From positions 11,855 to 75,854 of the forward strand of contig JACPKF010000009.1 in NCBI GenBank assembly GCA_016187125.1: DNA of 64,000 nucleotides. Direction: 5' to 3'. The stretch is from Candidatus Saccharimonadota bacterium (GTDB lineage: Bacteria > Patescibacteriota > Saccharimonadia > Saccharimonadales > UBA10212). Of the stretch, positions 1 to 64,000 are shown one piece after another. The notes under the pieces were generated by a model. That model was not told the DNA's origin. It saw only the letters and a list, made by a program, of their open reading frames with translations, and ran no database searches. How positions within the stretch are numbered: the first letter of the stretch is position 1; the number at the start of each line of letters is the position of its first letter. Both the position numbers and the translations under genes were made by a program.

Positions 1-68
1 CTAAGGTAAGCAACTATACAAGTGAAACTATTGCCGCTGGCAAAGACGTCCAGCCGGAGCATGCCGAA

Positions 69-1790
69 ATGCTCTATCAACATGGCTTTACAGTGCTGAA
101 AAGGGAGTTGTCACCCGAGCTAGTTTCATCATTTATCCAACAAGCAAGTGCCGAATTATCCCGTAAACACCAAGAAACTGGCCAAGCTGTTTACCAACAA
201 CCATTTATAGAAGCCTTTGAGGCCGCGTTCGCTAAAGAGATCGAGTTTGATAAGGAACTAGGAAAAATTCTTGTAGAAGATTCAGCCGAAGTTGCGGCCT
301 TGCCAGACAATGATGCGGGGGCCCAAAAAGAAGTGACAGCTCCGGCTCCAATTAGCGATGATGATAGGGAGTTTGAAGCTTGGCGAGCAGGCGAGGGTAA
401 CGAGGGGGCCATACCAGAGCCGAGTGATAAATCTAAAGCTGTTGCTTGGGGCGCCGAAACAGAAGAAAATGAAGCCAAAGAACCAGAAAAGTCAGATAAA
501 GAAATCGAATTCGAGCAAGCTTTAGCAGAATGCCAAGATGCGGTTCAACTAAGAACGCTGATTGAGGAGAGAGCTGCAATGATAAAAGCCGAGATCGATC
601 AGCGGAGCATCGACGCCAAAGAGATGATCTATCTAAAAGATAATAACGATGCGCACATATTGAAGACTGCTGAAGCTATGATTACTGCTGGAAATCTTCC
701 GCGTGCTTTAAGCTTGTTAACACAAGAGGGCATCTCAGAGCAACGAAAAGAGGCACTGCTCACCGCCATAGAAAGTCAGTTAGCAGACTCAGCGGCTAGT
801 TGGCTCAGAGGCCGTCATTATTATTATTTGCAAGAAGCGCAATCCGCAATAGATGGAATGCCTTTGCCCGATTCTGATAAGGCACAAATAAGGGCATATT
901 TGGATGCAGATATTTTTAAAATTATTAGCAATGCGGCAAGTAGAGCTAATGAAGGAGATGAAATAGAGAGTGATATCCAAAGTTCTAGGGCACTCGATGC
1001 GTTAGCTTATATTTCAGACCCAGCCTTAGCCGTCAAAATCAAGGAAATCCTCGAGCTTAAAGAACCTCCGGCAATACCCGTCAATATTGAAGAGGATTTG
1101 GTACCCAGTACAATAACAACCATAGAACCCCCGGCTGACGCAAGTATGAAAGAATGGAAGGAATGGTATTTAACAACTCCTGTCGAGAACTTATCTGATA
1201 AGGATTTCGAGCATTATCTTCTAATTAAACTCACTGAAGGAAAACGCATTATTCAAAATGGGTCATTCAGAGCTTATGATGATCTGGGACTTCGGGACAG
1301 AAAGGCGTTTTCGGTTGTTAAGAATATTGAGCGAAAAATCTCTTATAAATCGACCAAAAACCATGACCCTTACAATATATTGAAAAGAGCCTTCAAGAGA
1401 TTAGACAAAAAAGTGCCAAAGGACGAATTAGGGCTGGCTAAAGCATCATTTTGCCCTATTGTTTTAGGGCTAGCAGACTCAATACTTAAACATGCACCAA
1501 AAAGACAGACCCTTGAAATTACCAGCGGAAAAGCTATTCAGCTAATCAATGAGTTTGCTTCGGATGAAGGATCAGCACATATCATGAGAGAAGCACTTGA
1601 TTTAGAGATTTTGATTACGGCTCGTAGAGCCCACCAAAATATGAATTATCCCGGCCAAGATGATACGGGCGGTGATCCTCTAGAAATTGTTAAACATGCC
1701 TCGAGCGAGAGAGTTGCAAAAAGAATGTTGCAAGCGCTAGGAATAAGTCCAGCAGGTACTGAGGGGAGCAATAGTCCAGTCGCTAGATAA
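69..1790 (+). CDS. hypothetical acidic protein, possibly 5'-truncated by the window edge
   Basis: 573-codon ORF, very acidic, no motif I recognise. The frame has no stop between nt 3 and the ATG at 69, so it may start left of the window. Confidence 0.5.
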   Translation: MLYQHGFTVLKRELSPELVSSFIQQASAELSRKHQETGQAVYQQPFIEAFEAAFAKEIEFDKELGKILVEDSAEVAALPDNDAGAQKEVTAPAPISDDDREFEAWRAGEGNEGAIPEPSDKSKAVAWGAETEENEAKEPEKSDKEIEFEQALAECQDAVQLRTLIEERAAMIKAEIDQRSIDAKEMIYLKDNNDAHILKTAEAMITAGNLPRALSLLTQEGISEQRKEALLTAIESQLADSAASWLRGRHYYYLQEAQSAIDGMPLPDSDKAQIRAYLDADIFKIISNAASRANEGDEIESDIQSSRALDALAYISDPALAVKIKEILELKEPPAIPVNIEEDLVPSTITTIEPPADASMKEWKEWYLTTPVENLSDKDFEHYLLIKLTEGKRIIQNGSFRAYDDLGLRDRKAFSVVKNIERKISYKSTKNHDPYNILKRAFKRLDKKVPKDELGLAKASFCPIVLGLADSILKHAPKRQTLEITSGKAIQLINEFASDEGSAHIMREALDLEILITARRAHQNMNYPGQDDTGGDPLEIVKHASSERVAKRMLQALGISPAGTEGSNSPVAR

Positions 1791-2006
1791 GTTCGCTGTG
1801 TTATTAGTCCTCGATTTAGGTGAGTAACCAAGCTTGCAACTTGGTCTAGTTATTAATAATACATATGAATCGAACAGCAATTTTTGCAGCTGAGAATAAT
1901 ACAGTTAAAAATTATGGAAACCGAAGTTGACCACCAAAACGACCTTTTCATTTCGCCCAACAACTAATTTATTCCGACTTTTTTATCTTTCGTTTACTTT
2001 TACTTT

Positions 2007-2050
2007 ACTCCCCTATTCCTATATTCTATAGAATATAGGAATAGGGGAGT
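2007..2050. promoter_or_regulatory. perfect 44-bp palindrome, candidate operator of the ArsR-family gene
   Basis: ACTCCCCTATTCCTATATTCTA / TAGAATATAGGAATAGGGGAGT, 22+22 nt with no mismatch, ending 2 nt before ATG 2053. Confidence 0.6.
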
Positions 2051-2052
2051 AA

Positions 2053-2322
2053 ATGTTGGACATCAAGGAGGTGGAGAAGATAGCCAAGGGGCTCGCGAAT
2101 CATAACCGGATCAAAATTCTACTGGCTTTGGATAAAGAACCGGACATGACCCTGTTCGATATAGCAGGTGAGATAAAAACTGGTTTTAGAAATGTTAGCG
2201 AGCATTCGCGAAAGCTGGTTGCTGGCGGACTGATAACCAAAAAGTACCGAGGCCAAGCTGTCGAGCACAGGCTAACTCAGCGTGGCAAGGAAGCCTTGCG
2301 ATTTTGCAAAGTGATAAAATAA
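2053..2322 (+). CDS. ArsR/SmtB-family winged-helix transcriptional regulator
   Basis: 89 aa with an ArsR-like HTH pattern (LANHNRIKILLAL ... DIAGEI ... VSEHSRKLVAGGLI). Confidence 0.8.
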   Translation: MLDIKEVEKIAKGLANHNRIKILLALDKEPDMTLFDIAGEIKTGFRNVSEHSRKLVAGGLITKKYRGQAVEHRLTQRGKEALRFCKVIK

Positions 2323-2326
2323 CCTC

Positions 2327-2491
2327 ATGAGCAGCCAAACTGCCATCTTTGCCGCGGGGTGTTTTTGGGGTGATCGGCGGCTTCGCCTTATGAGACAAAC
2401 TAAGTTTTTCTCATCACGCCGGGCGCGAGATGAATCCGACGCTCGGGCTGCTCTTTTCCTAGCTCCAAGTGAGGAGCAGAAATCGAAATGA
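2327..2491 (+). pseudogene. 54-codon ORF whose first 15 codons duplicate the MsrA N-terminus (relic or uORF)
   Basis: Translates MSSQTAIFAAGCFWG, then unrelated basic sequence. Its TGA overlaps the msrA ATG (ATGA at 2488-2491). Confidence 0.45.
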
Positions 2492-2973
2492 AAAAGACTG
2501 CGGTATTTGCTGCTGGCTGCTTCTGGGGAGTGCAATATTATTTTGACCAAATACCCGGGGTTTTAAAGACCGAGGCTGGCTACACTGGCGGCCATACTGA
2601 AAATCCATCTTATGAACAGGTTTGTAGCCACAGTACCGGTCATGCCGAAGCCATCAAAATTGTCTTTGATCCGGTAGAAGTTAGTTATGAAACTTTGTTA
2701 AAACAATTTTTCCGGATACACGACCCAACCCAAATAAATCGCCAAGGCCCTGACGTAGGGGATCAATACCGTTCAGCCATTTTTTACACTTCTGCCGAGC
2801 AAAAAAAAGCGGCTCAGAAAATTATCGACGAACTTAACAAAGAAAAATTTGACGGTAAGATTGTCACGGCGCTTGAACCAGCCGGAAAGTGGTGGCCAGC
2901 CGAAGCCTATCACCAGAGATATACTGCTAGGACAGGTTTAGGTATCTGTCATGTAGCTTACGCTCCAATTTAG
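2488..2973 (+). CDS. msrA: peptide-methionine (S)-S-oxide reductase
   Basis: 161 aa with the GCFWG active-site motif near the N-terminus and MsrA-like sequence throughout. Confidence 0.92.
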   Translation: MKKTAVFAAGCFWGVQYYFDQIPGVLKTEAGYTGGHTENPSYEQVCSHSTGHAEAIKIVFDPVEVSYETLLKQFFRIHDPTQINRQGPDVGDQYRSAIFYTSAEQKKAAQKIIDELNKEKFDGKIVTALEPAGKWWPAEAYHQRYTARTGLGICHVAYAPI

Positions 2974-2988
2974 GTTGAGGGAATGCTT

Positions 2989-3062
2989 GCCCAGTAGTAG
3001 ACTTTCGCGTATTTTACAAACTATCCGCTATAGCGGATAGTCGCGAAAGCTCACTACTGGGC
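2989..3062. repeat. nested-palindrome element, family A, copy 1
   Basis: Outer arms GCCCAGTAGTAGACTTTCGCG / CGCGAAAGCTCACTACTGGGC enclose the inner hairpin CTATCCGC-TATA-GCGGATAG. Confidence 0.85.
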
Positions 3063-3068
3063 TTGCCC

Positions 3069-3137
3069 CGCACTAAATCCTGAAGCGAGAAGAGAGAGTC
3101 CGCCAGCCGGCGGATCGAGCATCAAGGTTTTAGTGCG
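3069..3137. repeat. second nested palindrome in the same spacer
   Basis: Outer 9-bp stem CGCACTAAA / TTTAGTGCG around the inner hairpin TCCGCC-AGCC-GGCGGA (3099-3114). Confidence 0.7.
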
Positions 3138-3166
3138 TGGGTGCCATGTTCCATATCAACCTATTT

Positions 3167-3248
3167 AGAGGTCTGTCCTTGGAAAAAACAAAGAGATTTT
3201 TTGTAAAATCACTAAATTTTTCATATTTTTTTCCAAGGACAGACCTCT
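3167..3248. repeat. long-hairpin element, family B, copy 1
   Basis: 22-nt arms AGAGGTCTGTCCTTGGAAAAAA / TTTTTTCCAAGGACAGACCTCT. The loop carries the inner hairpin GATTTT-TTGT-AAAATC. Lies directly 3' of the PEBP gene stop. Confidence 0.85.
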
Positions 3249-3252
3249 TTTA

Positions 3253-3795
3253 CTATTGGGCACTAAAAAGACCAATTAAAGTATGTTTAGCAAGAATGTG
3301 GCCTTGCATGGCTTTTTGCAGCTGGTCGCGGTTGGTAGCCGGCGGCAAGCTTAAAGTTTTGTCCAGGGCGTGAAGTTCGAACATATAACGATGGGTGCCG
3401 GTACCGGCCGGCGGGCAGGGGCCCATGTAGCCATTTTTGCCGCCGTCGTTAACTCCTTGAATGGCTCCGTCCGGAACCATGTTGACATCAATATTGGCAA
3501 CCGACATCGGCATGTCCCACATTATCCAGTGCACAAAGTCACCAGATACAGCATCGGGATCATGGACAACTAGAGCCAAACTTTTAGCGCTGGCAGGAAT
3601 ACCCACAATATTGAGTGGTGGATTAACATTTTGACCCTTGCAGGTATAAGTCGCAGGGATCGCTTCGCCATCCTTAAAAACCGGACTGCCCAGTCGCAGG
3701 TTAGTTTTGGTTAGATCATTACCGTTACTCATTTGTTTATCTCCTTCACTTTTAGTGCTAATAAATCCCAAAATAATAGTGGCGATAGTAACCAC
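3253..3795 (-). CDS. PEBP/YbhB-family (Raf-kinase-inhibitor-like) protein, membrane-anchored or secreted
   Basis: PEBP signatures (VHDPDA, GPCPPAGTGTHRY) after a hydrophobic N-terminus. Starts at GTG; see the finding on the in-frame TGA just upstream. Confidence 0.85.
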   Translation of the reverse strand: MVTIATIILGFISTKSEGDKQMSNGNDLTKTNLRLGSPVFKDGEAIPATYTCKGQNVNPPLNIVGIPASAKSLALVVHDPDAVSGDFVHWIMWDMPMSVANIDVNMVPDGAIQGVNDGGKNGYMGPCPPAGTGTHRYMFELHALDKTLSLPPATNRDQLQKAMQGHILAKHTLIGLFSAQ

Positions 3796-3892
3796 GCCGA
3801 TAACATACAGCCATCAGTTTTTGCGGGGCATATTTGAATCATACTCTAAGACGCTATAACCGGGTAGCCTGATTAATTGCTAGTATTAAGTA

Positions 3893-4297
3893 ATGCTTAA
3901 AGTAAGTTCTAAAACTTTTCTGGCTTTGGTTGGTGAAGCTATCAACGCTATTCCGACTTTGTATCAAAAGCATTTACAGAATGTGGCCTTCATAATCGAG
4001 GATAATCCTTCCCAAGAACAACGCCAAAGATTGAGGCTTAACGACGGAAGTCTACTATTTGGACTATACGAAGGCGTGCCCTTAACCGAGCGTGGCGGCC
4101 GGACTAAACTTTTGCCCGATAAAATCACTATTTTTAAAAAACCGCTGGAACGTGTCAGCCAGAGTCTGCCCGATTTACGTGATCAAATTGCCCATACTGT
4201 TTGGCATGAAGTAGCTCATTACTATGGTCTGGGCCATAAGCGTATCTATGAGCTGGAACAAAAAGCCTCCGAGAATTTACAAAAACACGGCCGATGA
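3893..4297 (+). CDS. small zincin-like metallopeptidase family protein
   Basis: 134 aa with an HExxH motif (WHEVAHYYG) near the C-terminus, typical of minimal zincin-type proteins. Confidence 0.7.
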   Translation: MLKVSSKTFLALVGEAINAIPTLYQKHLQNVAFIIEDNPSQEQRQRLRLNDGSLLFGLYEGVPLTERGGRTKLLPDKITIFKKPLERVSQSLPDLRDQIAHTVWHEVAHYYGLGHKRIYELEQKASENLQKHGR

Positions 4298-4423
4298 TAG
4301 GTTACTGCCTGTCCTTTTGACGAAGGTCATTCTTTGTTTTGTCTGATTGTCAAAGTCTGTGCATAAATATTGCAAAGTTATTGCCTGGGGCATATCATGA
4401 ACTCATTAACTAATGGAGGAGTT

Positions 4424-4726
4424 ATGAAATACTCTAAACAGCAAATGGTGGAGTGGCAAGTCCACTTTTTTGTAGGAGTAGCGGAACTGCTGCTACTACT
4501 GCGCGTAGTCTTGCGGTTCTTCAACGGGAACCCCGACGCGACTTTTGTGCACTGGGTTTACACTAATACCCAAGTGTTAATAGAGCCAGTCCGCAATGTC
4601 TTTGTTTCGGCCGGGGTGATAGAGCGCGGCTGGGTAGTAGACTATGTAGCACTGTTCACCATGGCCGTCTATGCTGCCGCTGGCTACTTGCTGATCGGTT
4701 TACTGAACCGCTGGGTCAAGAAATAA
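4424..4726 (+). CDS. YggT-like small membrane protein
   Basis: GGAGGA sits 4 nt upstream of ATG 4424. Two hydrophobic helices and a YggT-like pattern (LRFFNGNP ... EPVR). The track ORF start at 4370 is judged too early. Confidence 0.6.
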   Translation: MKYSKQQMVEWQVHFFVGVAELLLLLRVVLRFFNGNPDATFVHWVYTNTQVLIEPVRNVFVSAGVIERGWVVDYVALFTMAVYAAAGYLLIGLLNRWVKK

Positions 4727-4795
4727 CCAAAACTCGCGCACCGTCCATTTCCCTAAATTCAAAAAGCAACATACAACACGAAATTGAAAATATAA

Positions 4796-4824
4796 GTGCG
4801 GGTCAGATTGCCCCGCACTTTTTT
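4796..4824 (+). terminator. rho-independent terminator
   Basis: GTGCGGG-9 nt-CCCGCAC followed by TTTTTT. Confidence 0.75.
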
Positions 4825-4848
4825 ATAGGGATGCGCTAAAATAGAGAT

Positions 4849-4944
4849 GTGCAGTTCAAATTCAAAAACAACGGCCTACTGGTTCTAGTAATTGTCATAG
4901 CATTAGCTCTGATATCTTGGCTAGCTGTTATCCTAGCCGGCTAG
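4849..4944 (+). CDS. possible 31-aa hydrophobic peptide
   Basis: GTG-initiated ORF encoding VQFKFKNNGLLVLVIVIALALISWLAVILAG (one TM helix). No RBS seen. Confidence 0.2.
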   Translation: MQFKFKNNGLLVLVIVIALALISWLAVILAG

Positions 4945-4960
4945 ACTGCCTGACCCAGCT

Positions 4961-5016
4961 CTTAGCGCCGAGTGCTTCGCAACTATCCGCCACAGGCGGA
5001 TAGTCTCGGCGCTAAG
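4961..5016. repeat. nested palindrome, related in architecture to family A
   Basis: Outer arms CTTAGCGCCGAG / CTCGGCGCTAAG around the inner hairpin CTATCCGCC-ACA-GGCGGATAG, which has the same core as copy 1 of family A. Confidence 0.75.
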
Positions 5017-5041
5017 TGTTGGACTGATACAATACTAACTA

Positions 5042-5809
5042 ATGGCATATAAGAGATCGCCGGCTTATAAAGTCGGCCAAAAAGAACCATACCGCTTGAG
5101 CCGCAGCAAAATCGAGGATTTTATCCGCTGCCGGCGCTGTTTTTGGCTGGAGGCGCGACTCAAGATCAAAAAACCCTCAACGCCGCCATTTTTAATCAAT
5201 AGTGCGATAGACTCACTACTTAAGGCCGAGTTTGACACTTACCGCGCTAAAAAACAGCATCATCCTTGGCAAATCGAATTTAAAGTTAACGCTAAACCGT
5301 TTACCCATAAGGATTTAGACCGCTGGCGGCACACATTCACAGGCGTTCAACATTTGCACCAACCGACTAACTTGCTAATTTTTGGCGGTGTTGATGATGT
5401 TTGGGTAACACCCGACGGCGAACTGGTAGTGGTTGATTACAAAGCGACGGCCAAGGACGGTGAAATAACGAATCTGGAGGACTCCAAGTGGCATGATGCC
5501 TATCGGCGTCAGATGGAAATTTATCAGTGGCTGCTGCGCGGCGAAGGCCACAAAGTTAGTGATACCGGTTACTTTGTCTACGCCAACGGTATCGCTAAGG
5601 GCAAAGGTTTCTTTAACAAAGTCGAATTTCGAACCAACATATTTCCGTATAAGGGCAGCGACAAATGGGTTGAGCCGACACTGGTCAAAATCAAGCAAAC
5701 TTTAGAAGGCGATATGCCCAAAGAAGACCCTGACTGCGAACACTGCGCTTATGCTCGTTCACGTACCGAACTAACTCTTATAACTCTCCAAAAGAGAAAG
5801 AAACACTAG
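5042..5809 (+). CDS. PD-(D/E)XK nuclease with four Cys (Cas4/AddB-like Fe-S staple), standalone
   Basis: CxxC near the N-terminus (CRRC), a D...VVDYK core, a QMEIYQWLL (QxxxY) motif and a C-terminal CEHC. Confidence 0.7.
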   Translation: MAYKRSPAYKVGQKEPYRLSRSKIEDFIRCRRCFWLEARLKIKKPSTPPFLINSAIDSLLKAEFDTYRAKKQHHPWQIEFKVNAKPFTHKDLDRWRHTFTGVQHLHQPTNLLIFGGVDDVWVTPDGELVVVDYKATAKDGEITNLEDSKWHDAYRRQMEIYQWLLRGEGHKVSDTGYFVYANGIAKGKGFFNKVEFRTNIFPYKGSDKWVEPTLVKIKQTLEGDMPKEDPDCEHCAYARSRTELTLITLQKRKKH

Positions 5810-5811
5810 CT

Positions 5812-5848
5812 ATTTCCAGGGTACGACCCTGGAAATGACCCTGGAAAT
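5812..5848. repeat. REP-like hairpin (left) with duplicated right arm
   Basis: ATTTCCAGGGT-ACG-ACCCTGGAAAT, then a second GACCCTGGAAAT. Confidence 0.85.
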
Positions 5849-5862
5849 GCAGGAATATTGTG

Positions 5863-6477
5863 TTAATAGTTCGCTAGCTCCTCTTTGATTTCATCGAACA
5901 TTTTTTTGTGATTTTCGTAATCCTCTACAAATTTTCTATAATCTATTCGACCGTCAAAGAATTCGAGAATGCTATCGGGCTTCAGCCATTCGGCTTTTTG
6001 ACGTCCTAAATAAAAGGGCAGGCTAGAAAAAGCCCAGCGTTCATAGTTTTTGGGGTTTAAGTGTATATAGCGCGAAATATGCATTAAATAGTTGTCTCGA
6101 TCAATCATGGAGGCCTTAAAACGGCCTTGAAAAACTGGTCCCACGCATTTGTACTTCTTATTGAAGTACATTCCATAAGTAGTTATGACTGATTTAAATA
6201 ACTTTGTCATCGCATCGGAGTTGCGTTGGTAAATAAGTGCGTGAAAATGGTTGGGCATCAGACAAAACACTAAAAGGTCCACCTCTTTTTGTAGCCACGG
6301 ATACTCTCGACCTTTTTTGTCCTGCACAGGCTTGTTGCTTAAGTATCTTTTAAAAAGATTTAAAAACACAGCATAGTCATCGTCATCTCGAAAAACAACC
6401 CCTTTATTGTGGCCCCGTCCATAAACATGATAGTAGCTTTCTTCAAGATAAATTTTATTAACGTTCCTGCCAGGCAT
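5863..6477 (-). CDS. IS200/IS605-type Y1 HUH transposase, REP-associated (RAYT-like)
   Basis: YHVYGRG, LMPNHFHALI (HUH), GPVFQGRF and RYIHLNP motifs. TAGTAT -10 box lies 6 nt before the ATG. Confidence 0.85.
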   Translation of the reverse strand: MPGRNVNKIYLEESYYHVYGRGHNKGVVFRDDDDYAVFLNLFKRYLSNKPVQDKKGREYPWLQKEVDLLVFCLMPNHFHALIYQRNSDAMTKLFKSVITTYGMYFNKKYKCVGPVFQGRFKASMIDRDNYLMHISRYIHLNPKNYERWAFSSLPFYLGRQKAEWLKPDSILEFFDGRIDYRKFVEDYENHKKMFDEIKEELANY

Positions 6478-6503
6478 AAAAATATACTAACAACATATTC
6501 CCT

Positions 6504-6532
6504 CTATTTCCAGGGTCCGACCCTGGAAATAG
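6504..6532. repeat. REP-like hairpin (right)
   Basis: CTATTTCCAGGGT-CCG-ACCCTGGAAATAG, a 13-bp perfect stem. Confidence 0.85.
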
Positions 6533-6555
6533 AAGACGGAATGTAAAATAGGGAT

Positions 6556-7896
6556 ATGTTAGATATTCGGTTTATCCGGGAAAATGCCGAAACTGTTGAG
6601 AAAAAGGCTGAACAAAAGGGCTACAAGGTTGATGTTAAGCATCTGCTGGAGCTAGACGATAAACGCCGTAGTTTGCTGTCTGAAATCGAGGAACTACGTG
6701 CAAAGCGTAATGAACTTTCACAATCCGTAAGCGTTTCTCCTAGTCCTTCGCCCGAAGACGGCGACCAAGATATTATGCCTCCGTCTAAGGAATCTATAGC
6801 TGAAGGCAGGCGAATAAAAGAAAAATTGTCCAAGTTTGGGGCTGAGTTGGAGCCAGTAGATAGAAAGTTTTGGGCTCTGTTGAAGGCAGTACCGAACATG
6901 CCGACCAATGACGTACCAGTTGGTACTAGCGAAGCGGACAACATTGTAGCCAAAGAATGGGGCGAAAAACCGAAATTTGATTTTGAACCTAAAACACATT
7001 GGGAAATTGCTGAAGCCCGCGGGCTGATAGATAAAGAAAGAGCCGCCAAAGTAACGGGCAGTCGATTTGCTTATATAAAAGGTGATCTAGTGCGGCTGCA
7101 ATTGGCCATCATGCAGTTTGTTATAGATAGTCTGACAAGTGAGAACACAATCAAAAAAATTATTCAGGAATTTGGGCTCAAAGGCCTCTCGAGTAAACCA
7201 TTTGTGCCTGTCTTGCCGCCGCTGATGATTAGGACTGAAGTTTTCGATGCTATGGATCGTCTGGAACCCAAGAACGAGCGCTATAAAATAGATAGTGAAG
7301 ATTTGTGGCTGCAGGGCAGTGCCGAGCATACGCTGGGACCATTTCATATGGACGAAGTTTTATCAGCTGATGAGCTGCCCATGAGGTATCTCGGTTATGC
7401 CACAAGTTTCCGTCGCGAAGCAGGCACATATGGCAAAGACACCGAAGGTATTATCCGAATGCACCAGTTCGACAAGTTAGAAATGGAAAGCTTCACACTA
7501 CCGGAAGAGGGGGCAAGAGAGCATAAGTTAATGATAGCTATTCAGGAGTATCTGATGCAGCAACTTGAACTTCCATATCACGTGCTAAAGAAGTGTACGG
7601 CTGATATTGGTAAACCCAATGCCAGCGGTGTCGATTTAGAAGTGTGGTTGCAGGGTCATAAACGCTATCTAGAGACACACACTGCTGATTATATGACAGA
7701 TTACCAGACCCGTCGTCTTAATATTAAGGTTAAAAAAATGGATAAAGAGCCGCTGTTCGTTCATACCAACGACGCTACGGCTTTTGCGCTGGGTCGGACT
7801 ATGATTGCCATCATCGAGAATTACCAACAAGCAGACGGCACAGTCCAAATCCCTAAAGCTTTGCAGCCCTACATGCACGGTCAGACTTCTTTTTAG
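6556..7896 (+). CDS. serS: seryl-tRNA synthetase
   Basis: 446 aa with an N-terminal coiled-coil arm and a class II core (e.g. FRREAG). Pro/Ser-rich extra segment (SVSPSPSPEDGDQD) at the arm tip. Confidence 0.93.
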   Translation: MLDIRFIRENAETVEKKAEQKGYKVDVKHLLELDDKRRSLLSEIEELRAKRNELSQSVSVSPSPSPEDGDQDIMPPSKESIAEGRRIKEKLSKFGAELEPVDRKFWALLKAVPNMPTNDVPVGTSEADNIVAKEWGEKPKFDFEPKTHWEIAEARGLIDKERAAKVTGSRFAYIKGDLVRLQLAIMQFVIDSLTSENTIKKIIQEFGLKGLSSKPFVPVLPPLMIRTEVFDAMDRLEPKNERYKIDSEDLWLQGSAEHTLGPFHMDEVLSADELPMRYLGYATSFRREAGTYGKDTEGIIRMHQFDKLEMESFTLPEEGAREHKLMIAIQEYLMQQLELPYHVLKKCTADIGKPNASGVDLEVWLQGHKRYLETHTADYMTDYQTRRLNIKVKKMDKEPLFVHTNDATAFALGRTMIAIIENYQQADGTVQIPKALQPYMHGQTSF

Positions 7897-7932
7897 ATTT
7901 AATTTCATCCTTAGGTTAAAATAGTATGAAGC

Positions 7933-7996
7933 CAGCACGCTAGCACGTAGCCCCTAGTCCATAGCTAAGTGCTAAGAGCTAACAGCTAAGAGCAAT
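7933..7996 (+). repeat. heptamer-periodic array (stop ladder)
   Basis: TAGCACG TAGCCCC TAGTCCA TAGCTAA GTGCTAA GAGCTAA CAGCTAA GAGCAAT in unbroken 7-nt register. Confidence 0.85.
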
Positions 7997-8011
7997 ATTT
8001 TGGAGGTTTTT

Positions 8012-10639
8012 TTGTTAGGATTGAATACTAAAGTTTTAAAACGAATGCTTGGTGACCCTCAGGCGTCGACGATTAAACGCTTAAAAAAACGCGTTCGCGA
8101 AATTAATGCTTTGGCTGATAAGTATAAAAAAATGAGCGATACGCAGCTCAAAGGCCAGACAGCCGAGCTAAAAAAGCGTCTGGAAAAAGGCGGTAGCCTT
8201 GATAAGATTCTACCCGAAGCCTTTGCGGTTGTTCGTGAAGCTTCAACCCGAACTTTAAAACAGCGGCATTTTGACGTCCAGTTAATTGGCGGCATGGTGC
8301 TGCACGAAGGCGGAGTCGCTGAAATGAAAACCGGCGAAGGCAAGACTCTGGTAGCCACGTTGCCGGTTTATCTCAACGGCCTGGAAGGCCAGGGTGTGCA
8401 TATAGTCACAGTTAATGATTATCTGGCGCAGCGTGACGCTGGATGGATGGGCCAAATTTATGACTTTCTGGGCTTGTCCGTAGGAGTAATTATTCCCGAC
8501 CAGTCTTACATATATGATCCTAAATATGAAAACAAAGACCATTTTGATGAACGCTTTTCTCACCTTCGTCCAGCTACTCGCCAAGAGGCCTACCAAGCTG
8601 ATATAACTTATGGCACCAATAACGAGTTCGGCTTTGATTACCTGCGCGATAACATGGTCCGCGAAGTTGACCAATTGCGCCAACGCGATTTGCATTACGC
8701 CATCGTAGACGAAGTCGACTCTATTTTGATTGACGAAGCTCGCACTCCGCTAATTATTAGCGCGCCGTCGGCGGCCAGCGCTACCGCTTACAGCCAATTT
8801 GCTCGAGTTGTTAGGCAGCTTAAGGAAACGCAGCATTACGAGAAAGACGAGAAACGCCGCAGTGTAATCCTGACCGACGCTGGCGTAGAGTTCGTCGAGC
8901 GTATCTTAGGTATCGAAAATCTGTATTCAACTGATAATTTGCGAACCATTTACCACCTTGAGCAAGCCTTAAAAGCTCAGGTTTTGTTTAACCGTGATAA
9001 AGACTACGTGGTGACTAACGAGGGCGAAATCGTCATAGTCGATGATTTTACCGGCCGCCTACTTAAAGGCCGGCGTTATAACGAAGGCCTGCATCAGGCG
9101 ATTGAAGCCAAAGAAGGCGTGGCAGTCCAAGAAGAATCCATGACGCTGGCCACAATTTCTTTCCAAAATTACTTCCGACTTTATAAGAAACTGTCCGGTA
9201 TGACCGGTACGGCCATGACAGAAAGTGAAGAGTTCCATCAAATTTATAAACTTAACGTTGTTGAGGTGCCGACTAATCAGCCCAATATACGTGACGACTT
9301 ACCGGATCGTATTTATAAATCCGAAGCTGGCAAATATAGGGCCATCACGCGCGAGGTCAAAGAACTTAACAAAAAAGGTCAACCAGTACTGCTTGGTACC
9401 GTCAGTGTTGAGAAAAATGAACTGCTGTCGACACTGCTCAAAAAAGCCGACATAACCCATGAAGTTTTGAATGCCAAAAATAACGAACGGGAAGCCGCAA
9501 TTATTGCCAAAGCCGGTCAAAAAGGTGCCGTTACGCTAGCGACTAATATTGCGGGGCGAGGTACTGATATCGTGTTGGGCAAAGGCATAACCGATCTGGG
9601 CGGCTTATTCGTGCTGGGGTCAGAACGCCACGAGTCACGTCGTATTGACAACCAGCTGCGCGGACGTACCGCACGTCAAGGTGATCCTGGAATCACCCAG
9701 TTTTATGTTTCCTGCCAAGATGATTTAATGCGTGTTTACGGCGGTGATAAAATCGCTGGCCTAATGACTAAATTAAGAGTTGATGAAGACACGCCGATCC
9801 AAAGTCGGATGATTACCAAAAGCCTGGAGGGCGCCCAGAAAAAGGTTGAAGGCTTTAACTTTGATATGCGCAAAAATGTTGTGCAATATGACGACGTCAT
9901 GAACCGTCACCGCAAAGCAATTTATGCTATTCGCCGAGAGGTGCTGCGAGCAGAGGATATTAGTCCGCGGATCAAGAAGTTTATAGCCGAAGAAGCCGAA
10001 TTTTTTTCCAACCACCCAGAATCGTTGAGCGAAAGTTTTGAAGCCATTTTAACCGAAGTATTTCCGTTCGAAGACAAAACGCTCGACAAGCTGTTCGACG
10101 CCGAGGCTAGCAAATTCCAAAAATCTCTGCAAGAGGCTGCCAGCCAGCTATATGCCGATCAGGAAAAGCGTTTTGGCAATGAGGTTATGCGTAAAGTCGA
10201 ACGCGATGTCTATCTGCAGATTCTGGACAATTTGTGGATGCAGCACCTGGAAAACATGGATCATCTGCGCGAGGGGATACACTGGATCAGTGTCGGCCAA
10301 CGTGATCCGTTGGTGGAGTATCGTCGCCAATCTCAGCGGATATTTGACGAAATGCAAATGGTGCTGCGGCACGAAATCGTCAGAGCTATCATGCATGCCC
10401 AACCAATTGAGAAGGAGGTCTTAGAAGAAACAGTCGAGACTGATTTAACTCTCGCAGCTCGTGGTTCGGTTGATAACGCCAGTGAAATTTTAAGCGCCGA
10501 AACTTATGAAGAAAGCGACTTCAAATCAGCAAAAAATGAATCCGCCGCGGCGGACCAAGCTAAACTCCATAACCAGCGTAAAAAAGCCCGTAAAGCCGAG
10601 CGCCAACGCAAGAAGTCGGCTAAGCGCCGCAGAAAATAG
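8012..10639 (+). CDS. secA: preprotein translocase ATPase SecA
   Basis: Full-length SecA-like sequence (MKTGEGKT Walker A, DEVDSILIDEARTPLIIS). GGAGG at 8002-8006 favours TTG 8012 over the track start at 8000; the start is uncertain within 8000-8045. Confidence 0.93.
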   Translation: MLGLNTKVLKRMLGDPQASTIKRLKKRVREINALADKYKKMSDTQLKGQTAELKKRLEKGGSLDKILPEAFAVVREASTRTLKQRHFDVQLIGGMVLHEGGVAEMKTGEGKTLVATLPVYLNGLEGQGVHIVTVNDYLAQRDAGWMGQIYDFLGLSVGVIIPDQSYIYDPKYENKDHFDERFSHLRPATRQEAYQADITYGTNNEFGFDYLRDNMVREVDQLRQRDLHYAIVDEVDSILIDEARTPLIISAPSAASATAYSQFARVVRQLKETQHYEKDEKRRSVILTDAGVEFVERILGIENLYSTDNLRTIYHLEQALKAQVLFNRDKDYVVTNEGEIVIVDDFTGRLLKGRRYNEGLHQAIEAKEGVAVQEESMTLATISFQNYFRLYKKLSGMTGTAMTESEEFHQIYKLNVVEVPTNQPNIRDDLPDRIYKSEAGKYRAITREVKELNKKGQPVLLGTVSVEKNELLSTLLKKADITHEVLNAKNNEREAAIIAKAGQKGAVTLATNIAGRGTDIVLGKGITDLGGLFVLGSERHESRRIDNQLRGRTARQGDPGITQFYVSCQDDLMRVYGGDKIAGLMTKLRVDEDTPIQSRMITKSLEGAQKKVEGFNFDMRKNVVQYDDVMNRHRKAIYAIRREVLRAEDISPRIKKFIAEEAEFFSNHPESLSESFEAILTEVFPFEDKTLDKLFDAEASKFQKSLQEAASQLYADQEKRFGNEVMRKVERDVYLQILDNLWMQHLENMDHLREGIHWISVGQRDPLVEYRRQSQRIFDEMQMVLRHEIVRAIMHAQPIEKEVLEETVETDLTLAARGSVDNASEILSAETYEESDFKSAKNESAAADQAKLHNQRKKARKAERQRKKSAKRRRK

Positions 10640-10700
10640 TAACCAGGAAATAGAAACTAGTATGAGCTACAGTGCCAATCTAGCAATCGACAATAAGTCC

Positions 10701-10735
10701 GCTAATTTCTATTTACTAATTTCTAACTGCTATTT
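10701..10735 (+). repeat. heptamer array directly upstream of the M16 peptidase start
   Basis: GCTAATT TCTATTT ACTAATT TCTAACT GCTATTT. Closely related words occur at 18401-18428 and, on the minus strand, at 60724-60751. Confidence 0.8.
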
Positions 10736-10737
10736 TT

Positions 10738-12021
10738 ATGAAGCATAATGTCTCAGAAGTCCAATTAAAAAATGGTGCTCGCGGGCTTCTAATAGACATT
10801 CCTGGTACCTCCGTGACAAGTTATGAACTCAATTTTAGGGCGGGCGAGTTTTTGGTACCGTATAAAAAGTGGGAAACGGCGCATATTTTAGAGCACATGG
10901 TGTCGGCTGGTGCTAATGAAAAGTATCCCAACCGCAATCTTTTTAACGCCGAGATAAGTAGGAACGGCGCCTACATCAATGCTTACACCAGCTACTACTC
11001 AGTGGCTTATGTCGGTGAGGTCGCCGATTTTGAGTGGGACCGGGTGCTGCGGCTGCAGCAAATTTCTCTGTCCAAGCCACTATTTTTGCAAGCTGAATTT
11101 GATGCCGAGTTTGGCAATATCCACGACGAGTTAATCAGCTTGTCTAATAATCATTTCCGGGCATTATCAGGCAAAATGAGCCAAGATTTCGGCTTTAAAG
11201 TTGCTACTGATTTTGAACGGTCTAAGCTGATGAATAACGTCAATCGCCAGGATCTGATTAAGCACTACAAAAAAACCCATTTTACGCGGAATTTGCGCTT
11301 TGTTATTGCTGGCTCACTGCGTGGCCGTCGAGTGGACGTTAAAAGACTTTTGGAAGAGCTAGAACTGCCAGTAGGATCTGCTCGTTTTAAGTTGCCTGAA
11401 GAAAAAGCCAAAAAACCGGCCAAACCGACCTTTATTGCCAATAAAACTGTGCCTAATATTTATCTGATTATCACCAGCCAGTTCAACGATATAATCTCAC
11501 AAAAAGACGACGACGCCCTCGGTATAGCCAGAGTTATGTTAACCGATACGCTTTATTCTAAAATCTTTGGCCAAGCCCGTGACAAGGGGCTGGTTTACTA
11601 TGTGAGCTCGGGGCATCATATTTCCAGCCGTGTTAGTGAATGGTGGTTGAGCGCTCAGGTGCTGCCTGATAACGCACTAGCTCTCGCGGATATTGTGCTA
11701 GCCGAGGTTAAAAAACTCCAAAATGGCATTATTGATGAAACTGAGCTTGAAATAGCCAAACAATACTCCCTGGGATCTTTTCAACGCTCGATGCAAACTG
11801 TACAGAGTGTGGCTAGCGCCTATTCGCGCTACTTTTTTGACGGGCATATAGAAGACATACGAGCTATGCCGACTCGCATCAAGGCTATCACCAAAAAAGA
11901 TATAGCCAGGGCCATGGCAAAATTATTCTCACAGAAAGTTGGCAGCGTAGGCGTTTTAGGCGGCATGGACGCTTCTATTGCACAGAAGCTTGATGAACAA
12001 TTACAACCCCTTTGGCACTGA
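10738..12021 (+). CDS. M16 (pitrilysin/insulinase) family zinc peptidase
   Basis: Inverted zinc motif HxxEH (HILEH) near the N-terminus; 427 aa two-domain size. Confidence 0.8.
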   Translation: MKHNVSEVQLKNGARGLLIDIPGTSVTSYELNFRAGEFLVPYKKWETAHILEHMVSAGANEKYPNRNLFNAEISRNGAYINAYTSYYSVAYVGEVADFEWDRVLRLQQISLSKPLFLQAEFDAEFGNIHDELISLSNNHFRALSGKMSQDFGFKVATDFERSKLMNNVNRQDLIKHYKKTHFTRNLRFVIAGSLRGRRVDVKRLLEELELPVGSARFKLPEEKAKKPAKPTFIANKTVPNIYLIITSQFNDIISQKDDDALGIARVMLTDTLYSKIFGQARDKGLVYYVSSGHHISSRVSEWWLSAQVLPDNALALADIVLAEVKKLQNGIIDETELEIAKQYSLGSFQRSMQTVQSVASAYSRYFFDGHIEDIRAMPTRIKAITKKDIARAMAKLFSQKVGSVGVLGGMDASIAQKLDEQLQPLWH

Positions 12022-12167
12022 CAGCGGCTTCGCCTTTTGAAGGACAACCAAAGGTTTTCCTTCAACGCCACTTTCGGAGTAAATCCGAATCCCGACTTAT
12101 CGTCGGGACCGTGGCTACTACCTTTCCCTCCAAGCTCTAAAGTGGTTTTTACACTATACTAGCTATT

Positions 12168-13292
12168 ATGGAACAGTTAAAAAAGCGGGTAGAGCAGCTT
12201 CTATCCGAAGTTAAACGGGAGACTGAGAAACTTAATTTAAAAGATCTTGAATCGGAATTGCGGGACCTGAAACAGCAAATGGCCAAGCCCGATTTTTGGC
12301 AAGACCGGCAAAAAGCTCAAGACCTTAGCAAGCGGGAAGCTGATTTAGCTCGGCGGGTTGGACCATGGCAAAAACTGCAGCAGGAAATTTCCGAAACAAA
12401 AGAACTCATTAAATTGGAGGATTCTAGTCTCGAAGAAGAGCTTGCAAATAAAATCTCAATTCTCAATTCCGAGTTCTCAATTCTCAAAAAAGAACTTCGT
12501 TTCCAGGGTCCGTTTGATAATCACGATGTTATTTTAAGTATTTACGCCGGGGCCGGTGGCACCGATGCCCAGGATTGGGCGCAGATGTTGCTACGTATGT
12601 ATGTCCGCTGGGCTGAAAGCCATAAGCTAAAGGTTAAAACTATCGATCAAAGCACCGGCGAGGAGGCTGGCATCAAAAGCGCCACTATCAAAATTTCCGG
12701 TCATTCGACTCTGAGGGATGAGCCCTCAGGCTCAGACTTGAAGAGCGGTGATTTTTTATATGGTAAGTTACAGAGTGAGCAGGGTGTGCACCGGCTGGTG
12801 CGCCTGAGTCCTTTTAATGCCAACAACCTGCGCCAAACCAGCTTCGCCAAAGTAGATATCCTGCCATCTATAGACAAACCTAGTGAAGTTGAGTTAGATG
12901 ACAAGGATCTTAAAATTGACGTCTACCGAGCCGGCGGTCATGGCGGCCAATCAGTCAATACCACAGATTCGGCGGTGCGGGTAACTCATCTTCCAACAGG
13001 CGTTACAGTTGCCATTCAAAACGAGCGCAGCCAGTTGCAAAATAAGGCAACGGCGCTGGGAATCTTGCGCTCAAAACTTGTTCAACTCCAACAGCAGCAA
13101 CACGTGCAAAATCTAGCCGATCTTAAAGGTCCTAACCAATCAGCCGAGTGGGGCAGCCAAATCCGCAGCTACGTCCTGCATCCATATAAACAAGTCAAAG
13201 ATCTGCGCAGCGGCTACGAAACCACCGACCCCCAATCCGTTTTAGACGGCAACCTCGATCCATTTATTAACGCCTGGCTGGAGTGCCCTTAA
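12168..13292 (+). CDS. prfB: peptide chain release factor 2, single uninterrupted frame
   Basis: SPF and GGQ motifs. No internal in-frame TGA or frameshift site. TATACT -10 box lies 7 nt before the ATG. Confidence 0.93.
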   Translation: MEQLKKRVEQLLSEVKRETEKLNLKDLESELRDLKQQMAKPDFWQDRQKAQDLSKREADLARRVGPWQKLQQEISETKELIKLEDSSLEEELANKISILNSEFSILKKELRFQGPFDNHDVILSIYAGAGGTDAQDWAQMLLRMYVRWAESHKLKVKTIDQSTGEEAGIKSATIKISGHSTLRDEPSGSDLKSGDFLYGKLQSEQGVHRLVRLSPFNANNLRQTSFAKVDILPSIDKPSEVELDDKDLKIDVYRAGGHGGQSVNTTDSAVRVTHLPTGVTVAIQNERSQLQNKATALGILRSKLVQLQQQQHVQNLADLKGPNQSAEWGSQIRSYVLHPYKQVKDLRSGYETTDPQSVLDGNLDPFINAWLECP

Positions 13293-13305
13293 ATAAAATA
13301 GAAAA

Positions 13306-13641
13306 TTATCGATACCGTCTCCTGTTGATTTTCTTTTTAGTTGTCCCGGTTGATTTAATGATAGCTAGTCGACCTAAATTAGGTAAAGTATTCTCCCAGA
13401 AACACTCTTGATGTAAATGGTGGTGAGTATATCCTTCTATTCTTCTGAGAGTTTCAACTACGGTATGTTCTGCACCTATGGTAATATCGCCTAAGCACTC
13501 TGCGCATTTATATAACTTACGGGCGATAGATGTATTTGCGTATATCCTCAAGCCTTCTTCAGTAAAAGCGGAAACAGATAACCGTCTACTGGGTAATTGT
13601 CGCTCAATAATTTCTGAACGTAAACTGTCGTTCATACTCAA
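13306..13641 (-). CDS. hypothetical small protein with Cys/His cluster
   Basis: 111 aa with CAEC ... HHHLHQEC and a basic tail; AT-rich; no family recognised. Confidence 0.45.
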   Translation of the reverse strand: MSMNDSLRSEIIERQLPSRRLSVSAFTEEGLRIYANTSIARKLYKCAECLGDITIGAEHTVVETLRRIEGYTHHHLHQECFWENTLPNLGRLAIIKSTGTTKKKINRRRYR

Positions 13642-13695
13642 ACTATATCATATAATGTGGCAAGAGGCAAATAACCATAATCGTGGTCCAGTGTT

Positions 13696-13704
13696 TGTTA
13701 TACT
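13696..13704 (+). promoter_or_regulatory. extended -10 box (TGTTATACT) 7 nt upstream of the ftsE ATG
   Basis: TGnTATACT followed by GGTATAG, then ATG 13712. No SD sequence. Confidence 0.5.
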
Positions 13705-13711
13705 GGTATAG

Positions 13712-14392
13712 ATGATTTTGCTCGATAGAGTAACAAAAACTTATAACCGGCGTGGCGCGGCGCTGGAACGAATTAGCCTTCATGTTGAGCCTAAAGAATT
13801 CGTAATTATAGTTGGTCCTAGCGGCGCTGGTAAATCCACTCTATTTAAGCTGTTGACCAGGGAAGAAAAGCCAACCAGCGGCAAGATAATTGTCGGTGGT
13901 ATGGATTATGAGCACCTCAAAGACAAAGAGATTCCGCTGTTGCGGCGTAAAATTGGAGTAGTTTTTCAAGATTTTAAACTTCTGCCGGCTAAAACCGTCT
14001 TTGAGAACGTGGCTTTCGCTCTGGAAATTGCCGGACTACCAACCCGCGAAATCAAGCACACTGTCCCCAAGGTCCTGGAAGTGGTGGGATTAAAAGGGAA
14101 AGAAAATCATTATCCGCTGGAGCTATCCGGTGGCGAACGCCAACGGGTAGCCATAGCCCGAGCCGTAGTGCGCCAGCCCAAAATCCTAATAGCCGACGAG
14201 CCAACCGGTAACCTCGATCCCAAGAATGCTTTTGACGTCATCAAAGTTTTAGAAAAAATTAACCGTTTTGGCACTACGGTCCTGCTAACAACCCATAACC
14301 AGGAGATAGTTAACTATCTTAGGCGCCGCGTGGTGACAATAAAAGATGGCAAAGTTATCAGTGATCGAGCGGTAGGACAATACAGGGCATGA
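13712..14392 (+). CDS. ftsE: cell-division ABC ATPase FtsE
   Basis: Walker A GPSGAGKST, signature LSGGERQR, Walker B ILIADEPT. Confidence 0.92.
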   Translation: MILLDRVTKTYNRRGAALERISLHVEPKEFVIIVGPSGAGKSTLFKLLTREEKPTSGKIIVGGMDYEHLKDKEIPLLRRKIGVVFQDFKLLPAKTVFENVAFALEIAGLPTREIKHTVPKVLEVVGLKGKENHYPLELSGGERQRVAIARAVVRQPKILIADEPTGNLDPKNAFDVIKVLEKINRFGTTVLLTTHNQEIVNYLRRRVVTIKDGKVISDRAVGQYRA

Positions 14393-14410
14393 CTACGTTA
14401 TTTAATTTAT

Positions 14411-14523
14411 CATTTACCAATTCACATTTACCAATTAAGTATCATTTAACATTTACCAAACCTTCTGATAAATGGCTAATGAACAATAATTTGGCTAATG
14501 GTAAATGGCTAATGGTCAATGGC
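14411..14523. repeat. two opposed heptamer arrays in the ftsE-ftsX spacer
   Basis: CATTTAC CAATTCA CATTTAC CAATTAA ... then AAATGGC TAATGAA CAATAAT ... TAATGGT AAATGGC TAATGGT CAATGGC. The halves are partly reverse-complementary. Confidence 0.8.
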
Positions 14524-14540
14524 ACTGGAGGTGCTAGGTT

Positions 14541-15482
14541 ATGAAATCCGACCATAAATTTATAACTTTAGAGAGAGTTTTTAAAAACGGGTTTATTAAT
14601 TTTGGTCGTAATATCTGGTTGGCGGTCGCGGCCATGGCCATGATGGCAATCACGTTAACGATATTACTGTTTGCGGTCGTAGCCAACGCTACTTTTTCAC
14701 ATACTATCTCGGAAATCACCCGCCATATAGATGTTTCGGTCTATTTAAAAGACAGTGTCAACGACAAGCAGCGCCAAGACTTAATAGATCAAATTCAACG
14801 TATCGATAGCGTGGCGGCAGTCAGTTATGTCAGTAAAGAGCAAGCCCTTAAAACCTACCGGGCTCAAAACATTAATAACCCCGAGCTGCTAAGTGCTATT
14901 TCTGAAACCGAAAATCCCTTGCCAGCGTCACTTAAAATCGAGCCTAAAGACCCGAATCACCTAGGGGAAATAAAAAACTTTTTAGATAAACCGGAAATTG
15001 CTAAGCTACAATCGGATCCAACTTCTTACTCTGGTGATCGCAAAGCGGCCATCGATAAAATCGCCAATGCCACGCACTTTTTCCGACAGGCTGGCATTGC
15101 CGGAATTGCCGTTTTTATAATTATATCGATGCTGATCATCTTTAATACCATTAGGATGGCGATCTTTAACCGCCGCGACGAGTTGATAATAATGCGTCTG
15201 CTTGGCGCCAAGCCTTGGTATATAAAAGGTCCATTCATAGTTGAAACCATGCTTTACGGCATAGTAGCCGCAGTAGTATCATTAGCTGTCTGTGCAGCGC
15301 TCTTTAAGATAGCTAGCTCAACCTTGCAGGCCAGCAGCTTAGGCCTGCTTGATATAAGTTATTCCAATCAGTATTTCAGCAAGAACTTATGGCTGATCTT
15401 AGTAGCGCAAATAGGCGCTGGTATAATAATAGGAGCCGCATCTTCGGCCATAGCCACACGGCGCTATCTCAAACTCAAATAG
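14541..15482 (+). CDS. ftsX: cell-division permease-like FtsX
   Basis: 313 aa with FtsX topology (TM, large extracytoplasmic loop, three C-terminal TMs); adjacent to ftsE. Confidence 0.88.
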   Translation: MKSDHKFITLERVFKNGFINFGRNIWLAVAAMAMMAITLTILLFAVVANATFSHTISEITRHIDVSVYLKDSVNDKQRQDLIDQIQRIDSVAAVSYVSKEQALKTYRAQNINNPELLSAISETENPLPASLKIEPKDPNHLGEIKNFLDKPEIAKLQSDPTSYSGDRKAAIDKIANATHFFRQAGIAGIAVFIIISMLIIFNTIRMAIFNRRDELIIMRLLGAKPWYIKGPFIVETMLYGIVAAVVSLAVCAALFKIASSTLQASSLGLLDISYSNQYFSKNLWLILVAQIGAGIIIGAASSAIATRRYLKLK

Positions 15483-15498
15483 ATAAAAAATTCGTTGT

Positions 15499-15582
15499 GA
15501 GGTCTGCCCTTGCAAAAAGAAAGATAGGTAAAATCTGGTGATTTTGCGCAAAATCTCTTTACTTTTGGCAAGGGCAGACCTC
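15499..15582. repeat. long-hairpin element, family B, copy 2 (inverted relative to copy 1)
   Basis: Arms GAGGTCTGCCCTTGCAAAAAG / CTTTTGGCAAGGGCAGACCTC. The loop is the reverse complement of the copy 1 loop (AAAGAGATTTT-N4-AAAATCAC). Confidence 0.85.
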
Positions 15583-15633
15583 TTTTGCCTAGTTGACAAA
15601 GCTAAATGGGGGTATGGTACTATTAAAGAGTCA

Positions 15634-16749
15634 ATGGTAAAACAAAAAGTCCGAAAATTTGCCTATGGCAGTAGACTGTTAGCAGCGCTAGTACTGAGCA
15701 TTGTTATTGTTGGCGGCACGGCCGGACTTGTGCGAGCCGATCAATTTGATGAGCAAATCCGCAGCTTGCAGGAACAAAATGCCTCAAATCGCCAGACGGC
15801 TAATCAGTTAGCTGTTCAGGCTTCTTCTTATCAGGATGCTGTTGATCGTCTTAGCCTGCAAATCAATAGTATTCGGCAAGCAATTTTAGACTACCAACAC
15901 CAAAGCGACCAGCTTCAACAGCAAATCGAGGTTCAACAGACCGAGCTGGACAGGGAAAAGAAAGTCCTTGGCCAAAATATCAAAACTATGTATCTGGAAG
16001 GCCAAATTTCGACCCTGGAAATTTTAGCCGCCAGCAAAGATCTTAGCGAGTTTGTCGATAAACAGCAGTACCGTAATTCTGTCCAGAGTAAAGTTAAGGC
16101 TACCTATGACAAAATTACTGAGCTAAAACTCGAGTTGCAGCAAAAACAGCGAGAAATTCAGAGCCTCATTAAGGATCAGCAAGCCCAGCAAGCCCAACTG
16201 GACGCATCATTAAACCAACAAAATCAACTGTTGAGTTATACGGAAAGCCAAAAAGCTGGCTATGACTCGCAGATAAAAGCCAATAATTCCCAAATTGCCG
16301 CTTTGCGCGCGGCCCAACTAGCTGCTAACAATCGGCTGGGCGGCTCTGTAGAGCCGGGGGATCCTGGACATGGTGGTTATCCGGCACAATGGGACCGAGC
16401 GCCGCAAGATAGCTTGCTAGATAGTTGGGGAATGTTAAACCGCGAATGTGTTAGTTATACCGCCTGGAAAGTCTTCGAAGCCTATGGCTATATGCCGTAT
16501 TGGGGCGGTGTTGGTAATGCTAATCAGTGGCCAGCCAACGCCCAAGCTGCTGGTATTCCTACCGGCTCGACTCCCAAGGTAGGCTCCGTAGCCATTTCGA
16601 TGGGCGGAGCCTTTGGCCACTCTATGTGGGTAGAAGCCGTTAATGGAAATATCATCCGTGTTAGTCAGTACAATTTCGATCTGGCCGGGCACTATAGCGA
16701 GATGACTGTTAACGGTTCTGGGTTTATTTATATCTATTTTGGACAGTAG
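15634..16749 (+). CDS. PcsB-like secreted coiled-coil protein with C-terminal CHAP peptidoglycan hydrolase domain
   Basis: Signal-anchor-like N-terminus, long Q-rich coiled coil, CHAP Cys/His (NRECVSYTAW ... GHSMWV). ATG 15634 is preferred over the track GTG 15538, which lies inside the hairpin. Confidence 0.8.
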   Translation: MVKQKVRKFAYGSRLLAALVLSIVIVGGTAGLVRADQFDEQIRSLQEQNASNRQTANQLAVQASSYQDAVDRLSLQINSIRQAILDYQHQSDQLQQQIEVQQTELDREKKVLGQNIKTMYLEGQISTLEILAASKDLSEFVDKQQYRNSVQSKVKATYDKITELKLELQQKQREIQSLIKDQQAQQAQLDASLNQQNQLLSYTESQKAGYDSQIKANNSQIAALRAAQLAANNRLGGSVEPGDPGHGGYPAQWDRAPQDSLLDSWGMLNRECVSYTAWKVFEAYGYMPYWGGVGNANQWPANAQAAGIPTGSTPKVGSVAISMGGAFGHSMWVEAVNGNIIRVSQYNFDLAGHYSEMTVNGSGFIYIYFGQ

Positions 16750-16781
16750 GATCACTCGGCCCAAAATCTCTCAGACCTTTC

Positions 16782-16920
16782 GCAAACACTAATGAATATC
16801 TTCTAGCTTGAGTCGCGCCAAAAGAACTCCCTACGGTCAGCCCCTCGTGTTTATAAATGAGACTTGGGACTGACTTTTGGCTTGATTCGACTCTCGCTCA
16901 GCCGATATTCATCGGTTTGC
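16782..16920. repeat. ~139-nt imperfect long hairpin
   Basis: Four paired segments: GCAAAC/GTTTGC, ATGAATATC/GATATTCAT, GAGTCG/CGACTC, GCCAAAAG/CTTTTGGC. Confidence 0.6.
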
Positions 16921-17016
16921 TTGGGGTTTGTTCACTCTTTTCGACTCACTTAACAGAATGCCTATATCCAATCAGGGCTCGTCAGATGTCCGGGAAAAAT
17001 AAGGCGAATGATCTTT

Positions 17017-17092
17017 GCCCAGTAGTAGACTTTCGCGACTGTCCGCCATAAGCGGACACTTTCGCGAAGCGACGCGAAAGCTCACTACTGGG
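17017..17092. repeat. nested-palindrome element, family A, copy 2
   Basis: Left arm identical to copy 1 (GCCCAGTAGTAGACTTTCGCG), inner hairpin TGTCCGCC-ATAA-GCGGACA, right arm CGCGAAAGCTCACTACTGGG. Confidence 0.85.
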
Positions 17093-17131
17093 TTTGATAT
17101 AATTAAGCGTAAGTAATTTGGGAGACTATCA

Positions 17132-18376
17132 GTGGATTATGTAAATCCTGAAGTTCAAGAACATAGCCCTAGCAGCTCCAAGCGATGGCCAGTCTTTAAG
17201 ATCCTGGCTGTATTTTTTTTGACTTTGGCGGTTTTTGGCTTGGGCCTGGAAATTGGCAGGGGTAAGCTTTATGTTCGGGGTCTAAGCACCGGTGAATCTA
17301 AAACCTCGGCTGCACAGCTGGATTATACATCGGTAGATCAGCTGTACACGCTGCTTCGCAATGATTACGATGGTACACTAGATCAAAATAAACTCCTAGA
17401 CGGAGTAAAAAGCGGACTAATAAGTGCCACCGGTGATCCTTATACGCAGTACTTTAATCCTGATGAAGCCAAAACCTTTAATGATCAGTTATCCGGTAGC
17501 TTTACAGGCATCGGAGCAGAGCTAGGCACCGATGCCGACAATAACATTGTGATTGTGTCGCCTCTGGCTGGTTATCCAGCTGAGAAAGCTGGCCTTAAAC
17601 CCAAAGATATTATAGTTGGAATTGATGGTCAGACCACCGCTGGTCTAAGTGTAGATAAGGTAGTCCAAAAAATTCGCGGTCCAGCCGATAGCAAGGTTAC
17701 CCTAACTATAGTTAGGAGTGGAGTAAAACCGATTGAAGTAACCGTTACGCGGGCCAAAATCACTATCGCCAGCGTGGAGTCCAAAGTTGAGGCAGGCATT
17801 GGCTACCTAAAAATCACCCAATTTACTGATGACACCCCAAACCTTGCCAAAAAAGCTGCCGATAGTTTTAGGCAGCAAGCTGTCAAAGCTGTAGTGCTCG
17901 ATCTTCGAGGTAACCCAGGTGGTTATTTAAATGGCGCGGTTGATATTTCCAGTCTTTGGCTTGAGCAGGGCAAGACTGTTGTATCCGAGCGCCGCGGCGA
18001 CAAAATTCTGTCCACTGATTACGCTAAGGGCAATAATGTTCTCAAGGGCTTGCCAACAGTAGTTTTAATAAACGGTGGTAGCGCCAGCGCCAGCGAAATT
18101 ACGGCCGGTGCGCTGCGTGATAATGGTGTCGCCAGTTTGGTAGGCGATAAAAGCTTTGGCAAGGGCAGCGTCCAGCAGGTGGAAAGATTGTCCGGTGGCG
18201 GGGAGCTTAAGGTTACTATTGCCCGCTGGTACACGCCAAGCGGTAAAAACATCGATAAACAAGGCATTAACCCGGATATATCAGTCAATTCAACTGATGA
18301 CGATCAAAAAGCCGGTCGTGACCCTCAAAAAGACCGGGCCATCCAAATTTTACAGAGTAAAATAGGCGGCCAGTAA
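17132..18376 (+). CDS. ctpA: S41 C-terminal processing (tail-specific) peptidase
   Basis: PDZ region followed by the S41 core (DLRGNPGG, GSASASEI, KGS). GTG start with GGGAGA upstream. Confidence 0.88.
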   Translation: MDYVNPEVQEHSPSSSKRWPVFKILAVFFLTLAVFGLGLEIGRGKLYVRGLSTGESKTSAAQLDYTSVDQLYTLLRNDYDGTLDQNKLLDGVKSGLISATGDPYTQYFNPDEAKTFNDQLSGSFTGIGAELGTDADNNIVIVSPLAGYPAEKAGLKPKDIIVGIDGQTTAGLSVDKVVQKIRGPADSKVTLTIVRSGVKPIEVTVTRAKITIASVESKVEAGIGYLKITQFTDDTPNLAKKAADSFRQQAVKAVVLDLRGNPGGYLNGAVDISSLWLEQGKTVVSERRGDKILSTDYAKGNNVLKGLPTVVLINGGSASASEITAGALRDNGVASLVGDKSFGKGSVQQVERLSGGGELKVTIARWYTPSGKNIDKQGINPDISVNSTDDDQKAGRDPQKDRAIQILQSKIGGQ

Positions 18377-18400
18377 TTAGCAAACACTAATCAGGAATTA

Positions 18401-18460
18401 GCTAATTTCTAGTTACTAGTTGCTAGTTTCTGTGATAGTATCTAGTAGTTAATGCTTAAG
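18401..18460 (+). repeat. heptamer array upstream of pyrG
   Basis: GCTAATT TCTAGTT ACTAGTT GCTAGTT TCTGTGA TAGTATC TAGTAGT TAATGCT in one register. Confidence 0.85.
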
Positions 18461-18482
18461 GCAAGCAGGTAGGAGCAAAAGC

Positions 18483-20096
18483 ATGGCATTTGGAGCCAAG
18501 CCTCGTACTAAATATATTTTTGTTACTGGCGGCATGCTATCCGGTGTAGGTAAGGGAATAACGGCTGCCTCTATTGGCACCATTTTAAAAGCCCGCGGCT
18601 TAAAAGTTAATATTCAGAAATGCGATCCTTATCTTAATGTTGACGCTGGCACACTTAATCCAGCCGAGCATGGCGAAGTTTTTGTAACTCACGACGGCAC
18701 CGAAGCCGATATGGACCTTGGTCATTACGAAAGATTTTTAGATACCGAACTTAGCCAAAGCAGCAGCTTGATGTCGGGCAGAATTCTGCGTCAGGTGATA
18801 GATGATGAACGAGCTGGCAAGTACTTAGGTAAAACAGTTCAGATTATTCCTCACGTTACAGCGGCTATCCAGGAATTTATTGAAATCAGTGGCCAAGGTT
18901 TTGAAGCACACATCGTCGAAATCGGCGGTACAGTTGGCGACTACGAAAGCTTGAGTTTTATAGAAGCCATACGTGAAATGGCTATGACAGTCGGACAAGA
19001 GAATTGCTTGTTCGTGCACGTTGTATATATTCCCTATTTGGGAGCTAGTCGAGAGTTCAAGACTAAACCGGCGCAGAACGCTGTTCGGGAGCTAAGAAGC
19101 CTAGGTATCGTGCCGGACGTGTTAATAGCTAGAAGTGACGCAAAGCCACCGCGTTCTGTGCTACCCAAACTTAGTATGTATAGTGGTGTAGACCAAGAAG
19201 CCATAATCCTACTGCCTAACGCACCGACTATTTATCAAGTACCGTTAGCCCTAGAAGCTGCCAAAATTGCCGAAGTCATCAAAAATCGCCTTGATTTTAA
19301 ATATCATCGTCCGGATATGGGAGACTGGAAAAGAGTTGTTAAGAACGCTACTAGCCAATATCGCAAATCAGTCCGCATCGGTGTCGTGGCTAAATATTTA
19401 TACAATCAAGATACCTATATATCAGTTTTTGAAGCTTTGCGAGCCGCGGCTTGGGCCAACGAAACCAATATCGAAATTGTTTGGATTGACGCCGAGGCTC
19501 TACCAAACGACAAAAAAAAGCGCGCCGAGCTAGAAACTTTGGATGGAATTTTAGTACCTGGAGGTTTTGGTTCTCGGGCAATCGAAGGTAAAATTTTAGC
19601 TGCTACTTATGCACTAGATAAAAAGGTACCGTATTTGGGTCTTTGTTTAGGTCTACAAGTAGCCATAATAGCTGCCGCTCGCCGGGGCGGTCTTGCCAAA
19701 GCTAATTCTACGGAATTTGATCCCGGTACACCAGACCCGGTTATTAGCACGATGGCCGAGCAAGTTGGCAAAGAAAACACTGGCGGCAGTATGCGACTAG
19801 GCGATTATAAATGTCTTTTGGGACAGGGTACATTGTCGCGTAAAGTATACGGAGCCAGTGAAATTGTCGAGCGGCACCGCCATCGCTATGAAGCTAATAA
19901 CGCTTACCGTGACCGGTACGATGATTGGAGCATAACTATCAGTGGCCTGTCTCCCGATAGCAATTTGGTTGAGATGATAGAGGCCAGCGGCCATCCATAT
20001 TTTCTAGCCACCCAAGCTCATCCCGAATTCCGTTCCCGTCCGGCCCGGCCACATCCGCTGTTCGTGGGCTTTATCAAAGCCGCTCTCAACAAATAG
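18483..20096 (+). CDS. pyrG: CTP synthase
   Basis: 537 aa with an N-terminal synthetase domain (GGMLSGVGKG) and a C-terminal glutamine amidotransferase (GLCLG, HRHRYE). Confidence 0.95.
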   Translation: MAFGAKPRTKYIFVTGGMLSGVGKGITAASIGTILKARGLKVNIQKCDPYLNVDAGTLNPAEHGEVFVTHDGTEADMDLGHYERFLDTELSQSSSLMSGRILRQVIDDERAGKYLGKTVQIIPHVTAAIQEFIEISGQGFEAHIVEIGGTVGDYESLSFIEAIREMAMTVGQENCLFVHVVYIPYLGASREFKTKPAQNAVRELRSLGIVPDVLIARSDAKPPRSVLPKLSMYSGVDQEAIILLPNAPTIYQVPLALEAAKIAEVIKNRLDFKYHRPDMGDWKRVVKNATSQYRKSVRIGVVAKYLYNQDTYISVFEALRAAAWANETNIEIVWIDAEALPNDKKKRAELETLDGILVPGGFGSRAIEGKILAATYALDKKVPYLGLCLGLQVAIIAAARRGGLAKANSTEFDPGTPDPVISTMAEQVGKENTGGSMRLGDYKCLLGQGTLSRKVYGASEIVERHRHRYEANNAYRDRYDDWSITISGLSPDSNLVEMIEASGHPYFLATQAHPEFRSRPARPHPLFVGFIKAALNK

Positions 20097-20098
20097 TT

Positions 20099-20203
20099 GA
20101 ACATAGAACCTAGATCAAAGATCATTATTTTATCCCCGAACATAGATCATACGATCAATGATCTAAGATCTAATAACGTTCTAGGCTCAAAGATCAATGA
20201 TAT
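20099..20203. repeat. heptamer-periodic spacer (GATC-containing units)
   Basis: GAACATA GAACCTA GATCAAA GATCATT ... CATAGAT CATACGA TCAATGA TCTAAGA TCTAATA ... in one 7-nt register over ~100 nt. Confidence 0.7.
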
Positions 20204-20206
20204 CGT

Positions 20207-20479
20207 TTATTCTACTGTGACTTCGGTACGAGGCATAGTCCGTCCGGAAAAATTTTTAACTTTACGCGGTACAAATTTAACCACACCGTTTTTAGCGGCA
20301 TGAATTGTGAAATTACGACTCATGAATGTACCTTTGCCAGAACGCTTAGTCATACCAATTTGACGAACGATTATATCTCCAGTTTTAACCGTCTGCCCAC
20401 CGGATACTTTGATACCCAGGCGTTGGCCCGGGCTGTCATGAACATTCTTGGCTGTACCGCCGGCTTTGGTTTTTGACAT
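20207..20479 (-). CDS. rpmA: 50S ribosomal protein L27
   Basis: 90 aa with an L27 pattern (KAGGTAKN ... RLGIK ... GDIIVRQ). Confidence 0.93.
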   Translation of the reverse strand: MSKTKAGGTAKNVHDSPGQRLGIKVSGGQTVKTGDIIVRQIGMTKRSGKGTFMSRNFTIHAAKNGVVKFVPRKVKNFSGRTMPRTEVTVE

Positions 20480-20504
20480 GAGTTGCTCCTTCTAGTCGCG
20501 CGAA

Positions 20505-20591
20505 GATTAGTGATTTTTTGATTAACGATTAACGACACGTGTGGTTCTTTAATCCCTAATCCCTAATCCCTAATCGTTCTAATACTAATAG
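20505..20591. repeat. heptamer arrays, including (TAATCCC)x3 straddling the methyltransferase stop codon
   Basis: GATTAGT GATTTTT TGATTAAC GATTAAC ... TAATCCC TAATCCC TAATCCC TAATCGT. The stop (20556-20558) and the last 5 codons lie in the array. Confidence 0.85.
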
Positions 20592-21848
20592 TTCACGAGC
20601 GACGATTTGATCTTCACGAAAATAAATCAATTCGTCGTTTTTAACGTGAACGAAATCTATCCGATTATAGCCCATATCTGTTAAATGGTCAATAACGGGT
20701 AAATGCACAAAACCTTTTTTGTGATAGGTTAAACCTATCACATTTGGGCGCCAGGCTGGCACTGCCAAAGATAGACGTGTACCCTTCGGAATCTGAGCAG
20801 CAATATTACTCAAGAATTTCTTAGTGATGGTGTTAACATCTTGAACTATCTCATTGAGTTTTTGAGGGACTGGCAGCTCACTCAGCGGTCTGCCCAAATA
20901 AAGCTCACTGGCTACAGCGTCGAATTGTTGTTGCCATTTATGATTAGTGGCGTCAGCTTGAAATATCTCGAACCTCGAACCTTGAACGTCGAACCTCGGA
21001 AGCAGCCAATCAAGGTTTGTTTTTGAGAATTCAATCATTCTAGGCTCGATATCGCTGCCAATAGTGTCATACCCCATCAAAAGCGCTTCTTGTAGGATGA
21101 CTCCGGTACCACAAAACGGATCCAAAACACGCAAAGCGCGTGTAGTCTTTAGTCCCAAGTCGCTAGTCGCTAGTTTTTTGACTGCCGACTGCCGACTGCC
21201 GACTGCCGACTCAATCTCGCCGACGGCGAGATTAATTAGTATCTGTGCCAGCTTTGGTGGCAACATCCCCACCCGCGCATCGCGCTTTGGCCGGGCTTGA
21301 TCCCGAGCGGCGTAGGCTTCTATGTCCTGGACAAAAAACGTTTGGGCAAGATATGTTTGGCTACCATTACGAATCGCTAGTAGTTCCCAAGCCCCGCGAC
21401 GGGTAAGTTTATTATGCAAAACTTGAGCGCTGTTTAGCTCAAGCGTCTTATTAGGCACAATTCGAACAGAGCGGCCCTGAGCGCGAATAATCTTTTTGAG
21501 CAATAGAAGATCAGTGTTAAGCTTACTCACGGGCAGTTCCAAACCGTAAAGACTGACGCCCAGCGTAAAGGTGCCCCCCGGTACGTGCTGTAGGTGCCTT
21601 GGGATATTTTCGGTCAGATATTTATATATTTTTTTCCAATCGCTCGCGGGCAATACATTGAGCAATTTAGCAACCTTTAGAGTTCCGCCTAGGCGCTTGA
21701 AATTAATTTCGCCGGCTGGGATATCTAATAAAACGCCGTGTTTAATGGGTTTTATTTGCTCAGCACCATATAGACTCTCAAGCTCAACTAGGCCGAGTGT
21801 CGGCTGACGACCTAAAATACAAACAGACTTGGCTGCAAACTGACTCAT
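20556..21848 (-). CDS. putative SAM-dependent RNA methyltransferase (UPF0020-like core, THUMP-like N-terminus)
   Basis: SAM motif I VLDPFCGTGVILQEA. The family call is weak. Contains in-frame heptamer tracts at 20967-21000 and 21158-21210. Confidence 0.65.
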   Translation of the reverse strand: MSQFAAKSVCILGRQPTLGLVELESLYGAEQIKPIKHGVLLDIPAGEINFKRLGGTLKVAKLLNVLPASDWKKIYKYLTENIPRHLQHVPGGTFTLGVSLYGLELPVSKLNTDLLLLKKIIRAQGRSVRIVPNKTLELNSAQVLHNKLTRRGAWELLAIRNGSQTYLAQTFFVQDIEAYAARDQARPKRDARVGMLPPKLAQILINLAVGEIESAVGSRQSAVKKLATSDLGLKTTRALRVLDPFCGTGVILQEALLMGYDTIGSDIEPRMIEFSKTNLDWLLPRFDVQGSRFEIFQADATNHKWQQQFDAVASELYLGRPLSELPVPQKLNEIVQDVNTITKKFLSNIAAQIPKGTRLSLAVPAWRPNVIGLTYHKKGFVHLPVIDHLTDMGYNRIDFVHVKNDELIYFREDQIVARELLVLERLGIRD

Positions 21849-21898
21849 CGGCCTTTTTAGTATAGCTACTTTGGACGAGCAATATATAATTATCGTTA

Positions 21899-22939
21899 GT
21901 GAGTGAGCAAAAAAAAGCTAAATGGCGAATTTATCTGACGATTTTTACCTTCGCGGCGCTCATCGCGTTAGTCTATAAACTGCGCGCCCAGATTGTTGAT
22001 GTACTTAACAATCTCAGGCACATCCACTCGGCTATATTACTGCTTATCATTCCATTTGAAGTTATAAATTATCACGCTTATGCCGAGCTTTATAAAAGTT
22101 TGTTCGCGACCTTTGGCAGAAAAGTAAAATACTGGCCGATGTACCGCCTGGCCGTGGAGCTGAATTTTGTTAATCAGATTTTACCAAGTGGCGGCGTTAG
22201 CGGCATTTCCTATTTTGGCCTTAGGGCCAAAACTTTCGATATAAGTACGCCAATAGCAACTCTGGCTCAGTTTATTAAAATGATGTTTTTGTATCTTAGC
22301 TTTTTGCCGCTACTGATCCTGGGCCTTTTCTTTTTAGCTATCAAGGGCCATGTAAATAACCTAGTTATCATGGTGGCGACCTTAATAATAACCTTAGTTA
22401 TAGTCGGTACACTGTTGGTTATATACATTATTGGTAGCCGTTCACGAATAAATACTTTTTTGACTCTGCTAACCAAAATTGTTAACGGCGTTATTCATGC
22501 CGTGCGGCCGCATCATCCAGAAACAATCAACATTATCCGTGCCCAAGCAGCCTTTGACGAGCTGCACGATAACTATCAGATTTTCAAAAAGGACCTAACA
22601 AATCTAAAAAAACCGTTCTTATATACCATGCTGGCCAACGCCACCGAAATTGGCGCCTTGTATAGTGTTTATCTGGCGTTTGGTCATCCGGTCAACCTTG
22701 GGGCAGTTATTTTGGCTTACGCTGTAGCTAATTTCGCCGGACTTGTTTCAGTACTGCCGGCCGGAATTGGTATTTATGAAGGTTTGATGACAGCCGTTTT
22801 GGTGGCTACCGGCATCCCAGCCCAACTTAGTATTCCGGTAACGCTTACTTACCGTGTCATAGCGCTGTTCATTCAACTAACCCCTGGTTTTATTCTCTAC
22901 CAAAAGACACTGCACGGCAGTCTGGCAACCAAAAAATAA
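21899..22939 (+). CDS. polytopic membrane protein (UPF0104 / LPG-synthase-TM-like)
   Basis: 346 aa with ~8 predicted TM helices and a GTG start; resemblance judged by eye only. Confidence 0.55.
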   Translation: MSEQKKAKWRIYLTIFTFAALIALVYKLRAQIVDVLNNLRHIHSAILLLIIPFEVINYHAYAELYKSLFATFGRKVKYWPMYRLAVELNFVNQILPSGGVSGISYFGLRAKTFDISTPIATLAQFIKMMFLYLSFLPLLILGLFFLAIKGHVNNLVIMVATLIITLVIVGTLLVIYIIGSRSRINTFLTLLTKIVNGVIHAVRPHHPETINIIRAQAAFDELHDNYQIFKKDLTNLKKPFLYTMLANATEIGALYSVYLAFGHPVNLGAVILAYAVANFAGLVSVLPAGIGIYEGLMTAVLVATGIPAQLSIPVTLTYRVIALFIQLTPGFILYQKTLHGSLATKK

Positions 22940-22940
22940 A

Positions 22941-23435
22941 ATGACCACACTTTGGATTATTTGGGGGTTGGCAATTGCTCTTATCTTAACTTCCGGCGTG
23001 GTACTACTTTTTGGCGCGCCGTACATACCGACTCTCAAAAAACAACAAGCAACCGCTCTTGATCTGCTTGCTTTAAAACCAGGGCAGGTGGTTTATGATC
23101 TGGGCTGCGGTGATGGACGTTTTTTAGCGGCGGCGGCGCGGCGTGGGCTTAGGGCTGTGGGTTATGAACTTAATCCTTTTATGGCACTGATTGCCTGGAT
23201 TAGCACCCGCCGCTACCACCGGCAGGTTAAGGTCAAATGGGGTAATTTTTGGCAGGCCGACATCGGAGAGGCTGACGGTATATTTGTGTTTTTGCTGGAC
23301 CGGTTTATGCCCCGGCTTGATAAAAAGATTAAGGCCGAAGCTAAAGCAGGTATTAAACTAGTTAGCTACGCGTTTAAAATCCCCGGCAAGAAACCGGCAG
23401 CTACAAAGAGCGCGCTGTTTCTTTATATCTACTAG
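22941..23435 (+). CDS. membrane-anchored class I SAM-dependent methyltransferase
   Basis: N-terminal TM helix plus motif I VYDLGCGDGRF. Confidence 0.7.
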   Translation: MTTLWIIWGLAIALILTSGVVLLFGAPYIPTLKKQQATALDLLALKPGQVVYDLGCGDGRFLAAAARRGLRAVGYELNPFMALIAWISTRRYHRQVKVKWGNFWQADIGEADGIFVFLLDRFMPRLDKKIKAEAKAGIKLVSYAFKIPGKKPAATKSALFLYIY

Positions 23436-23436
23436 C

Positions 23437-25329
23437 TTAAGCTGCTAGCCTGATTATTAAAGCGGCTGCAGCACGCGTAACTTTTTCTAAGTCCTGTGGC
23501 GTAGAGTAAGCATCAGGATGGTGGGCAAGGCCGTTGTTACGGCTTGGAGAAAAAAGCATGATTGTTGGCAACCCGGCACGGGCGGCATTTTGAGCATCAT
23601 GGCCGGCTGCACTAAACATGCTTACTGCAGAGCCAACCTCGAATTGATCAATGACATCAAGTGCCTTTAAGGCTAAGTCGTCATCCAGCTCGACTGGGTC
23701 GCCACTACCGGGCAATAGTTCACCAAAGTTAATCTCGGCGGCTGTACCAAGCTTCTTCGTCCGGCACTTAATTTCTTTAATCGCTTGTCCTCTGGTAGGG
23801 GCATCAATTCCTCTAATATCCAATCGAAGCGTTAACTTTCCCTCAGCACTAGTGCTAAAAGTACCGACAGTACCGACAACATTTTTATTAGCTAGATTTT
23901 CCGCTTCTTGATTAACGGCTACGACTAGCTCCAGTGCACTTTTTTGACGCCGGCGCATAGCCTCAGGCTCAAAAAACTGCCCGCCTTGATCGACTTCCTC
24001 AAGAGCTATAGGAGAGTCATCAAACCGCGTCTGATGTTGCCTATGCTGACTGTTACGCGTAAAGATCTGATTCTCGAGTGCTTCTGTTAGCTCTTGTAAC
24101 TCTTCTTCACTGTTGCCACCGACGCGTAGCTCAGCTTTAGTAACTCCTGGTACTTTATTAATTGCTTCGGCTTCAACTTCAATTTTACCGATTGCTACTA
24201 AAAGGGCTGGGATTCCACTGTCTATAATCGGCAGTAAAGTATTCGCTAACTCGACCAAACCATCTGCCCGGTTTTGACTGCCCATTGGCGTGGTACCGGA
24301 ATGATCGGCTTTACCATCAACGGTTAGCTTAAAGTATTTCATATAAGGATAGGTAGTATTATCTAGTGTAAGCGGAGAATTACCTATTCCCACCTCATAT
24401 CGATGGGGTGTAGCTATTGATTCGACTACTCCAATATCAATGCCCATTCTGGCTAAAATATCACCTTGCTCAACATGTGTTTCAATCACAAAGCCAGGCG
24501 CAGCAATCGCGTTACCCTTGGGGCCAATAAAAGGCTGGGTAGTTATATCCACACCCGGGCCCAACGCTTCACGTATGCTTTGATCGGTATCTTTCCGCGA
24601 GCCAAGATCTTTATCTTCCAGACCGTGGAAAATAGCCTTACTACCGAATAGGGCAATGTTGAACCGAGAAGATTCTTCGCCAGTTAGAGATGCAATAATT
24701 ATGTCTGCTGATGGTTTAAAGCCTGCTTCTTGCATAGCTTCAACAGCGATTATCGGACCAACTACTCCAAGTACGCCGTCATACATATCGCTATTCGGCA
24801 CGGTGTCCGTGTGGGATAGGGTCATGACTGCGTTGCGCTCCGGGTCGCTACCTCTTAAGCGTCCAAAGACAGCTAATGGATGGCGGTTATCGATCTCCAG
24901 ACCGGCAATCTCCATCATATTAATGATTGCCATACGGCCTTCGTAATCCGCTTTAGTTAAAGCCGGACGATTAGTTGCGTAGCGCTTTGGTTGCTCAAGA
25001 GTTGGCTCTAAGGCCGTGCCACCAATGCTGGCAATTTCTATCAGGCGCCGCTCAATTTCTTGTCCATCTATAAGACCAAGAGTTGTAAAGGTAAGTTCTT
25101 CTAGCTCGCCCTGGTGAAAGAGATCACTTAAAAGATCACGTGCTCCTTGTGCAGCAGATGGATCTCCGCTTTGTCTATCAGCTTCAGTCATAAGAATATT
25201 ATAAAAACTTTTGACTATATGGTCAAACTCTACTTGATAAGCTGACCTATCTCGTTTACCATAAGCGTATATGGAACCGAGTAACAAAAGTTCTACAATT
25301 TCTTTAGTTGTGATTATTATTTTGGCCAT
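23437..25329 (-). CDS. M20-family amidase (carbamoylase/allantoate amidohydrolase-like) with N-terminal extension
   Basis: SHTDTVPNSDMYDGVLGV and a downstream M20 pattern. The start is uncertain (M47 at ~25191 would remove the overlap with the divergent gene). Confidence 0.7.
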   Translation of the reverse strand: MAKIIITTKEIVELLLLGSIYAYGKRDRSAYQVEFDHIVKSFYNILMTEADRQSGDPSAAQGARDLLSDLFHQGELEELTFTTLGLIDGQEIERRLIEIASIGGTALEPTLEQPKRYATNRPALTKADYEGRMAIINMMEIAGLEIDNRHPLAVFGRLRGSDPERNAVMTLSHTDTVPNSDMYDGVLGVVGPIIAVEAMQEAGFKPSADIIIASLTGEESSRFNIALFGSKAIFHGLEDKDLGSRKDTDQSIREALGPGVDITTQPFIGPKGNAIAAPGFVIETHVEQGDILARMGIDIGVVESIATPHRYEVGIGNSPLTLDNTTYPYMKYFKLTVDGKADHSGTTPMGSQNRADGLVELANTLLPIIDSGIPALLVAIGKIEVEAEAINKVPGVTKAELRVGGNSEEELQELTEALENQIFTRNSQHRQHQTRFDDSPIALEEVDQGGQFFEPEAMRRRQKSALELVVAVNQEAENLANKNVVGTVGTFSTSAEGKLTLRLDIRGIDAPTRGQAIKEIKCRTKKLGTAAEINFGELLPGSGDPVELDDDLALKALDVIDQFEVGSAVSMFSAAGHDAQNAARAGLPTIMLFSPSRNNGLAHHPDAYSTPQDLEKVTRAAAALIIRLAA

Positions 25330-25930
25330 AGCCCTAGTTAGCGCGCTAGCTTTTGGTTTTTGGGCCTTTACCGGCCGCCAGGATTATAAAAACAATTTTG
25401 ATAAAAAGGCCTCTGCTGCCGTGGAGCAAGCCAAGGCGACTCAAAAAATCGAACTGCAAAAACAGTTTGACGAGGCCTCCAAATTACCCTACAAGACCTA
25501 CTCGGGATCTGCGACCTATGGTTCGATTACCTTTAACTATCCAAAGACTTGGAGCGTTTACGTTGATGAAAATTCCAGCCAACCTCTTAATGCTTATTTT
25601 TATCCTGACGTGGTGCCCGGCCTCCAAACTAAAATTGCCTTTGCACTGCGGGTAGAGTTGGTGAACTCGGATTATGCGTCGGTTCTTACTTTGCATGACG
25701 CTCAAATCACGGATGGTACCTTGAAGGCTCGAGCTTACGTACCTCCTAAGATGCAAGGAGTAGCCAATATTCAACCGGGTGTCCGGCTAGACGGTACGAT
25801 ATCTCAGGATAAACAAGGCGCCATGGTAGTTATGAAAGTCCGCGATAAGACTTTAACTATCTACGCAGAATCTAAAGACTTCGTGTCAGATTTTAATACT
25901 GTGCTAGAAAGCTTAACCTTCGCCCCCTAA
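25271..25930 (+). CDS. hypothetical membrane-anchored exported protein
   Basis: 219 aa with an N-terminal TM helix (LVVIIILAIALVSALAFGFWAF); no family recognised. Confidence 0.55.
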   Translation: MEPSNKSSTISLVVIIILAIALVSALAFGFWAFTGRQDYKNNFDKKASAAVEQAKATQKIELQKQFDEASKLPYKTYSGSATYGSITFNYPKTWSVYVDENSSQPLNAYFYPDVVPGLQTKIAFALRVELVNSDYASVLTLHDAQITDGTLKARAYVPPKMQGVANIQPGVRLDGTISQDKQGAMVVMKVRDKTLTIYAESKDFVSDFNTVLESLTFAP

Positions 25931-26125
25931 GCCAAAGTTCAACTCCGGTGCATCGTCAATTCTACATCGCCGCCGATTTTCTTTCGGTGCTATACTTAAT
26001 AAATAACTTTCTAGGGGCAGTATTATTCCGGTTAGACCTTGAGGGAGTAACTCAATAGATAAAATTATGTTAATTACTCAAATATCGTTATTCACTCGAC
26101 TAACACCCGGAAAGGCTCTAACGGG

Positions 26126-26872
26126 ATGAGGAAAAAACAGACCAAGTCTGGAGTCGAGGGGTCTAGTCAACTGTACGGGCTACTGGCTGCTTTGTCTGAT
26201 GATTTAGCCCTGCCACTACTGCAAATTAAAAGCGTTTTGGAGCTTATTTCCTCAGACAATTTTTCTAAAGTCAGCGCTTTGGCTCACGCTCAAACCATGC
26301 TACTTAGTGCTGATAATGGCTTGCAGCTAATCGAGGCTTACCGCTTGGTGCTTAAGGCCGCCGATCCCGATAGTAGGCAATTTGAGCCGGTGGCCATCGG
26401 TGCCGTATTACAGGCTGTTGCCCATGAGTTGAGTCCATACGCCAAGAAATATAACACTGCTCTTGAGGTGGACATTCAACGCAGTTTAACTCCTGTTTTA
26501 GTTCATCAGCCCAGCCTAGTTGCAGCGATTCAAGTTTTGAGCTCCAGTATAATTCGGGCTCAAGCCGCAACTAGCCAGCAAAAAAACTATAGGTTGTTGC
26601 TGGCAGCTCATCGAGTGGGCGGCAGCGATGTTTCCGCTGGGGTTTTTAGCAGTGTGCAAGGTCTCAGCGATCGAACGTTGCGCACGGCTCGGGCGCTTAT
26701 GGGTAGGGCGCGCCAACCACTGCCCAGTGTTCCGGCTGGTGCCGCCAGTGGCGTACTTATTGCCGACATGCTATGCACTGCTATGTGGCAACCGCTCAGG
26801 GCAGCTGCTCACGGTGGCCTACACGGCTTAGTCACCGCCGTACCGATTAGCAAACAACTCCAATTCGTCTAA
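26126..26872 (+). CDS. degenerate histidine-kinase-like protein (phospho-acceptor His and N/G boxes not conserved)
   Basis: LSDDLALPLL occupies the place of the H-box SHELRTPL, and the ATPase-like region lacks Asn/Gly boxes. GC-rich relative to its neighbours. Confidence 0.5.
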   Translation: MRKKQTKSGVEGSSQLYGLLAALSDDLALPLLQIKSVLELISSDNFSKVSALAHAQTMLLSADNGLQLIEAYRLVLKAADPDSRQFEPVAIGAVLQAVAHELSPYAKKYNTALEVDIQRSLTPVLVHQPSLVAAIQVLSSSIIRAQAATSQQKNYRLLLAAHRVGGSDVSAGVFSSVQGLSDRTLRTARALMGRARQPLPSVPAGAASGVLIADMLCTAMWQPLRAAAHGGLHGLVTAVPISKQLQFV

Positions 26873-26993
26873 AAATGCACAGCATTTTTGGCAATATGCA
26901 AAAGGCAATAAGCAATAAGCACTGGGAGAACAGCCTGGCTGCCAACTTTTTGCATATTACATTTTACTTTTTGCTGCGGTCGGAGCTCGATTA

Positions 26994-27380
26994 GTGGCGC
27001 GCATTTTATTAATTGAATCTGACCATATACTAGCCGATGGGATTATAAGAATTTTGGCCCAGGATGGCCATAATGTTGATTGGCACGTCGAGCTGCAGGC
27101 TGCTACCGACAGTGCTGATAAAAAAGCTCCTCAGCTTATCATCATTGATTTAATGCTTGGAGGCCGTAGCGGAGTAGAATTTTTATACGAGTTGCGCAGC
27201 TACCCGGAATGGCACAAGTTGCCAGTTGTAGTTTATTCCAATATTGAGCCGGAAGAATTTGCTGCAAGTAACTTTGGTTTTGCGCAGCTTGAAATTGCCG
27301 CTTATCATTACAAATCAGCTACCTCCTTAAGACAGTTAAAAGATTCGATCAGGACCGTTTTGCAAAGCGTTCGTGTATGA
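26994..27380 (+). CDS. single-domain response regulator (receiver only)
   Basis: 128 aa CheY-like protein with acidic ESD, phospho-acceptor D in IIIDLML, then a conserved S and K. Confidence 0.8.
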   Translation: MARILLIESDHILADGIIRILAQDGHNVDWHVELQAATDSADKKAPQLIIIDLMLGGRSGVEFLYELRSYPEWHKLPVVVYSNIEPEEFAASNFGFAQLEIAAYHYKSATSLRQLKDSIRTVLQSVRV

Positions 27381-27486
27381 GTCCCGTTAGATCCCAAAAG
27401 ACGGTCGTAAATACGGTGGCGGCTGAATCCTGCAACCGCTCTTCAACCGTTGACCAAGCACAGAAGGTTAAGTGGAATCTAACGGG

Positions 27487-28179
27487 ATGAGACATATCAC
27501 AACCCGGGGAATTGTACTGAGCCGAACTGATTTTGGGGAAGCCGACCGCATATTAATATTTTTAACTCCCGACCATGGCAAGGTCCGGGCCATAGCCAAA
27601 AGCGTCAGAAAAAGCCAAAGCAAATTAGCCGGCAGCATTGAAATCTTTAGCGTTAGTGAGGTAACTTTAGTCCAGGGCAGGGGCGAGCTAAAAATCTTAA
27701 TTTCGGCACGGCTGGATAAGCATTTTGGCAATATCGTCAAAGATATTGAGCGGACTAACCTGGCTTACGATTTTATGAACCTGCTCAACCGGGCAACCGA
27801 GGACCAACCAGAACCGGCCTATTTTGAGCTGCTGCGTGAGTCGTTTGGAGCACTTGATAACTCAGAAACAGACATGGCGCTAACTAGCCTTTGGTTTAAT
27901 ATGCAGCTTCTCAAATTGGCTGGCCATATGCCAAATTTACGAACCGACGGTAGCGGAGCCAAATTACAGGTTAGGAAGACCTACACTATTGACTTGGAGC
28001 GAATGCTTTTGCAGCCGTCCCGAAACGGTAGTTTGAGCGCCAATCACATAAAGTTTTTGCGAGTTGGCTTTGCCGCGCGCCGCCCCAAAGTCCTGCAACG
28101 CGTTCAGGAGGCAGGCGTCCTTGCCGCTATTTGCCAGCCGCTTGTCCAAGCTATGCTCAAATCCCACATTCGGATATAA
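27487..28179 (+). CDS. recO: DNA repair protein RecO
   Basis: RecO-like N-terminal OB pattern (GIVLSRTDFGEADRILIFLT). ATG 27487 is preferred to the track start at 27472. Confidence 0.8.
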   Translation: MRHITTRGIVLSRTDFGEADRILIFLTPDHGKVRAIAKSVRKSQSKLAGSIEIFSVSEVTLVQGRGELKILISARLDKHFGNIVKDIERTNLAYDFMNLLNRATEDQPEPAYFELLRESFGALDNSETDMALTSLWFNMQLLKLAGHMPNLRTDGSGAKLQVRKTYTIDLERMLLQPSRNGSLSANHIKFLRVGFAARRPKVLQRVQEAGVLAAICQPLVQAMLKSHIRI

Positions 28180-28249
28180 ATATCCGGACCTAAATTTTAT
28201 TGCTACTAAAACAAACGACCGTTAATTTTGGTAGCAGAAAATAACAGAT

Positions 28250-28819
28250 TTAAATGAAATCGAACTTCTGCTTTAGTTTTTTCTGATTATCAATATGGAT
28301 CACTTCAACATAACTAATATAGCTATCGACATCATAATAAGCAGCAACCGTTTCGATGATTTCCCGGCAAGGGAAGGGGTGCAGCCAAGCACTTTTCTGG
28401 AGCTGATAAAAATCCAGTTGTTTCAATTTATTCATAAAGGAAATACGTGAGTGCCTTATATCTTCGGGAATATCGAAAAAAACAAGCCGCCATTTATGGT
28501 CCCAGGCGTCGGGTCTATTGATAGAAATCTTATCAAACTCTATCTTTTTTAATCTCTTTCGCCCTTTAGGCGTAATTTGTAGGCCGTGTTGGTAGTCGCC
28601 ACGTATTAATTGTTTTGTTTTCATGTAGCTGATGGTGTGCCGCATTTCTCGTTCACGCTGTCTTTTATCAAGTTGTTCCCAAAACATATCGAGAGGTTTC
28701 TCTAGTGCCACAAGTAAGTTTGGGATCAGTAGTCCTCCAGCAATCGAACTGCCGGTGACGAGGAAATTTAAAGTTCCGTCAACAATAGCCGCTGTTCTGT
28801 CTCTCTTGTCCATTTGCAT
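28250..28819 (-). CDS. PaaX-like / Cas2-fold domain protein with N-terminal hydrophobic segment
   Basis: WDHKWRLVFFDIPE ... R ... L ... F ... LQKSAWLHP pattern. Family call is by eye only. Confidence 0.55.
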   Translation of the reverse strand: MQMDKRDRTAAIVDGTLNFLVTGSSIAGGLLIPNLLVALEKPLDMFWEQLDKRQREREMRHTISYMKTKQLIRGDYQHGLQITPKGRKRLKKIEFDKISINRPDAWDHKWRLVFFDIPEDIRHSRISFMNKLKQLDFYQLQKSAWLHPFPCREIIETVAAYYDVDSYISYVEVIHIDNQKKLKQKFDFI

Positions 28820-28909
28820 ATTATTCTACTACTTTTTTGAACGACCGTTAATTTTAGTAGGAGATGTGATGTACTAAACAATAGGGTTCGGATATAATCT
28901 GTAACTAAG

Positions 28910-30238
28910 ATGAGTGTGAAGTTAGATGATATTGTTAGCTTGTGTAAGAGACGAGGCTTTATTTATCAGGGCAGTGAGATTTATGGCGGGCTGGCTGGTA
29001 CGTGGGATTATGGCCCGCTGGGTGTAGCTCTCAAACGCAACATCGTTAATGCCTGGCTTAAATATTTTGTTGATGGCTGGGACGACATGTACCTAATAGA
29101 CAGCGCTATTTTGATGAACCAGAAAGTCTGGCAGGCCAGCGGCCATGTTAATACTTTCCATGATCCGCTGGTGGAATGCAGTAACTGTCATATGCGCTAC
29201 CGCGCTGATAAAATAGACGCTGATAAATGCCCCAACTGCGGCAGGGCCAAGACTTTTGGCAAGCCGCGGCTCTTTAACATGATGTTTAAAACCAATGTCG
29301 GTCCGGTGGATGATGAATCCAGTACTACATATTTACGGGCCGAAACGGCGCAGGGGATGTTTACTAACTTCAAAAATATTGTTGATAGTTTTCAGCCGGA
29401 TTTACCGTTTGGTTTAGCTCAAGTTGGTCGAGCCTTTCGCAACGAAATCAGTCCCCGCGATTTTCTGTTCCGCACAAAAGAGTTCGAAATTATGGAGTTT
29501 GAGTTTTTTATTAAGCCGGATGAGTGGGAAAAGAATTTTGAAAAGTGGCACAAAGATTTTTACAGTTGGTTTAAATATATCGGTCTGCCTAAAGATAAAA
29601 TCAAAGAAATTGAAGTTCCGGCCAGTGACCGAGCGCACTATAGTAAACGCACCATAGACTTTCATTTCGATTTTCCATCTCTGGGCTATGACGAAATCGC
29701 CGGATTGGCTTACCGCACCGATTTTGATCTTAAAAACCACCAAAAAGTTTCTGGCAAAAATCTGGAATATAGGCCTAAGGACGGCGGCAAGCCATTTATC
29801 CCGCACGTTATTGAACCGACTTGGGGCTTGGATCGGCATGTTCTGGCAGTGCTGGCAAATGCTTACTCAGAGGACATGGTGGGCGACCCTTCGACAAGCT
29901 CAGGGCAAGAAAAACGAATATTCTTGAAGTTGCCGGATAAATTAGCACCGGTTAAGGTTGCTGTTTTCCCACTACTCAAGAACAAGCCGGAACTGGTCAA
30001 AAAAGCCCGCGAAGTTTATAAACAGCTGAAAAAAGAAATCCGTGGAACAGTAATGTTTGACGACAACGGCAACATCGGTAAAAGGTACAGACGCCAAGAT
30101 GAAATCGGCACTCCGTACTGCGTAACCATAGATTTTCAAACTCTAGAAGACAATACGGTCACATTGCGCAATCGCGATACCACTGAACAGAAGAGGTGCA
30201 AAATAGAAGCACTCTCGAAGGCTACCAATGGCAGCTAG
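28910..30238 (+). CDS. glyQS: glycine-tRNA ligase (dimeric class II type)
   Basis: RGFIYQGSEIYGGLAGTWDYGPLG N-terminus, class II motifs and a C-terminal anticodon-binding domain. Confidence 0.93.
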   Translation: MSVKLDDIVSLCKRRGFIYQGSEIYGGLAGTWDYGPLGVALKRNIVNAWLKYFVDGWDDMYLIDSAILMNQKVWQASGHVNTFHDPLVECSNCHMRYRADKIDADKCPNCGRAKTFGKPRLFNMMFKTNVGPVDDESSTTYLRAETAQGMFTNFKNIVDSFQPDLPFGLAQVGRAFRNEISPRDFLFRTKEFEIMEFEFFIKPDEWEKNFEKWHKDFYSWFKYIGLPKDKIKEIEVPASDRAHYSKRTIDFHFDFPSLGYDEIAGLAYRTDFDLKNHQKVSGKNLEYRPKDGGKPFIPHVIEPTWGLDRHVLAVLANAYSEDMVGDPSTSSGQEKRIFLKLPDKLAPVKVAVFPLLKNKPELVKKAREVYKQLKKEIRGTVMFDDNGNIGKRYRRQDEIGTPYCVTIDFQTLEDNTVTLRNRDTTEQKRCKIEALSKATNGS

Positions 30239-30947
30239 AAGAGTCTCGAGGTTGGTGGTAGAAATACGCCGAGAAAAAAATTGGTTTCATTTTAACGACA
30301 TAAGAGGATCCCTCGTTGACTTAGCAGGGACCCATGGCTTTGAAAAAATTAAAATGAGCGAAGGAGCATTCACTGTCATCAGTGGTGACTCACAGCATAA
30401 GATATTTATGTCGACTGCGAGCGTAGGTATACAAGTTGATGCAATTCAAAAAATTGACGAAGCTGAAAATTTGCTGGAAACGCTTTATAAATTGCTTGAA
30501 TCCAACTTCCTCAATAAGTCTTTCGGTAATGTAAGATTAGGCACGAAAATAACGACTCTTTTCAGCCCTAAGACCCAAGACATTAACAAAGTTAAAAGAC
30601 TATTTCGAGATAAATTGATGAAGAACTATATTGACGTAGAAGACAGTCTCGGTGTCGATATTGACGACTACGCCTTTGAGTCATTTGACGCAAAATACAA
30701 TGGAAGAAGTTTAAATTTTACTCTAGGTCCAGTTACTACCGAAGAGGCAGTAGGTAAATTTTTTCATGAAAAACTTTATTCTGAAAAATTTGACGCAAAA
30801 ACTGCGTATTTTGCAGAGTTTGACCTTTTTATAACCGAGTTGAAAATTAAAAAAATAAGCGAAATAAAAGAGAATATCTCAAAAAATATGAGCTACCTAG
30901 GGGAGCTTCAAAATAACTTTGAGGGGGTATTCTCGAATGGCTCTTAA
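30228..30947 (+). CDS. hypothetical protein (AT-rich cassette, gene 1)
   Basis: 239 aa. The start overlaps the glyQS stop. No motif recognised with confidence. Confidence 0.5.
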   Translation: MAARRVSRLVVEIRREKNWFHFNDIRGSLVDLAGTHGFEKIKMSEGAFTVISGDSQHKIFMSTASVGIQVDAIQKIDEAENLLETLYKLLESNFLNKSFGNVRLGTKITTLFSPKTQDINKVKRLFRDKLMKNYIDVEDSLGVDIDDYAFESFDAKYNGRSLNFTLGPVTTEEAVGKFFHEKLYSEKFDAKTAYFAEFDLFITELKIKKISEIKENISKNMSYLGELQNNFEGVFSNGS

Positions 30948-31302
30948 GGACTACGGTACAGATTTTAAGAGTACAGCTGATGCTAATGAAGTGGTTGCAC
31001 GTGCATCTGAAGCAGAAGCATATAGAACTTCACGTGGTAGGGAGACGTCTTCAGTCTCTGCCGAGAAAGACTATGGGTTAGGTATCGTCAATGAATTGAT
31101 CGGAAGGATTAAAGCCTCTTTTCCAGAATTTTTTTTGGCCGCCAGCTTCATCGGGTTTGTAGTAATGGTCACATTCGGGAAACTTTCGTTAAATTTTAAA
31201 AATATAGGCTACTATTTTTTTACTATATTCGCACTGTTCCTGTTATATATTATTGCAAAAATTATTGATAAATTTATTTTCAGAAAATTTTTTAATGACT
31301 GA
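30937..31302 (+). CDS. small protein with two C-terminal TM helices (AT-rich cassette, gene 2)
   Basis: GAGGGGG lies 9 nt upstream of ATG 30937. Overlaps gene 1 by 11 nt. Soluble N-terminal half, then FFLAASFIGFVVMVTF and YYFFTIFALFLLYIIAKII. Confidence 0.55.
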   Translation: MALKDYGTDFKSTADANEVVARASEAEAYRTSRGRETSSVSAEKDYGLGIVNELIGRIKASFPEFFLAASFIGFVVMVTFGKLSLNFKNIGYYFFTIFALFLLYIIAKIIDKFIFRKFFND

Positions 31303-31349
31303 AGCACAGCGAGCCTGAATTACAAAAAAACAGAGTAAAATAAAATCAA

Positions 31350-31961
31350 ATGGAACTTGTAGATCTGTCAGTTGTAATTAACGAAGACACGCCAGTTTAC
31401 CCGGGAGATCCGAAGGTTAAAATCCGGCCCCTGGGTGTTTTTGAGAAGGATAGTTACAACGACCATTTGATCACTATACCCAATCACGTTGGTACTCATA
31501 TAGATGCGCCATGGCACATGGTTGCGAATGGCAAGACTCTGGACCAAATACCGATAGATCAGTTTGTTGGCCGCGGCCGGCTTATACAGGTTGAAAATAA
31601 AAAGTTTGATCTAGCGGCAGTTAAGAAAGCCAAGATCAGGCAAGGGGACATAGTCTTATTCCGTACCGGCATGAGCGATGTTTACCATAAAAGTGAATAC
31701 TTTAATTATCCAGAAATGCCGCCAGAAATTGCTAATTACTTGGTAGGCGCTAAGGTCAAAATGGTCGGCGTGGATATGATCAGCCCCGATAAGCAACCCT
31801 ACAAAATACACAGAATTTTGCTTAGCGCAGATGTTTTGATTATCGAAAATTTAACTAACCTTGAACAATTAGTCGGCAAAGAATTTACCATTTACGCCCT
31901 ACCAATTAAACTCCAGCTCGACGGCGCCCCCGCCCGAGTAATTGCCCAAATTGATGACTAA
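31350..31961 (+). CDS. cyclase-family protein (kynurenine formamidase-like)
   Basis: HVGTHIDAPWH metal-binding motif. Confidence 0.8.
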   Translation: MELVDLSVVINEDTPVYPGDPKVKIRPLGVFEKDSYNDHLITIPNHVGTHIDAPWHMVANGKTLDQIPIDQFVGRGRLIQVENKKFDLAAVKKAKIRQGDIVLFRTGMSDVYHKSEYFNYPEMPPEIANYLVGAKVKMVGVDMISPDKQPYKIHRILLSADVLIIENLTNLEQLVGKEFTIYALPIKLQLDGAPARVIAQIDD

Positions 31962-32187
31962 AAAGGTTATTGTCCACGTAAAACCGGGCAGTAAAAAAGG
32001 GCCGCTGGTCGTGTCAGCTCCAAATGGTGATTTAGTTATTTATGTTCGCCAAGCGGCGCTAGATGGGGAAGCTAACAAAGCCGCTCAAGAACTCCTTGCT
32101 CAACATTTTGGGGTGCCTAAGACTAACGTGCAACTAATTTCCGGCAAAAAATCTAAACTCAAACAATTCAAAATAATGATTAACTAG
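31954..32187 (+). CDS. DUF167/YggU-family small protein
   Basis: VKPGSKK ... DGEANKA ... SGKKSKLK pattern. ATG 31954 overlaps the upstream stop. Confidence 0.7.
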   Translation: MTKKVIVHVKPGSKKGPLVVSAPNGDLVIYVRQAALDGEANKAAQELLAQHFGVPKTNVQLISGKKSKLKQFKIMIN

Positions 32188-32354
32188 AAACAGAAGCAAT
32201 ATACTCGTAACAAAATCCAGCGATCGCTGAATTTTGTTACACGATCTATCAGATATAAATCTAACAATACCTAAGGAAACGTGGATAAAAATAGGTTTTT
32301 AGATTCACGGGTATATAGTTCAAGCTGGATCCTAGAATGCGTTATTATTAAAGA

Positions 32355-32825
32355 ATGCTAAATTGTGTTTTTGAGGATGGCGCTCAAGTCTTGCTGCGCC
32401 ATGTTACGGCCGACACTATAATTATTAAAGATGGCAAAATCTTGTTAGTAAAAAGGACAGGCAAATTACTAGAATCTGGCAAGTGGGCGCTGGCCGGCGG
32501 ATTTATGGATCGGGACGAAACAATTGCCGAGGCTGCTACTCGAGAAGTCATGGAAGAAACCGGTTGGAAAATAAAAGACCTGACACTGCTAAGGATTAAT
32601 GATCGGCCTAACAGACCTATGGAGGACAGACAAAATATTGAGTTTGTTCATTTTGCCACTGCGATCGAGAAAATCGGCAAAGCTGACGCGGAATCAAGTG
32701 AACAAAAATGGTTTGATCTTGATAAACTGCCTCCGGCTGAGGAAATAGCTTTTGATCACGCCGATAATATTGAACTTTACAAAAAGTACCTAAAAACCCC
32801 TTTTGGGCTGCCGGTTATAGGCTAA
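32355..32825 (+). CDS. NUDIX hydrolase
   Basis: Nudix box GGFMDRDETIAEAATREVMEETG. Confidence 0.85.
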   Translation: MLNCVFEDGAQVLLRHVTADTIIIKDGKILLVKRTGKLLESGKWALAGGFMDRDETIAEAATREVMEETGWKIKDLTLLRINDRPNRPMEDRQNIEFVHFATAIEKIGKADAESSEQKWFDLDKLPPAEEIAFDHADNIELYKKYLKTPFGLPVIG

Positions 32826-32835
32826 TTTTCAGACT

Positions 32836-33162
32836 ATGGCCTACGATACACATTTGGAAGCAGGAATCGATAAACTGACTTTGCAGTGGGGACTCGGCAA
32901 AAAGCCAATGTTTGGCGGACTTGGATATTTTTTAGGTGGCAACATGTGCTTTGGTATCCATAAGGATGAACTAATTGTACGAGCCACCGAAGAGCAGGGC
33001 AAAGAGCTTTTAAAAGAACCAGGCATGCGTCCTTTTGACATGAGTCGCCATCCCATGAAAACCTGGTTTATGGGCGGCGGCAATGCGATAAGTGATAGCA
33101 ACAACCTACTTAAATTATTAGAAATTGGCCGGGACTACGCCCTAAATCTGCCGCCTAAATAA
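32836..33162 (+). CDS. TfoX N-terminal-domain-like protein
   Basis: 108 aa with a KKPMFGGLGYFLGGNMCFGI pattern. Confidence 0.6.
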   Translation: MAYDTHLEAGIDKLTLQWGLGKKPMFGGLGYFLGGNMCFGIHKDELIVRATEEQGKELLKEPGMRPFDMSRHPMKTWFMGGGNAISDSNNLLKLLEIGRDYALNLPPK

Positions 33163-33184
33163 GTTTTAGAATATACTATAGGTA

Positions 33185-33871
33185 ATGGACAAATCGAAGC
33201 AGCCGCAAATCTATGCCTTTATTGACAGCCAAAACCTTAATGTCAGCACTCAAAAGTTCGGCTGGAAAATGGATTGGCGTAAATTCCGAGAATTCCTGGC
33301 AGCTAAATACGGCGTCACTAAGGCCTATATGTTCATTGGTTATGTGCCGGAATTTCAAGAAATGTATGAATTTTTGCATGATGCCGGCTTTGCCATTGTG
33401 CTTAAACCGACTTTTGATGTGACTCGACCATACACCGGCACAGGCTCTGCGGGTTTGGATGGAGTGCAAGGCGCAGGCGAGCAGCGGACTGAATCGTATA
33501 TGCAATACGGTGAAGGAGCAGCAAAGCCTGCAACGCCGCAATCCGCCAAAAGCGACAGCGGTGTCGGCGGCTCCGCTGACGAGCAGGCTGGCGCGGCCCG
33601 CAAGCCTGTGAAGGGCAATGTCGATGCCGACTTAGTTCTTTGGACAATGAAGGAAATGAAAAATTATGACAAAGCCGTTATAGTATCGGGCGACGGAGAT
33701 TTTTATAGCTTGATAGAATATTTGGAAAAAGAAAATAAGTTGCTTAAGCTTTTAACGCCATCAATTCATTATTCGGGACTGCTAAAGCCGTTTGAGGCTT
33801 ACATAGAACAACTTGGTCAGTACCGCCGCGAACTCAATTACCGCAGCAAAAAAACCAGTCCCAGAAAGTAG
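33185..33871 (+). CDS. NYN/LabA-like nuclease-domain protein carrying a GC-rich in-frame insertion
   Basis: IYAFIDSQNL, KGNVDADLV and VIVSGDGDF motifs. About 60 extra residues fall between the second and third conserved blocks. Confidence 0.75.
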   Translation: MDKSKQPQIYAFIDSQNLNVSTQKFGWKMDWRKFREFLAAKYGVTKAYMFIGYVPEFQEMYEFLHDAGFAIVLKPTFDVTRPYTGTGSAGLDGVQGAGEQRTESYMQYGEGAAKPATPQSAKSDSGVGGSADEQAGAARKPVKGNVDADLVLWTMKEMKNYDKAVIVSGDGDFYSLIEYLEKENKLLKLLTPSIHYSGLLKPFEAYIEQLGQYRRELNYRSKKTSPRK

Positions 33872-33879
33872 GACTGAGT

Positions 33880-34473
33880 ATGAGTCAATTAACGGCTGCA
33901 CAGCTAGCCAAGATGGGCATAGATGCAAATGCCCAGATAGAGACTTGGCAAAGTATTTATAAAAAATCGGTTAAGCTGGCCGATATGATAGCCAAATCCT
34001 GCAAGCATATTAAGCCGGCCGAGCTCTTTGATAAAGTTGTGACAATTCCTAAAGGCGGTCTGTATCCGGCTAATATAGTTACTAGGGAGATTGGCTGCCG
34101 GAGCATCGATATTTTGACAGCTGCCATGGGTTCTTATCCGCCTGGCTCTAACCACCGCCAAAAAATTACTTATGGCCAGCTGCCAAGCCGCGATGATATT
34201 GAAGGTAAAAACATACTGATAATTGATGAAGTTTGCGACAGCGGCAGAACGCTCCTAGACTTAGTTAATAGACTCAAAAGACTGGGTGCCAAGCAAATTA
34301 AAACCGGGGTGTTGCACTACAAACCCGGTAAAAACGAAACCGGTTTTATACCCAATTGGTACGTCGAAGCAACTGACAACTGGATCGTTTATCCGTGGGA
34401 GATTAATGAGTTTAAGGGCCGCAACTCACGCCCTCGGGCTATGAAAAAACCAGCCTGGTCTGATAGAACCTAG
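33880..34473 (+). CDS. purine phosphoribosyltransferase family protein
   Basis: PRPP-binding motif ILIIDEVCDSGRTL. Confidence 0.8.
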   Translation: MSQLTAAQLAKMGIDANAQIETWQSIYKKSVKLADMIAKSCKHIKPAELFDKVVTIPKGGLYPANIVTREIGCRSIDILTAAMGSYPPGSNHRQKITYGQLPSRDDIEGKNILIIDEVCDSGRTLLDLVNRLKRLGAKQIKTGVLHYKPGKNETGFIPNWYVEATDNWIVYPWEINEFKGRNSRPRAMKKPAWSDRT

Positions 34474-34593
34474 CATAAATTGACCTCTTGAATCTAAGTG
34501 GGAATCGGAAGGTGAGCCTTAGTCGAAGGGTGATGTTCGAATTGACAGATTAGCTCAAATATTGTAAATTTATCATCACAAAGGACTTTTTAC

Positions 34594-35040
34594 GTGGTTA
34601 GAAACATAGATACTGGTGCTGAGGTCGTAGTTTATCGAGCGCAACACGTCTTGTTAAATGATAAAGGCTGTCTTCGTAGCGGGGCCTACGAATCTGTTCG
34701 ATATGCGAATTCCTTAGTCCAGCGTAACCTAGGCTTAGTATCTTTAATAGCTTCTGATTCACCTTGGAGGGGTGACTATCCTGGTTTTGCCGAACATCCC
34801 GAAATACTTCGTTTGTTTGGCTGGTTAGAAGTAGAAGTGGGGACGGAGGACCGCATCACCTTGCTTGATACCTATGAAAGGACAGCCAAAGCTTTTGACA
34901 AAGAAAATGATCAACTTTTGGTTATAGAAACTAGTCCTGTGGGGATAGAAGCCGCAAGGAAACTGGGATGTTTAGTTTTTGATTCTATTGATTTTTATGA
35001 GATCAATGCCTACATCCGGGATCACGTTAAGCAGTCATAA
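34594..35040 (+). CDS. hypothetical protein
   Basis: 148 aa with a GTG start. The C-terminal IETSPVGIEAARKLGCLVF is faintly HAD-motif-III-like. Confidence 0.4.
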   Translation: MVRNIDTGAEVVVYRAQHVLLNDKGCLRSGAYESVRYANSLVQRNLGLVSLIASDSPWRGDYPGFAEHPEILRLFGWLEVEVGTEDRITLLDTYERTAKAFDKENDQLLVIETSPVGIEAARKLGCLVFDSIDFYEINAYIRDHVKQS

Positions 35041-35054
35041 ACTATAATGATTAG

Positions 35055-35669
35055 GTGAAGATCGCTAAAACTAGCTTACTGAGACGAACCCAATTTGGCA
35101 ATCCGATCTTACGGACTAAGGCGCGGCAGCTGGCTAAGTCTGAAATCTTGTCGCCAGTGATCAAAAAACTGATTACCGACATGCGCTATACTCTGGCTTA
35201 TAAAAAGTATGGCGTCGGTTTGGCGGCGCCACAAATCGGGCAGGGCGTTGCTCTTTGTATTATAGAAATCAAGCCGACTAAGCTCCGGCCAAAACTGCCT
35301 AAATCAAAATGGGCTAGTCTGATAGTAGTTAACCCAAAGATTGTTAAAGTTTACGGTCGCCGCCAGCAAGTTTACGAAGGCTGTATAAGCTTTGCCGAAG
35401 TCTTTGCTAAGGTGCCGCGCCACAAAAAAATCCGAGTAAAATATTTGAACGAAAAAGCCGCCACTCACCAGAAAGATTTTAAGGGATTAGTAGCCCAGGT
35501 ACTTCAACACGAGATTGATCATTTAAATGGTATTTTATTTGTAGACAAAGTTAAAGATACTAGTTCATACATGACAGCCGCCGAATATAAAAAGCGTATA
35601 GTTAAAAACAAAAAACAATCAACAAAAAACAAAAAACAAAATACAATTAGCGCAGACAATGATAAGTGA
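35055..35669 (+). CDS. def: peptide deformylase with Lys/Asn/Gln-rich tail
   Basis: GVGLAAPQIG, EGCIS and QHEIDHLNG motifs. The tail is encoded by a heptamer tract (35604-35645). Confidence 0.9.
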   Translation: MKIAKTSLLRRTQFGNPILRTKARQLAKSEILSPVIKKLITDMRYTLAYKKYGVGLAAPQIGQGVALCIIEIKPTKLRPKLPKSKWASLIVVNPKIVKVYGRRQQVYEGCISFAEVFAKVPRHKKIRVKYLNEKAATHQKDFKGLVAQVLQHEIDHLNGILFVDKVKDTSSYMTAAEYKKRIVKNKKQSTKNKKQNTISADNDK

Positions 35670-36252
35670 CAAATTTGTAATTCTTGGAGCAACCCTACAT
35701 CTTATTGGCTCCTCGACATATATCCTTCACACAATTCAAGGCAAAACTAAACCAAACCGCGTCAGTTGGTTCATGTGGGCCTTTGCAGCTTTTGTCGCTT
35801 TTGGGGCTGAACTTCATGAGGGTGTAGGCTTACAAGCTTTGATGACTTTTATGGTTGGTTTCAGTCCCTTTCTAATCTTTCTGGCCTCGTTCGTTAACCG
35901 AAGAGCATACTGGAAGATAACTAAGTTTGACATAATCTGCGGTGTACTATCATTACTGGGCTTATTGCTTTGGTTTGTCACAAAGGAGGGAAGTGCTGCA
36001 ATCGCGTTTGCTATTGCCGGGGATACTTTTGCCGGCATCCCTACCTTTAAAAAGGCTTTTAGCCATCCTGAAACGGAAAGCTACTTTCTCTTTTTGATGA
36101 CTGCAATCTACGCTGGTATAACTCTGCTGACAATAGAACATTGGGACTTTGCTACCTATGCTTTTCCGATTTACATTTTTGTAGCAACTATTTACTTATT
36201 TGTGACAGTTAAATTCAGGCTTGGCCCTAGGTTAATGAGGCATACACTATGA
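35659..36252 (+). CDS. hypothetical polytopic membrane protein
   Basis: 197 aa with ~6 hydrophobic helices; no family recognised. Confidence 0.5.
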   Translation: MISDKFVILGATLHLIGSSTYILHTIQGKTKPNRVSWFMWAFAAFVAFGAELHEGVGLQALMTFMVGFSPFLIFLASFVNRRAYWKITKFDIICGVLSLLGLLLWFVTKEGSAAIAFAIAGDTFAGIPTFKKAFSHPETESYFLFLMTAIYAGITLLTIEHWDFATYAFPIYIFVATIYLFVTVKFRLGPRLMRHTL

Positions 36253-36815
36253 GTAAAGTTGGTATTTTCTCCGGGACTTTTGACCCGATTCATATTGGAC
36301 ATATTGCTTTTGCCCTCCGGGCTATCGAAAAAGCCCAGCTAGATAAAGTTGTCTTTTTACCGGAACATGAGCCGCGCCACAAAAGAAAAGTCACCGACTT
36401 TGAGCACCGCATAAATATGCTGAAGATTACAGCAAAATCATTTGAGTTTCTGGAAGTTTTGGAGTTACCAGATTTATATTTCACGGTTGAGCAAACGTTG
36501 CCTGAGCTGCAAAAACATTTTCCCAACGCAAAAATTTCACTATTACTAGGTTCTGATGTAGCAAAAAAAATTCCTGACTGGCCCGGCGTAGCAAGGCTAG
36601 TAGGGAACGTGAGTTTAATAATCGGTCTGCGTCAAAATGATAGCCAAGAAGGCTTACAAAAGCTGTTGGCAGGGATTGAGCCATCATCCAATATTATGTT
36701 TATCAAAACCCGCTACCCAGAAATTACAGCCACCCAGGCTCGTAAAAAACCAGCAGATCAATTAGATCCTAGTGTAGCAGCTTATATAAGGAGCCATAAA
36801 CTCTACGCCGATTAG
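36249..36815 (+). CDS. nadD: nicotinate-nucleotide adenylyltransferase
   Basis: GIFSGTFDPIHIGHI (HxGH) motif; 188 aa. Confidence 0.85.
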   Translation: MSKVGIFSGTFDPIHIGHIAFALRAIEKAQLDKVVFLPEHEPRHKRKVTDFEHRINMLKITAKSFEFLEVLELPDLYFTVEQTLPELQKHFPNAKISLLLGSDVAKKIPDWPGVARLVGNVSLIIGLRQNDSQEGLQKLLAGIEPSSNIMFIKTRYPEITATQARKKPADQLDPSVAAYIRSHKLYAD

Positions 36816-36993
36816 TATCTGACTCTCAAAACATAACTTATTAGACAATATTTCTGCCATTTACAAGGAGGCTCCTTGTAAACAACATCTTGCACAACAA
36901 TCTTTATAATCGAGGATACTAGAGAGTTGACTCAAATAACCTTGAAGAAAGTTACTAAATCAGCGATAGTATATGCAGCAGGAGTAAAAGCCG

Positions 36994-37929
36994 ATGCACC
37001 ATATCTTATCCTCGGATCAGTTCAGCACGAAAGAGATAGAAAAAATATTTGCTCTGTCGGACGAATTTAAAAAGCAACTAGCGGATCCCGGCTCTCGCAA
37101 GAAATTAACTCAACTTTATCAAGGTCGCCAAATGGCGACTCTTTTTTATCAGCCTTCTACGCGGACGCGTTTAAGTTTTGAAACAGCGGCGCTGAAACTT
37201 GGCATGGGTGTGGTTAGTACTGAAGACGCTTTGAGTTTTTCCTCGGCCGCCAAAGGTGAAAGCCTGGAAGATACCATCAAAGTCATTAATGGCTACTACC
37301 CCGACATAATTATTCTGAGACATCACGAGACAGGCGGGGCTAAGCGGGCAGCAGCTGTGAGCAACGTGCCGATAATTAATGCCGGAGACGGTCGTTCTGG
37401 CGAACACCCAACGCAGTCTTTGCTTGACGCTTATACTATCAAGACCAACTATGGCCGGCTGGATAATTTAAAAGTTGTTATGGGCGGCGATTTATTACAA
37501 AGCCGATGTGTCCGCTCACTAGTTTATATATTATCTAAATATAAAAACAATCATATAACCTTCGTGTCAATTCCCGAGTTTCAAATAGGTAATGACGTAA
37601 AAACTACTCTCCGCCGAACCAAAACTAGCTTTGACCAAACCGATAATATGAGAAAAGCCTTTGCCGGTGCCAACGTAATCTATTGGACCCGGCTCCAGGC
37701 TGAATATCTTAAGGGTAAGAAAGCGGCAGTTGCCGGGGGGTTTACGATAGATAAAAGCAGTCTAAAACTGCTGCAAAAGAGAGCTATTATTATGCATCCG
37801 TTGCCTCGGGTGGGAGAAATAAGTCCGGAAATTGACAATGATCCGCGGGCTAAGTATTTTGAACAAGCTGGCAATGGACTTTACATCCGAATGGCGCTGA
37901 TTGATCAGATTCTAAAAAACCGCAAATGA
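36994..37929 (+). CDS. pyrB: aspartate carbamoyltransferase catalytic subunit
   Basis: STRTRLSFE, HPTQ and HPLPR motifs. Confidence 0.93.
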   Translation: MHHILSSDQFSTKEIEKIFALSDEFKKQLADPGSRKKLTQLYQGRQMATLFYQPSTRTRLSFETAALKLGMGVVSTEDALSFSSAAKGESLEDTIKVINGYYPDIIILRHHETGGAKRAAAVSNVPIINAGDGRSGEHPTQSLLDAYTIKTNYGRLDNLKVVMGGDLLQSRCVRSLVYILSKYKNNHITFVSIPEFQIGNDVKTTLRRTKTSFDQTDNMRKAFAGANVIYWTRLQAEYLKGKKAAVAGGFTIDKSSLKLLQKRAIIMHPLPRVGEISPEIDNDPRAKYFEQAGNGLYIRMALIDQILKNRK

Positions 37930-39068
37930 GTGATCCTCAAATTATTACAGTCCCTGGCGCGGTAGATCTGCACGTACACCTGCGCGAACCCAGCACCAAT
38001 AAAGCCGAAACAATCAGCTCGGGCACAAAAGCTGCACTCCTAGGTGGTTTTGTCGCGATCTGCGACATGCCCAATAACCCCGGCAGTCCGACTTGGACGC
38101 TTGATAGGCTGCAAGCTAAGCAAAAAATAATCGAAGAAAAAGCCTATATTCCAGTAGCTACCTATGCCGGCTCCCAGCCAGAGTCAGATAATATTGATGA
38201 ATTAGAAAAAATGGCGGTTAGCGCGATCGGACTTAAATTATACGGCGGAACGACCACTGGCAATGACAAGGATTACAGCCCTGCCGATTTCTTAACGATA
38301 CTTAAAAAATGGAAACAAGTAGCGCCAAATAAACCAATCATGCTGCATTCAGGCAAGGATAATTTAGAGGAATTTATTAAGCTGATAGTAGCGAACAGTG
38401 GCCAGCGGCTGCACGTCTGTCATGTCAACAGTCCAGATGACGTGCACATAATCAGCAAATACAAGAAACATAGTTTGCCTATAACCTGCGGTGTTTGCCC
38501 GCACCATCTTTTTATGGCTAGCCACGATGTAAAAAGCCGCGGCTGGTTTGCCCGGATGAAGCCGCCGCTGATCAGCCAGGACAAGGCCGAAGAACTCTTA
38601 GAAATGCTGGCCAGCGGTCAAATAGATATCGTGGAAACCGACCACGCGCCTCATTCAATTGAAAGTAAGATGGCTACCGGAGAAGAGAATCCTGAGGGCA
38701 TAGATAATCCTAGCCACAAAACTTGCTACGGCGTTCCAGGTTTGGAATTTGCCTTGCCGTTGCTTTTTTATCAAATGAGGCAAGGCCGTTTGACATTAGA
38801 GAGAATAATTGACGCCACATCGACCAAACCGGCCAAGATAATCGGCCTTAAAATTTCTGGAAGGACAAAAGTCACTTGGCAACTAAAAGATTATCGGATT
38901 AATAATGAAAAAACCCAGACCTTATCTGGCTCCGGCTGGACGCCGTACCTGGGTATGCTGGCCAGTGGTAAGGTTAAGGAGGTCACAATTGGCGGCAAAA
39001 CATTAGTAAGGGGTGGCAAAATAACCAGTAAATATCCCAAAGTCATAAACGCCGGCGACGAAATCTAA
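37926..39068 (+). CDS. pyrC: dihydroorotase-like amidohydrolase
   Basis: DLHVHLREP and VETDHAPH motifs. Overlaps the pyrB stop. Confidence 0.85.
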   Translation: MSDPQIITVPGAVDLHVHLREPSTNKAETISSGTKAALLGGFVAICDMPNNPGSPTWTLDRLQAKQKIIEEKAYIPVATYAGSQPESDNIDELEKMAVSAIGLKLYGGTTTGNDKDYSPADFLTILKKWKQVAPNKPIMLHSGKDNLEEFIKLIVANSGQRLHVCHVNSPDDVHIISKYKKHSLPITCGVCPHHLFMASHDVKSRGWFARMKPPLISQDKAEELLEMLASGQIDIVETDHAPHSIESKMATGEENPEGIDNPSHKTCYGVPGLEFALPLLFYQMRQGRLTLERIIDATSTKPAKIIGLKISGRTKVTWQLKDYRINNEKTQTLSGSGWTPYLGMLASGKVKEVTIGGKTLVRGGKITSKYPKVINAGDEI

Positions 39069-39078
39069 AAATCCAAGG

Positions 39079-39095
39079 GCTCACTACTGGGTTTG
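39079..39095. repeat. solo right arm of family A
   Basis: GCTCACTACTGGGTTTG is identical to 17080-17096. Confidence 0.7.
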
Positions 39096-39361
39096 TTACA
39101 ATAAGATTTTACCCGCCGAAACTTCTCACCGTTAGTATGTTACGCCATAGAGCTAAAAACGCCTATTCTAGCCAAATTTACAAATACCTGAGACAATCAT
39201 TCCATAATATGGTGAAAAAAGGTGTGTTTTACCCACCGAAACTTTCTATCACAAAATGTATGGATATTACGCATAAATGAAGAAAACTAACTATTCCGGA
39301 AGCTATCTTTCATACCTGATCAAATCGCTACATAATAAGATAGAAAGTTTAGGTGGGTGAA

Positions 39362-40639
39362 ATGCCAGAAGATACTAAAAAAACATTTCCTAAAGATTTT
39401 TTGTGGGGCGCCAGTACCTCAGCTCATCAGGTCGAGGGCGGCAACCATAACGACTGGACAGTTTGGGAACGGGCTTACGCTGCGGAGCTGGCCAAAAGCG
39501 CCGCCAGCCGCTTGAGCCATATTCCGCTGTGGCCGGAAATTAAAACTCGCGCCCAAGATCCCGATAACTACATTAGCGGGCGGGGTGTTGAGCATTATAA
39601 GCGCTTTGAAGAGGATTTTGATATTGCCAAGAATCTGAATTTTAACGCCTTCCGCTTTGGTATTGAGTGGTCGCGGATCGAGCCTGAGGAAGGGCAGTGG
39701 GACCAGGAGGCTCTAGATCATTACCGCCGCTACATTGAGCAACTTAAAAAACGCGGCCTAGAGCCAGTTGTTAATCTCTGGCACTACAGCTTGCCGGTCT
39801 GGTTTGCTAAAAAAGGCGGCTTTAAACATCGAAAAAATCTGCGTTATTTTGACCGGTATGTGGGACTTATCGCCAAAGAATATGGCCATTTATTAACCCA
39901 CGTTATTACTATCAATGAACCAAATGTTTATGCAACCTTTGGCTACTTAACTAGAGAGCGATTAACAGTTCAGTGGCCGCCCCAGGAAAAAAACGCCGTC
40001 AGTTTTGGGCGTGTTTATTGGAACCTGACACAAGCCCACCGGCGGGCTTATAAAATTCTTAAAGCAGCCCATCCCAAACTGCAGGTTGGGATTGCCGACC
40101 AGTTGGCCAATATTCAGGCTAAACGGCCGCATAACCAGTTAGACGAGCTAACTACTAAAAGCATGCGCTATTTTTGGAACTGGTGGTTTTTGCAGCGTAT
40201 CCGTAAAGAGCAGGATTTTGTGGGTTTTAATTATTACTTTACTGATTACTATACCAAACTGGGCCAGCTTCAAAACCCCAAACTGCCGCTTAATGACTTG
40301 GGTTGGTATATGGAGCCGGAAGGCCTATACCCACTACTTCTACGAGTTTGGGCTCGTTATAAAAGACCAATCATTGTGGCCGAAAACGGGGTAGCCGATG
40401 CTCATGACCAGTATCGCCGCTGGTGGATAGAGGAAACTATCGTGGCTATGGAGAGGGCTATTAGCGAAGGTGTTGATGTTCGAGGCTATTTTCACTGGAG
40501 CCTGCTTGATAATTTTGAGTGGGCTTATGGTTGGTGGCCAAAATTTGGTTTGGTGGCGGTTGACCGTGAGAACGGTATGAAACGGACCGTTCGGGCCAGC
40601 GCTAAGTGGTTCGGAGAAAAAATCGGGAAAATTTCATAA
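39362..40639 (+). CDS. GH1 beta-glucosidase
   Basis: Catalytic NEP (ITINEPN) and ENG (VAENGVAD) motifs. AGGTGG RBS precedes ATG 39362. Confidence 0.88.
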   Translation: MPEDTKKTFPKDFLWGASTSAHQVEGGNHNDWTVWERAYAAELAKSAASRLSHIPLWPEIKTRAQDPDNYISGRGVEHYKRFEEDFDIAKNLNFNAFRFGIEWSRIEPEEGQWDQEALDHYRRYIEQLKKRGLEPVVNLWHYSLPVWFAKKGGFKHRKNLRYFDRYVGLIAKEYGHLLTHVITINEPNVYATFGYLTRERLTVQWPPQEKNAVSFGRVYWNLTQAHRRAYKILKAAHPKLQVGIADQLANIQAKRPHNQLDELTTKSMRYFWNWWFLQRIRKEQDFVGFNYYFTDYYTKLGQLQNPKLPLNDLGWYMEPEGLYPLLLRVWARYKRPIIVAENGVADAHDQYRRWWIEETIVAMERAISEGVDVRGYFHWSLLDNFEWAYGWWPKFGLVAVDRENGMKRTVRASAKWFGEKIGKIS

Positions 40640-40646
40640 ACTAAGC

Positions 40647-40943
40647 TTGACCTTTTTAACAGATTGTGCTAGTATTGACTACGTTATGGCAGATATTTTT
40701 GAAACAAATCCTAATATACCCCCAGATCAGGGGTTGGACCGTTTCTTGACTGATTTTGATACTCGTTTCGCGAAGTATTCGACTCGACTGCGACAAGAAC
40801 GAGAGTCAACTAGCCGCCCACGATCGCACCGCGTAAATGGCGCGGGACCTGTAATAGGGGCAGGCACTTTAGTCGTAGTGTCGCATGCTTTGGGGGCTCT
40901 TAGCGATCCCGAATTACCTGGTAATGGTCCAGTTGCTTCCTAA
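40647..40943 (+). CDS. hypothetical small protein
   Basis: ORF only. The start is uncertain (ATG at 40686 possible). Followed by the terminator at 41026-41055. Confidence 0.35.
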   Translation: MTFLTDCASIDYVMADIFETNPNIPPDQGLDRFLTDFDTRFAKYSTRLRQERESTSRPRSHRVNGAGPVIGAGTLVVVSHALGALSDPELPGNGPVAS

Positions 40944-41025
40944 GGAATAAACTCATAGCGCTCTAGGCGACAGACTTGGCGCTACATATTGCGCATAAGT
41001 AGCATAATCTGAAAAAACTGTGGAT

Positions 41026-41055
41026 AAGTGGTTCGTAAACGGACCACTTCTTTTT
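41026..41055 (+). terminator. rho-independent terminator
   Basis: AAGTGGTTCG-TAAA-CGGACCACTT followed by CTTTTT. A TGTGGATAA 9-mer overlaps its 5' side (41019-41027). Confidence 0.7.
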
Positions 41056-41070
41056 ATAAAGTGCTTGCGT

Positions 41071-41118
41071 GTGGGTAAGAGTGGGTAGTACACTCAGCTC
41101 AGTGGGTAAATGTGGGTA
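41071..41118 (+). promoter_or_regulatory. four GTGGGTA direct repeats upstream of mraZ (MraZ-box-like)
   Basis: GTGGGTA at 41071, 41081, 41102 and 41112 (spacing 10, 21 and 10 nt). Confidence 0.6.
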
Positions 41119-41196
41119 GCCAATCCGCCATCCGCCATCCGGCGGAGTCGGAAGCTCCTCACCAAAAAATAAAAACCACTATTTAAAAGAAAGACT

Positions 41197-41556
41197 ATGG
41201 GAGACTACTTCGAAAGAAAACTCGACGACAAAAGACGGCTGAGCATTCCGGCCGAACTTCGCGACGAGTTTGCTAGCGGAGTGGTAATAACCCGTGGTTT
41301 TAAAAACTATTTACACGTCTATCCTAAATCGGTCTGGGACGATCTGGTCGAGCCGGCTCTTCAAGGTAATATTCTTGATGAGCCAACAGCCGACAAGAAC
41401 GTTAGGTTTAGGATGGGGAAGGTCGAGAGCGAAATCGACGCCAAACAGGGCAGGATCACGCTGGATCAGCACTTGCTGGATCATGCCGGCATCAACCGCG
41501 ACGTTGTGGCGATTCGGGCTGGTAAGTATTGGCGCCTGATGGCAAAGCCGTCTTAA
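41197..41556 (+). CDS. mraZ: transcriptional regulator MraZ (short form)
   Basis: Two DxxxR-type motifs (LDDKRRLSIP, DAKQGRITL); first gene of the dcw cluster. Confidence 0.85.
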   Translation: MGDYFERKLDDKRRLSIPAELRDEFASGVVITRGFKNYLHVYPKSVWDDLVEPALQGNILDEPTADKNVRFRMGKVESEIDAKQGRITLDQHLLDHAGINRDVVAIRAGKYWRLMAKPS

Positions 41557-41591
41557 GTAAATAGACTTCGTACTTTAAAAATTAGCGGCAA

Positions 41592-41660
41592 GCCCAGCAG
41601 TAAGATCTCGCAATATTCGCTATCGCGAATATTTGAGGAAGACGCGAGCTCTACAGCTGG
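41592..41660. repeat. diverged family A-like nested palindrome
   Basis: Arms GCCCAGCAGTAAGATCTCGC / GCGAGCTCTACAGCTGG around the inner hairpin AATATTCGC-TATC-GCGAATATT. Confidence 0.65.
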
Positions 41661-41943
41661 ATAAATAAATTAGAGAACCAACATGAGTTACGCATCTGAT
41701 TTCCTCGGTTATCGGGAAGAGCAGGAGCGGTCCGCCGTAGGCGGATTCGGATTCATTCCGAAAGCGACGATGGGAAACTCCGAAGGGGTGTCCCATTACC
41801 CTCAAGGTTAGCTAATTGGCAGTCAGCCGGTGGGTAATTAGGGTAACATCGTTAACAACACCCTTGTTCATTTTTCAATGTAACACCTCCCAAAACTCCA
41901 CCTCACAAAGTCTCTCACAAGAACTTTAGGAGCCTAGCAGCAA

Positions 41944-42133
41944 GTCCCACCCAATTTGCCTAGCAAATTGGGGAACCCAAATTCATAAATTTGGGTGGGA
42001 CGCGCTCTGAGCTCCACATAAAAACAAAAAACCCCAAAAACAAAAAGCTGGCTGCTAATTAGGTGACCTTGTTCACCCCCACCCAAATTTATGAATTTGG
42101 GTTCCCCAATTTACTCAAGTAAATTGGGTGGGG
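41944..42133. repeat. composite element: two 58-nt CCCACCCAATTT-type modules in inverted orientation around a 74-nt core
   Basis: 41944-42001 is the reverse complement of 42076-42133 except for one hairpin loop. Each module holds two hairpins. Confidence 0.85.
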
Positions 42134-42239
42134 CAAAAAACAAAAACACCAAAAACACCCCACACCTTTTCACGAAGTTTCGTAATCCGCCGCAGGCGGA
42201 CTACTTCACTCAGAAAAGGTAAGGGGCAAGAAAAAAAAG

Positions 42240-43115
42240 ATGGTTGAAGAACCTCAACATGTTCCAGTGTTGCTTGAGTGTGTACTTAAGTATCTTGACC
42301 CGAAGCCAGGAGAATCATATCTGGATCTGACGGCAGGTTACGGCGGACATGCCAGCGCCATGCTGGAAAGAACCTTAAATAGTCGAGCAGTACTCGTTGA
42401 CCGCGACGGGCAGGCGATTGCATATTTGCGCAGGCATTTTAAAGATGCTGAAATTTTACACAGTGATTTTTTGTCTGCCGCCCAGAAACTGGTAGAGCAG
42501 GGGGAACGTTTCGACATGATCCTGGCTGATCTGGGAGTAAGTTCATATCAGCTTGGTAGAGCCGATCGTGGCTTTTCAATCAAACTCTCCGGCCCGCTGG
42601 ATATGAGAATGGACCCCACTCAGCACTTAAGCGCTGATCGAGTCGTTAACGAGTGGGACGAAAAAAGCTTGGCTATTATTTTTCGCGACTACGGGCAGGA
42701 ACCAAAAGCCCGAACTATCGCCCGGAAAATAATAACCAACCGTCCAATCAACACAACCGATAAACTTGCCGCAATTGTCGCTAGTGCTTGGCAAGGAAGA
42801 AGCAGGACTCATCCCGCTACTCGAACATTCCAGGCAATCAGAATAGCCGTCAACGAGGAACTGACTCAACTGGAGCGCAGTCTGCCACTTCTTATAAGGT
42901 TGTTGGTTCCAGGTGGACGCTTGGCTGTTATCAGCTTTCACAGTCTGGAAGATCGGATAATCAAGAGCTTTTTTGCCGAACACGCAGCCGATACTTACGA
43001 CAGCGAGCTTAAGCTTCTGACTAAAAAACCGCTGAGGGCTAGCGACCAAGAAATAGCTTTTAATCCACGAGCTCGGAGTGCCAAGCTCCGAGCCGCAGCA
43101 AAAATAAAAAAATAG
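42240..43115 (+). CDS. rsmH: 16S rRNA (cytosine1402-N4)-methyltransferase
   Basis: HVPVLL N-terminus, LDLTAGYGGHA, DLGVSSYQL and a C-terminal NPRARSAKLR. Confidence 0.93.
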   Translation: MVEEPQHVPVLLECVLKYLDPKPGESYLDLTAGYGGHASAMLERTLNSRAVLVDRDGQAIAYLRRHFKDAEILHSDFLSAAQKLVEQGERFDMILADLGVSSYQLGRADRGFSIKLSGPLDMRMDPTQHLSADRVVNEWDEKSLAIIFRDYGQEPKARTIARKIITNRPINTTDKLAAIVASAWQGRSRTHPATRTFQAIRIAVNEELTQLERSLPLLIRLLVPGGRLAVISFHSLEDRIIKSFFAEHAADTYDSELKLLTKKPLRASDQEIAFNPRARSAKLRAAAKIKK

Positions 43116-43219
43116 AAAGGAACTGTAAAAAAACTCATGCCGATTAAGGTAAAGAGTCAATCCCGGTCTTATAAGGTTCCAGTTAGGATCGTTCACTAAC
43201 GGAGAAAGAGGACCGGTAC

Positions 43220-43250
43220 CCCACCCAATTTTGTAAAAAAATTGGGTGGG
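43220..43250. repeat. CCCACCCAATTT-family hairpin
   Basis: CCCACCCAATTTT-GTAAA-AAAATTGGGTGGG, a 13-bp perfect stem. Confidence 0.85.
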
Positions 43251-43298
43251 AGCCAAAACCCTAAGGGGTAGGCAAAAATAAAAAGAAAAAGAAAAAAT

Positions 43299-43646
43299 AT
43301 GACATATTCAAGCTCAGTATCATACGCTCGTCGAGGTTACGGTCGTCGTAATCAAAACGCTGTATCGCTTATGGCTACCACCAAAAGTCTTGGGCCGGTG
43401 AGCAACACAATCATCCTGATTGTTTTAGCTTGCCTAATAGGTTTGCTATACCTTACACAGGTCACCAAGACTAACAGTTACGGCTATACTATTAATGGCT
43501 TGCAAAAGCAACAAAAAGATCTGCAGCGCCAGAAGGCTGATTTAGAGATTAGCTCAGCTAGACTGCAATCACTTGAGCGCGTAGTCAATAGCAACGCTGC
43601 CAAGAGTTTAGTCTCGGTTGCGCCCTTAGGTACTATTTCCCAATAG
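43299..43646 (+). CDS. ftsL: FtsL-like bitopic division protein
   Basis: 115 aa with one TM helix then a coiled coil, located between rsmH and ftsI. Confidence 0.65.
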   Translation: MTYSSSVSYARRGYGRRNQNAVSLMATTKSLGPVSNTIILIVLACLIGLLYLTQVTKTNSYGYTINGLQKQQKDLQRQKADLEISSARLQSLERVVNSNAAKSLVSVAPLGTISQ

Positions 43647-43678
43647 TAGATTTTCCGAGCTGAAAATCTACTGTTGGG
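43639..43678. repeat. family A-like hairpin overlapping the ftsL stop
   Basis: CCCAATAGTAGATTTT-8 nt-AAAATCTACTGTTGGG. The arms resemble the family A arm CCCAGTAGTAGACTTT. Confidence 0.7.
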
Positions 43679-43788
43679 CAAGAGCTCCCAGGAACCTAAA
43701 ATTTATTAATGAATCCCGCTGCAAGTAAGTATTTTATAAAAGATAAAATCTGCCAATCCAATGGCAGTGGACCAGGACTTCTAACGGG

Positions 43789-45573
43789 ATGAATCCCAAT
43801 TTGCGTCTAAATTCACAACCAACGATTGAGTCAAGCGCCAATCGTCGTTTATGGCTATGGTACGGTATTTTGCTAGCCGTTTTAATCGTGTTTGGCGCAC
43901 GGCTTTTTTACCTGCAAATTGTCCGCCACGATTATTACCGTCAACAGGCTTTATCTAATCAGTTAAAAGAATATACGATTCCGGCAACAAGAGGTGTAAT
44001 TAAGGCTCATGAGGGAAGCCAAATAGCACCGCTGGTTTTAAACGAGAAACTCTACACTCTTTACGCCGATCCGGTTTATATTAGCGACTCCCACGCTGCG
44101 GCTAGCAAAGTGGCGGCTGTTACTCAGGCTGATGCCAAGGAATATGAAAAAGCCATGAGATCACCCAAGACTCGCTACGTAGTATTGGCTAAAAAATTGA
44201 CCGAGCAGCAGAAAAAGCAAATAGAGGCCTTAAAAATAGCTGGCATCGGGACTCAAGCTCAGGACTATCGTCTATATCCTCAAGGCACTCTGGCGGCTCA
44301 GATTTTGGGGTTTGTTAATAGCGATGGCCAAGGCAAATATGGGCTAGAGCAGGCAATGGACGGCACAATGATGGGTACGCCCGGCAAACTCAAAGCCATA
44401 ACTGATGTCAACGGCGCGCCTCTAGCTGCTAGCCGTGACAATATTCAGATCGATCCCAAAGCCGGCAAAGACATAATTTTGACCATAGAGCTTGGCATGC
44501 AAAAACAGCTCGAGACCCTGCTTAAGCAGGGTCTCGATCGGTCTAATAGTAAATCCGGCAGTGTGGTTATTATTGACCCGGGTAGCGGAGCTGTTAAAGC
44601 TATGGCCAACTGGCCGACTTACGATCCAGCCAAGTATTCGGAGGTGACCGACGCCAGTCTTTTCAATAACGGGGCCGTTAGTTCGCCGCTGGAAGTTGGT
44701 TCAATCATGAAAACCCTAACCACCAGTGCCGGACTCGATTTAGGGGTGATTAAACCAGACACTACCTACTTCGATCCGGGGCATTGGGAGCTTGACGCCC
44801 ACCAGATTACCAATGTTGAAGAAATAAGTTCCGGGACTCACTCTGTCCCAGATATAGTTAATCTATCAATCAATACCGGGGCAACTTGGATTTTAATGCA
44901 AATGGGCGGCAAAACCGGCGAGATAACGGCCACCGCCCGCGACCGCTGGTATGATTATATGGTTAACCATTTTCAGCTGGGTAAAGCCACCGGCATAGAG
45001 CAGGGCTATGAAGCTAGTGGCTATGTACCTGATCCCAATAACGGTTATGCGCTGCAGTTGACATATGCCAATACGGCTTTTGGTCAAGCTTTGACCATCA
45101 CACCGCTGCAAATGGCAGCGGCCTTGTCCAGCGTAGTTAACGGCGGAACTTATTATCGACCCTATCTGGTAGATCAAATAGTTGATGAATCTGGCAAGGT
45201 AACCGTCAACAAACCAAAAATTGTCCGCAGTAATGTAGTCTCAGCGGAGGTCGGTCGGCAGGAACGACTACTGATGGAGTATTCTTTGGCCCAGCATCAT
45301 CTTCGCCCACCATTCTCCGCCAACTACAGCGTCGGCGGTAAAACCGGCACGGCCCAGATTGCCAACCCCAACGGCGGTTACTACGACGATAGATATAACG
45401 GTACCTATCTTGGTTTTGTCGGCGGAGATAAACCGCAGTATGTCGTCATGGTACGCATTAATGAACCAAAGGTTGGCAAGTATGCTGGCAGCAGCGCCGC
45501 TCAGCCCTTATTCGCGGACATCGCTCATATGCTGATTGATAATTTTAACGTCCTACCTAAAACTGGACCATAA
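43789..45573 (+). CDS. ftsI: class B penicillin-binding protein (FtsI-type transpeptidase)
   Basis: N-terminal TM helix, PBP dimerisation region and transpeptidase motifs (SIMK as SxxK, SIN as SxN, KTGT). Confidence 0.88.
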   Translation: MNPNLRLNSQPTIESSANRRLWLWYGILLAVLIVFGARLFYLQIVRHDYYRQQALSNQLKEYTIPATRGVIKAHEGSQIAPLVLNEKLYTLYADPVYISDSHAAASKVAAVTQADAKEYEKAMRSPKTRYVVLAKKLTEQQKKQIEALKIAGIGTQAQDYRLYPQGTLAAQILGFVNSDGQGKYGLEQAMDGTMMGTPGKLKAITDVNGAPLAASRDNIQIDPKAGKDIILTIELGMQKQLETLLKQGLDRSNSKSGSVVIIDPGSGAVKAMANWPTYDPAKYSEVTDASLFNNGAVSSPLEVGSIMKTLTTSAGLDLGVIKPDTTYFDPGHWELDAHQITNVEEISSGTHSVPDIVNLSINTGATWILMQMGGKTGEITATARDRWYDYMVNHFQLGKATGIEQGYEASGYVPDPNNGYALQLTYANTAFGQALTITPLQMAAALSSVVNGGTYYRPYLVDQIVDESGKVTVNKPKIVRSNVVSAEVGRQERLLMEYSLAQHHLRPPFSANYSVGGKTGTAQIANPNGGYYDDRYNGTYLGFVGGDKPQYVVMVRINEPKVGKYAGSSAAQPLFADIAHMLIDNFNVLPKTGP

Positions 45574-45621
45574 TCAGCAACGGATGATATAGTAGGCAGA
45601 TTGAGGACAAAATAAACAACT

Positions 45622-46665
45622 ATGACTACCTCCCTCCAAATATTTGCAGATTCTTCCACTATCGAACAAATTTTCATGTTCGGCTTGCTGAGTTTCCTAA
45701 TCAGTATGGTTTTAACTCCAATTTACACAGCCGCTGCCTTTTCTGGTAAATGGTGGAAAAAGCCCCGGACCACAGCCATATCTGGTGAAGTGGCAACGGT
45801 TTATCAAAAACTTCACGCCGCCAAGCATCAACGCAGTATCCCAACAATGGCGGGGATAATTTTTGTCTTATCGGTAGCGTTGGTAACGATAGTTGGTAAC
45901 TTAAGCCGGTCTGAGACTTGGTTGCCACTGGCCGCCATGGTTGGGGCAGGCCTGATAGGACTGCTTGACGACATCATCAATATCAGAGGTATTGGTGGCG
46001 GCATCGCTGGCATGCGAGCCAAGGTAAAGGCTGCCTTGCTGGTCGGCATAGCTTTAATTGGCGGCTGGTGGTTTTTTGCCAAGCTGGGCATAACCGGTAT
46101 TAATATACCGTTTTTTGGCGATTGGCATATCGGCTGGTTGATTATTCCACTGTTTATATTGGTAATTTTTTCGACGGCTGTGGCGGTTAATTTTAGTGAC
46201 GGACTTGACGGATTAGCTGGCGGACTGGTGGCTATTGCCTTCGGTGCTTATACGGTCATTGCCATAATTGAGCAGAAGTATGGACTGGCCGGTTTTTGTA
46301 TGACAGTAGTCGGGGCGCTGCTAAGCTACACCTGGTTCAATATTTATCCGGCCAGGTTTTTTATGGGCGATGTCGGTTCTTTTGCCCTAGGCACGGCTCT
46401 TGGGGTTGTGGCCATGCTAACCAATACGGTATTTCTACTTCCCATAATCGGTCTGGTTTTTGTTGTGGAAGCTGGCTCGGTGGTCATTCAACTTATTTCT
46501 AAGCGGCTTCGGGCCGGTAAAAAAGTTTTTTTGTCGTCGCCGATTCATCACCATTTTGAAGCTATCGGCTGGCCCGAAACTAAAGTAACTATGCGTTTTT
46601 GGATAATCGGCCAAATGGCGGCTTTTACCGGACTGATTTTGTTTATTCTTGGAGGCAATCCGTGA
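45622..46665 (+). CDS. mraY: phospho-N-acetylmuramoyl-pentapeptide transferase
   Basis: Polytopic, with DDxxN-like LLDDIINI, NFSDGLDGLA and SPIHHHFE motifs. Confidence 0.92.
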   Translation: MTTSLQIFADSSTIEQIFMFGLLSFLISMVLTPIYTAAAFSGKWWKKPRTTAISGEVATVYQKLHAAKHQRSIPTMAGIIFVLSVALVTIVGNLSRSETWLPLAAMVGAGLIGLLDDIINIRGIGGGIAGMRAKVKAALLVGIALIGGWWFFAKLGITGINIPFFGDWHIGWLIIPLFILVIFSTAVAVNFSDGLDGLAGGLVAIAFGAYTVIAIIEQKYGLAGFCMTVVGALLSYTWFNIYPARFFMGDVGSFALGTALGVVAMLTNTVFLLPIIGLVFVVEAGSVVIQLISKRLRAGKKVFLSSPIHHHFEAIGWPETKVTMRFWIIGQMAAFTGLILFILGGNP

Positions 46666-47957
46666 GCCTCAGGCCACGCACCAGACCACCTGCGAAATAC
46701 CAAAATTCAATCAGCAGCGTTGAGCAGAGTAGTAGTACCAGCCGCCGCCATCGCCCAGATTACGGAGTTTTTGTTTTAACAAGCCTGCTGCTACTTATTG
46801 GCTTAGTCGTTGTTTACTCGATCAGTCCGGCTCTAGCTGCTTCGCAACATATTAGCCAAAATTATTTTATAACCAAGCAGTTAATTGACGTCGGTTTAGC
46901 CGTGGCCGGCTTTTTTGTAGCTGCCAATTTAGCTATTCGCCGCTGGCAGGGCCTATCTAATCCTTTACTTATAATTGCTCTTTTTGGTTCTGTCTTAGTG
47001 CTAGTTACGCCGATCAACGAACTTTATCCAGCGCACCGTTGGATACGCTTGGGCAGTTTTAGTTTTCAAATTGTAGAGTTGATAAAGCTGGCTCTAATTG
47101 TTTGGCTAGCCAACTTTTTAGCGAGGCAGTGGGCTCTTGGCAAACTAGCTGATCTTAAGGCAACCTTGCGGCCTCTGCTGTTTATTCTTCTAGCCATCGG
47201 TATAGTTGTGGCTAAACTCCAAAGCGATCTAGGCTCGGCCGCTGTAGCCATTGCCATCATGGGGCTTATGGCCTTTATGGTAGGGATACCCCTTAAGAAA
47301 GTGGCCTTAATCAGCGTCGGCATAATTCTTCTTTTAACCCTTGCTATAGCCAGTACTGGATATCGCCGTGATCGCCTAGCTGCATATTTACATCCAGGTA
47401 AAGACTGCCAAGACACATCATATCAAGCCTGCCAAGCACTTATTTCTGTTGGTTCTGGTGGAATATTTGGACTGGGCTTAGGCTACGGAGTTCAGGCCTA
47501 TGGCTATCAACCAGAAGCTGCCAACGACTCAATTTTTGCCATTCTGGCCGAAAAATTCGGCTTTGTTGGCACCACCATGATCATAGTTCTTTACGGCATA
47601 TTTATCGCCAGGCTCAAGAAAATTATTCAACGCAGCAGCGACCAATTTAGTCGGCTAATAGTAGTCGGTGTGCTGGCCTGGCTAAGTACTCAAATGATAA
47701 TTAACATTGGCGGTATGATTGGGCTTCTACCCTTGAAGGGCATAACTCTGCCGCTAATCAGTCAGGGGGGTACTAGCATGGTCTTTTTGACGGTAGCTCT
47801 AGGAATAGTTTTTCAGATTTCGCGTTATACTAGTTACAATGTTACGCAGCCCAAAATCAGTCAACCCAGTTCTACCGGCAGCGACTACGGTAGTTCTGAC
47901 CGGCGGGGGTTCCGGCGGCCATATAACACCCCTACTGCCGCTCGCCCGCGCACTTAA
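46662..47957 (+). CDS. ftsW: SEDS-family lipid II flippase/polymerase FtsW
   Basis: GGAGG precedes GTG 46662, which overlaps the mraY TGA. FtsW/RodA pattern (QPEAANDSIFA, LPLISQGGTS). Confidence 0.85.
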   Translation: MSLRPRTRPPAKYQNSISSVEQSSSTSRRHRPDYGVFVLTSLLLLIGLVVVYSISPALAASQHISQNYFITKQLIDVGLAVAGFFVAANLAIRRWQGLSNPLLIIALFGSVLVLVTPINELYPAHRWIRLGSFSFQIVELIKLALIVWLANFLARQWALGKLADLKATLRPLLFILLAIGIVVAKLQSDLGSAAVAIAIMGLMAFMVGIPLKKVALISVGIILLLTLAIASTGYRRDRLAAYLHPGKDCQDTSYQACQALISVGSGGIFGLGLGYGVQAYGYQPEAANDSIFAILAEKFGFVGTTMIIVLYGIFIARLKKIIQRSSDQFSRLIVVGVLAWLSTQMIINIGGMIGLLPLKGITLPLISQGGTSMVFLTVALGIVFQISRYTSYNVTQPKISQPSSTGSDYGSSDRRGFRRPYNTPTAARPRT

Positions 47958-49053
47958 AAAAAAACAGCCTGGATGCCAGATTATTTACATTGGACTTACG
48001 GGTGATAAGCTTAAGGACCTAAAAGCTGAGCGGGAAATTTTTGACAAAGTTTTTCATATTAAGTCCGGTAAATTTCGCCGTTACCATGGCCAGAGCATTC
48101 TGGCGCATTTAGTCGACATTAAGTCTCTGATTTTAAATTTTCGAGATTTATTTAGAGTGATGAGTGGCACTCTCAGTGCCAGACGGCTGCTAAAAAAACT
48201 TGAGCCTGATGTGGTTTTTTCTAAAGGGGGCTATGTAGTAGTACCCGTAGGACTGGCTGCTAAGATGCTAAAAATCCCAATCGTGACGCACGATTCGGAC
48301 GCAGTTTCCGGTATAGCCAACCGGATTGTTGGACGCTGGGCAAAAGTTCACGCCACAGGAATGCCACCACAACATTACAACTATCCGAAAGACACCATAG
48401 CCTATGTCGGCATACCGATCGCAAAGGACATTAAACCAGTTAATAAAGCTGCTCAGAATGAATTTAAAAAAGCTCAAGGTATACCCGAAAGTGGTGTGGT
48501 GCTACTAATCAACGGTGGCGGTTTGGGCTCCAAGCGGGTTAATGAACTTGTATTACAAATTGTACCTCAACTTTTAGCCCAGTTGCCGGATCTACACGTA
48601 ATTCATATTACTGGTAGCTTGCATGAAGAGGTGATTAAAGCTAAATATGAGACTCTGCTTGGTGAGCCCAGTTTAAAACGGCTAAAAGTACTCGGTTTCA
48701 GTGATGAATTTTCGATAAACACCGGTGCAGCCGATCTGATTATTGCCAGGGCAGGGGCGACGACCCTAGCCGAACTGCAGCTGCAGCAAAAAGCCTGTAT
48801 TATTATTCCAGCGCCGTTTTTAGCCGGCGGTCACCAGCTAAAAAATGCCGAAGTGCTAAAGCAAGCCGATGCGGCTGTGGTTGTTTCCGAAAATATCGAT
48901 CCGCAAGAACTGTTAAAACTGTCCCTAGATCTTTTAAAAGACGCAACTAAAAGGCAACGCCTAGCCAGCAAGATGGCAACTTTAGCTCACCCCCGGGCTG
49001 CGGCTGAGTTAGCCGAAATTATTCTTAATGTCGCCCAACGCCGGCGAGTATAG
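47839..49053 (+). CDS. murG: UDP-GlcNAc:lipid I GlcNAc transferase
   Basis: TGGGSGGHITP N-terminal motif and a C-terminal GATTLAE. The start is uncertain; ATG 47839 overlaps the ftsW tail by ~119 nt. Confidence 0.85.
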   Translation: MLRSPKSVNPVLPAATTVVLTGGGSGGHITPLLPLARALKKKQPGCQIIYIGLTGDKLKDLKAEREIFDKVFHIKSGKFRRYHGQSILAHLVDIKSLILNFRDLFRVMSGTLSARRLLKKLEPDVVFSKGGYVVVPVGLAAKMLKIPIVTHDSDAVSGIANRIVGRWAKVHATGMPPQHYNYPKDTIAYVGIPIAKDIKPVNKAAQNEFKKAQGIPESGVVLLINGGGLGSKRVNELVLQIVPQLLAQLPDLHVIHITGSLHEEVIKAKYETLLGEPSLKRLKVLGFSDEFSINTGAADLIIARAGATTLAELQLQQKACIIIPAPFLAGGHQLKNAEVLKQADAAVVVSENIDPQELLKLSLDLLKDATKRQRLASKMATLAHPRAAAELAEIILNVAQRRRV

Positions 49054-49058
49054 ACAAA

Positions 49059-49937
49059 ATGCGCCAAACTAGCAGAAAGACCGGTCGCCGACGACTGTTT
49101 AAGGCGCGTGGGTCTAGAGTCTTTCTTAATTACTACCGATCTTCCAAACCAGAGACATCAAGTTCTGAGCCGTCTACCCAAAAAATCTCAACTGATTGGT
49201 TAGGCAAAAAACGCCTTCTGTATAAGCTAAGAAATTTTGGGCTGCTGATCTTGCTACTTTGGCTCAGTATTCATAGCCTTATACTCCAACCCTCGCCCCA
49301 AATTTCTTTAAGTAATACGACCTACCGCAGCGCGGCTGATTATAAACAAGCTATCACGCACGAGCTGAAGTCACTTTTAAACCGCAATAAAATTACATTA
49401 AACAAAAAAGCCGTGGAGATTAAACTAAAACGGCAGTTTCCAGAAATAACCAGCCTCAGTATAAATATAGGAGTATTTTCACAAATCCCGCGAGTCAAAC
49501 TGGTCATCGACGGCCCTAGTTTTAATTTAAGCAGCGCCGCGGAAACATATGTAGTTAACGCCCAAGGTGTGGCTGTCGCCAAAAGTGCCAACTTAGCCGC
49601 CTCATCCCAGTTGCCGAATCTAATAGACCAAACGAACTTTAAAGTTGAGCTTGGTAAACAGGTGCTAGCGGCCAGCGAAGTAACTTTTATTAACAATCTA
49701 CTTGCCCAGTGCCGGCGGTCATCAGTTCCAGTAGCTTCATTAACGCTACCACCTTTGGCTCAAGAGTTAGATTTACGAACTGCCGATAAGAGTTACTTGG
49801 TGAAATTTTATTTAGGTGCAGATGCTAGCCAACAAATCGGCCAATTTTTAGCCGCCCGCCACGATTTTGATGTCCGGGGCCAGCAGCCGGCCAGTTACCT
49901 GGATGTGCGCGTACCCGGCAAAGTCTATTTTAAGTAA
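49059..49937 (+). CDS. ftsQ: FtsQ/DivIB-like division protein
   Basis: Basic N-terminus, one TM helix, POTRA-like region; last position in the dcw cluster. Confidence 0.6.
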   Translation: MRQTSRKTGRRRLFKARGSRVFLNYYRSSKPETSSSEPSTQKISTDWLGKKRLLYKLRNFGLLILLLWLSIHSLILQPSPQISLSNTTYRSAADYKQAITHELKSLLNRNKITLNKKAVEIKLKRQFPEITSLSINIGVFSQIPRVKLVIDGPSFNLSSAAETYVVNAQGVAVAKSANLAASSQLPNLIDQTNFKVELGKQVLAASEVTFINNLLAQCRRSSVPVASLTLPPLAQELDLRTADKSYLVKFYLGADASQQIGQFLAARHDFDVRGQQPASYLDVRVPGKVYFK

Positions 49938-51357
49938 TTTTTTCTCTTGCCAACTTATCACTAATGCCGAACCAACCAACGGCGGCGCTAAATAGTGCCA
50001 GGCCAGCGACCGACCACATAGCTACTTGGTAACCGTGATGTGATGCTTGGCGCAGGCTAGGGGACTGTTGGTGCAGGTCCAAAGGCACAGCCGACTTGTC
50101 GGTGGTTGAGCTGGCAAAAATGATCGAAATTATCATTCCAGCGATAGCAATAACGATAAGTCCGCCGATACGGGCGACGGTGTTGTTAAGACCTGAAGCT
50201 ATACCGGCGAATTTAGAAGGCACTGACTTCAAGGCAGTGGTAGTTATGGGTGCAACTATCATAGCTAGGCCCAACGAAAATAAGACTATGCCAAGACTGC
50301 CGCGCAGCCAAATATCGTTTTTTGAATTAATAATCGAAAATAGCAGGCTGCCGGCGGCGATCAAGACCGGCCCAACGGACAGTAGCATTCTGGGGCCATG
50401 TAGATCCGCCAGGCCGCCAAAATAGCGGGCCAGAGCGATCAGGACCAGGCTGGTGGGTACCAGGAACAAGCTGGAGCTAAGCGGTGTCAGGCCCAAGAAC
50501 TGCAGATAAAGCGTGAAATAAATAAAAACGCCGTTCAAGGCTCCATAGAGCAGCAATGTCTCCAGATTCGAAAAACTAAAATTGCGAATTTTGAAAAATT
50601 TGAATGGCAGCATCGGATGCCGGCTCTTTAGCTCTACCGCCACGAAGGCGGCTAAGCTGACTCCACCTATTAGCAGTGTCCACCACAGGCGGCTAAAACC
50701 GGTCTTGGCCCCCTCGACCAGATAGTAGGTCAAAAAACCGAAGCCGGAAGCAATAAGCAGGGAACCGGGTATATCCAGCGGTGTCGGCTCGGCCTCCTTC
50801 TCTTTATCGGGAACAGCCTGCGCCGACCAGTAAATAATAAGAAAGGCCAGGGGCAGATTGATGTAAAAAATATAACGCCAGGAGAGCCACTGGGTCAGGG
50901 CACCGCCAAGCGGCGGCGCTATAACGGTTGAAATACCCGTCAGTGCCGTCCAAAGACCGATGGCTTTGCCGGCGTGATCGCCGTAGACGCTCCTAAGCCA
51001 TGCCAAGCTGTTAGTAGTAACAAAAGCTCCACCTATGCCCTGTAGTACCCTGGCAACTATAATTACGGCTGCATTAGGTGCCAGGCCGGCCAAGACTGAG
51101 GCTAGGGCAAAGCCGATCACTCCATAGTTAAATATTTTTCGGCGGCCGTATCTATCACCTAAAGCGCCGCCGACGAGATATAAAGCGGCTAGCGACAATG
51201 AATAAGACAAAAAGATCCATTGCTCGCCAGCTAAGCCCAGATTTAGGGCTTTTTGCATCGTGGGTAAGGCAACGATCACGGCCGTACCATCAATGAAGGC
51301 TAACGAGGAGCCCAATGCTGTAGCAGCCAGAGTATACTGCCTCTTACTAAGCGCCAT
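49930..51357 (-). CDS. MFS transporter (14-TMS drug:H+ antiporter-like)
   Basis: 475 aa with ~14 TM helices and an MFS motif GALGDRYGRRK. Its stop overlaps the ftsQ stop (convergent). Confidence 0.85.
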   Translation of the reverse strand: MALSKRQYTLAATALGSSLAFIDGTAVIVALPTMQKALNLGLAGEQWIFLSYSLSLAALYLVGGALGDRYGRRKIFNYGVIGFALASVLAGLAPNAAVIIVARVLQGIGGAFVTTNSLAWLRSVYGDHAGKAIGLWTALTGISTVIAPPLGGALTQWLSWRYIFYINLPLAFLIIYWSAQAVPDKEKEAEPTPLDIPGSLLIASGFGFLTYYLVEGAKTGFSRLWWTLLIGGVSLAAFVAVELKSRHPMLPFKFFKIRNFSFSNLETLLLYGALNGVFIYFTLYLQFLGLTPLSSSLFLVPTSLVLIALARYFGGLADLHGPRMLLSVGPVLIAAGSLLFSIINSKNDIWLRGSLGIVLFSLGLAMIVAPITTTALKSVPSKFAGIASGLNNTVARIGGLIVIAIAGMIISIIFASSTTDKSAVPLDLHQQSPSLRQASHHGYQVAMWSVAGLALFSAAVGWFGISDKLAREKIT

Positions 51358-51726
51358 AAAATAGAGTATACTCCTCTTGCCTAGTTCGTTTTTTGTTCAT
51401 TTCGTATAATTTTTGTCTTACAAAAAAACATATAATAATGCCAGAGTAGGGGAATGTCAAATATAACTGCCAAATAGGCAAAGTAGGGGAAATATATAAA
51501 AAGAAATGAAAGACCCAAAAGTCAAATGTTTATAGTGAGCTTATGCAGCTGTGGATAACTATAAGACTTTTCACAGGATTTTTTACATCAGGCTATGGTT
51601 AGCCGATAGCAATGCGGCAATTGAATTTAGAGGGACAGTAGCAGTGAATAAAATCAGTCGAATGCGTCTTCATCCAATAACTTCCCCTTTAGGGAGGTAA
51701 TAGTACTGAGCACCACTTATAGACAA

Positions 51727-51764
51727 ACGTCATGTCGCAAAAGATACATTGTGCGACATGACGT
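51727..51764. repeat. perfect 13-bp stem hairpin in the 594-bp noncoding region
   Basis: ACGTCATGTCGCA-12 nt-TGCGACATGACGT. Confidence 0.8.
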
Positions 51765-51951
51765 ATCAACCGAGTTTCTATATTTCCCTACGCCTTACAC
51801 GTCTAATTTTATTTATTTTTAAGTTTTATTTTTTTTGATTCAAAACTGCTTTCCTTTCCGACAGTATCTCACTTAGATACTTGCTTAGACACTTGCCCAG
51901 CACTATTAATGTTCGCAAAATGTTCTATAGCATCTATGATAGTATTTTTAT

Positions 51952-52626
51952 ATGATCAACAGGACGCTTAGAGTAGCCAGAAATGGGTACCAAGAATCTG
52001 CTTGGACTAAGAGTGAAATTCTAGCTGGGCTCGAACGCTTTTTCGAACTAAATAATCGTTACCCCACATCTCGTGAAATAGACAAGTTTGAGTTTCTACC
52101 AAGCTCACGTTCGCTACAGAGACAGTTTGGAGGACTCGTAGCACTCCGTAAAGAGCTGATTCCCGCTAGTCACGCTGACTTCACGAGAGGTTCTTTTAGA
52201 AGTAACGTTGCTAGTGAAACGTGGCATCGTGCTACGAAGTATGAAGAAGAATTTTTTAATTTTTTACAATTCCATTTTCAGCCTTTTGCTATCCATGAAC
52301 ATAAAATCATAAGACCCGGTAATGTCTCTAGTGATTACTATATTTATCTATCAGAGAAAGAGGGTGTGATTATCGATCTATTTTATGCAGCACATTTACA
52401 TTCGTTAATGGGAGTCGTAAATATTAAATTAAAAAGATATATCGATCTGCCCTTCACTACGTACTTAGTCCTGGTGGGTAATCACGAACTTGGTCTTCAA
52501 GCCTTATTAGATGTCATGGGAAGACGAAAAGTTTCTCTGCCCGAAAATATTTTAGTTGATACCGAGACTCACTTTAAAGAATCAACAGTCTTCGAACTTA
52601 AACAACGGTCAAAGTTTTCTATTTAG
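51952..52626 (+). CDS. homing-endonuclease-associated-repeat protein with possible PD-(D/E)XK-like C-terminal domain
   Basis: WTKSEILAGLERFFELNNRYPTSREID ... LPSSRSLQRQFGG at the N-terminus. The C-terminal E ... D(YYIY) ... IIDLFY ... K pattern is weak. Confidence 0.55.
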   Translation: MINRTLRVARNGYQESAWTKSEILAGLERFFELNNRYPTSREIDKFEFLPSSRSLQRQFGGLVALRKELIPASHADFTRGSFRSNVASETWHRATKYEEEFFNFLQFHFQPFAIHEHKIIRPGNVSSDYYIYLSEKEGVIIDLFYAAHLHSLMGVVNIKLKRYIDLPFTTYLVLVGNHELGLQALLDVMGRRKVSLPENILVDTETHFKESTVFELKQRSKFSI

Positions 52627-54041
52627 TGCAGCTTTATGACGTATTCTACATCTGGAGAAGTTTGATCGTTCTTAGGATCAGCCGCTGGGCTGTTAGCAGG
52701 CCCTATAGGCTTCTTTCTGTTAATGTGTCTGCGTTTACTGGCAGCTTTTATAACGGATGCTTCATCCTCGTACTGGGCGTAAGTTGTCACGGCTTTACCA
52801 ATCCGTTCATGAGAAGCTTGATGTTGGGCTATGTCTGCGGACTCGGGCTGTTTAGCAATTGATGGGCTGCCATTATTTAGACCAGGACTCTCGCTTTGCT
52901 TACTAGGTTCATCAATCGGTTGGCGGGCTAGTGGTTTAGCACTGCTGGGGCTGGCCCAGACAATGTTAGATGTCTCGATTGATGTGTGCGGCAAGTGAAA
53001 GAGACTGGCCAGCTCCTCGATATTTAAAATAAAACCTTTGTCTATAAAGAATCTGGCTTGATACTCCAGCAATTTATCTTTTCTAAAACTGCTATTTTTT
53101 AATATAAAACCGTTTGAATCAATTGTGTTGAAATGCTTAAAGGCGCTTGCTAAGGTCTGTATTCGCAGCCTAGCTGTCCTTTGGTCGTTGCCGCCGTAGT
53201 ACAGTAACCTAATTTTTACTCGATAACCTGGTTTGCTGGTCTTTTGTTTAATAGCGGCAATTCTGGCTTTGTCAGGCTCTGAGAGTTCCGGATCAGCCGT
53301 CCCTCCTCTACTTGATGCTGCAGGCGGCCGTACTAAAGCGGCGAAGGCTTGGCCGGCATAATTCAAGGCTTTGGCTCCACCGGAGCCGGTAAATAGCCTT
53401 CTTTGGCCCTTAATACGGTTTATTACCCTAGTTCCCTTCTGTTGCCAATTGTCTGATATCGGACGAGCCATAATCTGAATCCACATCTGCTCATTATCTT
53501 TGTTGAGCATGGCCAACGGGGTCATAATCGTTGCTAGGGGGTCTGCATCGAAACTTTGAAAAGTCTTGATTGGCATGATTTCGTTATCGGCCAACGTTAG
53601 CTCGGCGCAGTGGATGACTGCTTGGTCTAGCAGCGCTCGTTTCGAATAATCAACTGGCTGTTCATAAATCCTAACGTTGGGATAATGGGCATAAATCTGG
53701 GCTTCTACAAAAGTCTGTAGGTGCCTAGGCGTCCAGATATAAAAGCTGATTCTCTGCTTGATGGCTACAATCTCAAAGCTGAGATACTCTTGCAATGTAC
53801 CAGAGAGACGTAGCTCACGCTTGGGCCGTAAAATTCCATGCAAGGCTGCTAACATCCGCTCGGCGGCCAAGGCTTTTTTGTCGTTGGTCCGCGGCACCTC
53901 GAGTAGTAGCAGTAGATAATCGTCAGCCGCATCGACCTTTCTTCTTAAAAATTTCATCTTGCTTAGAATCCACTTACTTTCCGTAGATTCGTTAATTTCT
54001 GAATACGACTCTGTCAACTTCGACGTCCATTCCAGCCCCAT
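52623..54041 (-). CDS. hypothetical protein, globular ~380 aa plus low-complexity tail
   Basis: 472-codon ORF with no Walker or catalytic motif seen. The family was not recognised. Confidence 0.5.
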   Translation of the reverse strand: MGLEWTSKLTESYSEINESTESKWILSKMKFLRRKVDAADDYLLLLLEVPRTNDKKALAAERMLAALHGILRPKRELRLSGTLQEYLSFEIVAIKQRISFYIWTPRHLQTFVEAQIYAHYPNVRIYEQPVDYSKRALLDQAVIHCAELTLADNEIMPIKTFQSFDADPLATIMTPLAMLNKDNEQMWIQIMARPISDNWQQKGTRVINRIKGQRRLFTGSGGAKALNYAGQAFAALVRPPAASSRGGTADPELSEPDKARIAAIKQKTSKPGYRVKIRLLYYGGNDQRTARLRIQTLASAFKHFNTIDSNGFILKNSSFRKDKLLEYQARFFIDKGFILNIEELASLFHLPHTSIETSNIVWASPSSAKPLARQPIDEPSKQSESPGLNNGSPSIAKQPESADIAQHQASHERIGKAVTTYAQYEDEASVIKAASKRRHINRKKPIGPANSPAADPKNDQTSPDVEYVIKLH

Positions 54042-54132
54042 TCGTTTTTTGGGTTCTAAGGAGGTCCATAACCCTATTGGCTAATTATACATGCCAAAGA
54101 AGCTCTTAAGCTGGCAAGAGGGATAGACTCTA

Positions 54133-54297
54133 GAACTCATTTCAAAACCTACCTTCCTTCTGCGAACCAGATTCCAGGCAATCTAACTGATTTTTGCTTC
54201 GCGATGTACCAATGGGTACAGCTTGTCGCAAGAAATCAGTCATCTTTAACCTGGAATTGAGTCTCTCGAACTCCGAAGGAGGTATTGAAATGGGTTC
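54133..54297. repeat. ~165-nt imperfect long hairpin
   Basis: Centre GTACC-AATG-GGTAC (54206-54219). Paired blocks GAACTCATTTCAA/TTGAAATGGGTTC, ATTCCAGG/CCTGGAAT and ACTGATTT/AAATCAGT. Confidence 0.65.
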
Positions 54298-54306
54298 TAG
54301 TAGAAT

Positions 54307-55338
54307 TTACTCAGCCAATGAGTAAGTAGCTTTAGCTACTCGCTTAAACTGATTCTTGCCCTGAAGATTAAGTAAAATCGTGGTTTCTTTAACTTGGCGG
54401 CTCTTTAAAACCCGGCGTACGATTTCATCGCGGTGCAGCGGTCCAGCTTCTTTTCTTAGCACTTCACTGATGACATCAGCCACAGTACCCCTTTTATAGC
54501 CCCACTCGCGCAGCGCGTAAATCCCCCGGCCGATCAAGACGAAGCGCTTATCTTTAATGAGTTCGTTATGAATAGCTTGAGTAGTTACATCTTTGCGCTT
54601 AAAATCACTACTTTTAATAGCGGCGGCGATTTCGCTAAAGTGCATCGGCTTTTTGCTGTCGTGCAAAATAACATAGATCTTGTCGCGTATATTCTTAGGG
54701 TTAACCATCGGCCAACGGGTCAAACCCCAACGGCCGTGTAAGCTGGCAACATTCTTAGAAATACTGGCCAGAGCCTGCACATGCTGGTGGTCGGTCTTAC
54801 CAATTTCCTTGGCAATGGTTTCGATATCGGTTGGCTTATCAATCTTTTTAATGGCTTCTATAACTTTGCCGACAAGATCACGCAAAGCTTTCTCGGTATG
54901 CTGTTCGACCAAGCCTATAGAATGGAAAAAATCATCATCATCTTCGATAACGGCGACTTTTGGGCTCAAGTGGGCCAAGAAGGCCAGTCGGGCTTGATCA
55001 ACCTTGGTGTTTTCTTTGGTCAGTTTGGACGTGAGCTCAGTCGTCCGGGCCACTTGGCCCATGTCGCTGAGGTGTTTAGCGAGGACCGACTGGACTTCTT
55101 TGATATGGGGCAAGTCCTCGCCAGCGGCTTTCAAACGAGTTATAACGGCCTTTTCCAGCTGTCTGACTCTTTCACGGGTGATACCCAGTAGTTCGCCAAT
55201 CTGTTCCAAGGTCTCGCGGCGATCAAATAAACCGAAGCGTCTCGAGATGATTTCTCGCTCACGCTGCCTATCTATCGTGCCTAAGATATCTTGGACACTA
55301 GATTCTATGTTTAGTTTTGCTGTAGATGATTCTTCCAT
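54307..55338 (-). CDS. sigma-70 region-4 HTH protein with HARE-HTH-like C-terminal domain(s)
   Basis: RRFGL ... TLEQIGELLGITRERVRQLEKAVITRLK, then HFSEIAAAI ... RGIYALREWGY. Confidence 0.65.
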   Translation of the reverse strand: MEESSTAKLNIESSVQDILGTIDRQREREIISRRFGLFDRRETLEQIGELLGITRERVRQLEKAVITRLKAAGEDLPHIKEVQSVLAKHLSDMGQVARTTELTSKLTKENTKVDQARLAFLAHLSPKVAVIEDDDDFFHSIGLVEQHTEKALRDLVGKVIEAIKKIDKPTDIETIAKEIGKTDHQHVQALASISKNVASLHGRWGLTRWPMVNPKNIRDKIYVILHDSKKPMHFSEIAAAIKSSDFKRKDVTTQAIHNELIKDKRFVLIGRGIYALREWGYKRGTVADVISEVLRKEAGPLHRDEIVRRVLKSRQVKETTILLNLQGKNQFKRVAKATYSLAE

Positions 55339-55405
55339 AGTTTTACCCGATCCGCGGCATGATTCCGCTTGAGGCTTATATAATTATAAAACTTTAATTT
55401 TTAAA

Positions 55406-55528
55406 AGTCAAGTCCAGTGGAATAGTTTAGCCTGCGGCTAAAATTCCACGGACTTGTCCCATGGAATTCCACCTCTGGTGGACTAATTTGTGAAAACAAA
55501 TTCGATTCCATTGGGACAGCCCTTGACT
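55406..55528. other. twin nested-hairpin structured element (ncRNA or protein-binding cruciform candidate)
   Basis: Outer AGTCAAG/CTTGACT. Unit 1: GTCCAGTGGAAT[TTTAGCC-TGC-GGCTAAA]ATTCCACGGAC. Unit 2: GTCCCATGGAAT[TCCACC-TCT-GGTGGA, AATTTGT-GAAA-ACAAATT]ATTCCATTGGGAC. Confidence 0.5.
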
Positions 55529-55823
55529 ATATTTATTGTATCACTAAATTGCCTTAGGTGCTGAAGTATGTTTATGTTTGATTTACTACAATAACTATTT
55601 GGTAATCTGTGAAGTATGTGGATAACGTTCGCACTATCTTTTATCAGACCCAGCCAAGAGCAGATTGAAATTAGCTTACGGTTACTAGCCGCGCCTCGAC
55701 AACTCCCTTCGGTCGATCCTCACCATTTTATAGGAAGTTCGGATAAAGTCTCGGCTTTAGTCGGCTAGTAACCCACCAACTTCATCTGTTTTGTCAGACG
55801 TCTGCTAAAAGACAGAGCTCACT

Positions 55824-58217
55824 TTATTTTCGGCGGCGGAATTTCGATTTGGCGGGGGCCTTATCGAGTAGTTCTTGAGCTTGGGCTTTGTCTAAAGTTT
55901 TGGGTTTAGTGCCCTTGGGAATCCGGGCATTCTTTTTGCCATCGCTTACATACGGCCCGTATGGCCCATTTAACACTCTTATCGTGCCAAAATCAGCTAT
56001 TACCTTCTCGGCTATGGCTTGCTTCTTTTGTTCAATCAGCTGCAGGGCCTCTTCTAAAGAAATCGTCAGGGGATCATGGTCTTTGATGCTGACGAATTGC
56101 TTGCCTAGTTTTAGATAAGGCCCGTAAGGACCAATATCGGACGAGATTTCCTCCCCTTCTGCCGATTTACCGACAATCCTTGGCAAGTTAAACATCGGTA
56201 AAGCTTGTTCAAGGGTCACACTATTAAGTTCGCTGCCACTGGGCATTGGCGCGAATCTTGGTTTGAGAACTTTTTTATCTCCTTCTTGGCCTGAGCTTGT
56301 CGCCCTTCGAGTATCCTCTCCTCGAGTCTGAGCGACCTCGGAGTCGAAGACAGGACGACCCTGAGCTTTAGTCGAACGGGTCGAACGGCTGGCGGGATTA
56401 TCTCCCAGTTGCAACACCGGACCGAAGCGCCCATAGCGGGCATAAACTAGTTGTCCGCTTTTTGGATCTTTGCCGAGTTTACGGACTTGCAGGGTTACGT
56501 CGCGGCTGGCCTGTTTAGATTTTTCTATCAAGGGGTGAAAAGCTTTATAAAAACGCTCCAGCATTTCCTGCCACTGATCTTTGCCACCAGCGATGTCATC
56601 CAATTCTTCTTCAGCCCGGGCTGTAAAATCGTAATCAATAATTGAACTAAAATATTTCTGGAGGAAGTCAGTGACGATTTCTGCCAGTTGTGTAGGAATT
56701 AATTTGCCTCTGTCGGCTCCAAGGACTATTTCGGTAATATTTTTGCTGATTTTACCACCTGCCAGCACCAGTTCTATGACCCGACGCGGTTCACCATCTA
56801 TATCAGATTTTTCCACGTAACCGCGAGTTTGAATGGTAGTAATAGTCGGTGCGTAAGTGCTCGGCCGGCCAATGCCTAGTTCCTCGAGTTTTTTGACGAG
56901 CGAGGCTTCGCTATAACGCGCCGGCGCCCGGCTAAAGACTTCCTGAGCGCTCATGGTTTTAAGACTAAGCCGCTGGCCACGGCTTAGCTTGGGCAAAATT
57001 TTGTCTTCTTTACCGCCTCCGTAAACTTTTAAAAAGCCGTCAAATTTCAGGATTTCACCGCTGGCAACTAGCTGTTCATCGCGGCCACTAATGGATATTC
57101 TAGCCTGCGTCTGGTCAATTTGGGCAGGCGCCATTTGGCTGGCGACAGTCCTTTGCCAAATCAGCTGGTAGAGCTTTTGCTGCTGGGTATCGGCCCCGCT
57201 ATTCAAAGACGTCAGTTGAGTCGGTCTGATGGCTTCGTGGGCTTCCTGGGCGCCACGGCTCTTGGTCTTGTATTGACGAACCTGGTGATAATTCTGCCCG
57301 TAAGCCTTTACTATATAATCCCGGGCGGCTTTGATGGCCAAACCTGATAAAGCCACGCTATCGGTACGCATATAAGTTATATGTCCGTTTTCATATAAAC
57401 GTTGGGCGACCGTCATTGTTTGTTTAACACCGTAACCAAGACGCCGAGCGGCTTCTTGCTGCAGGCTACTAGTGGTAAAAGGAGCGCTTGGTGCCCGAGT
57501 AGCTGGTTTTTGATCTACCGATTCGACCGTGAAAGTGGCAGTTTTGGCGGTTTCCAAAAACTCTTGCGCTAAAGGCTCGGTTAGAATTTTTGATGGTAGT
57601 TCGGCTAAAACTTCTTCACCATCTGCATCAAAAATTCCACTTAACTTAAATGAGCCCTCAGCTTGAAAAGCCCTAATTTCTCGCTCGCGCTCAACTGTCA
57701 ACCGTACCGCTACGCTCTGGACTCGGCCAGCCGAAAGTCCGGCTCTGATCTTTTTCCACAGAATCGGACTTAACTCGTAGCCTACTAACCGGTCAAGTAC
57801 TCGTCTAGCCTGTTGAGAATCAACTAATTTTTGATCTACAGTCCGTGGCTTGGCAATAGCGGTGGCTATGGCGGACTTGGTAATTTCATGAAAAACAATC
57901 CGCTTAGTTTTATTGGGATCTATCCCTAGTACAAAACAAATATGCCAAGCTATAGCCTCACCTTCGCGGTCTTCATCGCTGGCCAGCCAAATAGTTTTAC
58001 CTTTAGCTATACTTCTTAGCTGACTAACTATTTTTCCTTTGTCGGGGCTAATTTCGTAGGTCGGCTCAAATTTTTTAGCGATGTCTACGCCGAGCTGTTT
58101 TTTGGGCAGATCGCGGACATGACCAAAACTGCTTTTGACTTCAAAATCATCGCCTAAATAACGAGCAATAGTTTTAGCCTTGGCCGGGCTTTCAACAATC
58201 ATCAGATTCTTAGCCAT
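55824..58217 (-). CDS. topA: DNA topoisomerase I
   Basis: TOPRIM N-terminus MAKNLMIVESPAKAKTI and a type IA core. ATG 58217 is preferred to the track TTG 58247, which lies in the promoter. Confidence 0.93.
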   Translation of the reverse strand: MAKNLMIVESPAKAKTIARYLGDDFEVKSSFGHVRDLPKKQLGVDIAKKFEPTYEISPDKGKIVSQLRSIAKGKTIWLASDEDREGEAIAWHICFVLGIDPNKTKRIVFHEITKSAIATAIAKPRTVDQKLVDSQQARRVLDRLVGYELSPILWKKIRAGLSAGRVQSVAVRLTVEREREIRAFQAEGSFKLSGIFDADGEEVLAELPSKILTEPLAQEFLETAKTATFTVESVDQKPATRAPSAPFTTSSLQQEAARRLGYGVKQTMTVAQRLYENGHITYMRTDSVALSGLAIKAARDYIVKAYGQNYHQVRQYKTKSRGAQEAHEAIRPTQLTSLNSGADTQQQKLYQLIWQRTVASQMAPAQIDQTQARISISGRDEQLVASGEILKFDGFLKVYGGGKEDKILPKLSRGQRLSLKTMSAQEVFSRAPARYSEASLVKKLEELGIGRPSTYAPTITTIQTRGYVEKSDIDGEPRRVIELVLAGGKISKNITEIVLGADRGKLIPTQLAEIVTDFLQKYFSSIIDYDFTARAEEELDDIAGGKDQWQEMLERFYKAFHPLIEKSKQASRDVTLQVRKLGKDPKSGQLVYARYGRFGPVLQLGDNPASRSTRSTKAQGRPVFDSEVAQTRGEDTRRATSSGQEGDKKVLKPRFAPMPSGSELNSVTLEQALPMFNLPRIVGKSAEGEEISSDIGPYGPYLKLGKQFVSIKDHDPLTISLEEALQLIEQKKQAIAEKVIADFGTIRVLNGPYGPYVSDGKKNARIPKGTKPKTLDKAQAQELLDKAPAKSKFRRRK

Positions 58218-58225
58218 ATCAAGGC

Positions 58226-58254
58226 ATATTACGAATAATCCGCTCAATTATCAA
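58226..58254 (-). promoter_or_regulatory. sigma70-like promoter of topA; start codon 8 nt after the -10
   Basis: Minus strand reads TTGATA-17 nt-TAATAT-GCCTTGAT-ATG. Confidence 0.55.
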
Positions 58255-58335
58255 TTCGCAATTTACAATTACCAATCAATGTAACAATGAATCAATGTAT
58301 CATTGAATGAAAATTGAGGCTTGAAAATTGAAAAT
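58245..58335. repeat. 13 heptamers in unbroken register (dprA-topA spacer)
   Basis: CAATTAT CAATTCG CAATTTA CAATTAC CAATCAA TGTAACA ATGAATC AATGTAT CATTGAA TGAAAAT TGAGGCT TGAAAAT TGAAAAT. Confidence 0.9.
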
Positions 58336-58338
58336 TTG

Positions 58339-59202
58339 TCACTGCAGGGTCCAATGCCCAGCGTCAGCTTTGATGTGGCCATTAATCTCCAGCATGCTCA
58401 GGGCGCTGTTCAGAGCTTGTCCGCTCATGCCGGATCGGGCGGCTAAATCATCCTGGTCATTGACGCCGCCTCTGATGAGATCGAATAAAAGTTGTTCTTC
58501 AGTGGTCCCTTTAAAAACTCTTTTAATGGTTCTGGCTTTAGGCTTAAGATTTAGAGCCAAGAATATATCATCCACATCCCTTACCACCCCTGCTCCGCTG
58601 TTGATTAAATTGTTACAACCTTCGCTCGTCGGGCTGTAAATATTACCGGGCACGGCCATGACAGTCTTGCCCTGCTCTAGCGCGAATCTGGCAGTGTGCA
58701 GACTGCCGCTATTTTTGGCCGCCTCGGTTATAACCAGCACATCGGCTAGTCCGCTGACAATGCGGTTGCGAGCAATAAAATTCTCTTTATAAACCTCAGA
58801 CCCCGGGGGATATTCGCTAACAAGAGCCCCACTACTACTGACGATTTGCTTGGCTAGGTTATGGTGTGCGGCGGGATATATTTTGTCCAGCGGCGCCGGC
58901 AAAACCGCGACAGTACAGCCGCCAACCGATAAGGCCGCGCGGTGAGCAGTGGCGTCTATCCCAAACGCTAAACCGCTGATAATTACCACTCCAGCCCTAG
59001 CTAGCTCACCGGCTAGCCGCTCAGTAACTTGTTTGCCATAAGCAGAAGCCTTACGGCTGCCAACAATAGCTACTTTTGGCTTACTGATAAACTCTTGGGG
59101 TGCAATACCTGTCCAAAAAAGCCAGGCCGGTGGCGAATGAATATGAAGTAGAAGCTCAGGATAATCAGGTTCATTAAGCTTAAGGCTATTGACTTTGCTC
59201 AT
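58339..59202 (-). CDS. dprA: DNA processing protein DprA
   Basis: Rossmann-like DprA core (VAIVGSRKAS, GLAFGIDATAHRAAL) and a C-terminal winged-helix-like tail. Confidence 0.88.
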   Translation of the reverse strand: MSKVNSLKLNEPDYPELLLHIHSPPAWLFWTGIAPQEFISKPKVAIVGSRKASAYGKQVTERLAGELARAGVVIISGLAFGIDATAHRAALSVGGCTVAVLPAPLDKIYPAAHHNLAKQIVSSSGALVSEYPPGSEVYKENFIARNRIVSGLADVLVITEAAKNSGSLHTARFALEQGKTVMAVPGNIYSPTSEGCNNLINSGAGVVRDVDDIFLALNLKPKARTIKRVFKGTTEEQLLFDLIRGGVNDQDDLAARSGMSGQALNSALSMLEINGHIKADAGHWTLQ

Positions 59203-59218
59203 ACAATATTAAAAAGTA

Positions 59219-59247
59219 TTGACATAATGACACTTTTTTGCTAATGT
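59219..59247 (+). promoter_or_regulatory. sigma70-like promoter pointing into the 59.25-59.88 kb noncoding region
   Basis: TTGACA-17 nt-TAATGT. Confidence 0.45.
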
Positions 59248-59376
59248 TGCAACTCATAAGCGTTATTTAATGCTTATGTACCTTATACCCCCAAATTTCC
59301 GGTTGTTCGCCAAGGCGGACGACGGAATAAAATGTTTAAGATTCTAAGGTAAGTTGATACCCTCCACTTGCCCTAG

Positions 59377-59460
59377 TCCCACCCAATTTTTTGGTTTTAA
59401 CTTGAGTATAGTAACCAAATTTAATTAATACAATTGTTTAAGCTTAAAAATTGGGTGGGA
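59377..59460. repeat. CCCACCCAATTT-family element with 15-bp perfect arms
   Basis: TCCCACCCAATTTTT-54 nt-AAAAATTGGGTGGGA. The interior shares ACTTGAGTA with the module at 42076-42133. Confidence 0.85.
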
Positions 59461-59689
59461 AATCTTAAACAACTTATTCCCTTTAACTCCTCGCCCGCAA
59501 AAATTTCTTTGAAATTTCGGCGGGTCCTCAACGTGGGTAGACATGCGAGCTCACGCTCGCGTTCCATCGGGCTTGCCTGGTGGACGGCGCTAGACCTTAG
59601 CTTTTCGCGGGTTATTAGATTGCTTTGTCGATGGTGGGGTTGAAGGGTGTAAATTGGGCTTGATTCGCCAGCTGGCGAATCGAGCCCGC

Positions 59690-59737
59690 AATGAACCTCC
59701 AGCGGTGCCCACCCCCTCTGGAGGTTCATTGTTTTCT
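59690..59737 (+). terminator. terminator-like hairpin
   Basis: AATGAACCTCCAG-15 nt-CTGGAGGTTCATT (13-bp perfect stem) followed by GTTTTCT. Confidence 0.55.
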
Positions 59738-59881
59738 GGTGCCCACCTTCCCGTTATTTTCTGCTGAAAATACGGTCAGGCCCGCCTCGGTGCCGTCGCA
59801 CCTGCGGTTTCCGAACTGCCGCCGGCAGTTCTCACCCTCTGGAGGCTCTTCGTAAGGTTGGTTTTCTACTAGGAAGTTAGC

Positions 59882-59910
59882 TTGACAGTAATTAAATTAA
59901 GTTATACAAT
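59882..59910 (+). promoter_or_regulatory. near-consensus sigma70 promoter; ATG 7 nt after the -10
   Basis: TTGACA-17 nt-TACAAT-ATTAGAC-ATG(59918). Confidence 0.6.
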
Positions 59911-59917
59911 ATTAGAC

Positions 59918-60079
59918 ATGTTTAGTAAGGAAGAGTTGGCAAACATGCCTCTCGAATTTTTCGAGAATGACGGATTCTCAGATCCAGGGCTTATAAACGA
60001 CATCAAAATATTGGCTATGGATCAGGTTGAGCTTGTTTTTGTCGACCCTAACGAGTTGCCCAGAATCAACTTAAAATAG
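59918..60079 (+). CDS. 53-aa acidic small protein, probably leaderless
   Basis: Encodes MFSKEELANMPLEFFENDGFSDPG... The ORF starts at the predicted transcription start. Its 3' end overlaps the pth stop by 14 nt (convergent). Confidence 0.4.
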   Translation: MFSKEELANMPLEFFENDGFSDPGLINDIKILAMDQVELVFVDPNELPRINLK

Positions 60080-60704
60080 TGCGGGTGTCGTGAGGGAGTT
60101 GGCCGCTGTAGATGTATTCGGTAATCAGATTGCTGGCTTCGCTCAAAATGAGTGGCAAGTTGCCCTGCTCTTCTTTAGTGAATTTGCTGAGCACGAAATC
60201 GCTGGCGTCAGCCTTTTCGGAGATTTCGTTGCCAATGCCGATACGCAGGCGGCCAAAGTCTTCGCCGATATGTTGGATCAGTGACTTTACGCCGTTGTGA
60301 CCGGCGTCCCCGCCCCCTACCCTTGTTCTAAGTTGTCCAAACGGAATTGCTAGCTCGTCGTAAATCACCAGAGTTGAGAGGTTGTAGACGCGGTAGAACT
60401 TCTGTACGGCGCTGGTGGCTTGGCCGCTCAAGTTCATAAAGGTAGCCGGTTTAGCTAAAATTACTCGATTTTCACCCAGAGTTTTTACGCTAAGCTCAAC
60501 CTTGAGATCCTTTTTTGATATCCACGCTGGAAAATTATTATTCCGGGCAAATTCCTCAATTACCGAAAAACCTATGTTATGCCGCGTCCCAACGTATTCT
60601 TTTCCCGGATTGCCTAGACCGATTATCAACACATTCTTGTTAGTGCCTAGCGTATAAAGCGGCAATTTAGAAGTCTCTTGCGGATTTTTTTGAAACAAAG
60701 CCAT
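60066..60704 (-). CDS. pth: peptidyl-tRNA hydrolase
   Basis: GLGNPG ... Y ... TRHNIGF N-terminal motif and GHNG. Confidence 0.92.
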   Translation of the reverse strand: MALFQKNPQETSKLPLYTLGTNKNVLIIGLGNPGKEYVGTRHNIGFSVIEEFARNNNFPAWISKKDLKVELSVKTLGENRVILAKPATFMNLSGQATSAVQKFYRVYNLSTLVIYDELAIPFGQLRTRVGGGDAGHNGVKSLIQHIGEDFGRLRIGIGNEISEKADASDFVLSKFTKEEQGNLPLILSEASNLITEYIYSGQLPHDTRTILS

Positions 60705-60723
60705 GGCGCATATTATGCGCTGA

Positions 60724-60751
60724 AACTAGTAACTAGAAAATAGTAACTAGT
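60724..60751. repeat. heptamer array upstream of pth
   Basis: AACTAGT AACTAGA AAATAGT AACTAGT. On the gene strand this reads ACTAGTT ACTATTT TCTAGTT ACTAGTT. Confidence 0.85.
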
Positions 60752-60856
60752 ATCTTTCAATTTGGCTTAAACTTCGCACAAAGTTTGATTTCGCTCATGC
60801 TTGCAAAAATTAAATTTCAAGAGTATATCTAGTATCAATACAATAAAGGAGATTTT

Positions 60857-61405
60857 ATGACAAGTGGTGACGAAAGAGTAGCGATGACAGATGTGAGTAT
60901 TGAAGATGCAAGGTTAGAGATGGATGTAGACCTACTTAAAAGAGCTGCGGTTATAATTGGCCCACAAGCTGCAGCTAATGCATTGGATGATTTAGCAACC
61001 TTGGACGACCCTCAATTACAGCGCTCTATTGGAGAAGCGGAACGAGGAGAAATTACTGAGATCGGAAATGAAGCAGAATTTCATTTAGATATTAAGTTAC
61101 CTGAAGGTGAGCCAGAGCGAGTTGAAGCTCTGAGGGCAAAATTAAAAGAATATGCCGCAAGAGCATATAATAATCGCTATAGAGCTCCCGATTCTCCTGG
61201 TGCTTTCTTAGACGCTTGTAAACGAGAAATTTTAAGAAGAGTACTAACTTACGGGCAAATAAATTCTGGGACACTCATTGGTGAACTTGTGCGATGGCCA
61301 GGCTTCAACGTTCAAGATTTTGAACAAGCACTCACTGTTATCGATGATTATTGTACAACAGGTGGACAAAATGTAATTGGTGGTCTTTCTCCTAGAGAAA
61401 CTTAA
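60857..61405 (+). CDS. hypothetical acidic protein
   Basis: 182 aa with AAGGAG RBS and a TTGCAA-17 nt-TATATC promoter upstream. AT-rich; no family recognised. Confidence 0.55.
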   Translation: MTSGDERVAMTDVSIEDARLEMDVDLLKRAAVIIGPQAAANALDDLATLDDPQLQRSIGEAERGEITEIGNEAEFHLDIKLPEGEPERVEALRAKLKEYAARAYNNRYRAPDSPGAFLDACKREILRRVLTYGQINSGTLIGELVRWPGFNVQDFEQALTVIDDYCTTGGQNVIGGLSPRET

Positions 61406-61468
61406 GTTATTGGTGCTAAAAGTTCAAGCTCCGGCCCAAACTTGTTACCAGTTTCAAGCTACCTGTTA

Positions 61469-62776
61469 CTAACGAGTAATAAGTTGCTCGCGGTCGGGGC
61501 CGACGCCGATCATAGTAATCGGAATGCCGATTTCCGCTTCTAAAAAACTAATGAATTTACGGGCTCCCTCGGGTAAATCATTCCAGCTCCGAGCTTGGCT
61601 GACGTCTCCCTTCCAAAGTGGCAGTTCTTTATAAATCGGCTGGCACCGCTGCAGCATGTAAGCCGAGCTAGGCGCCTCTTTTAGTTCTTGCCCTCTGTAT
61701 TTATAAGCTACGGCTACGGGTATGGTTTTCTTAGAAATTTTTTGTAAGGTATCTAGTTTAGTCAAGGCGGCCTCAGTTACTCCGTTGTCGCGAATTGATG
61801 TACGAATCGCCGGCAGGTCTAACCAGCCCACGCCCCTTGGACGTCCGGTTGTGGCGCCAAACTCGCCGTCGATATCGCCCCGGCTACCTCTTAAGTGCTT
61901 AGCTACAGATTCATCATCTATGGCGGTCACAAACGGTCCGCCGCCGACATGCGAAGGTACAGCCTTCATGACGCCAATCACCTTATCTATGTAGTTGTAG
62001 CCAATTCTTAAGCCATTTAAAGCTCCGCCGGTGGTCGGGTGCGAGGATGTTACATAAGGATACATGCCACCGTCGATATCCAGCCATGAAGCCTGGGCGC
62101 CTTCGGCCAGCACCGACTTACCGGCTTGGAGCTGGTCGTTTAGGAGTTTGGCGCTGTCGGCTATATATGGCTTGAGTTTAAGAGCTTCGGCTGTCCAAAG
62201 TTTGGCCTCAGCACCCGCGTCAACTGGCTTAAAATCTTTGATTTGCTGGCCGAGCTGATTAACTTTGTTTATACCTTCGGCCACGGTTTTTTCTAGCAGC
62301 TTCGGATCAATGTCCAGCAGTTCGGCTCGGACTCCCACCCGCTCATATTTATCAGCCGCTACATAGGCGATTCCAGCTTTGGTGCTACCTTGGGCGCCAG
62401 AACCGCCTTCTCGGAGTTCATCCATCAAAATATGGTGCGGCAAAATAAGATGGGCGGCGTAGCTAACAGCCAAGTTCTTAGGTGAGATTTTGATACCCTG
62501 ACTTTGCAGTTGAGCGATTTCAGCCAAAAGCTTAAGCGGGTCAACGTACATGCCGTTGCCGACTACATTTAGGACTTTGGGATAAAGCGCGCCGGCTGGT
62601 ACCTGATGAAAGGCAATCGTTTGGCCTTTGACAAAAATTGTGTGGCCGGCATTGGGTCCGCCGTTATAGCGCGCCACGATATCATGAACTGCCGCCAGTT
62701 TGTCGCTTAGGCGGCCTTTGCCTTCATCGCCCCGCTGCAGGCCAACCAAAATCGTCACCCTTCCCCTTTTTTTCAT
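61469..62776 (-). CDS. purA: adenylosuccinate synthetase
   Basis: GLQRGDEGKG P-loop, GPNAGH and TTGRPRG motifs. Confidence 0.93.
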   Translation of the reverse strand: MKKRGRVTILVGLQRGDEGKGRLSDKLAAVHDIVARYNGGPNAGHTIFVKGQTIAFHQVPAGALYPKVLNVVGNGMYVDPLKLLAEIAQLQSQGIKISPKNLAVSYAAHLILPHHILMDELREGGSGAQGSTKAGIAYVAADKYERVGVRAELLDIDPKLLEKTVAEGINKVNQLGQQIKDFKPVDAGAEAKLWTAEALKLKPYIADSAKLLNDQLQAGKSVLAEGAQASWLDIDGGMYPYVTSSHPTTGGALNGLRIGYNYIDKVIGVMKAVPSHVGGGPFVTAIDDESVAKHLRGSRGDIDGEFGATTGRPRGVGWLDLPAIRTSIRDNGVTEAALTKLDTLQKISKKTIPVAVAYKYRGQELKEAPSSAYMLQRCQPIYKELPLWKGDVSQARSWNDLPEGARKFISFLEAEIGIPITMIGVGPDREQLITR

Positions 62777-62822
62777 TCCTGTAAGAGTTTAAGCAATAGT
62801 TAAATTCTTCGCAAGCATAGTT

Positions 62823-64000
62823 TTATTTTTTGTCGATGAACCAGAATTTAAGGGGGGTGCCGTTTAAGGGCCAAACAGCCCTGAAACTCTTTTCAAGATA
62901 GCGTTTGTAGCTCCAGTGCAGGAATTTAGTCTTTGAGCCAAAGACTTTAAAGCTGGGCATCCCGGAGTTGTCTTCTTGAACAATGTAGTTGAGTTTTGGC
63001 AACTTACCGCGCAAACCGGCCGGTGGGTGCTGGTTGACTGTATGTTGCAGCCAACGGTTTAGCTCCGGAGTTTTAAATCGCAGCCCGCGGCTCTTGGCAA
63101 TTTCCAGAACTAGGTCAAAGATTTTAGCTACATTTTGGCCGGTGGTTGCGCTGGTGAAGATCAGCGGTGCCCAGGGCACAAAGTTGAAACTCTCAGCAAT
63201 TTGGGCTGCCAAATGGTCTTTAGTAAAGCTATCTTTTTCGACCTGGTCCCATTTACTGACGACCAATATTAGGCCATTGCCGGCATCTTTTATCAGTCCG
63301 GCAATTTTTTGGTCCAGCTGAACATTAAGCTCCCGGCCGTCCATAATCAGCAGGCTAATATCTGATTGCTCTATGGCAGCCAGCGCCCGCAGGATGCTGA
63401 ATTGTTCCACGCCTCGCTCTATTTTACCGCTGCGCCGAATACCGGCGGTATCCATAAGTTCAATCTCTTTTGCTTTAAAACGGACTATCGCCCGATTAAC
63501 GTCCCTTGTGGTTCCAGCTTTCTCCGCCACGATGGCCTGCCCCAGTGGAATCGGAGTTTCAAAAACTCCGGCCCGCCCGAGGCGGGCATCCCACGGGGCT
63601 TGTTGTTTTTTAGCCAAAGCGTTAAACAGACTGGATTTGCCGACGTTAGGCCGGCCCAGCAGTGATAAATGAATCCGTGATGAATCACTGCCGATTTTCG
63701 CCTGCGGCAGTTGAGTAGCGATGGCTGACAGGAGGTCGTCTAGGCCTCTTTTTTGAGTCGCGGATGTAGGCATAATTTGTTTTATGCCCAGCTTTCGCCA
63801 TCCATCCAAGTCACGTTTTAGATTCTTATCTATTTTGTTGACAACCAAGATCACCGGCTTCCGGCTTTTTAGGGCAAGCTTGGCTACCCGTCGGTCTTCC
63901 TCGGTCGGTGGCACGTCGGCCTCAACTACAACTACAATTAAAGTAGCGCTATCGGCCGCCTGTTTGATCTGGTCTTGGATACTGAGCTCAAATTCATCCT
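62823..64000 (-). CDS. der: ribosome-biogenesis GTPase Der/EngA, N-terminus beyond the window
   Basis: The frame stays open to nt 64000. Second GTPase domain (GRPNVGKSS, DTAG, SKWD) plus a KH-like C-terminus. A 21-aa insertion lies between G1 and G2. Confidence 0.9.
   Translation of the reverse strand, partial: DEFELSIQDQIKQAADSATLIVVVVEADVPPTEEDRRVAKLALKSRKPVILVVNKIDKNLKRDLDGWRKLGIKQIMPTSATQKRGLDDLLSAIATQLPQAKIGSDSSRIHLSLLGRPNVGKSSLFNALAKKQQAPWDARLGRAGVFETPIPLGQAIVAEKAGTTRDVNRAIVRFKAKEIELMDTAGIRRSGKIERGVEQFSILRALAAIEQSDISLLIMDGRELNVQLDQKIAGLIKDAGNGLILVVSKWDQVEKDSFTKDHLAAQIAESFNFVPWAPLIFTSATTGQNVAKIFDLVLEIAKSRGLRFKTPELNRWLQHTVNQHPPAGLRGKLPKLNYIVQEDNSGMPSFKVFGSKTKFLHWSYKRYLEKSFRAVWPLNGTPLKFWFIDKK

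Follow-up and report, generated by a model that had tools for sequence, protein, structure and literature searches.

In the 64-kb stretch of DNA analysed here (the window), mraZ and rsmH lie 683 nt apart at the head of the cell-division (dcw) cluster, and the gap between them carries copies of a CCCACCCAATTT inverted repeat. What does this gap encode, and are the repeats a mobile element, a set of regulatory sites or part of an RNA?

The mraZ-rsmH gap

Gene calls and Pfam matches bear out the 683-nt separation, and the mraZ product is 100% identical to an NCBI protein named MraZ from a Candidatus Saccharibacteria bacterium. The features that frame the gap are as follows.

41071-41119, + strand: four MraZ-box-like direct repeats (GTGGGTAA/GTGGGTAG) in two pairs with 10-bp phasing, upstream of mraZ
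41197-41556, + strand: mraZ (Pfam MraZ, E 2e-16)
42240-43115, + strand: rsmH (Methyltransf_5, E 5e-91)

The first-pass annotation took mraZ and rsmH to be usually adjacent, an expectation that fails in this clade. Comparison of the junction across relatives revealed a gap of 326-544 nt in 11 of 11 examined, hence the separation is no oddity, and a sizeable mraZ-rsmH gap is the normal state for this Saccharibacteria clade. The 43-codon open reading frame proposed at 41683-41814 has to be corrected to 41683-41811 (42 aa); it overlies a conserved RNA-like motif and has no significant tblastn match in relatives and no Pfam match. We rejected a second reading frame, 42091-42222, as a gene because it has no Pfam match and its weak tblastn matches track repeated hairpin and leader DNA rather than protein. 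A tRNA/tmRNA scan found none, and the number of sites in a promoter and terminator scan did not exceed that in shuffles. The MraZ-box repeats are context outside the hairpin family.

A conserved structured RNA

The mraZ-rsmH gap encodes a conserved, structured, + strand RNA that is undescribed so far. Its elements, with a neighbouring motif, are these:

41713-41797, + strand: RNA-like motif ii, consisting of GGGAAGAGCAG, a variable hairpin and then GAUGGGAAA-hairpin-UCCCAU
41804-42071, + strand: structured gap RNA, from an alignment of 12 lineages (window plus 11 relatives)
41804-41827 with 42047-42070, + strand: P1, 24-bp closing helix (covariation)
41828-41851, + strand: P2 hairpin (covariation)
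41840-41844 with 41860-41864, + strand: pseudoknot (covariation)
41881-41907, + strand: invariant C/A-rich core UAACACCUCCCAAAACUCCACCUCACA, 27 nt

Four pairs of P1 (4-302, 14-292, 20-286 and 23-283 in alignment numbering) and two of P2 (26-49 and 27-48) vary yet stay paired, and the G.U pairs of P1 are valid on the + strand only. A 23-nt stretch of the core is identical across all aligned lineages; searched with up to four mismatches, its matches were confined to mraZ-rsmH gaps. The invariant single strand carries two CACCUC boxes. At gathering score, an Rfam search of the whole window returned nothing for the gap or the hairpins, and at E up to 10 a search of 40950-43350 gave only noise (microRNA-like hairpin matches), with the mraW motif and 6S RNA unmatched. 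A literature search found no description of the hairpin or the gap RNA.

The encoded RNA is ~245-285 nt long and has the same orientation as the dcw genes. In order, it comprises the 24-bp closing helix, the P2 hairpin with its pseudoknot, the 27-nt invariant C/A-rich single strand and a set of variable hairpins. It probably acts as a cis-acting leader or is an RNA processed out of the dcw transcript. By its length, the closing helix resembles a processing stem, and the invariant single strand could serve as a functional binding surface.

Motif ii underlies the non-conserved 42-codon reading frame. Its AUGAGA/UCUCAU helix covaries, reading AUGGGA/UCCCAU in the window and UUGAGG/CCUCAA in lineage L102, and its variable hairpin in the window contains a nested UCCGCC-GUAG-GGCGGA hairpin. 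Further copies occur near 2417 of the window (- strand), directly 5' of 23S rRNA in L059, and in L028 and L065.

As a separate observation on the invariant strand, its ACACCUCCC...CCACCUCAC calls to mind both the anti-Shine-Dalgarno sequence and the 1400 region of 16S rRNA.

The hairpin family within the window

Allowing up to one mismatch, the arm CCCACCCAAWTT has eight matches in the window, all of them perfect, where 0.82 were expected; this number was reached in 0 of 100 shuffles. The eight arms pair into four hairpins (41946-41999, 42078-42132, 43220-43250 and 59378-59459), of which three surround rsmH, confirming the initial count of eight arms at four loci with three bracketing this gene. 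The same search found neither solitary nor one-mismatch arms in the window. The loci in full are:

41944-42001, + strand: module 1, a double hairpin at the variable-hairpin position of the gap RNA
42076-42133, + strand: module 2, which repeats module 1 in inverted orientation and separates the gap RNA from the A/C-rich rsmH leader
43220-43250, + strand: hairpin 3, a simple hairpin with a 13-bp perfect stem in the ftsL leader, orthologous across lineages
59377-59460, no strand assigned: fourth copy, with 15-nt perfect arms around a 52-nt A/T-rich interior

The two 58-nt modules, noted at first sight as reverse complements of each other, are indeed inverted copies (97% over 38 nt, with 78 nt between arms), and they also have a sub-loop in common, which together indicate copying at the DNA level. 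Both modules are predicted to form double hairpins with a closing stem of 4-5 bp (-33 and -27 kcal/mol, z -5.6 and -3.8). The proposed 190-nt composite is no single element, the 74-nt core being the 3' part of the conserved RNA and present where the modules are absent.

L109, the closest relative (MraZ 90% identical), has neither module. Relative to it, module 2 is a clean ~63-nt insertion, and module 1 has taken the place of another hairpin. The module 1 site holds ATCCGCCTCGGCGGAT in L109, GTCCG-cttaccc-CGGAC in L080 and a simple CCCACCC hairpin in L025. Logan unitigs break at module 2, at 42078 and 42083. Instead of belonging to the conserved functional core, the CCCACCC hairpins are optional, lineage-specific decorations, and no link of the hairpins to division-gene control specifically is indicated. 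Of the earlier idea of a structured RNA controlling division genes, the structured RNA is supported, by the conserved, covarying gap RNA and by the hairpins as transcribed stem-loops; a specific division-control role of these optional hairpins is not.

The fourth copy sits in an 860-nt pth-dprA spacer, adjoined by a CCCGCC-variant hairpin at ~59493-59525; a 369-nt minus-strand region at this locus folds with z -6.96. A second small family, UCCGCC-N-GGCGGA, has six members in the window against 0.01 expected, and behaves like the CCCACCC hairpins. By reading of sequences, it also appears as P4 of a SAM-I-like leader in L050 and as a gap-RNA hairpin in L109.

The rsmH and ftsL leaders

Three further features flank rsmH and hairpin 3:

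42158-42226, + strand: leader stem-loop CCCCACACCUUUUC...GAAAAGGUAAGGGG, which encloses a UCCGCC-GCAG-GGCGGA hairpin and ends shortly before rsmH begins
43137-43199, + strand: micro-ORF MPIKVKSQSRSYKVPVRIVH, conserved, 20 residues, between rsmH and hairpin 3
43299-43646, + strand: ftsL-like gene, 65-78% identity in syntenic relatives

The leader stem-loop (-30.6 kcal/mol, z -5.95) is homologous to the ftsL leader of L009 and L037 (79.5% over 122 nt with L009) and is absent in L109. A block of hairpin, A/C linker and leader stem-loop thus stands before ftsL in L009 and L037 and before rsmH in the window. Parsing recovered the micro-ORF, which varies synonymously, in 13 of 15 lineages; in L099 and L107 it was read by eye.

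At the ftsL leader, the CCCACCC hairpin is perfect in seven relatives and has one mismatch in L109; seven other relatives carry unrelated hairpins there (six parsed, that of L107 read by eye). Its presence is patchy among lineages of equal divergence and tracks neither micro-ORF nor FtsL groupings. Single-gene neighbour-joining trees are star-like and mutually conflicting, and the PBP tree alone groups the three available carriers.

The hairpin in functional RNAs of relatives

The CCCACCCAATTT repeats of the window belong to a clade-specific family of perfect-palindrome hairpins, and in relatives this hairpin also supplies outer stems of functional RNAs. There it occupies variable stems, namely P3 of RNase P RNA, an insertion in 23S rRNA and P3 of a SAM-I riboswitch. 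It also lies within an AdoCbl aptamer match beside DUF4430/DUF6580 genes, forms stem II of a hammerhead in which every core nucleotide is present, and recurs in motif ii and the ftsL leader of relatives.

Across 32 distinct copies the perfect Watson-Crick stem averages 15.3 bp, and G.U pairs are absent, whereas the RNA-selected P1 helix is full of them. The loops measure 0-58 nt and have no sequence in common, and flanking bases are variable. Eight of the 32 copies are palindromic through the centre, with a loop of 0-1 nt; an RNA hairpin cannot use such a loop, so we count these copies toward a DNA-palindrome reading. Copy number is low, with four in the 64-kb window and one and two strict matches in two Saccharibacteria draft genomes. 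Because the search demanded perfect arms, ascertainment is biased and apparent conservation is inflated.

Several matches were set aside. About half of 81 metagenome loci fall outside the clade (Saprospiraceae, Clostridia, Isosphaeraceae and others); they are at chance level for the size of the database and consist of CCACCC arms inside longer unrelated palindromes. A 35-nt palindrome at a 14-residue mraY insertion in L094, an organism of 36% GC, is probably unrelated. The single match on viral contigs is unrelated.

Origin of the hairpins

We hypothesize, with a probability of roughly 0.45, that the hairpins represent a DNA palindrome cassette of low copy number, which is copied to sites where a hairpin can form and whose transcript is tolerated as a helix. 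The CCCACCCAAUUU/AAAUUGGGUGGG hairpins form a low-copy, clade-specific family of perfect DNA palindromes, which would be copied into, or substitute for, the sites of non-essential transcript stem-loops and then be kept as ordinary helices. Copying would occur at the DNA level, by template switching or hairpin-targeted copying, and the copies may be nearly neutral. Two recent copies in the window lie on and beside the gap RNA, an older one is the ftsL-leader hairpin, and the fourth is that of the pth-dprA spacer.

Evidence for this comes first from the gap itself, which is conserved together with its RNA in 11 relatives, P1, P2 and the pseudoknot covarying, while the absence of both modules from L109, the clean insertion of module 2 and the replacement by module 1 point to recent gain of inverted copies. 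Placement at variable stems of homologous RNAs, perfect palindromy running through the centre in 8 of 32 copies, the patchy distribution at the ftsL leader, the absence of scattered half-sites and the similar behaviour of the UCCGCC-N-GGCGGA family are also consistent with it. Against it, one and two strict matches per draft genome are few for a self-propagating element, and we identified neither a transposase nor a target-site duplication nor a mechanism of copying. At the ftsL leader, the same 13 bp persist in at least seven lineages whose RsmH is 55-61% identical to that of the window, while ftsL-leader stems in sister lineages covary freely; this looks like sequence-specific constraint, with the proviso that the perfect-arm search was biased. 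Moreover, most copies of identifiable context lie in pre-existing RNA stems, which random insertion does not predict.

In the main alternative, possible though doubtful, the hairpin would be the binding site of one clade-specific trans-acting factor (for example a nuclease, a regulator, an RNA chaperone or an anchor for a helicase), and selection would have installed it on 23S rRNA, RNase P RNA, riboswitches, a ribozyme and dcw leaders. The sequence of the 12-13 bp stem does not change between genomes of 43-57% GC or among seven or more RNA contexts, and the stem occurs at low copy number and almost exclusively in peripheral helices of structured RNAs. At the ftsL leader, seven lineages that diverged deeply from the window have a perfect copy, while others have unrelated hairpins. 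Precedent exists in DEAD-box helicases, which an RNA-binding domain tethers to specific RNA elements; the substrates used in studies of Hera include 23S rRNA and RNase P RNA (PMC3695512, PMC2566870). As with known protein-binding modules, one element recurs in several unrelated RNAs. However, no conserved non-helical recognition feature (loop, bulge or flank) was found among the copies: the parts that proteins usually read are highly variable, and the conserved part is a perfect A-form duplex, rarely read by sequence by proteins. Palindromy through the centre and the complete lack of G.U pairs are DNA-level signatures, equally related lineages do without the hairpin and have no arm in 20 kb, the need of riboswitch aptamers or a hammerhead for a protein is hard to see, and conservation is inflated by the requirement for perfect arms. 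The fuller proposal, that the CCCACCCAAUUU stem is a clade-specific 'address tag' for a single factor and the gap RNA a new dcw regulatory RNA recruiting that same factor, seems unlikely. If true, such a factor would link ribosome, RNase P, SAM and B12 riboswitches, ribozyme and division-gene leaders, physically or regulatorily.

We consider it improbable that the arms are terminal inverted repeats of a classical MITE served by a DDE transposase, with the 190-nt composite as an element bearing 58-nt repeats; a MITE with long terminal inverted repeats had been among the readings of the first-pass annotation. The perfect arms of 12-15 nt around interiors of 0-58 nt do have the form of terminal inverted repeats, copies were gained recently in the window, and assembly graphs break at the repeat. 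Yet the sequences on either side of module 2, ...CTTG and CAAAAA..., show no direct repeat when set against the empty site of L109, the flanks of other hairpin copies also lack direct repeats, and there is accordingly no target-site duplication at this boundary or at those copies. The composite does not behave as one unit: L025 has one module, L109 has none, and the core, which is the 3' third of the host RNA, is kept in 11 relatives. Many copies total 24-35 bp, too short for synapsis of two ends, and copies replace existing hairpins instead of interrupting sequence.

Operator dyads for MraZ or another division-gene regulator, also raised at the outset, are very improbable. In favour of such dyads, three of the four window copies bracket rsmH, and GTGGG, which is the MraZ-box core, occurs within the arms. 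But the true boxes at 41071-41119 are GTGGGTAR direct repeats (x4) in 10-bp phasing upstream of mraZ, kept in the relatives L009 and L025, whereas the arms read GGGTGGGR, are inverted with spacings of 0-58 nt and never occur singly. The same hairpin lies within rRNA, RNase P RNA, metK and B12 riboswitches and a hammerhead of relatives, and L109, with the same operon, has no copies in the gap.

Intrinsic terminators or attenuators inside the dcw operon are likewise very improbable, for although the hairpins are stable (-24 to -33 kcal/mol) and intergenic, no U-tract follows them on either strand, the terminator scan picked up 0 of 4, the sequence downstream is A/C-rich, the genome has canonical terminators (e.g., 41026-41049 with CTTTTTAT), and the same hairpin sits inside 23S rRNA and RNase P RNA.

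If these findings are upheld, a lineage of the candidate phyla radiation reuses one short helix sequence at the periphery of many functional RNAs that are otherwise unrelated. As a palindrome cassette, it would represent an unrecognised route by which palindromes colonise RNA genes in reduced genomes; this would alter the interpretation of insertions in the rRNAs and ncRNAs of these bacteria and would account for assembly breaks. As a bound site, it would reveal a shared protein-RNA recognition system. The cell-division cluster would also be headed by a well-supported new structured RNA that a Saccharibacteria clade has conserved, and the gap RNA, the 20-residue micro-ORF and the ftsL-leader hairpin would offer handles on division-gene control in hard-to-study organisms.

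Comparison with known elements

Rickettsia palindromic elements and the GC clusters and double-hairpin elements of mitochondria are short palindromes that spread in reduced genomes and survive where an extra hairpin is tolerated, RNA genes included; double-hairpin architectures occur among them. The family described here is similar in its short palindromic repeats tolerated in RNA genes and in its double hairpins. It differs in that copies are 24-82 bp, perfect and few per genome, none was seen in coding regions of the clade, and most replace or extend an existing RNA stem.

REP, BIME and REPIN sequences, associated with RAYT transposases, are transcribed extragenic palindromes that form lineage-specific families, sometimes as inverted pairs. 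A REP is an imperfect palindrome that carries a conserved tetranucleotide on its 5' side, and copies number in the tens to hundreds. Our hairpins share the extragenic, lineage-specific palindromes, the RNA hairpins formed on transcription and the inverted pairs. Unlike REPs, they have perfect stems (mean 15.3 bp) and variable flanks, with no GTAG-like 5' tetranucleotide.

The mraW RNA motif (RF01746) of Actinobacteria lies upstream of mraW/rsmH, as a conserved structure between mraZ and rsmH/mraW. The gap RNA likewise is an RNA structure between mraZ and rsmH at the head of the dcw cluster, but it far exceeds the motif in size, differs by its pseudoknot and 24-bp closing helix, belongs to a different phylum and is unmatched by this motif at E up to 10.

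Among proteins that bind one small module in several unrelated RNAs are DbpA/YxiN (23S hairpin 92), Hera and archaeal L7Ae with its k-turn (PMC3695512, PMC5539422). Their modules are read through loops, bulges and single-stranded flanks, whereas here the perfect duplex alone is conserved. The mraW motif is named in PMC3488235, as are putative mobile promoters, conserved 5' regions upstream of non-homologous genes. The hairpin-linker-stem-loop block that precedes ftsL in L009 and L037 and rsmH in the window resembles such leader propagation, with the difference that the propagated unit here is an RNA stem-loop module and not a demonstrated promoter.

The mraZ–rsmH gap encodes a conserved structured RNA

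The dcw locus lies in a window of 45% GC; the MraZ encoded there matches an NCBI protein of 'Candidatus Saccharibacteria bacterium' at 100% identity. Its features are as follows.

41026–41049, canonical terminator with T-run (terminator scan), 5' of mraZ
41071–41119, four GTGGGTAR boxes in two 10-bp-phased pairs, 5' of mraZ
41197–41556, mraZ
41713–41797 (+), motif ii: GGGAAGAGCAG, variable hairpin, G.GAUGAGAAA-hairpin-UCUCAU, 5' of the gap RNA
41804–42071 (+), gap RNA
42240–43115, rsmH, the next gene after mraZ
43137–43199 (+), micro-ORF MPIKVKSQSRSYKVPVRIVH, between rsmH and the ftsL-leader hairpin
43299–43646, ftsL-like gene, followed by a PBP gene and mraY

The GTGGGTAR boxes are the expected MraZ operator, and relatives keep them too. 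Eleven relatives collected by two routes, hairpin search and MraZ homologues (MraZ 79–90%, RsmH 55–63% identical), all carry an mraZ–rsmH gap, of 326–544 nt, and share a block equivalent to window 41804–42071. No lineage departs from a 23-nt core, CACCTCCCAAAACTCCACCTCAC, even though identity in coding DNA is only ~65–70%. RNAalifold on a 12-sequence alignment closes the block with a 24-bp helix, P1 (41804–41827 with 42047–42070), which covaries at 4-302 (GC/AU/GU), 14-292 (UA/UG/CG), 20-286 (UG/UA/CG) and 23-283 (GC/GU/AU), and whose many G.U pairs are valid on the + strand only. Hairpin P2 (CGGUG/CAUCG) likewise covaries, and AGGGU in its loop forms a pseudoknot with ACCCU 15 nt downstream, compensated in relatives as GAGGAC/GUCCUU, AAAGG/CCUUU and GGGGA/UCCCU. 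A long invariant C/A-rich strand, variable hairpins and an A/C-rich tract follow 3' of the pseudoknot.

The gap thus encodes a conserved structured RNA. The first-pass annotation had listed structured RNA among its readings of the repeats, and the covariation bears this out in a different sense, for the gap itself; the finding is real and of more interest than a local oddity, for reasons other than those first proposed. The RNA had no match in Rfam, and we found no description of it in the literature. It may be a leader of the dcw transcript or an RNA processed from it, with P1 as a putative processing stem and the invariant strand (ACACCUCCC...CCACCUCAC) as a candidate functional surface.

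The invariant strand (41881–41925, UGUAACACCUCCC...CCACCUCACA) resembles the 16S rRNA segment around C1402 (UGUACACACCGCCCGUCACACC), which is universally conserved and is the target of RsmH, and it includes the anti-Shine-Dalgarno core CACCUCC. These likenesses could be coincidence in C/A-rich sequence.

Motif ii and a micro-ORF

The second helix of motif ii (GAUGAGAAA/UCUCAU) covaries, and the motif had no Rfam match. A 43-codon ORF previously proposed here does not stand as a gene: it overlies motif ii and gave no significant tblastn match in relatives. Further copies (L numbers denote relatives' loci; L109 is the closest relative) are listed below.

~2340–2420 (−), window
~1925–2000 (−), L059, just 5' of 23S rRNA
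~890–975, L028
two copies, L065
within gaps, L099, L102, L108 and L109

It occurs 5' of 23S rRNA, 5' of a ribonucleotide reductase gene and in the dcw gap, and is possibly a processing or leader element.

The micro-ORF and its variants, of 19–22 codons, are conserved with synonymous differences in the window, L037, L013, L020, L069, L080, L087, L096, L102, L104, L106, L108 and L109. We know of neither an annotation nor a Pfam family for it; a leader peptide with coupling to ftsL translation and a small division protein are both possible roles.

Two separate additions to the gap

With at most one mismatch, the arm CCCACCCAAWTT occurs eight times in the window against 0.82 expected, a count reached in no shuffle. 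All eight arms are perfect and paired (41946/41999, 42078/42132, 43220/43250 and 59378/59459), confirming the proposed inverted-repeat family; one-mismatch copies are absent from the window, and allowing two mismatches adds only background-like matches. Modules 41944–42001 and 42076–42133 are mutually inverted copies, each predicted to fold as a double hairpin with a 4–5 bp closing stem. In independent Logan assemblies of this sequence the breakpoints fall precisely at 42078 and 42083, indicating that the repeat is real and confuses assemblers.

The modules and the 74 nt between them had been read as one 190-nt element; alignment with L109 resolves them into two separate, recent additions. At the module 1 site L109 has another hairpin, ATCCGCCTCGGCGGAT, with unchanged flanks (GCAAG ... 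CGCG.C.TGAGCTCCAC); L025 has a simple CCCACCC hairpin there, and L080, L037 and the others have small hairpins of unrelated sequence. Module 2 was inserted cleanly, as ~63 nt, at the CTTG / A/C-rich leader junction, with no target-site duplication relative to L109. The 74-nt core is therefore conserved host RNA rather than element interior. Also relative to L109, the leader stem-loop at 42158–42226 (79.5% identity with the L009/L037 ftsL leader; L009 and L037 are one locus) is a further insertion, and the ~100 nt at the start of the gap, with the AATATTCGC/GCGAATATT palindrome, are window-specific.

Window 42121–42241 matches L009 422–537 (hairpin, A/C-rich linker, leader stem-loop, A-rich start region). 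This block lies 5' of rsmH in the window but 5' of ftsL in L009/L037, and only a remnant, CCCUAAGGGG, is left in the ftsL leader of the window. This points to the duplication or relocation of a leader module.

The fourth CCCACCC hairpin may end another unannotated structured RNA in the pth–dprA spacer.

860 nt, non-coding, pth–dprA spacer; its 102-aa ORF had no Pfam match
59372–59740 (−), 369 nt, several long perfect hairpins, fold much more stable than that of shuffles (z −6.96)
59460–59740 (−), candidate structured RNA
~59493–59525, CCCGCC-variant hairpin

A hairpin cassette on many functional RNAs

A search of 185,579 species genomes with the strict hairpin pattern gave only nine loci, and two Saccharibacteria MAGs account for three of these. 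A slightly looser pattern gave 81 metagenome loci, about half of them unrelated palindromes at the level that chance predicts for the database size; the rest have the form YCCCACCC...GGGTGGGR (GC 43–57%). The CCCACCCAAWTT repeats are members of a clade-wide hairpin cassette found on many functional RNAs.

rsmH–ftsL spacer: L037, L013, L020, L069, L080, L087, and L109 with one mismatch
RNase P RNA: L073 and L051, the entire P3, immediately 5' of GAGGAAAGUCCGG
23S rRNA: L059 and L029, insertion after model position 312
SAM-I riboswitch: L011 (same MAG as L013), P3 tip, 5' of metK, E 8e-5
AdoCbl riboswitch: L021, two copies inside the aptamer match (E 5e-4, below gathering), followed by DUF4430 and DUF6580 genes
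type III hammerhead: L091 847–923 (+), stem II, 27.6 bits, below gathering
motif ii: L065, first hairpin, flanked by nrdR and a gene for class II ribonucleotide reductase

The rsmH–ftsL hairpin always lies 8–31 nt 3' of the micro-ORF or its variants and, where the distance is readable, 16–104 nt 5' of the start of ftsL. Hairpins of unrelated sequence stand at this spot in seven relatives of equal distance (six parsed, L107 by reading), which have no CCCACCC arm within 20 kb. The candidate hammerhead, 5' of a homologue of window ORF 25271–25930, has a complete catalytic core (CUGAUGA, GAAA, the cleavage-site C and the A15.1-U16.1 pair) and scores below Rfam gathering because its stem II is the long CCCACCC hairpin. 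A homologous SAM-I-like leader in L050, read by eye, carries a simple copy at its P3 tip. The L059 rRNA operon also has a group I intron (3912–4676) within or adjoining the 16S rRNA end, as is typical of candidate-phyla-radiation rRNA operons.

Origin of the hairpins

Three readings were dismissed: a single MITE with long TIRs (the core is host RNA and module 2 has no target-site duplication), operator dyads (the arms are inverted, not 10-bp-phased direct repeats) and terminators (the window's terminator scan lists none of these hairpins, and they have no 3' U-tract).

We favour, at a probability of roughly 45%, a DNA-level palindrome cassette that would be copied into, or replace, existing stem-loop positions and then merely be tolerated. 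The recent acquisition of copies in the window, their inverted duplication and a patchy, non-phylogenetic distribution point this way, as does the palindromy. The 32 distinct copies average 15.3 bp of perfect Watson-Crick stem, and the pair directly beyond the stem end is G.U in only two, in contrast to the G.U-rich, RNA-selected P1. Eight of the 32 are palindromic through the centre (e.g. ...TTTTCGA|TCGAAAA..., ...CAG|CTG..., ...AAG|CTT...), leaving a 0–1 nt 'loop' unusable for an RNA hairpin. A second short family, UCCGCC-N2-8-GGCGGA, behaves alike, with six copies in the window against 0.01 expected (3099–3114, 4986–5000, 10541–10554, 41131–41146, 41731–41745, 42186–42200); copies of it sit inside motif ii and inside the rsmH leader stem-loop, and in relatives, as read by eye, it makes up P4 of the L050 SAM-I-like leader and the variable hairpin of the L109 gap RNA.

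That the stem is instead a sequence tag for a trans-acting factor is the less likely of the two remaining explanations. Its identity across deeply diverged genomes, the orthologous, long-lived ftsL-leader copy, low copy number and near-exclusive association with structured RNAs would fit a tag; the reading is weakened because conservation is limited to a perfect duplex and the search could detect perfect arms only. A domesticated mixture of tolerated cassette and tag is plausible.

Mirrored changes occur in L047 (CCCGCCC/GGGCGGG) and in L053 and L104 (CCCGCC forms). Hairpins whose perfect stem reaches 10 bp or more number 30 in the 64-kb window versus 0–7 per 20 kb in four relatives, and include other families.

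2004–2053
2989–3062
3168–3247 and 15501–15580
4961–5016
5812–5848 and 6503–6533

Examples are GGTCTGYCCTTG...CAAGGRCAGACC (80-bp units, two copies) and ATTTCCAGGGT...ACCCTGGAAAT (two copies). In L094, probably an unrelated lineage (36% GC), a perfect palindrome of 35 nt that shares the arm (1952–1986) coincides with a 14-residue insertion in the mraY coding sequence, recalling the in-frame palindromic elements of Rickettsia.

Follow-up and report, generated by a model that had tools for sequence, protein, structure and literature searches.

Evidence for a conserved structured RNA gene beside pth in Saccharibacteria that shares its terminal loop with phages

Introduction

Saccharibacteria, like other CPR bacteria, have tiny genomes with little room for dispensable genes. 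What, then, occupies the gap between dprA and pth in the window analyzed here, a 64-kb stretch of a Candidatus Saccharimonadota genome? A preliminary description, made from the letters alone, had taken the interval as one region of about 650 nt and put forward a structured RNA of a new kind, with a promoter and a terminator of its own. In our analysis this proposal holds: scanners for known RNAs match nothing here, and homologs in 55 genomes and about 83 metagenome contigs conserve the region with compensatory changes. The existence and the architecture of the gene are near-certain from these comparisons, which place it in a previously uncatalogued RNA family, conserved as a single copy at the pth locus throughout Saccharibacteria. 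A full-text search of the literature found no description of this RNA.

Results

An independent gene at the pth locus

The RNA, about 485 nt long, lies in the gap between dprA and pth (Table 1), where an nhmmer profile of 53 homologs matches the window end to end from 59248 to 59735 (E 2.6e-65). Full-length homologs of 327-501 nt were found in 55 Saccharimonadia genomes, all adjoining pth, with profile E-values from 1e-40 to 1e-90; the roughly 83 further metagenome contigs with homologs are among 120 metagenome loci, and animal-associated Saccharibacteria have a shorter form of about 310 nt. Host genomes were sampled around the pth locus, together with the 64-kb window. The window has every block of the family: hp1, S1, PL1, the S2 loop, PL1', PL2, the junction, GGUG, PL2' and the terminal hairpin with its UGCCCACCC loop. 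PL2, S4 and the junction strands are invariant across genomes whose Pth proteins are only about 45-55% identical. A second group of loci (group 2) was assigned from block order, synteny and weak profile matches (E 7.5e-4 to 5e-3).

Each element listed in the preliminary description was recovered at its place or within 1-2 nt of it when the promoter, hairpins, terminator and repeats were re-read. The promoter recurs in nearly all of the 55 homologs as TTGAC[AT]-17-TA[AGT]AAT, with TTTGC or an upstream TG ahead of the -10 box. The terminator has the GC-rich stem and U-tract of an intrinsic terminator, with an atypically long loop of 15 nt, and nearly all host homologs have a U-run after the hairpin. 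A generic consensus scan called neither the promoter, whose -10 box matches at 3 of 6 positions, nor the terminator, whose loop exceeds 8 nt; we accept both because they are conserved in the homologs and because the terminal stem covaries before the U-run.

Folding of the plus strand of 59250-59745 gives -211 kcal/mol, beyond chance expectation (z = -10.9 relative to dinucleotide-shuffled sequences); the minus strand reaches z = -7.0 on the same measure. Strandedness can also be read from the wobble pairs: the terminal stem of 45 host hairpins has 12 G.T against 0 A.C combinations, so that G.U pairs occur on the plus strand only. The earlier view that the interval holds no credible open reading frame stands in part. 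Two frames of 69 and 102 amino acids do overlap the region, but its conservation pattern is unlike that of coding sequence, since paired columns covary and insertions vary in length.

Could the locus nevertheless have no function as an RNA, being a cluster of palindromes or REP-like DNA repeats, or else act in cis on dprA or pth, as a leader or as an antisense element? The high density of hairpins and the lineage-specific insertion hairpins would fit, as would the necessary overlap between the dprA promoter and the 5' end of the region. We consider this very improbable given covarying long-range helices, strand-specific wobble pairs, a promoter and a terminator conserved on one strand, and a single copy within the 64-kb window. 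The orientation relative to the neighbors speaks against it as well: in the window the RNA is antisense to pth, dprA and topA, whereas in group-2 loci pth, the RNA and topA are all co-directional. Because one subgroup has the RNA in the reverse orientation with respect to pth and topA, the RNA is not the leader of a neighboring gene.

Table 1. Features of the RNA gene and its surroundings in the window
Feature	Position	Strand	Remarks
RNA gene, whole	~59248-59737	+	Profile of 53 homologs, fold z, strand-specific wobble
Predicted RNA ends	5' within about 59249-59256; 3' in U-tract 59731-59737
Promoter	-35 TTGACA 59219-59224; -10 TAATGT 59242-59247	+	17-nt spacer ending TGC; read directly
hp1, 5' hairpin (CAUAAGC / GCUUAUG)	59255-59278	+	In all homologs, with differing stem and loop sequences; stem base ~90% canonical
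S1, conserved single-stranded block UACCUUAUACCCCCAAA	59279-59295	+	Consensus GnACCUUAUACCCCCA
Lineage-specific hairpin	59297-59327	+	Stands in for the UCUAAC...GUUAGA hairpin of most relatives
PL1, long-range helix	59326-59343 / 59461-59478	+	17 aligned pairs, 96% canonical
S2 hairpin, invariant C-rich loop UGAUACCCUCC	59348-59372	+	Stem 59348-59354/59366-59372; 92% canonical
AT-rich extension hairpin within domain 1	59377-59460	+	84 nt; clade-specific, many homologs without it
PL2, long-range helix, 5' strand CCCUUUAACU	59479-59488, pairing with 59638-59647	+	No linker after PL1
hpV, variable hairpin within domain 2	59492-59526	+	Hairpin in most homologs, sequences unrelated
G-rich block GUGGGU	59533-59538	+	Clade-specific
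Two junction hairpins	59545-59560 (UCAC loop), 59564-59583	+	Pairs 59545-59547/59556-59558 covary
Helix Pd and hairpin	59586-59624	+	GGC 59586-59588/GCU 59622-59624, CUA 59590-59592/UAG 59616-59618; 91% canonical
Invariant block GGUGG-GGUUGAAGGG-UGU	59633-59650	+	S4 = GGUGGG 59633-59638; PL2 3' strand = 59638-59647
Optional 14-bp hairpin	59656-59687	+	0-86 nt in homologs; about half without it
Terminal hairpin, 13-bp stem	59690-59702/59718-59730	+	15-nt loop; 95% canonical
Invariant 17-mer GCGGUGCCCACCCCCUC	59702-59718	+	Loop of terminal hairpin
U-tract GUUUUCU	59731-59737	+	Intrinsic termination
Tail element: GGUGCCCACC, three hairpins (about 59751-59775, 59790-59808, 59813-59831), then CUCACCCUCUGGAGGCUCUUCG	59738-59856	+

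Two domains closed by long-range helices

The alignment shows an RNA of two domains, with PL1 closing the one and PL2 the other by long-range pairing. As these helices abut, the 5' arm and the 3' terminal hairpin exit from one junction. The two helices define the core and had been missed by the preliminary description; the strong hairpins that it had stressed are indeed present, but two of them (the AT-rich extension and the optional 14-bp hairpin), like the hairpin after S1, are lineage-specific insertions outside this core. More generally, variable hairpins are inserted at fixed sites, with 0 to more than 100 nt at the site of the AT-rich extension, while some single-stranded blocks and two C-rich apical loops are invariant.

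The homology and covariation comparison suggested at the outset found homologs at pth in which the long-range helices, several hairpins and the terminator stem covary. PL1, Pd, S2 and the terminal helix are 91-99% canonical, with 42-137 double-change cells against at most 36 in slid controls. Both sides of PL1 are changed in 72 cells, but in at most 14 once the partner strand is shifted by 1-3 columns; the window itself has compensatory changes relative to the consensus, and group-2 RNAs keep the helix with unrelated sequence. Pd has 42 double-change cells (at most 15 when slid), and the terminal stem has 137, with both-side changes in 9 of its 10 outer pairs, each in 5-26 of 56 sequences. PL2, 99% canonical, is almost invariant in group 1, where its last C-G pair becomes G-C or A-U in 6-7 sequences; its group-2 counterpart is CCCUAUAAC/GUUGUAGGG, with a U-A pair swapped to A-U. 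The outer pairs of the S2 stem covary around a loop with the consensus UGUUACCCUCC, or UAUUACCUCC in group 2. The C-run of S1 is absent from a few lineages (L038, L062, L063 and group 2). The junction region, 59528-59632, is only partly resolved, because the MAFFT alignment misplaces two clades there.

We do not claim two further pairings. Pairing of S1 with GGGUGUAA is feasible in many sequences, and some lineages do not have S1; a helix between the 5' and 3' ends proposed by alifold, GCA/UGU, never has a compensatory change and is broken in several lineages.

Beyond the terminator, the single region of the preliminary description separates into two parts: the conserved RNA reaches to about 59737, and 59738-59880 lies outside it, with 59738-59856 as a separate tail element. 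The tail is a split copy of the terminal-loop module and possibly a read-through extension of the RNA. The repeated words noticed earlier reflect this arrangement, GGTGCCCACC lying at 59704-59713 and 59738-59747, and CCCTCTGGAGG at 59714-59724 and 59835-59845. Five relatives (L045, L048, L194, L226 and L241) have tail homologs of like architecture with different hairpin sequences, and from the alignment we infer that in each genome the 3' arm of the tail is complementary to the 5' arm of the first terminal stem.

No match to known RNA families

Might the gene be a universal RNA in disguise? The preliminary description had seen no signature of tmRNA, RNase P, SRP or 6S RNA, and no scanner recognized a known RNA: Rfam 15 in gathering mode returned 0 matches over the whole window and no RNase P RNA at 11 loci, a search of 59100-60100 at E<=10 gave only meaningless miRNA-type hairpin matches, and ARAGORN found 0 genes. 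For RNase P RNA (RF00010/RF00011), no model matched at E<=10 in 59100-60100 or at the group-2 locus, and the P4 strands GAGGAAAGUCC and ACAGAAnnCGGCUUA are absent from both the 405-column consensus and the window. The consensus also has no tRNA-like acceptor and T-arm with CCA, as expected of tmRNA, and its 3' end is a terminator hairpin with a U-tract. Instead of the ~180-nt rod with a large central bubble of 6S RNA it is branched, in two domains, and it has neither the domain IV hairpin with GNAR loop nor the symmetric loop of SRP RNA (4.5S or large); covariance models of both families gave no match. The reverse complement of the terminal loop resembles a T-box (AGGGUGGNACCGCG, against the look-alike GGGGGUGGGCACCGC), on the minus strand only. 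We reject a T-box leader because wobble pairs, promoter and U-tract put the RNA on the plus strand, and the T-box model matches neither strand. A short similarity of the terminal loop to 5S rRNA and to the 3' end of 16S rRNA (GCGGUG..CCCACC..CCC) is regarded as coincidence, as no 5S or SSU model matched.

A highly diverged RNase P, tmRNA, 6S or SRP RNA missed by standard models would account for the housekeeping-like features of the RNA: its size of 330-500 nt, strong promoter, long-range helices and clade-wide conservation. Indeed, CPR RNase P RNAs can score below model thresholds, and lowered cmsearch thresholds recover them (Lui et al., 2021; PMC8172020). They resemble the new RNA in belonging to CPR lineages, in size and in escaping standard annotation; however, they keep the RNase P core and score at lowered thresholds, whereas the new RNA does neither, and no RNase P, tmRNA, 6S or SRP model matched at E<=10 in the 1-kb search. 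With ARAGORN seeing no tmRNA, the hallmarks of each family missing from the consensus and an intrinsic terminator at the 3' end, the chance of such an identity is extremely slim.

The terminal loop recurs in phage genomes

The loop of the terminator hairpin is the most conserved element of the RNA. Two inner pairs, G59704-C59716 and G59705-C59715, are predicted with a probability of 0.89 and leave CCCACC at the apex. GGUGGG of S4 is complementary to this terminal hexaloop, and a duplex between the S4 region and the terminal loop is predicted at -14 to -15 kcal/mol; the two strands, both invariant, may pair within the RNA.

The exact 17-mer was also found in 53 viral contigs, compared to 1 for a reversed 17-mer as control; the search covered exact matches only. 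In 52 of 54 viral copies the loop is embedded in a hairpin with an unrelated stem, and the phage stems have G.U and A.C combinations in a ratio of 42:15. Structural and replication genes lie nearby (terminase, capsid, amidase, methylase, HNH, RecT). Most copies are co-directional with the flanking frames, often 7-25 nt past a stop codon; some are found beside tRNA arrays or between tRNA genes, others between structural genes. The viral terminases, at most 47% identical to those of Flavobacterium phages, are uninformative on the host. The 17-nt loop is a portable module, mounted on unrelated stems in many phage genomes as well. It could also be a general signal rather than a mimic of this RNA, with stand-alone hairpins possible on host chromosomes. 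The other invariant elements gave less when phage copies were sought: the 16-mer of S2 had 24 matches, mostly in one low-GC gene family in antisense with the rest scattered, and the 17-mer of S4 had 5, coding or due to chance except for that in L139, the one viral contig on which a complete copy of the RNA is also present. Three contigs (L276, L290 and L278) possibly have true S2-like hairpins.

Does the hairpin persist mainly as a phage attachment site, with the viral copies as attP cores and the split copy as an integration scar? tRNA and tmRNA genes have known phage integration sublocations, the anticodon loop included, and the symmetric stem-loop resembles such sites; as there, a short exact identity, here of 17 nt, links the 3' part of a host RNA gene to phage genomes, and the window, L036, L045, L048 and L052 have additional partial loop copies shortly after the end of the RNA. 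This reading, predicted beforehand, was supported by neither the scan of neighboring frames nor the comparison of stems. No integrase is encoded among 16 frames scanned (10 adjoining the motif and 6 of L139). A comparison of 53 phage stems with 120 host stems yielded just 3 phage stems with an identical host counterpart, so that identity is confined to the loop and integration would not rebuild the host hairpin. In further contrast to tRNA and tmRNA integration sites, copies lie inside operons and tRNA arrays, between tRNA or structural genes; the two copies of L139 are inverted rather than direct, and the tail architecture is conserved in six distant genomes, unlike a scar. Together, these observations leave the attachment site distinctly improbable.

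Discussion

What can be said about the role of this RNA? We hypothesize a mechanism of docking and mimicry. The RNA would be stable and abundant, acting in trans as a scaffold or sponge. Its terminal hairpin would both end transcription and display a rigid apex, in the form of a bulged helix with CCCACC as its cap, for docking to a conserved partner. This partner could be a protein of the cell, a G-rich RNA or the GGUGGG of the RNA itself. Phage transcripts would bear the same docking hairpin to reach or titrate the same partner. Taken as one explanation, an independent structured noncoding RNA gene of about 485 nt together with this mechanism is, in our estimate, just about probable.

The main rival, which we judge unlikely, is a base-pairing regulatory RNA of the C-rich-loop type (6C, RsaE/RoxS, RNAIII). 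In this view the translation or stability of mRNAs would be controlled through G-rich or Shine-Dalgarno-like sites, to which the exposed loops ACCCUCC and CCCACCCCCUC would bind by base pairing, CCCACCCCCUC being part of the terminator hairpin; the phage hairpins would provide this seed in cis or in trans. Consistent with this are the two invariant C-rich apical loops, one of them on a terminator hairpin as in RNAIII H14, the ACCUCC of the group-2 S2 loop, which is the anti-SD core, and the strong AAGGAG sites of phage genes downstream of the hairpin. However, most genes of the window appear to lack a leader, their -10 box standing immediately before the ATG, and only about 17 of 50 have an SD-like word; neither loop has an extended complement within the 64-kb window except in the gene itself; and the Rfam models of 6C, RsaE and RNAIII had no match at E<=10. 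The size of the RNA, its long-range helices and its invariant strands outside the loops also far exceed the needs of a seed-type sRNA, and the RNA is more constrained than a base-pairing seed RNA would be.

Somewhat less likely still, the RNA might be a hub of the conflict between Saccharibacteria and their phages, its invariant terminal loop or the GGUGGG receptor being recognized by a machine that controls the fate or translation of RNA. Phages would set this loop on their own transcripts, at the ends of cistrons and in tRNA arrays, where processing would free the hairpin, which might either recruit the machine or act as a decoy that disables the host RNA. In a sharper form, an abundant RNA with anti-SD-like loops would discriminate, in a mostly leaderless host, against SD-led phage messages, and the phage hairpins would counteract it.

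Whichever mechanism applies, a lineage with little genomic space retains an RNA of 330-500 nt whose promoter is close to the consensus and whose sequence blocks are no less invariant than those of RNase P RNA or tmRNA. With its clade-wide distribution, such a new structured RNA would extend the short list of large bacterial noncoding RNAs and would hint at an undescribed cellular process. The phage connection brings the RNA within reach of experiments: the 17-nt loop on any stem is a bait for partner searches, with the phage copies as natural context 'mutants'. Some Saccharibacteria can be cultured and manipulated genetically, and the lineage to which they belong seems to have the shorter RNA. 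Moreover, the 17-mer can serve as a marker that retrieves Saccharibacteria loci and candidate Saccharibacteria phages straight from metagenomes.

How does the RNA compare to known systems? Like 6C RNA of Actinobacteria (RF01066) and RsaE/RoxS of Firmicutes, it is encoded by a stand-alone gene and has hairpins with C-rich apical loops, one of them at or beside the terminator. Those RNAs, however, are 60-110 nt long, with two or three hairpins that pair with G-rich mRNA sites, whereas the new RNA has 330-500 nt, two domains closed by long-range helices, many other invariant strands and an apparently largely leaderless host. Closer in form is Staphylococcus aureus RNAIII, with about 500 nt, many hairpins, domains bounded by long-range helices, and C-rich loops, one of them on the terminator hairpin; but RNAIII encodes delta-haemolysin, is limited to staphylococci and evolves fast, while the new RNA has no conserved open reading frame and no similarity to it in sequence or model. 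With OLE, raiA, ROOL, GOLLD and HEARO it shares a size of hundreds of nucleotides, an intricate conserved structure and a clade-wide distribution. ROOL and GOLLD are also phage-borne, often near tRNA genes. The new RNA has no Rfam match to these families, and here phages carry one hairpin module rather than the whole RNA, L139 being the exception. The logic proposed for the shared loop is that of protein sponges such as CsrB/RsmZ and 6S RNA, where an abundant RNA displays an mRNA hairpin-loop motif or mimics a nucleic-acid ligand, although the Csr sponges repeat their motif many times, and the new RNA has one copy, or two with the tail element, no GGA motifs and no 6S-like rod. Finally, pseudo-ToxI, RNA anti-CRISPRs and the anti-sRNA AgvB offer precedents for phages that imitate part of a host RNA with a short structured copy. 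There the function of the host RNA is known (antitoxin, crRNA repeat, sRNA target), whereas the phage copies described here are putative decoys or users of whatever the host RNA engages.

A conserved RNA gene between dprA and pth

In this Saccharimonadales genome (Saccharibacteria/TM7, CPR), the preliminary description had read 59219-59880 as a candidate novel structured RNA with its own promoter and terminator, and the promoter, hairpins and terminator that it listed are all found in the sequence. A generic promoter and terminator scan called neither signal of the RNA gene; we hold both to be real on the strength of the comparative evidence, not of that scan. Using Pth as the query handle, we retrieved 80 genome loci, 55 of which match a profile of the RNA region end to end (E 1e-40 to 1e-90; 59248-59735 in the window itself). 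All 55 matches adjoin pth directly and their helices covary, bearing out the proposed homology and covariation search, while the remaining loci are cut at contig ends or are not from Saccharibacteria. The RNAs are 327-501 nt long, and nearly all homologues have a promoter of the form TTGAC[AT]-17-TA[AGT]AAT with TTTGC ahead of it.

The family consensus consists of blocks in constant order, and its variable hairpins have fixed insertion sites. In order, it reads: UGCAA and the 5' hairpin hp1; conserved block S1 (GnACCUUAUACCCCCA) and an optional hairpin; the 5' strand of the long-range helix PL1 (GUUAGAUUGUUUAAGAG); the S2 hairpin with loop UGUUACCCUCC, followed by variable inserts; the PL1 3' strand (CUCUnAAACAAACUAAC); the 5' strand of a second long-range helix, PL2 (CCCUUUAACU), leading into a multi-hairpin junction; GGUGG-GUUGAAGGG-UGU, which comprises block S4 and the PL2 3' strand, and an optional hairpin; and the terminal hairpin with loop GCGGUGCCCACCCCCUC, followed by a U-run.

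Features of the RNA locus in the window. Helix statistics are from the full-length alignment, with the helix partner slid as control.
Feature	Position	Strand	Remarks
dprA	58339-59202	-	one flank of the 860-nt gap
pth	60066-60704	-	other flank of the 860-nt gap
Promoter of RNA gene	TTGACA 59219-24, TAATGT 59242-47	+	17-nt spacer; read from sequence
Hairpins of RNA region	59255-78, 59377-59460, 59545-60, 59656-87	+	read from sequence
Hairpins at variable-insert sites	59297-59327, 59377-59460, 59656-59687
Terminator	59690-59702/59718-59730	+	13-bp hairpin, then GUUUUCU; read from sequence
PL1 (17 pairs)	59326-43/59461-78	+	96% canonical; 72 double-change cells vs <=14 slid
S2 stem	59348-54/59366-72	+	92% canonical
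PL2	59479-88/59638-47	+	99% canonical; sequence nearly invariant
Pd (junction helix)	59586-92/59616-24	+	91% canonical; 42 double-change cells vs <=15 slid
Terminal stem	59690-59702/59718-59730	+	95% canonical; 137 double-change cells vs <=36 slid

Relative to shuffled sequence, 59250-59745 folds with z = -10.9 on the plus and z = -7.0 on the minus strand. From an automatically built alignment of 56 3' domains, RNAalifold recovers the terminal stem and PL2; 9 of the 10 outer terminal-stem pairs are changed on both sides in 5-26 of these sequences, and the terminal loop is invariant. In the terminal stem, wobble pairs read as G.U on the plus strand 12 times and never as would-be A.C, which sets the transcribed strand as plus. 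No linker separates PL1 from PL2, which could therefore stack, and the point of exit is the same for the 5' arm as for the 3' terminal hairpin; the junction (59528-59632) is resolved only in part. The terminal loop is predicted to fold on through G59704-C59716 and G59705-C59715 (pairing probability 0.89), giving a bulged helix with CCCACC as its cap; the invariant GGUGGG at 59633-38 is the exact complement of this cap. We regard the RNA gene and its structure as near-certain.

Animal-associated Saccharibacteria (L069-L071, L086-L094) have a version of about 305-315 nt with unchanged block order, for which an Rfam search gave no match. Its PL1 is unrelated in sequence with the pairing kept, its PL2 (CCCUUUAAAC/GUUUAAAGGG or CCCUAUAAC/GUUGUAGGG) shows a U-A to A-U swap, its S2 loop is UAUUACCUCC, and its terminal loop, UGAUGCCCACCCUUA, sits on covarying stems. 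In these loci pth, the RNA and topA follow one another on a single strand; in the window pth, dprA and topA all run opposite to the RNA. The gene has thus been inverted in place, as is compatible with a transcription unit of its own but not with a leader, or an antisense element, belonging to a neighbouring gene.

A scan of metagenomes with the 17-mer, the invariant terminal loop (59702-59718), returned 120 loci. The RNA is present in about 83 (65 full-length, 16 cut at contig ends, 2 split matches), and about 24 are chance coding matches on contigs of 57-76% GC. Contigs L013, L029, L043, L068, L072 and L073, binned as Babeliales, Binatia, Limnocylindrales, Dehalococcoidia and others, carry a Saccharibacteria-type pth, and at least the first three also the RNA; they are probably mis-binned.

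Elements downstream of the RNA

The repeated words noted in the preliminary description are real and form part of a separate tail element at 59738-59856, composed of GGUGCCCA, three hairpins and CUCACCCUCUGGAGGCUCU. L045, L048, L194, L226 and L241 share this architecture but differ in the sequences of the hairpins. The tail looks like a terminal-loop module split by a structured insertion of about 95 nt and lacking a 5' stem arm of its own. In each genome, the tail's 3' arm and the first terminal stem's 5' arm are complementary (CCCCCGG/CCGGGGG in L226 vs CCUCCAG/CUGGAGG in the window), and this persistent complementarity suggests a putative read-through isoform closed by an alternative helix. 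Two loci have extra partial or variant terminal-hairpin copies just downstream of the RNA (L052; L036, ~6693-6744, for example GACCU-GGUGCCCACCCCCUCU-GGAGGUC).

Between the RNA and pth, at 59882-60079, a near-consensus promoter (TTGACA-17-TACAAT, 11/12 matches) is followed after 8 nt by an ATG (59919) that would open a leaderless 53-codon ORF (MFSKEELANMPLEFF...); tblastn across ~290 loci found no homologue of it.

The terminal loop in phages

Among IMG/VR viral contigs, 53 contain the exact 17-mer, many of them 35-55 kb in length, and 1 contains the reversed 17-mer. With the exception of L139, the match of these contigs to the RNA is confined to its final 25-50 nt. The 17-mer forms a hairpin loop in 52 of 54 occurrences, on stems unrelated between contigs (G.U vs A.C, 42 vs 15); 41 of the 54 lie between genes, and a U-run follows in only 8. 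Same-strand ORFs lie within 300 nt in 45/50 copies, which are often located 7-25 nt past a stop codon. A recurring context is stop codon, 17-mer hairpin, second hairpin, AAGGAG and ATG, probably forming the 5' region of a structural gene that is strongly expressed; in L100, L104, L113, L119, L127, L128 and L130 the second hairpin is CCAGC-UUU-GCUGG, followed by CCAAUAGAACAAAUCUAAAGGAG and an ATG opening MATNA... Other copies lie inside or close to tRNA arrays. In L101 (IMGVR_UViG_3300047496_000268, 8661-12020) the hairpin precedes, by ~450 nt, a 75-nt match to the tmRNA model that is limited to the tRNA-like part, and an array of 17 tRNAs; in L116 and L117 it stands between two tRNA-like sequences uncalled by Rfam.

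The viral copies were first expected to be attP sites, a reading that the tests do not support: the 16 adjoining ORFs scanned include terminase, capsid, amidase, methylase, HNH and RecT genes and in no case an integrase, only 3/53 phage stems have an identical counterpart among 120 host stems, and the two copies of L139 are inverted. This 38-kb contig carries the whole RNA gene with its promoter (7942-8370, plus strand), adjoining RecT, exonuclease/FtsK-like and methyltransferase genes, and ~1.1 kb away a stand-alone loop hairpin (6863-6879, minus strand); it represents either the junction of a prophage or a copy of the RNA that a phage carries.

Words of the S2 loop and of S4 show no excess in phages over chance or coding matches, so only the terminal loop is portable, whatever the stem that carries it. 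S2-like hairpins with loop GUUGUUACCCUCCACU occur in viral L276 (~1925-1994), L290 (~9391-9460) and L278 (~4690-4764), in the first two just upstream of AAAGGAG-ATG, and are too few to tell from chance.

Possible role

What could such an RNA do? It is conserved, independently transcribed and highly structured; it has unpaired blocks that do not vary, and phages copy its terminal loop. The invariance covers PL2, S4, the junction strands and both loops in genomes whose Pth identity is ~45-55%, a breadth typical of RNAs with a conserved macromolecular partner, not of seed-type sRNAs. The main rival is masking of Shine-Dalgarno (SD) sequences in the manner of 6C, RsaE or RNAIII. However, the host looks largely leaderless, with any SD-like word in only about 17/50 long ORFs, and an extended complement of either loop is absent from the window; both observations weaken the masking model. 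At many gene starts (5042, 12168, 13712, 33185, 47839, 49930(-) and 51952 among them) a -10-like TAnnnT box precedes the start codon by 5-8 nt and there is no Shine-Dalgarno word, which suggests that mRNAs of this genome are mostly leaderless. We prefer to see it as a stable RNA of scaffold or sponge type, with a terminal loop that would dock a conserved partner, either a protein or a G-rich RNA, its own GGUGGG included; phage transcripts carrying the same docking hairpin may use or titrate that partner. For this docking mechanism our confidence is at most moderate.

Relation to known RNA families

Rfam 15 gave no match at gathering score over the whole 64 kb, and at E<=10 only meaningless miRNA-type hairpin matches on 59100-60100; ARAGORN called neither tRNA nor tmRNA. 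The proposed scan for known families thus left the region unassigned. This stretch of a small genome is devoid of tRNA, tmRNA and gathering-score Rfam families. RNase P RNA, tmRNA, 6S, SRP, T-box and 6C were each tested as possible families, and the RNA matched none of them. Diverged CPR RNase P RNAs are still detected once CM thresholds are lowered (Lui et al.; PMC8172020), whereas the window RNA yields nothing comparable. Since it falls outside the known families and literature searches found no description of it, we rate it as a new RNA family.

Follow-up and report, generated by a model that had tools for sequence, protein, structure and literature searches.

A probable MITE-like palindromic element in frame in the gene of the Saccharibacteria GTPase Der

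The der (engA) gene of the Saccharibacteria genome studied here, which encodes the ribosome-assembly GTPase Der, carries a lineage-specific 63-nt in-frame insertion, probably one copy of a very small MITE-like selfish element, palindromic and non-autonomous, that the protein tolerates in a permissive loop. The gene is located on the minus strand at 62823-64000 of the window (the whole 64,000-nt stretch of DNA that was analysed), which holds its 3' part and stop codon; its 5' end lies beyond the window. The insertion occupies 63537-63599 (minus strand), in the second GTPase domain (GD2). A preliminary description of this DNA had pointed it out as a 63-nt in-frame insertion with two abutting perfect hairpins, and both the coordinates and the perfection of the hairpins were confirmed. 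It had also taken the segment for palindromic-element DNA residing in frame in an essential gene, and copies of the same family were indeed found in a spacer of the window and in other genomes.

The full-length Der protein of the window genome contains 458 residues (P0001) and matches a Candidatus Saccharibacteria EngA with 100% identity. Its GD2 reads GKSSLFNALAKKQQ[APWDARLGRAGVFETPIPLGQ]AIVAEKAGTTRD, where the bracketed APWDARLGRAGVFETPIPLGQ is the 21-residue insert. The insert is positioned as KKQQ[APWDARLGRAGVFETPIPLGQ]AIVAEK, between the G1 motif and the G2 motif GTTRD. The spacing from GKS to TTR is 22 residues in 150 of 155 full-length Der relatives and 43 residues in the window Der. 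The insert is absent from 116 of the 120 closest Der proteins (typical length 437 residues), and an alignment of the window Der to the B. subtilis Der structures opens a 21-residue gap exactly at this position. Comparison of the orthologues therefore revealed a presence/absence polymorphism, with the insert missing from most relatives. Five further sequencing runs (L005-L009) independently assembled identical DNA, insert included, and the insertion is thus not an assembly artefact; annotators who meet such inserts in metagenome-assembled genomes should take them as real, not as assembly errors. The gene neighbourhood (response regulator, der, purA, pth) is the same in the window genome and in an insert-less relative, which identifies the window der as the orthologous copy. 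At the protein level, QQAPWDAR and AGVFETPIPLGQAIVAEK are candidate tryptic peptides across the insert junction.

An AlphaFold model of the window Der (mean pLDDT 73) locates insert residues 201-221 within a low-confidence stretch, 198-232, with a pLDDT of about 30. This stretch is flanked by a helix (188-197) and a strand (235-241) and lies eight residues ahead of GTTRD. The equivalent switch I in the first GTPase domain (GD1) is modelled with equally low confidence. The extra residues are predicted by the model to fall in the disordered segment that links helix α1 to switch I in GD2, in agreement with the earlier suggestion that the insertion is next to switch I. GD2 switch I is disordered in the crystals of B. 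subtilis EngA and was proposed to be a K+-binding loop in the active state only (PMC3466195). The five insert-bearing der alleles described below provide a natural experiment on the extra sequence that the α1/switch I linker of GD2 accepts.

The preliminary description considered the two hairpins to be the unit. The hairpins are real, but the unit comprises three helices, including a conserved terminal stem of 12 bp. On the basis of sequence and folding, the core palindromic element comprises 61 nt (63539-63599, minus strand) and forms a junction of three helices. The core and one copy of the duplicated target account for the 63-nt, 21-residue insertion. In the sense orientation, inner hairpin 1 (63571-63587) is GCCCGCC-TCG-GGCGGGC with 7 perfect base pairs, and inner hairpin 2 (63552-63570) is CGGAGTTT-TTG-AAACTCCG with 8 perfect base pairs. 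On the forward strand, the same abutting hairpins read CGGAGTTT-CAA-AAACTCCG (63552-63570) and GCCCGCC-CGA-GGCGGGC (63571-63587). A third helix of 12 bp, GCCCCGTGGGAT/ATTCCACTGGGGC, encloses both of them, and the 61-nt core is fully paired and Y-shaped. The 5' arm of this outer stem (sense GCCCCGTGGGAT, 63588-63599, minus strand) is a conserved terminal inverted repeat and encodes APWD. The 3' arm (sense ATTCCACTGGGGC, 63539-63551, minus strand) contains one bulged T and codes for IPLG and the first base (C) of the Gln221 codon.

Folded as DNA, the 61-nt core has z-scores of -6.9 in the sense and -6.5 in the antisense orientation, and none of 200 shuffled sequences folds as well. The RNA fold of the element in its 101-nt context has an energy of -48.7 kcal/mol (z = -3.85). 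A search of Rfam 15 with nine element-carrying loci, the der locus L005 among them, gave no match at E <= 1. In 29 two-hairpin copies of the element family, 16 G·U pairs are found on one strand and 17 on the other, and the folding energies of the two strands are equal. Since an RNA motif is normally asymmetric in this respect, the lack of G·U strand asymmetry points to a palindrome at the DNA level rather than an RNA motif.

The insert recurs in other lineages. A profile built from four insert-bearing Der proteins (P0001, P0005, P0006 and P0010) was scored on 8000 candidates, which were cluster representatives. Only five of the roughly 8000 related proteins scored bear an insert, in every case at the same codon and in the same orientation, and by this measure the der insert is rare among related Der proteins. 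The four proteins used to build the profile lead the best insert-less Der by about 50 bits or more; the profile also revealed the fifth bearer, P0157, further down the ranking with 815 bits. When a local profile of 58 residues covering the insert region was used in a protein search, it retrieved nothing but short Der fragments that lack the insert. With the insert left out of the comparison, each bearer shares 76-86% identity with insert-less proteins and only 68-76% with the other bearers, and the residues flanking the insert track the host lineage. Judged by these identities, the five bearers are separate lineages, each with closer insert-less relatives.

The five der inserts are 63, 60, 54, 54 and 54 nt long, all multiples of three without a stop codon. 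They share one fold with a nearly invariant outer stem, and their inner hairpins differ between alleles via compensatory changes. Hairpins 1 and 2 are GCCCGCC/GGCGGGC and CGGAGTTT/AAACTCCG in the window allele, GCCAG/CTGGC and CGGA/TCTG in L001, GCCCGC/GCGGGC and CGGTTC/GAACCG in L002, and GCTCGC/GCGAGC and CGGC/GCCG in L003. In four gap-free aligned copies of 52 nt, 96.6% of the cells are paired and five pairs are changed on both sides. None of 500 shuffles reached the observed covariation, and slid alignments pair 24-43%. The middle of the insert-encoded peptide is not conserved among the der inserts. The comparison of the alleles indicates that constraint, or common origin, acts on the palindrome and not on the peptide.

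The borders of the insertion contain a direct repeat of 5 nt. The upstream repeat (sense CAAGC, 63598-63602, minus strand) overlaps the end of the element, the downstream repeat is CAGGC (63535-63539, minus strand), and both lie in Gln-Ala codons. The empty der allele in L004 has a single CAGGC in the context AAA CAA CAG GCC, and the filled alleles read CAR GCC-[element]-CAG GCN, with CARGC on both sides. In most two-hairpin copies the left and right end pentamers are equal and co-vary (CTGGC/CTGGC, CAAGC/CAAGC, CAGGC/CAGGC); the two intergenic copies in the window have no clear CWRGC repeat. The filled and empty der sites fit a 5-bp target duplication of CAGGC at a CWRGC site. The empty der gene has 16 CWRGC sites, and most of the others fall within G motifs or within the β-strands and helices of the core; the insertion site is the only one placed in the α1/switch I linker. 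Probably no other CWRGC site in der tolerates an insertion, which would explain the recurrence at the same codon. Because thousands of lineages were sampled, exceptional targeting is not needed for repeated survival at one der site. A high target specificity for this codon is conceivable, and an old insertion that was precisely lost many times could likewise account for the recurrence.

A relaxed search found three copies of the element in the 64-kb window, including an adjoining pair in one spacer at 55410-55517. One member of the pair (55456-55517, plus strand) has two hairpins and consists of GTCCCATGGAAT, hairpin TCCACC/GGTGGA, hairpin AATTTGT/ACAAATT and ATTCCATTGGGAC (DNA fold z = -6.2). 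The other (55410-55455, plus strand) is a one-hairpin relative, with AAGTCCAGTGGAAT, one hairpin and ATTCCACGGACTT (DNA fold z = -8.5). The copies in the window have the outer stem and the architecture in common, not the inner hairpins. Inner hairpin 1 of der belongs to an over-represented CCGCC...GGCGG type: eight hairpins of the form CCGCC-N3-5-GGCGG are present in the window and 0.15 are expected. One of them belongs to der and two to another ORF; the remaining five do not fall in long ORFs, four being located in spacers and one at the start of an ORF. The statement in the preliminary description that the same GC hairpin type occurs in spacers is thus correct for the type, but the exact inner hairpins of der are not repeated elsewhere in the window.

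In a scan of one genome per species with the pattern GCCCNNTGGRAT-N15-45-ATTCCANNRGGGC, 75 loci were retrieved, compared with a rough chance expectation of about 34. The outer stem with two abutting hairpins is present in about half of them. Because the stem sequence is prescribed by the pattern, its conservation across phyla is in part a product of the search. At least six exact-pattern loci are present in one Balneolaceae genome, and structured matches were found in several Cloacimonadota genomes and in several Desulfobacterales genomes, in the latter often as a 40-nt one-loop form. Single structured matches come from a bin labelled archaeon, a Rickettsiales genome and three candidate-phyla-radiation (CPR) genomes. 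The multi-copy sets of Balneolaceae and Cloacimonadota are intergenic. In another Saccharibacteria genome (L037), the element is in frame in the Pro/Ser/Gly-rich C-terminal tail of a 1006-residue TraG/VirD4-like ATPase, with hairpins similar to those of the L003 and L093 der inserts. The family has a terminal inverted repeat of 12-13 nt, GCCCnnTGGAAT ... ATTCCAnnnGGGC, which is kept in all copies and encloses one or two variable hairpins; the core measures 52-61 nt, and the element has no transposase of its own. Among the family members in spacers, the lengths fall in all three classes modulo three. The signature GCCCnnTGGAAT-hairpin(s)-ATTCCAnnnGGGC together with the CWRGC repeat can be used for a census of the family and for the search for a mobilising enzyme.

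Removal of the core and one repeat from the Balneolaceae copies and from L037 leaves a simple hairpin, TCCGCC-loop-GGCGGA, and hairpins of this type also stand alone in spacers of the window. The sequences suggest nesting of elements by insertion into hairpin loops.

A pattern scan of metagenomes retrieved only seven loci, including one duplicate der allele (L089) and L088. In L088 (1-460), a copy lies just upstream of an ORF part that matches only the C-terminal two thirds of HATPase_c, and it is flanked by a 19-nt direct repeat, TAAGTCAAGTCCGACAAGA; L088 is probably a disrupted histidine-kinase gene and not a clean in-frame case. A scan of viral contigs gave one chance-like match, a plasmid BLAST gave none, and a literature text search for the stem sequences returned only unrelated PCR primers. 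A few loci have unusual surroundings. In L020 (2955-3196, Ignavibacteriales), the 40-nt one-loop stem version is present in tandem, as three identical copies that are spaced by about 100 nt and also have the same flanks. L022, L034 and L059 (Desulfobacterales / Deltaproteobacteria) have a second, partial stem copy directly beside the matched copy. In L055, L062 and L085 (Balneolaceae / Fodinibius), about 40 nt of flank on each side of the element is conserved between species, and in these genomes the element may lie within conserved non-coding DNA.

These data can be combined in a model of the origin of the insert. The element probably integrated into der at the pentamer CAGGC (codons Gln200-Ala201) and duplicated it. 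The element and the duplication add up to a multiple of three without a stop codon, so der stays open, and the element would be translated. The 18-21 extra residues land in the intrinsically disordered α1/switch I linker of GD2 and would be neutral to Der. Transposition would be provided in trans by some mobilising enzyme, and slippage between the 5-nt repeats could lead to precise loss. Clustering of the neighbouring ORFs across 44 loci gave no shared neighbouring gene or candidate transposase.

The family resembles bacterial MITEs, which are small and non-coding, have terminal inverted repeats and a target-site duplication, are intergenic with occasional in-frame intragenic copies, and are presumed to be mobilised in trans (PMC2229807). 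Small size, terminal inverted repeats and target-site duplication were all found here, although the duplication is not evident for the two intergenic window copies. Compared with Correia/NEMIS, ERIC and YPAL, the element is two to three times shorter, GC-rich instead of AT-rich, and flanked by a 5-nt CWRGC repeat instead of TA; its inner part varies between copies, and no parent insertion sequence is known. That the inner hairpins differ between the copies in the window genome speaks against the MITE reading, as it would be unusual for a recently amplified MITE.

In-frame insertions of palindromic or MITE sequences are known for Rickettsia palindromic elements (RPE), Correia/NEMIS (107 bp), ERIC (127 bp) and YPAL (168 bp) (PMC10969869, PMC2229807). 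RPEs are about 150 bp long, come from Rickettsia genomes and each encode a conserved peptide (PMC10969869). Like the der element, they are repetitive palindromic sequences that occur both in spacers and, in frame, within conserved and often essential protein genes (Ogata et al. 2000 and 2002, summarised in PMC10969869 and PMC2229807), and in both cases tolerance is ascribed to landing in permissive parts of proteins. The occurrence in frame in der (five alleles) and in the TraG-like gene, and in the spacer at 55410-55517, bears out the analogy to RPEs drawn in the preliminary description, though the family differs. The der element is a GC-rich three-helix junction of 52-61 nt, only its stem-encoded ends are conserved, and by pattern match it occurs in Saccharibacteria and several other phyla, at the same codon in five lineages. 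The element family is new and not RPE, set apart by the described size and peptide of RPEs. It extends selfish palindromes inside protein genes beyond Rickettsia and enterobacteria to the reduced-genome Saccharibacteria, with an element much smaller than the known ones. REP/REPIN sequences, which RAYT transposases mobilise, are also very short repeated palindromes in which the structure and not the full sequence is conserved, and like the der element they may be recognised as folded single strands; REPs lie outside genes, begin with a conserved GTAG head and are associated with a RAYT gene (PMC3116915). None of these three features was seen for the der element: there is no GTAG at its ends, no common flanking gene, and intragenic copies exist.

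Other explanations have to be weighed against the MITE-like element. A broader possibility, to which we give limited weight, is that the element represents an undescribed, structure-defined family of mobile DNA that crosses phyla. The hallmarks of such a family would be a junction of three fully paired helices, a 12-bp stem that is conserved and has its bulge at a fixed position, and the duplication of 5 bp at CWRGC. An unrecognised enzyme would move the element, which would integrate into hairpin loops as well as coding DNA and would have repeatedly colonised the switch I codon of Saccharibacteria Der, where its structure is perhaps actively maintained in the gene.

It is unlikely that the inserts go back to one ancient insertion in the Saccharibacteria ancestor, inherited vertically, kept for a function (an mRNA structure that modulates how der is translated or how stable its message is, or a switch I extension of adaptive value) and then precisely lost in most lineages. 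The identical site and orientation in all five bearers would be expected from such an origin, and the flanking direct repeats of 5-6 nt permit precise deletion. The inserts of L003 and L093 are also more conserved than their hosts: they are identical at 47 of 52 positions (90%), and the host genes are 72% identical at the nucleotide level and 76% at the protein level. The five differences, three of which are nonsynonymous, affect one compensatory outer-stem pair and three loop positions and are structure-neutral only. However, with five bearers among about 8000 proteins, scattered among closer insert-less relatives, a very large number of independent precise losses would be needed. The variable middle of the encoded peptide, the absence of the G·U strand asymmetry expected of an RNA element, and the presence of the same architecture in spacers and in another gene also argue against it.

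The high similarity of the L003 and L093 inserts in host proteins of only 76% identity, each with closer insert-less relatives, could alternatively result from lateral transfer between der alleles followed by homologous recombination, a passive, homing-like gene conversion instead of transposition. The flank in P0010 is AIVSER, in contrast to AIVADR in its nearest relatives, which is consistent with such an exchange. However, the DNA next to the two inserts is about 72% identical over 36 nt downstream, no higher than the gene average, and no co-conversion tract is visible. The remaining three inserts have quite different inner hairpins. Gene conversion is therefore an improbable source of the inserts.

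In T4 gene 60 and the byp elements of yeast mitochondria, short GC-rich hairpin inserts are located in coding sequence between matching codons and are bypassed in translation. A bypassed insert can have any length modulo three and usually includes stop codons. The der inserts are likewise GC-rich hairpins between matching codons: the same Ala codon family is present at both borders (GCC, then GCC, GCA or GCT), with a strong hairpin right after the first. Programmed bypassing of the 63 nt, or their removal from the mRNA, is nevertheless very unlikely. All five inserts are open and in frame, which neither bypassing nor splicing requires and which has a chance of about (1/3)^5. No stop codon follows the first border GCC codon, the putative take-off codon; as read from the sequence, the flanks do not pair and form no bulge-helix-bulge motif; and the Rfam 15 search gave no match to a ribozyme or intron family. 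Since five of five inserts are in frame and open, no stop follows the border codon and the flanks are unpaired, the der insert is likely translated.

Switch I loops of GTPases vary in length, and an ordinary protein-level loop insertion that is palindromic by chance, or an assembly or chimera artefact, could be considered; given fold z-scores of -6 to -7, compensatory changes that keep three helices in five alleles, the same architecture in non-coding DNA and identical DNA in six independent assemblies, we regard this as hardly credible.

Several other identities were examined and rejected. The junction has no unpaired conserved core as in a hammerhead or other ribozyme, no RYYYAAC/GTTRRRY boxes of an integron attC site are present, and the unpaired flanks are not those of a bulge-helix-bulge intron. 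An intein would require a nucleophile at the junctions, which is lacking, and the insert is far too short. The likeness of CAGTGGAA to the Tn3 inverted repeat was judged coincidental.

The window contains additional palindromes. Two CCGCC-loop-GGCGG hairpins (50637-50651 and 50903-50916) are inside a 488-residue ORF (49933-51396, minus strand). A second nested intergenic family, with the outer stem GCCCAGTAGTAGACTTTCGCG/CGCGAAAGCTCACTACTGGGC around inner GC hairpins, occurs at 2989-3062 and 17017-17093 and partly at 43633-43684. A third spacer family of about 76-80 nt, GGTCTGYCCTTG...CAAGGRCAGACC, is found at 3170-3245 and 15501-15580. One inner hairpin module, ACTATCCGC(C)-loop-(G)GCGGATAGT, is shared by the palindromes at 4955-5022 and 2989-3062, although their outer stems differ; this suggests modular nesting of small hairpins. 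A perfect 50-nt palindrome without a spacer (25+25, TTTACTCCCCTATTCCTATATTCTA/TAGAATATAGGAATAGGGGAGTAAA) is located at 2004-2053, outside any long ORF. The perfect 12-bp hairpin TCGAGACCCTGC-TTAA-GCAGGGTCTCGA at 44510-44537 encodes LETLLKQGLD in a 608-residue ORF (43747-45570, plus strand) and is possibly a further palindrome inside a gene. Two adjacent long hairpins at 59656-59732 give the window its most stable local fold (-56 kcal/mol), with no long ORF across them (the longest has 110 residues).
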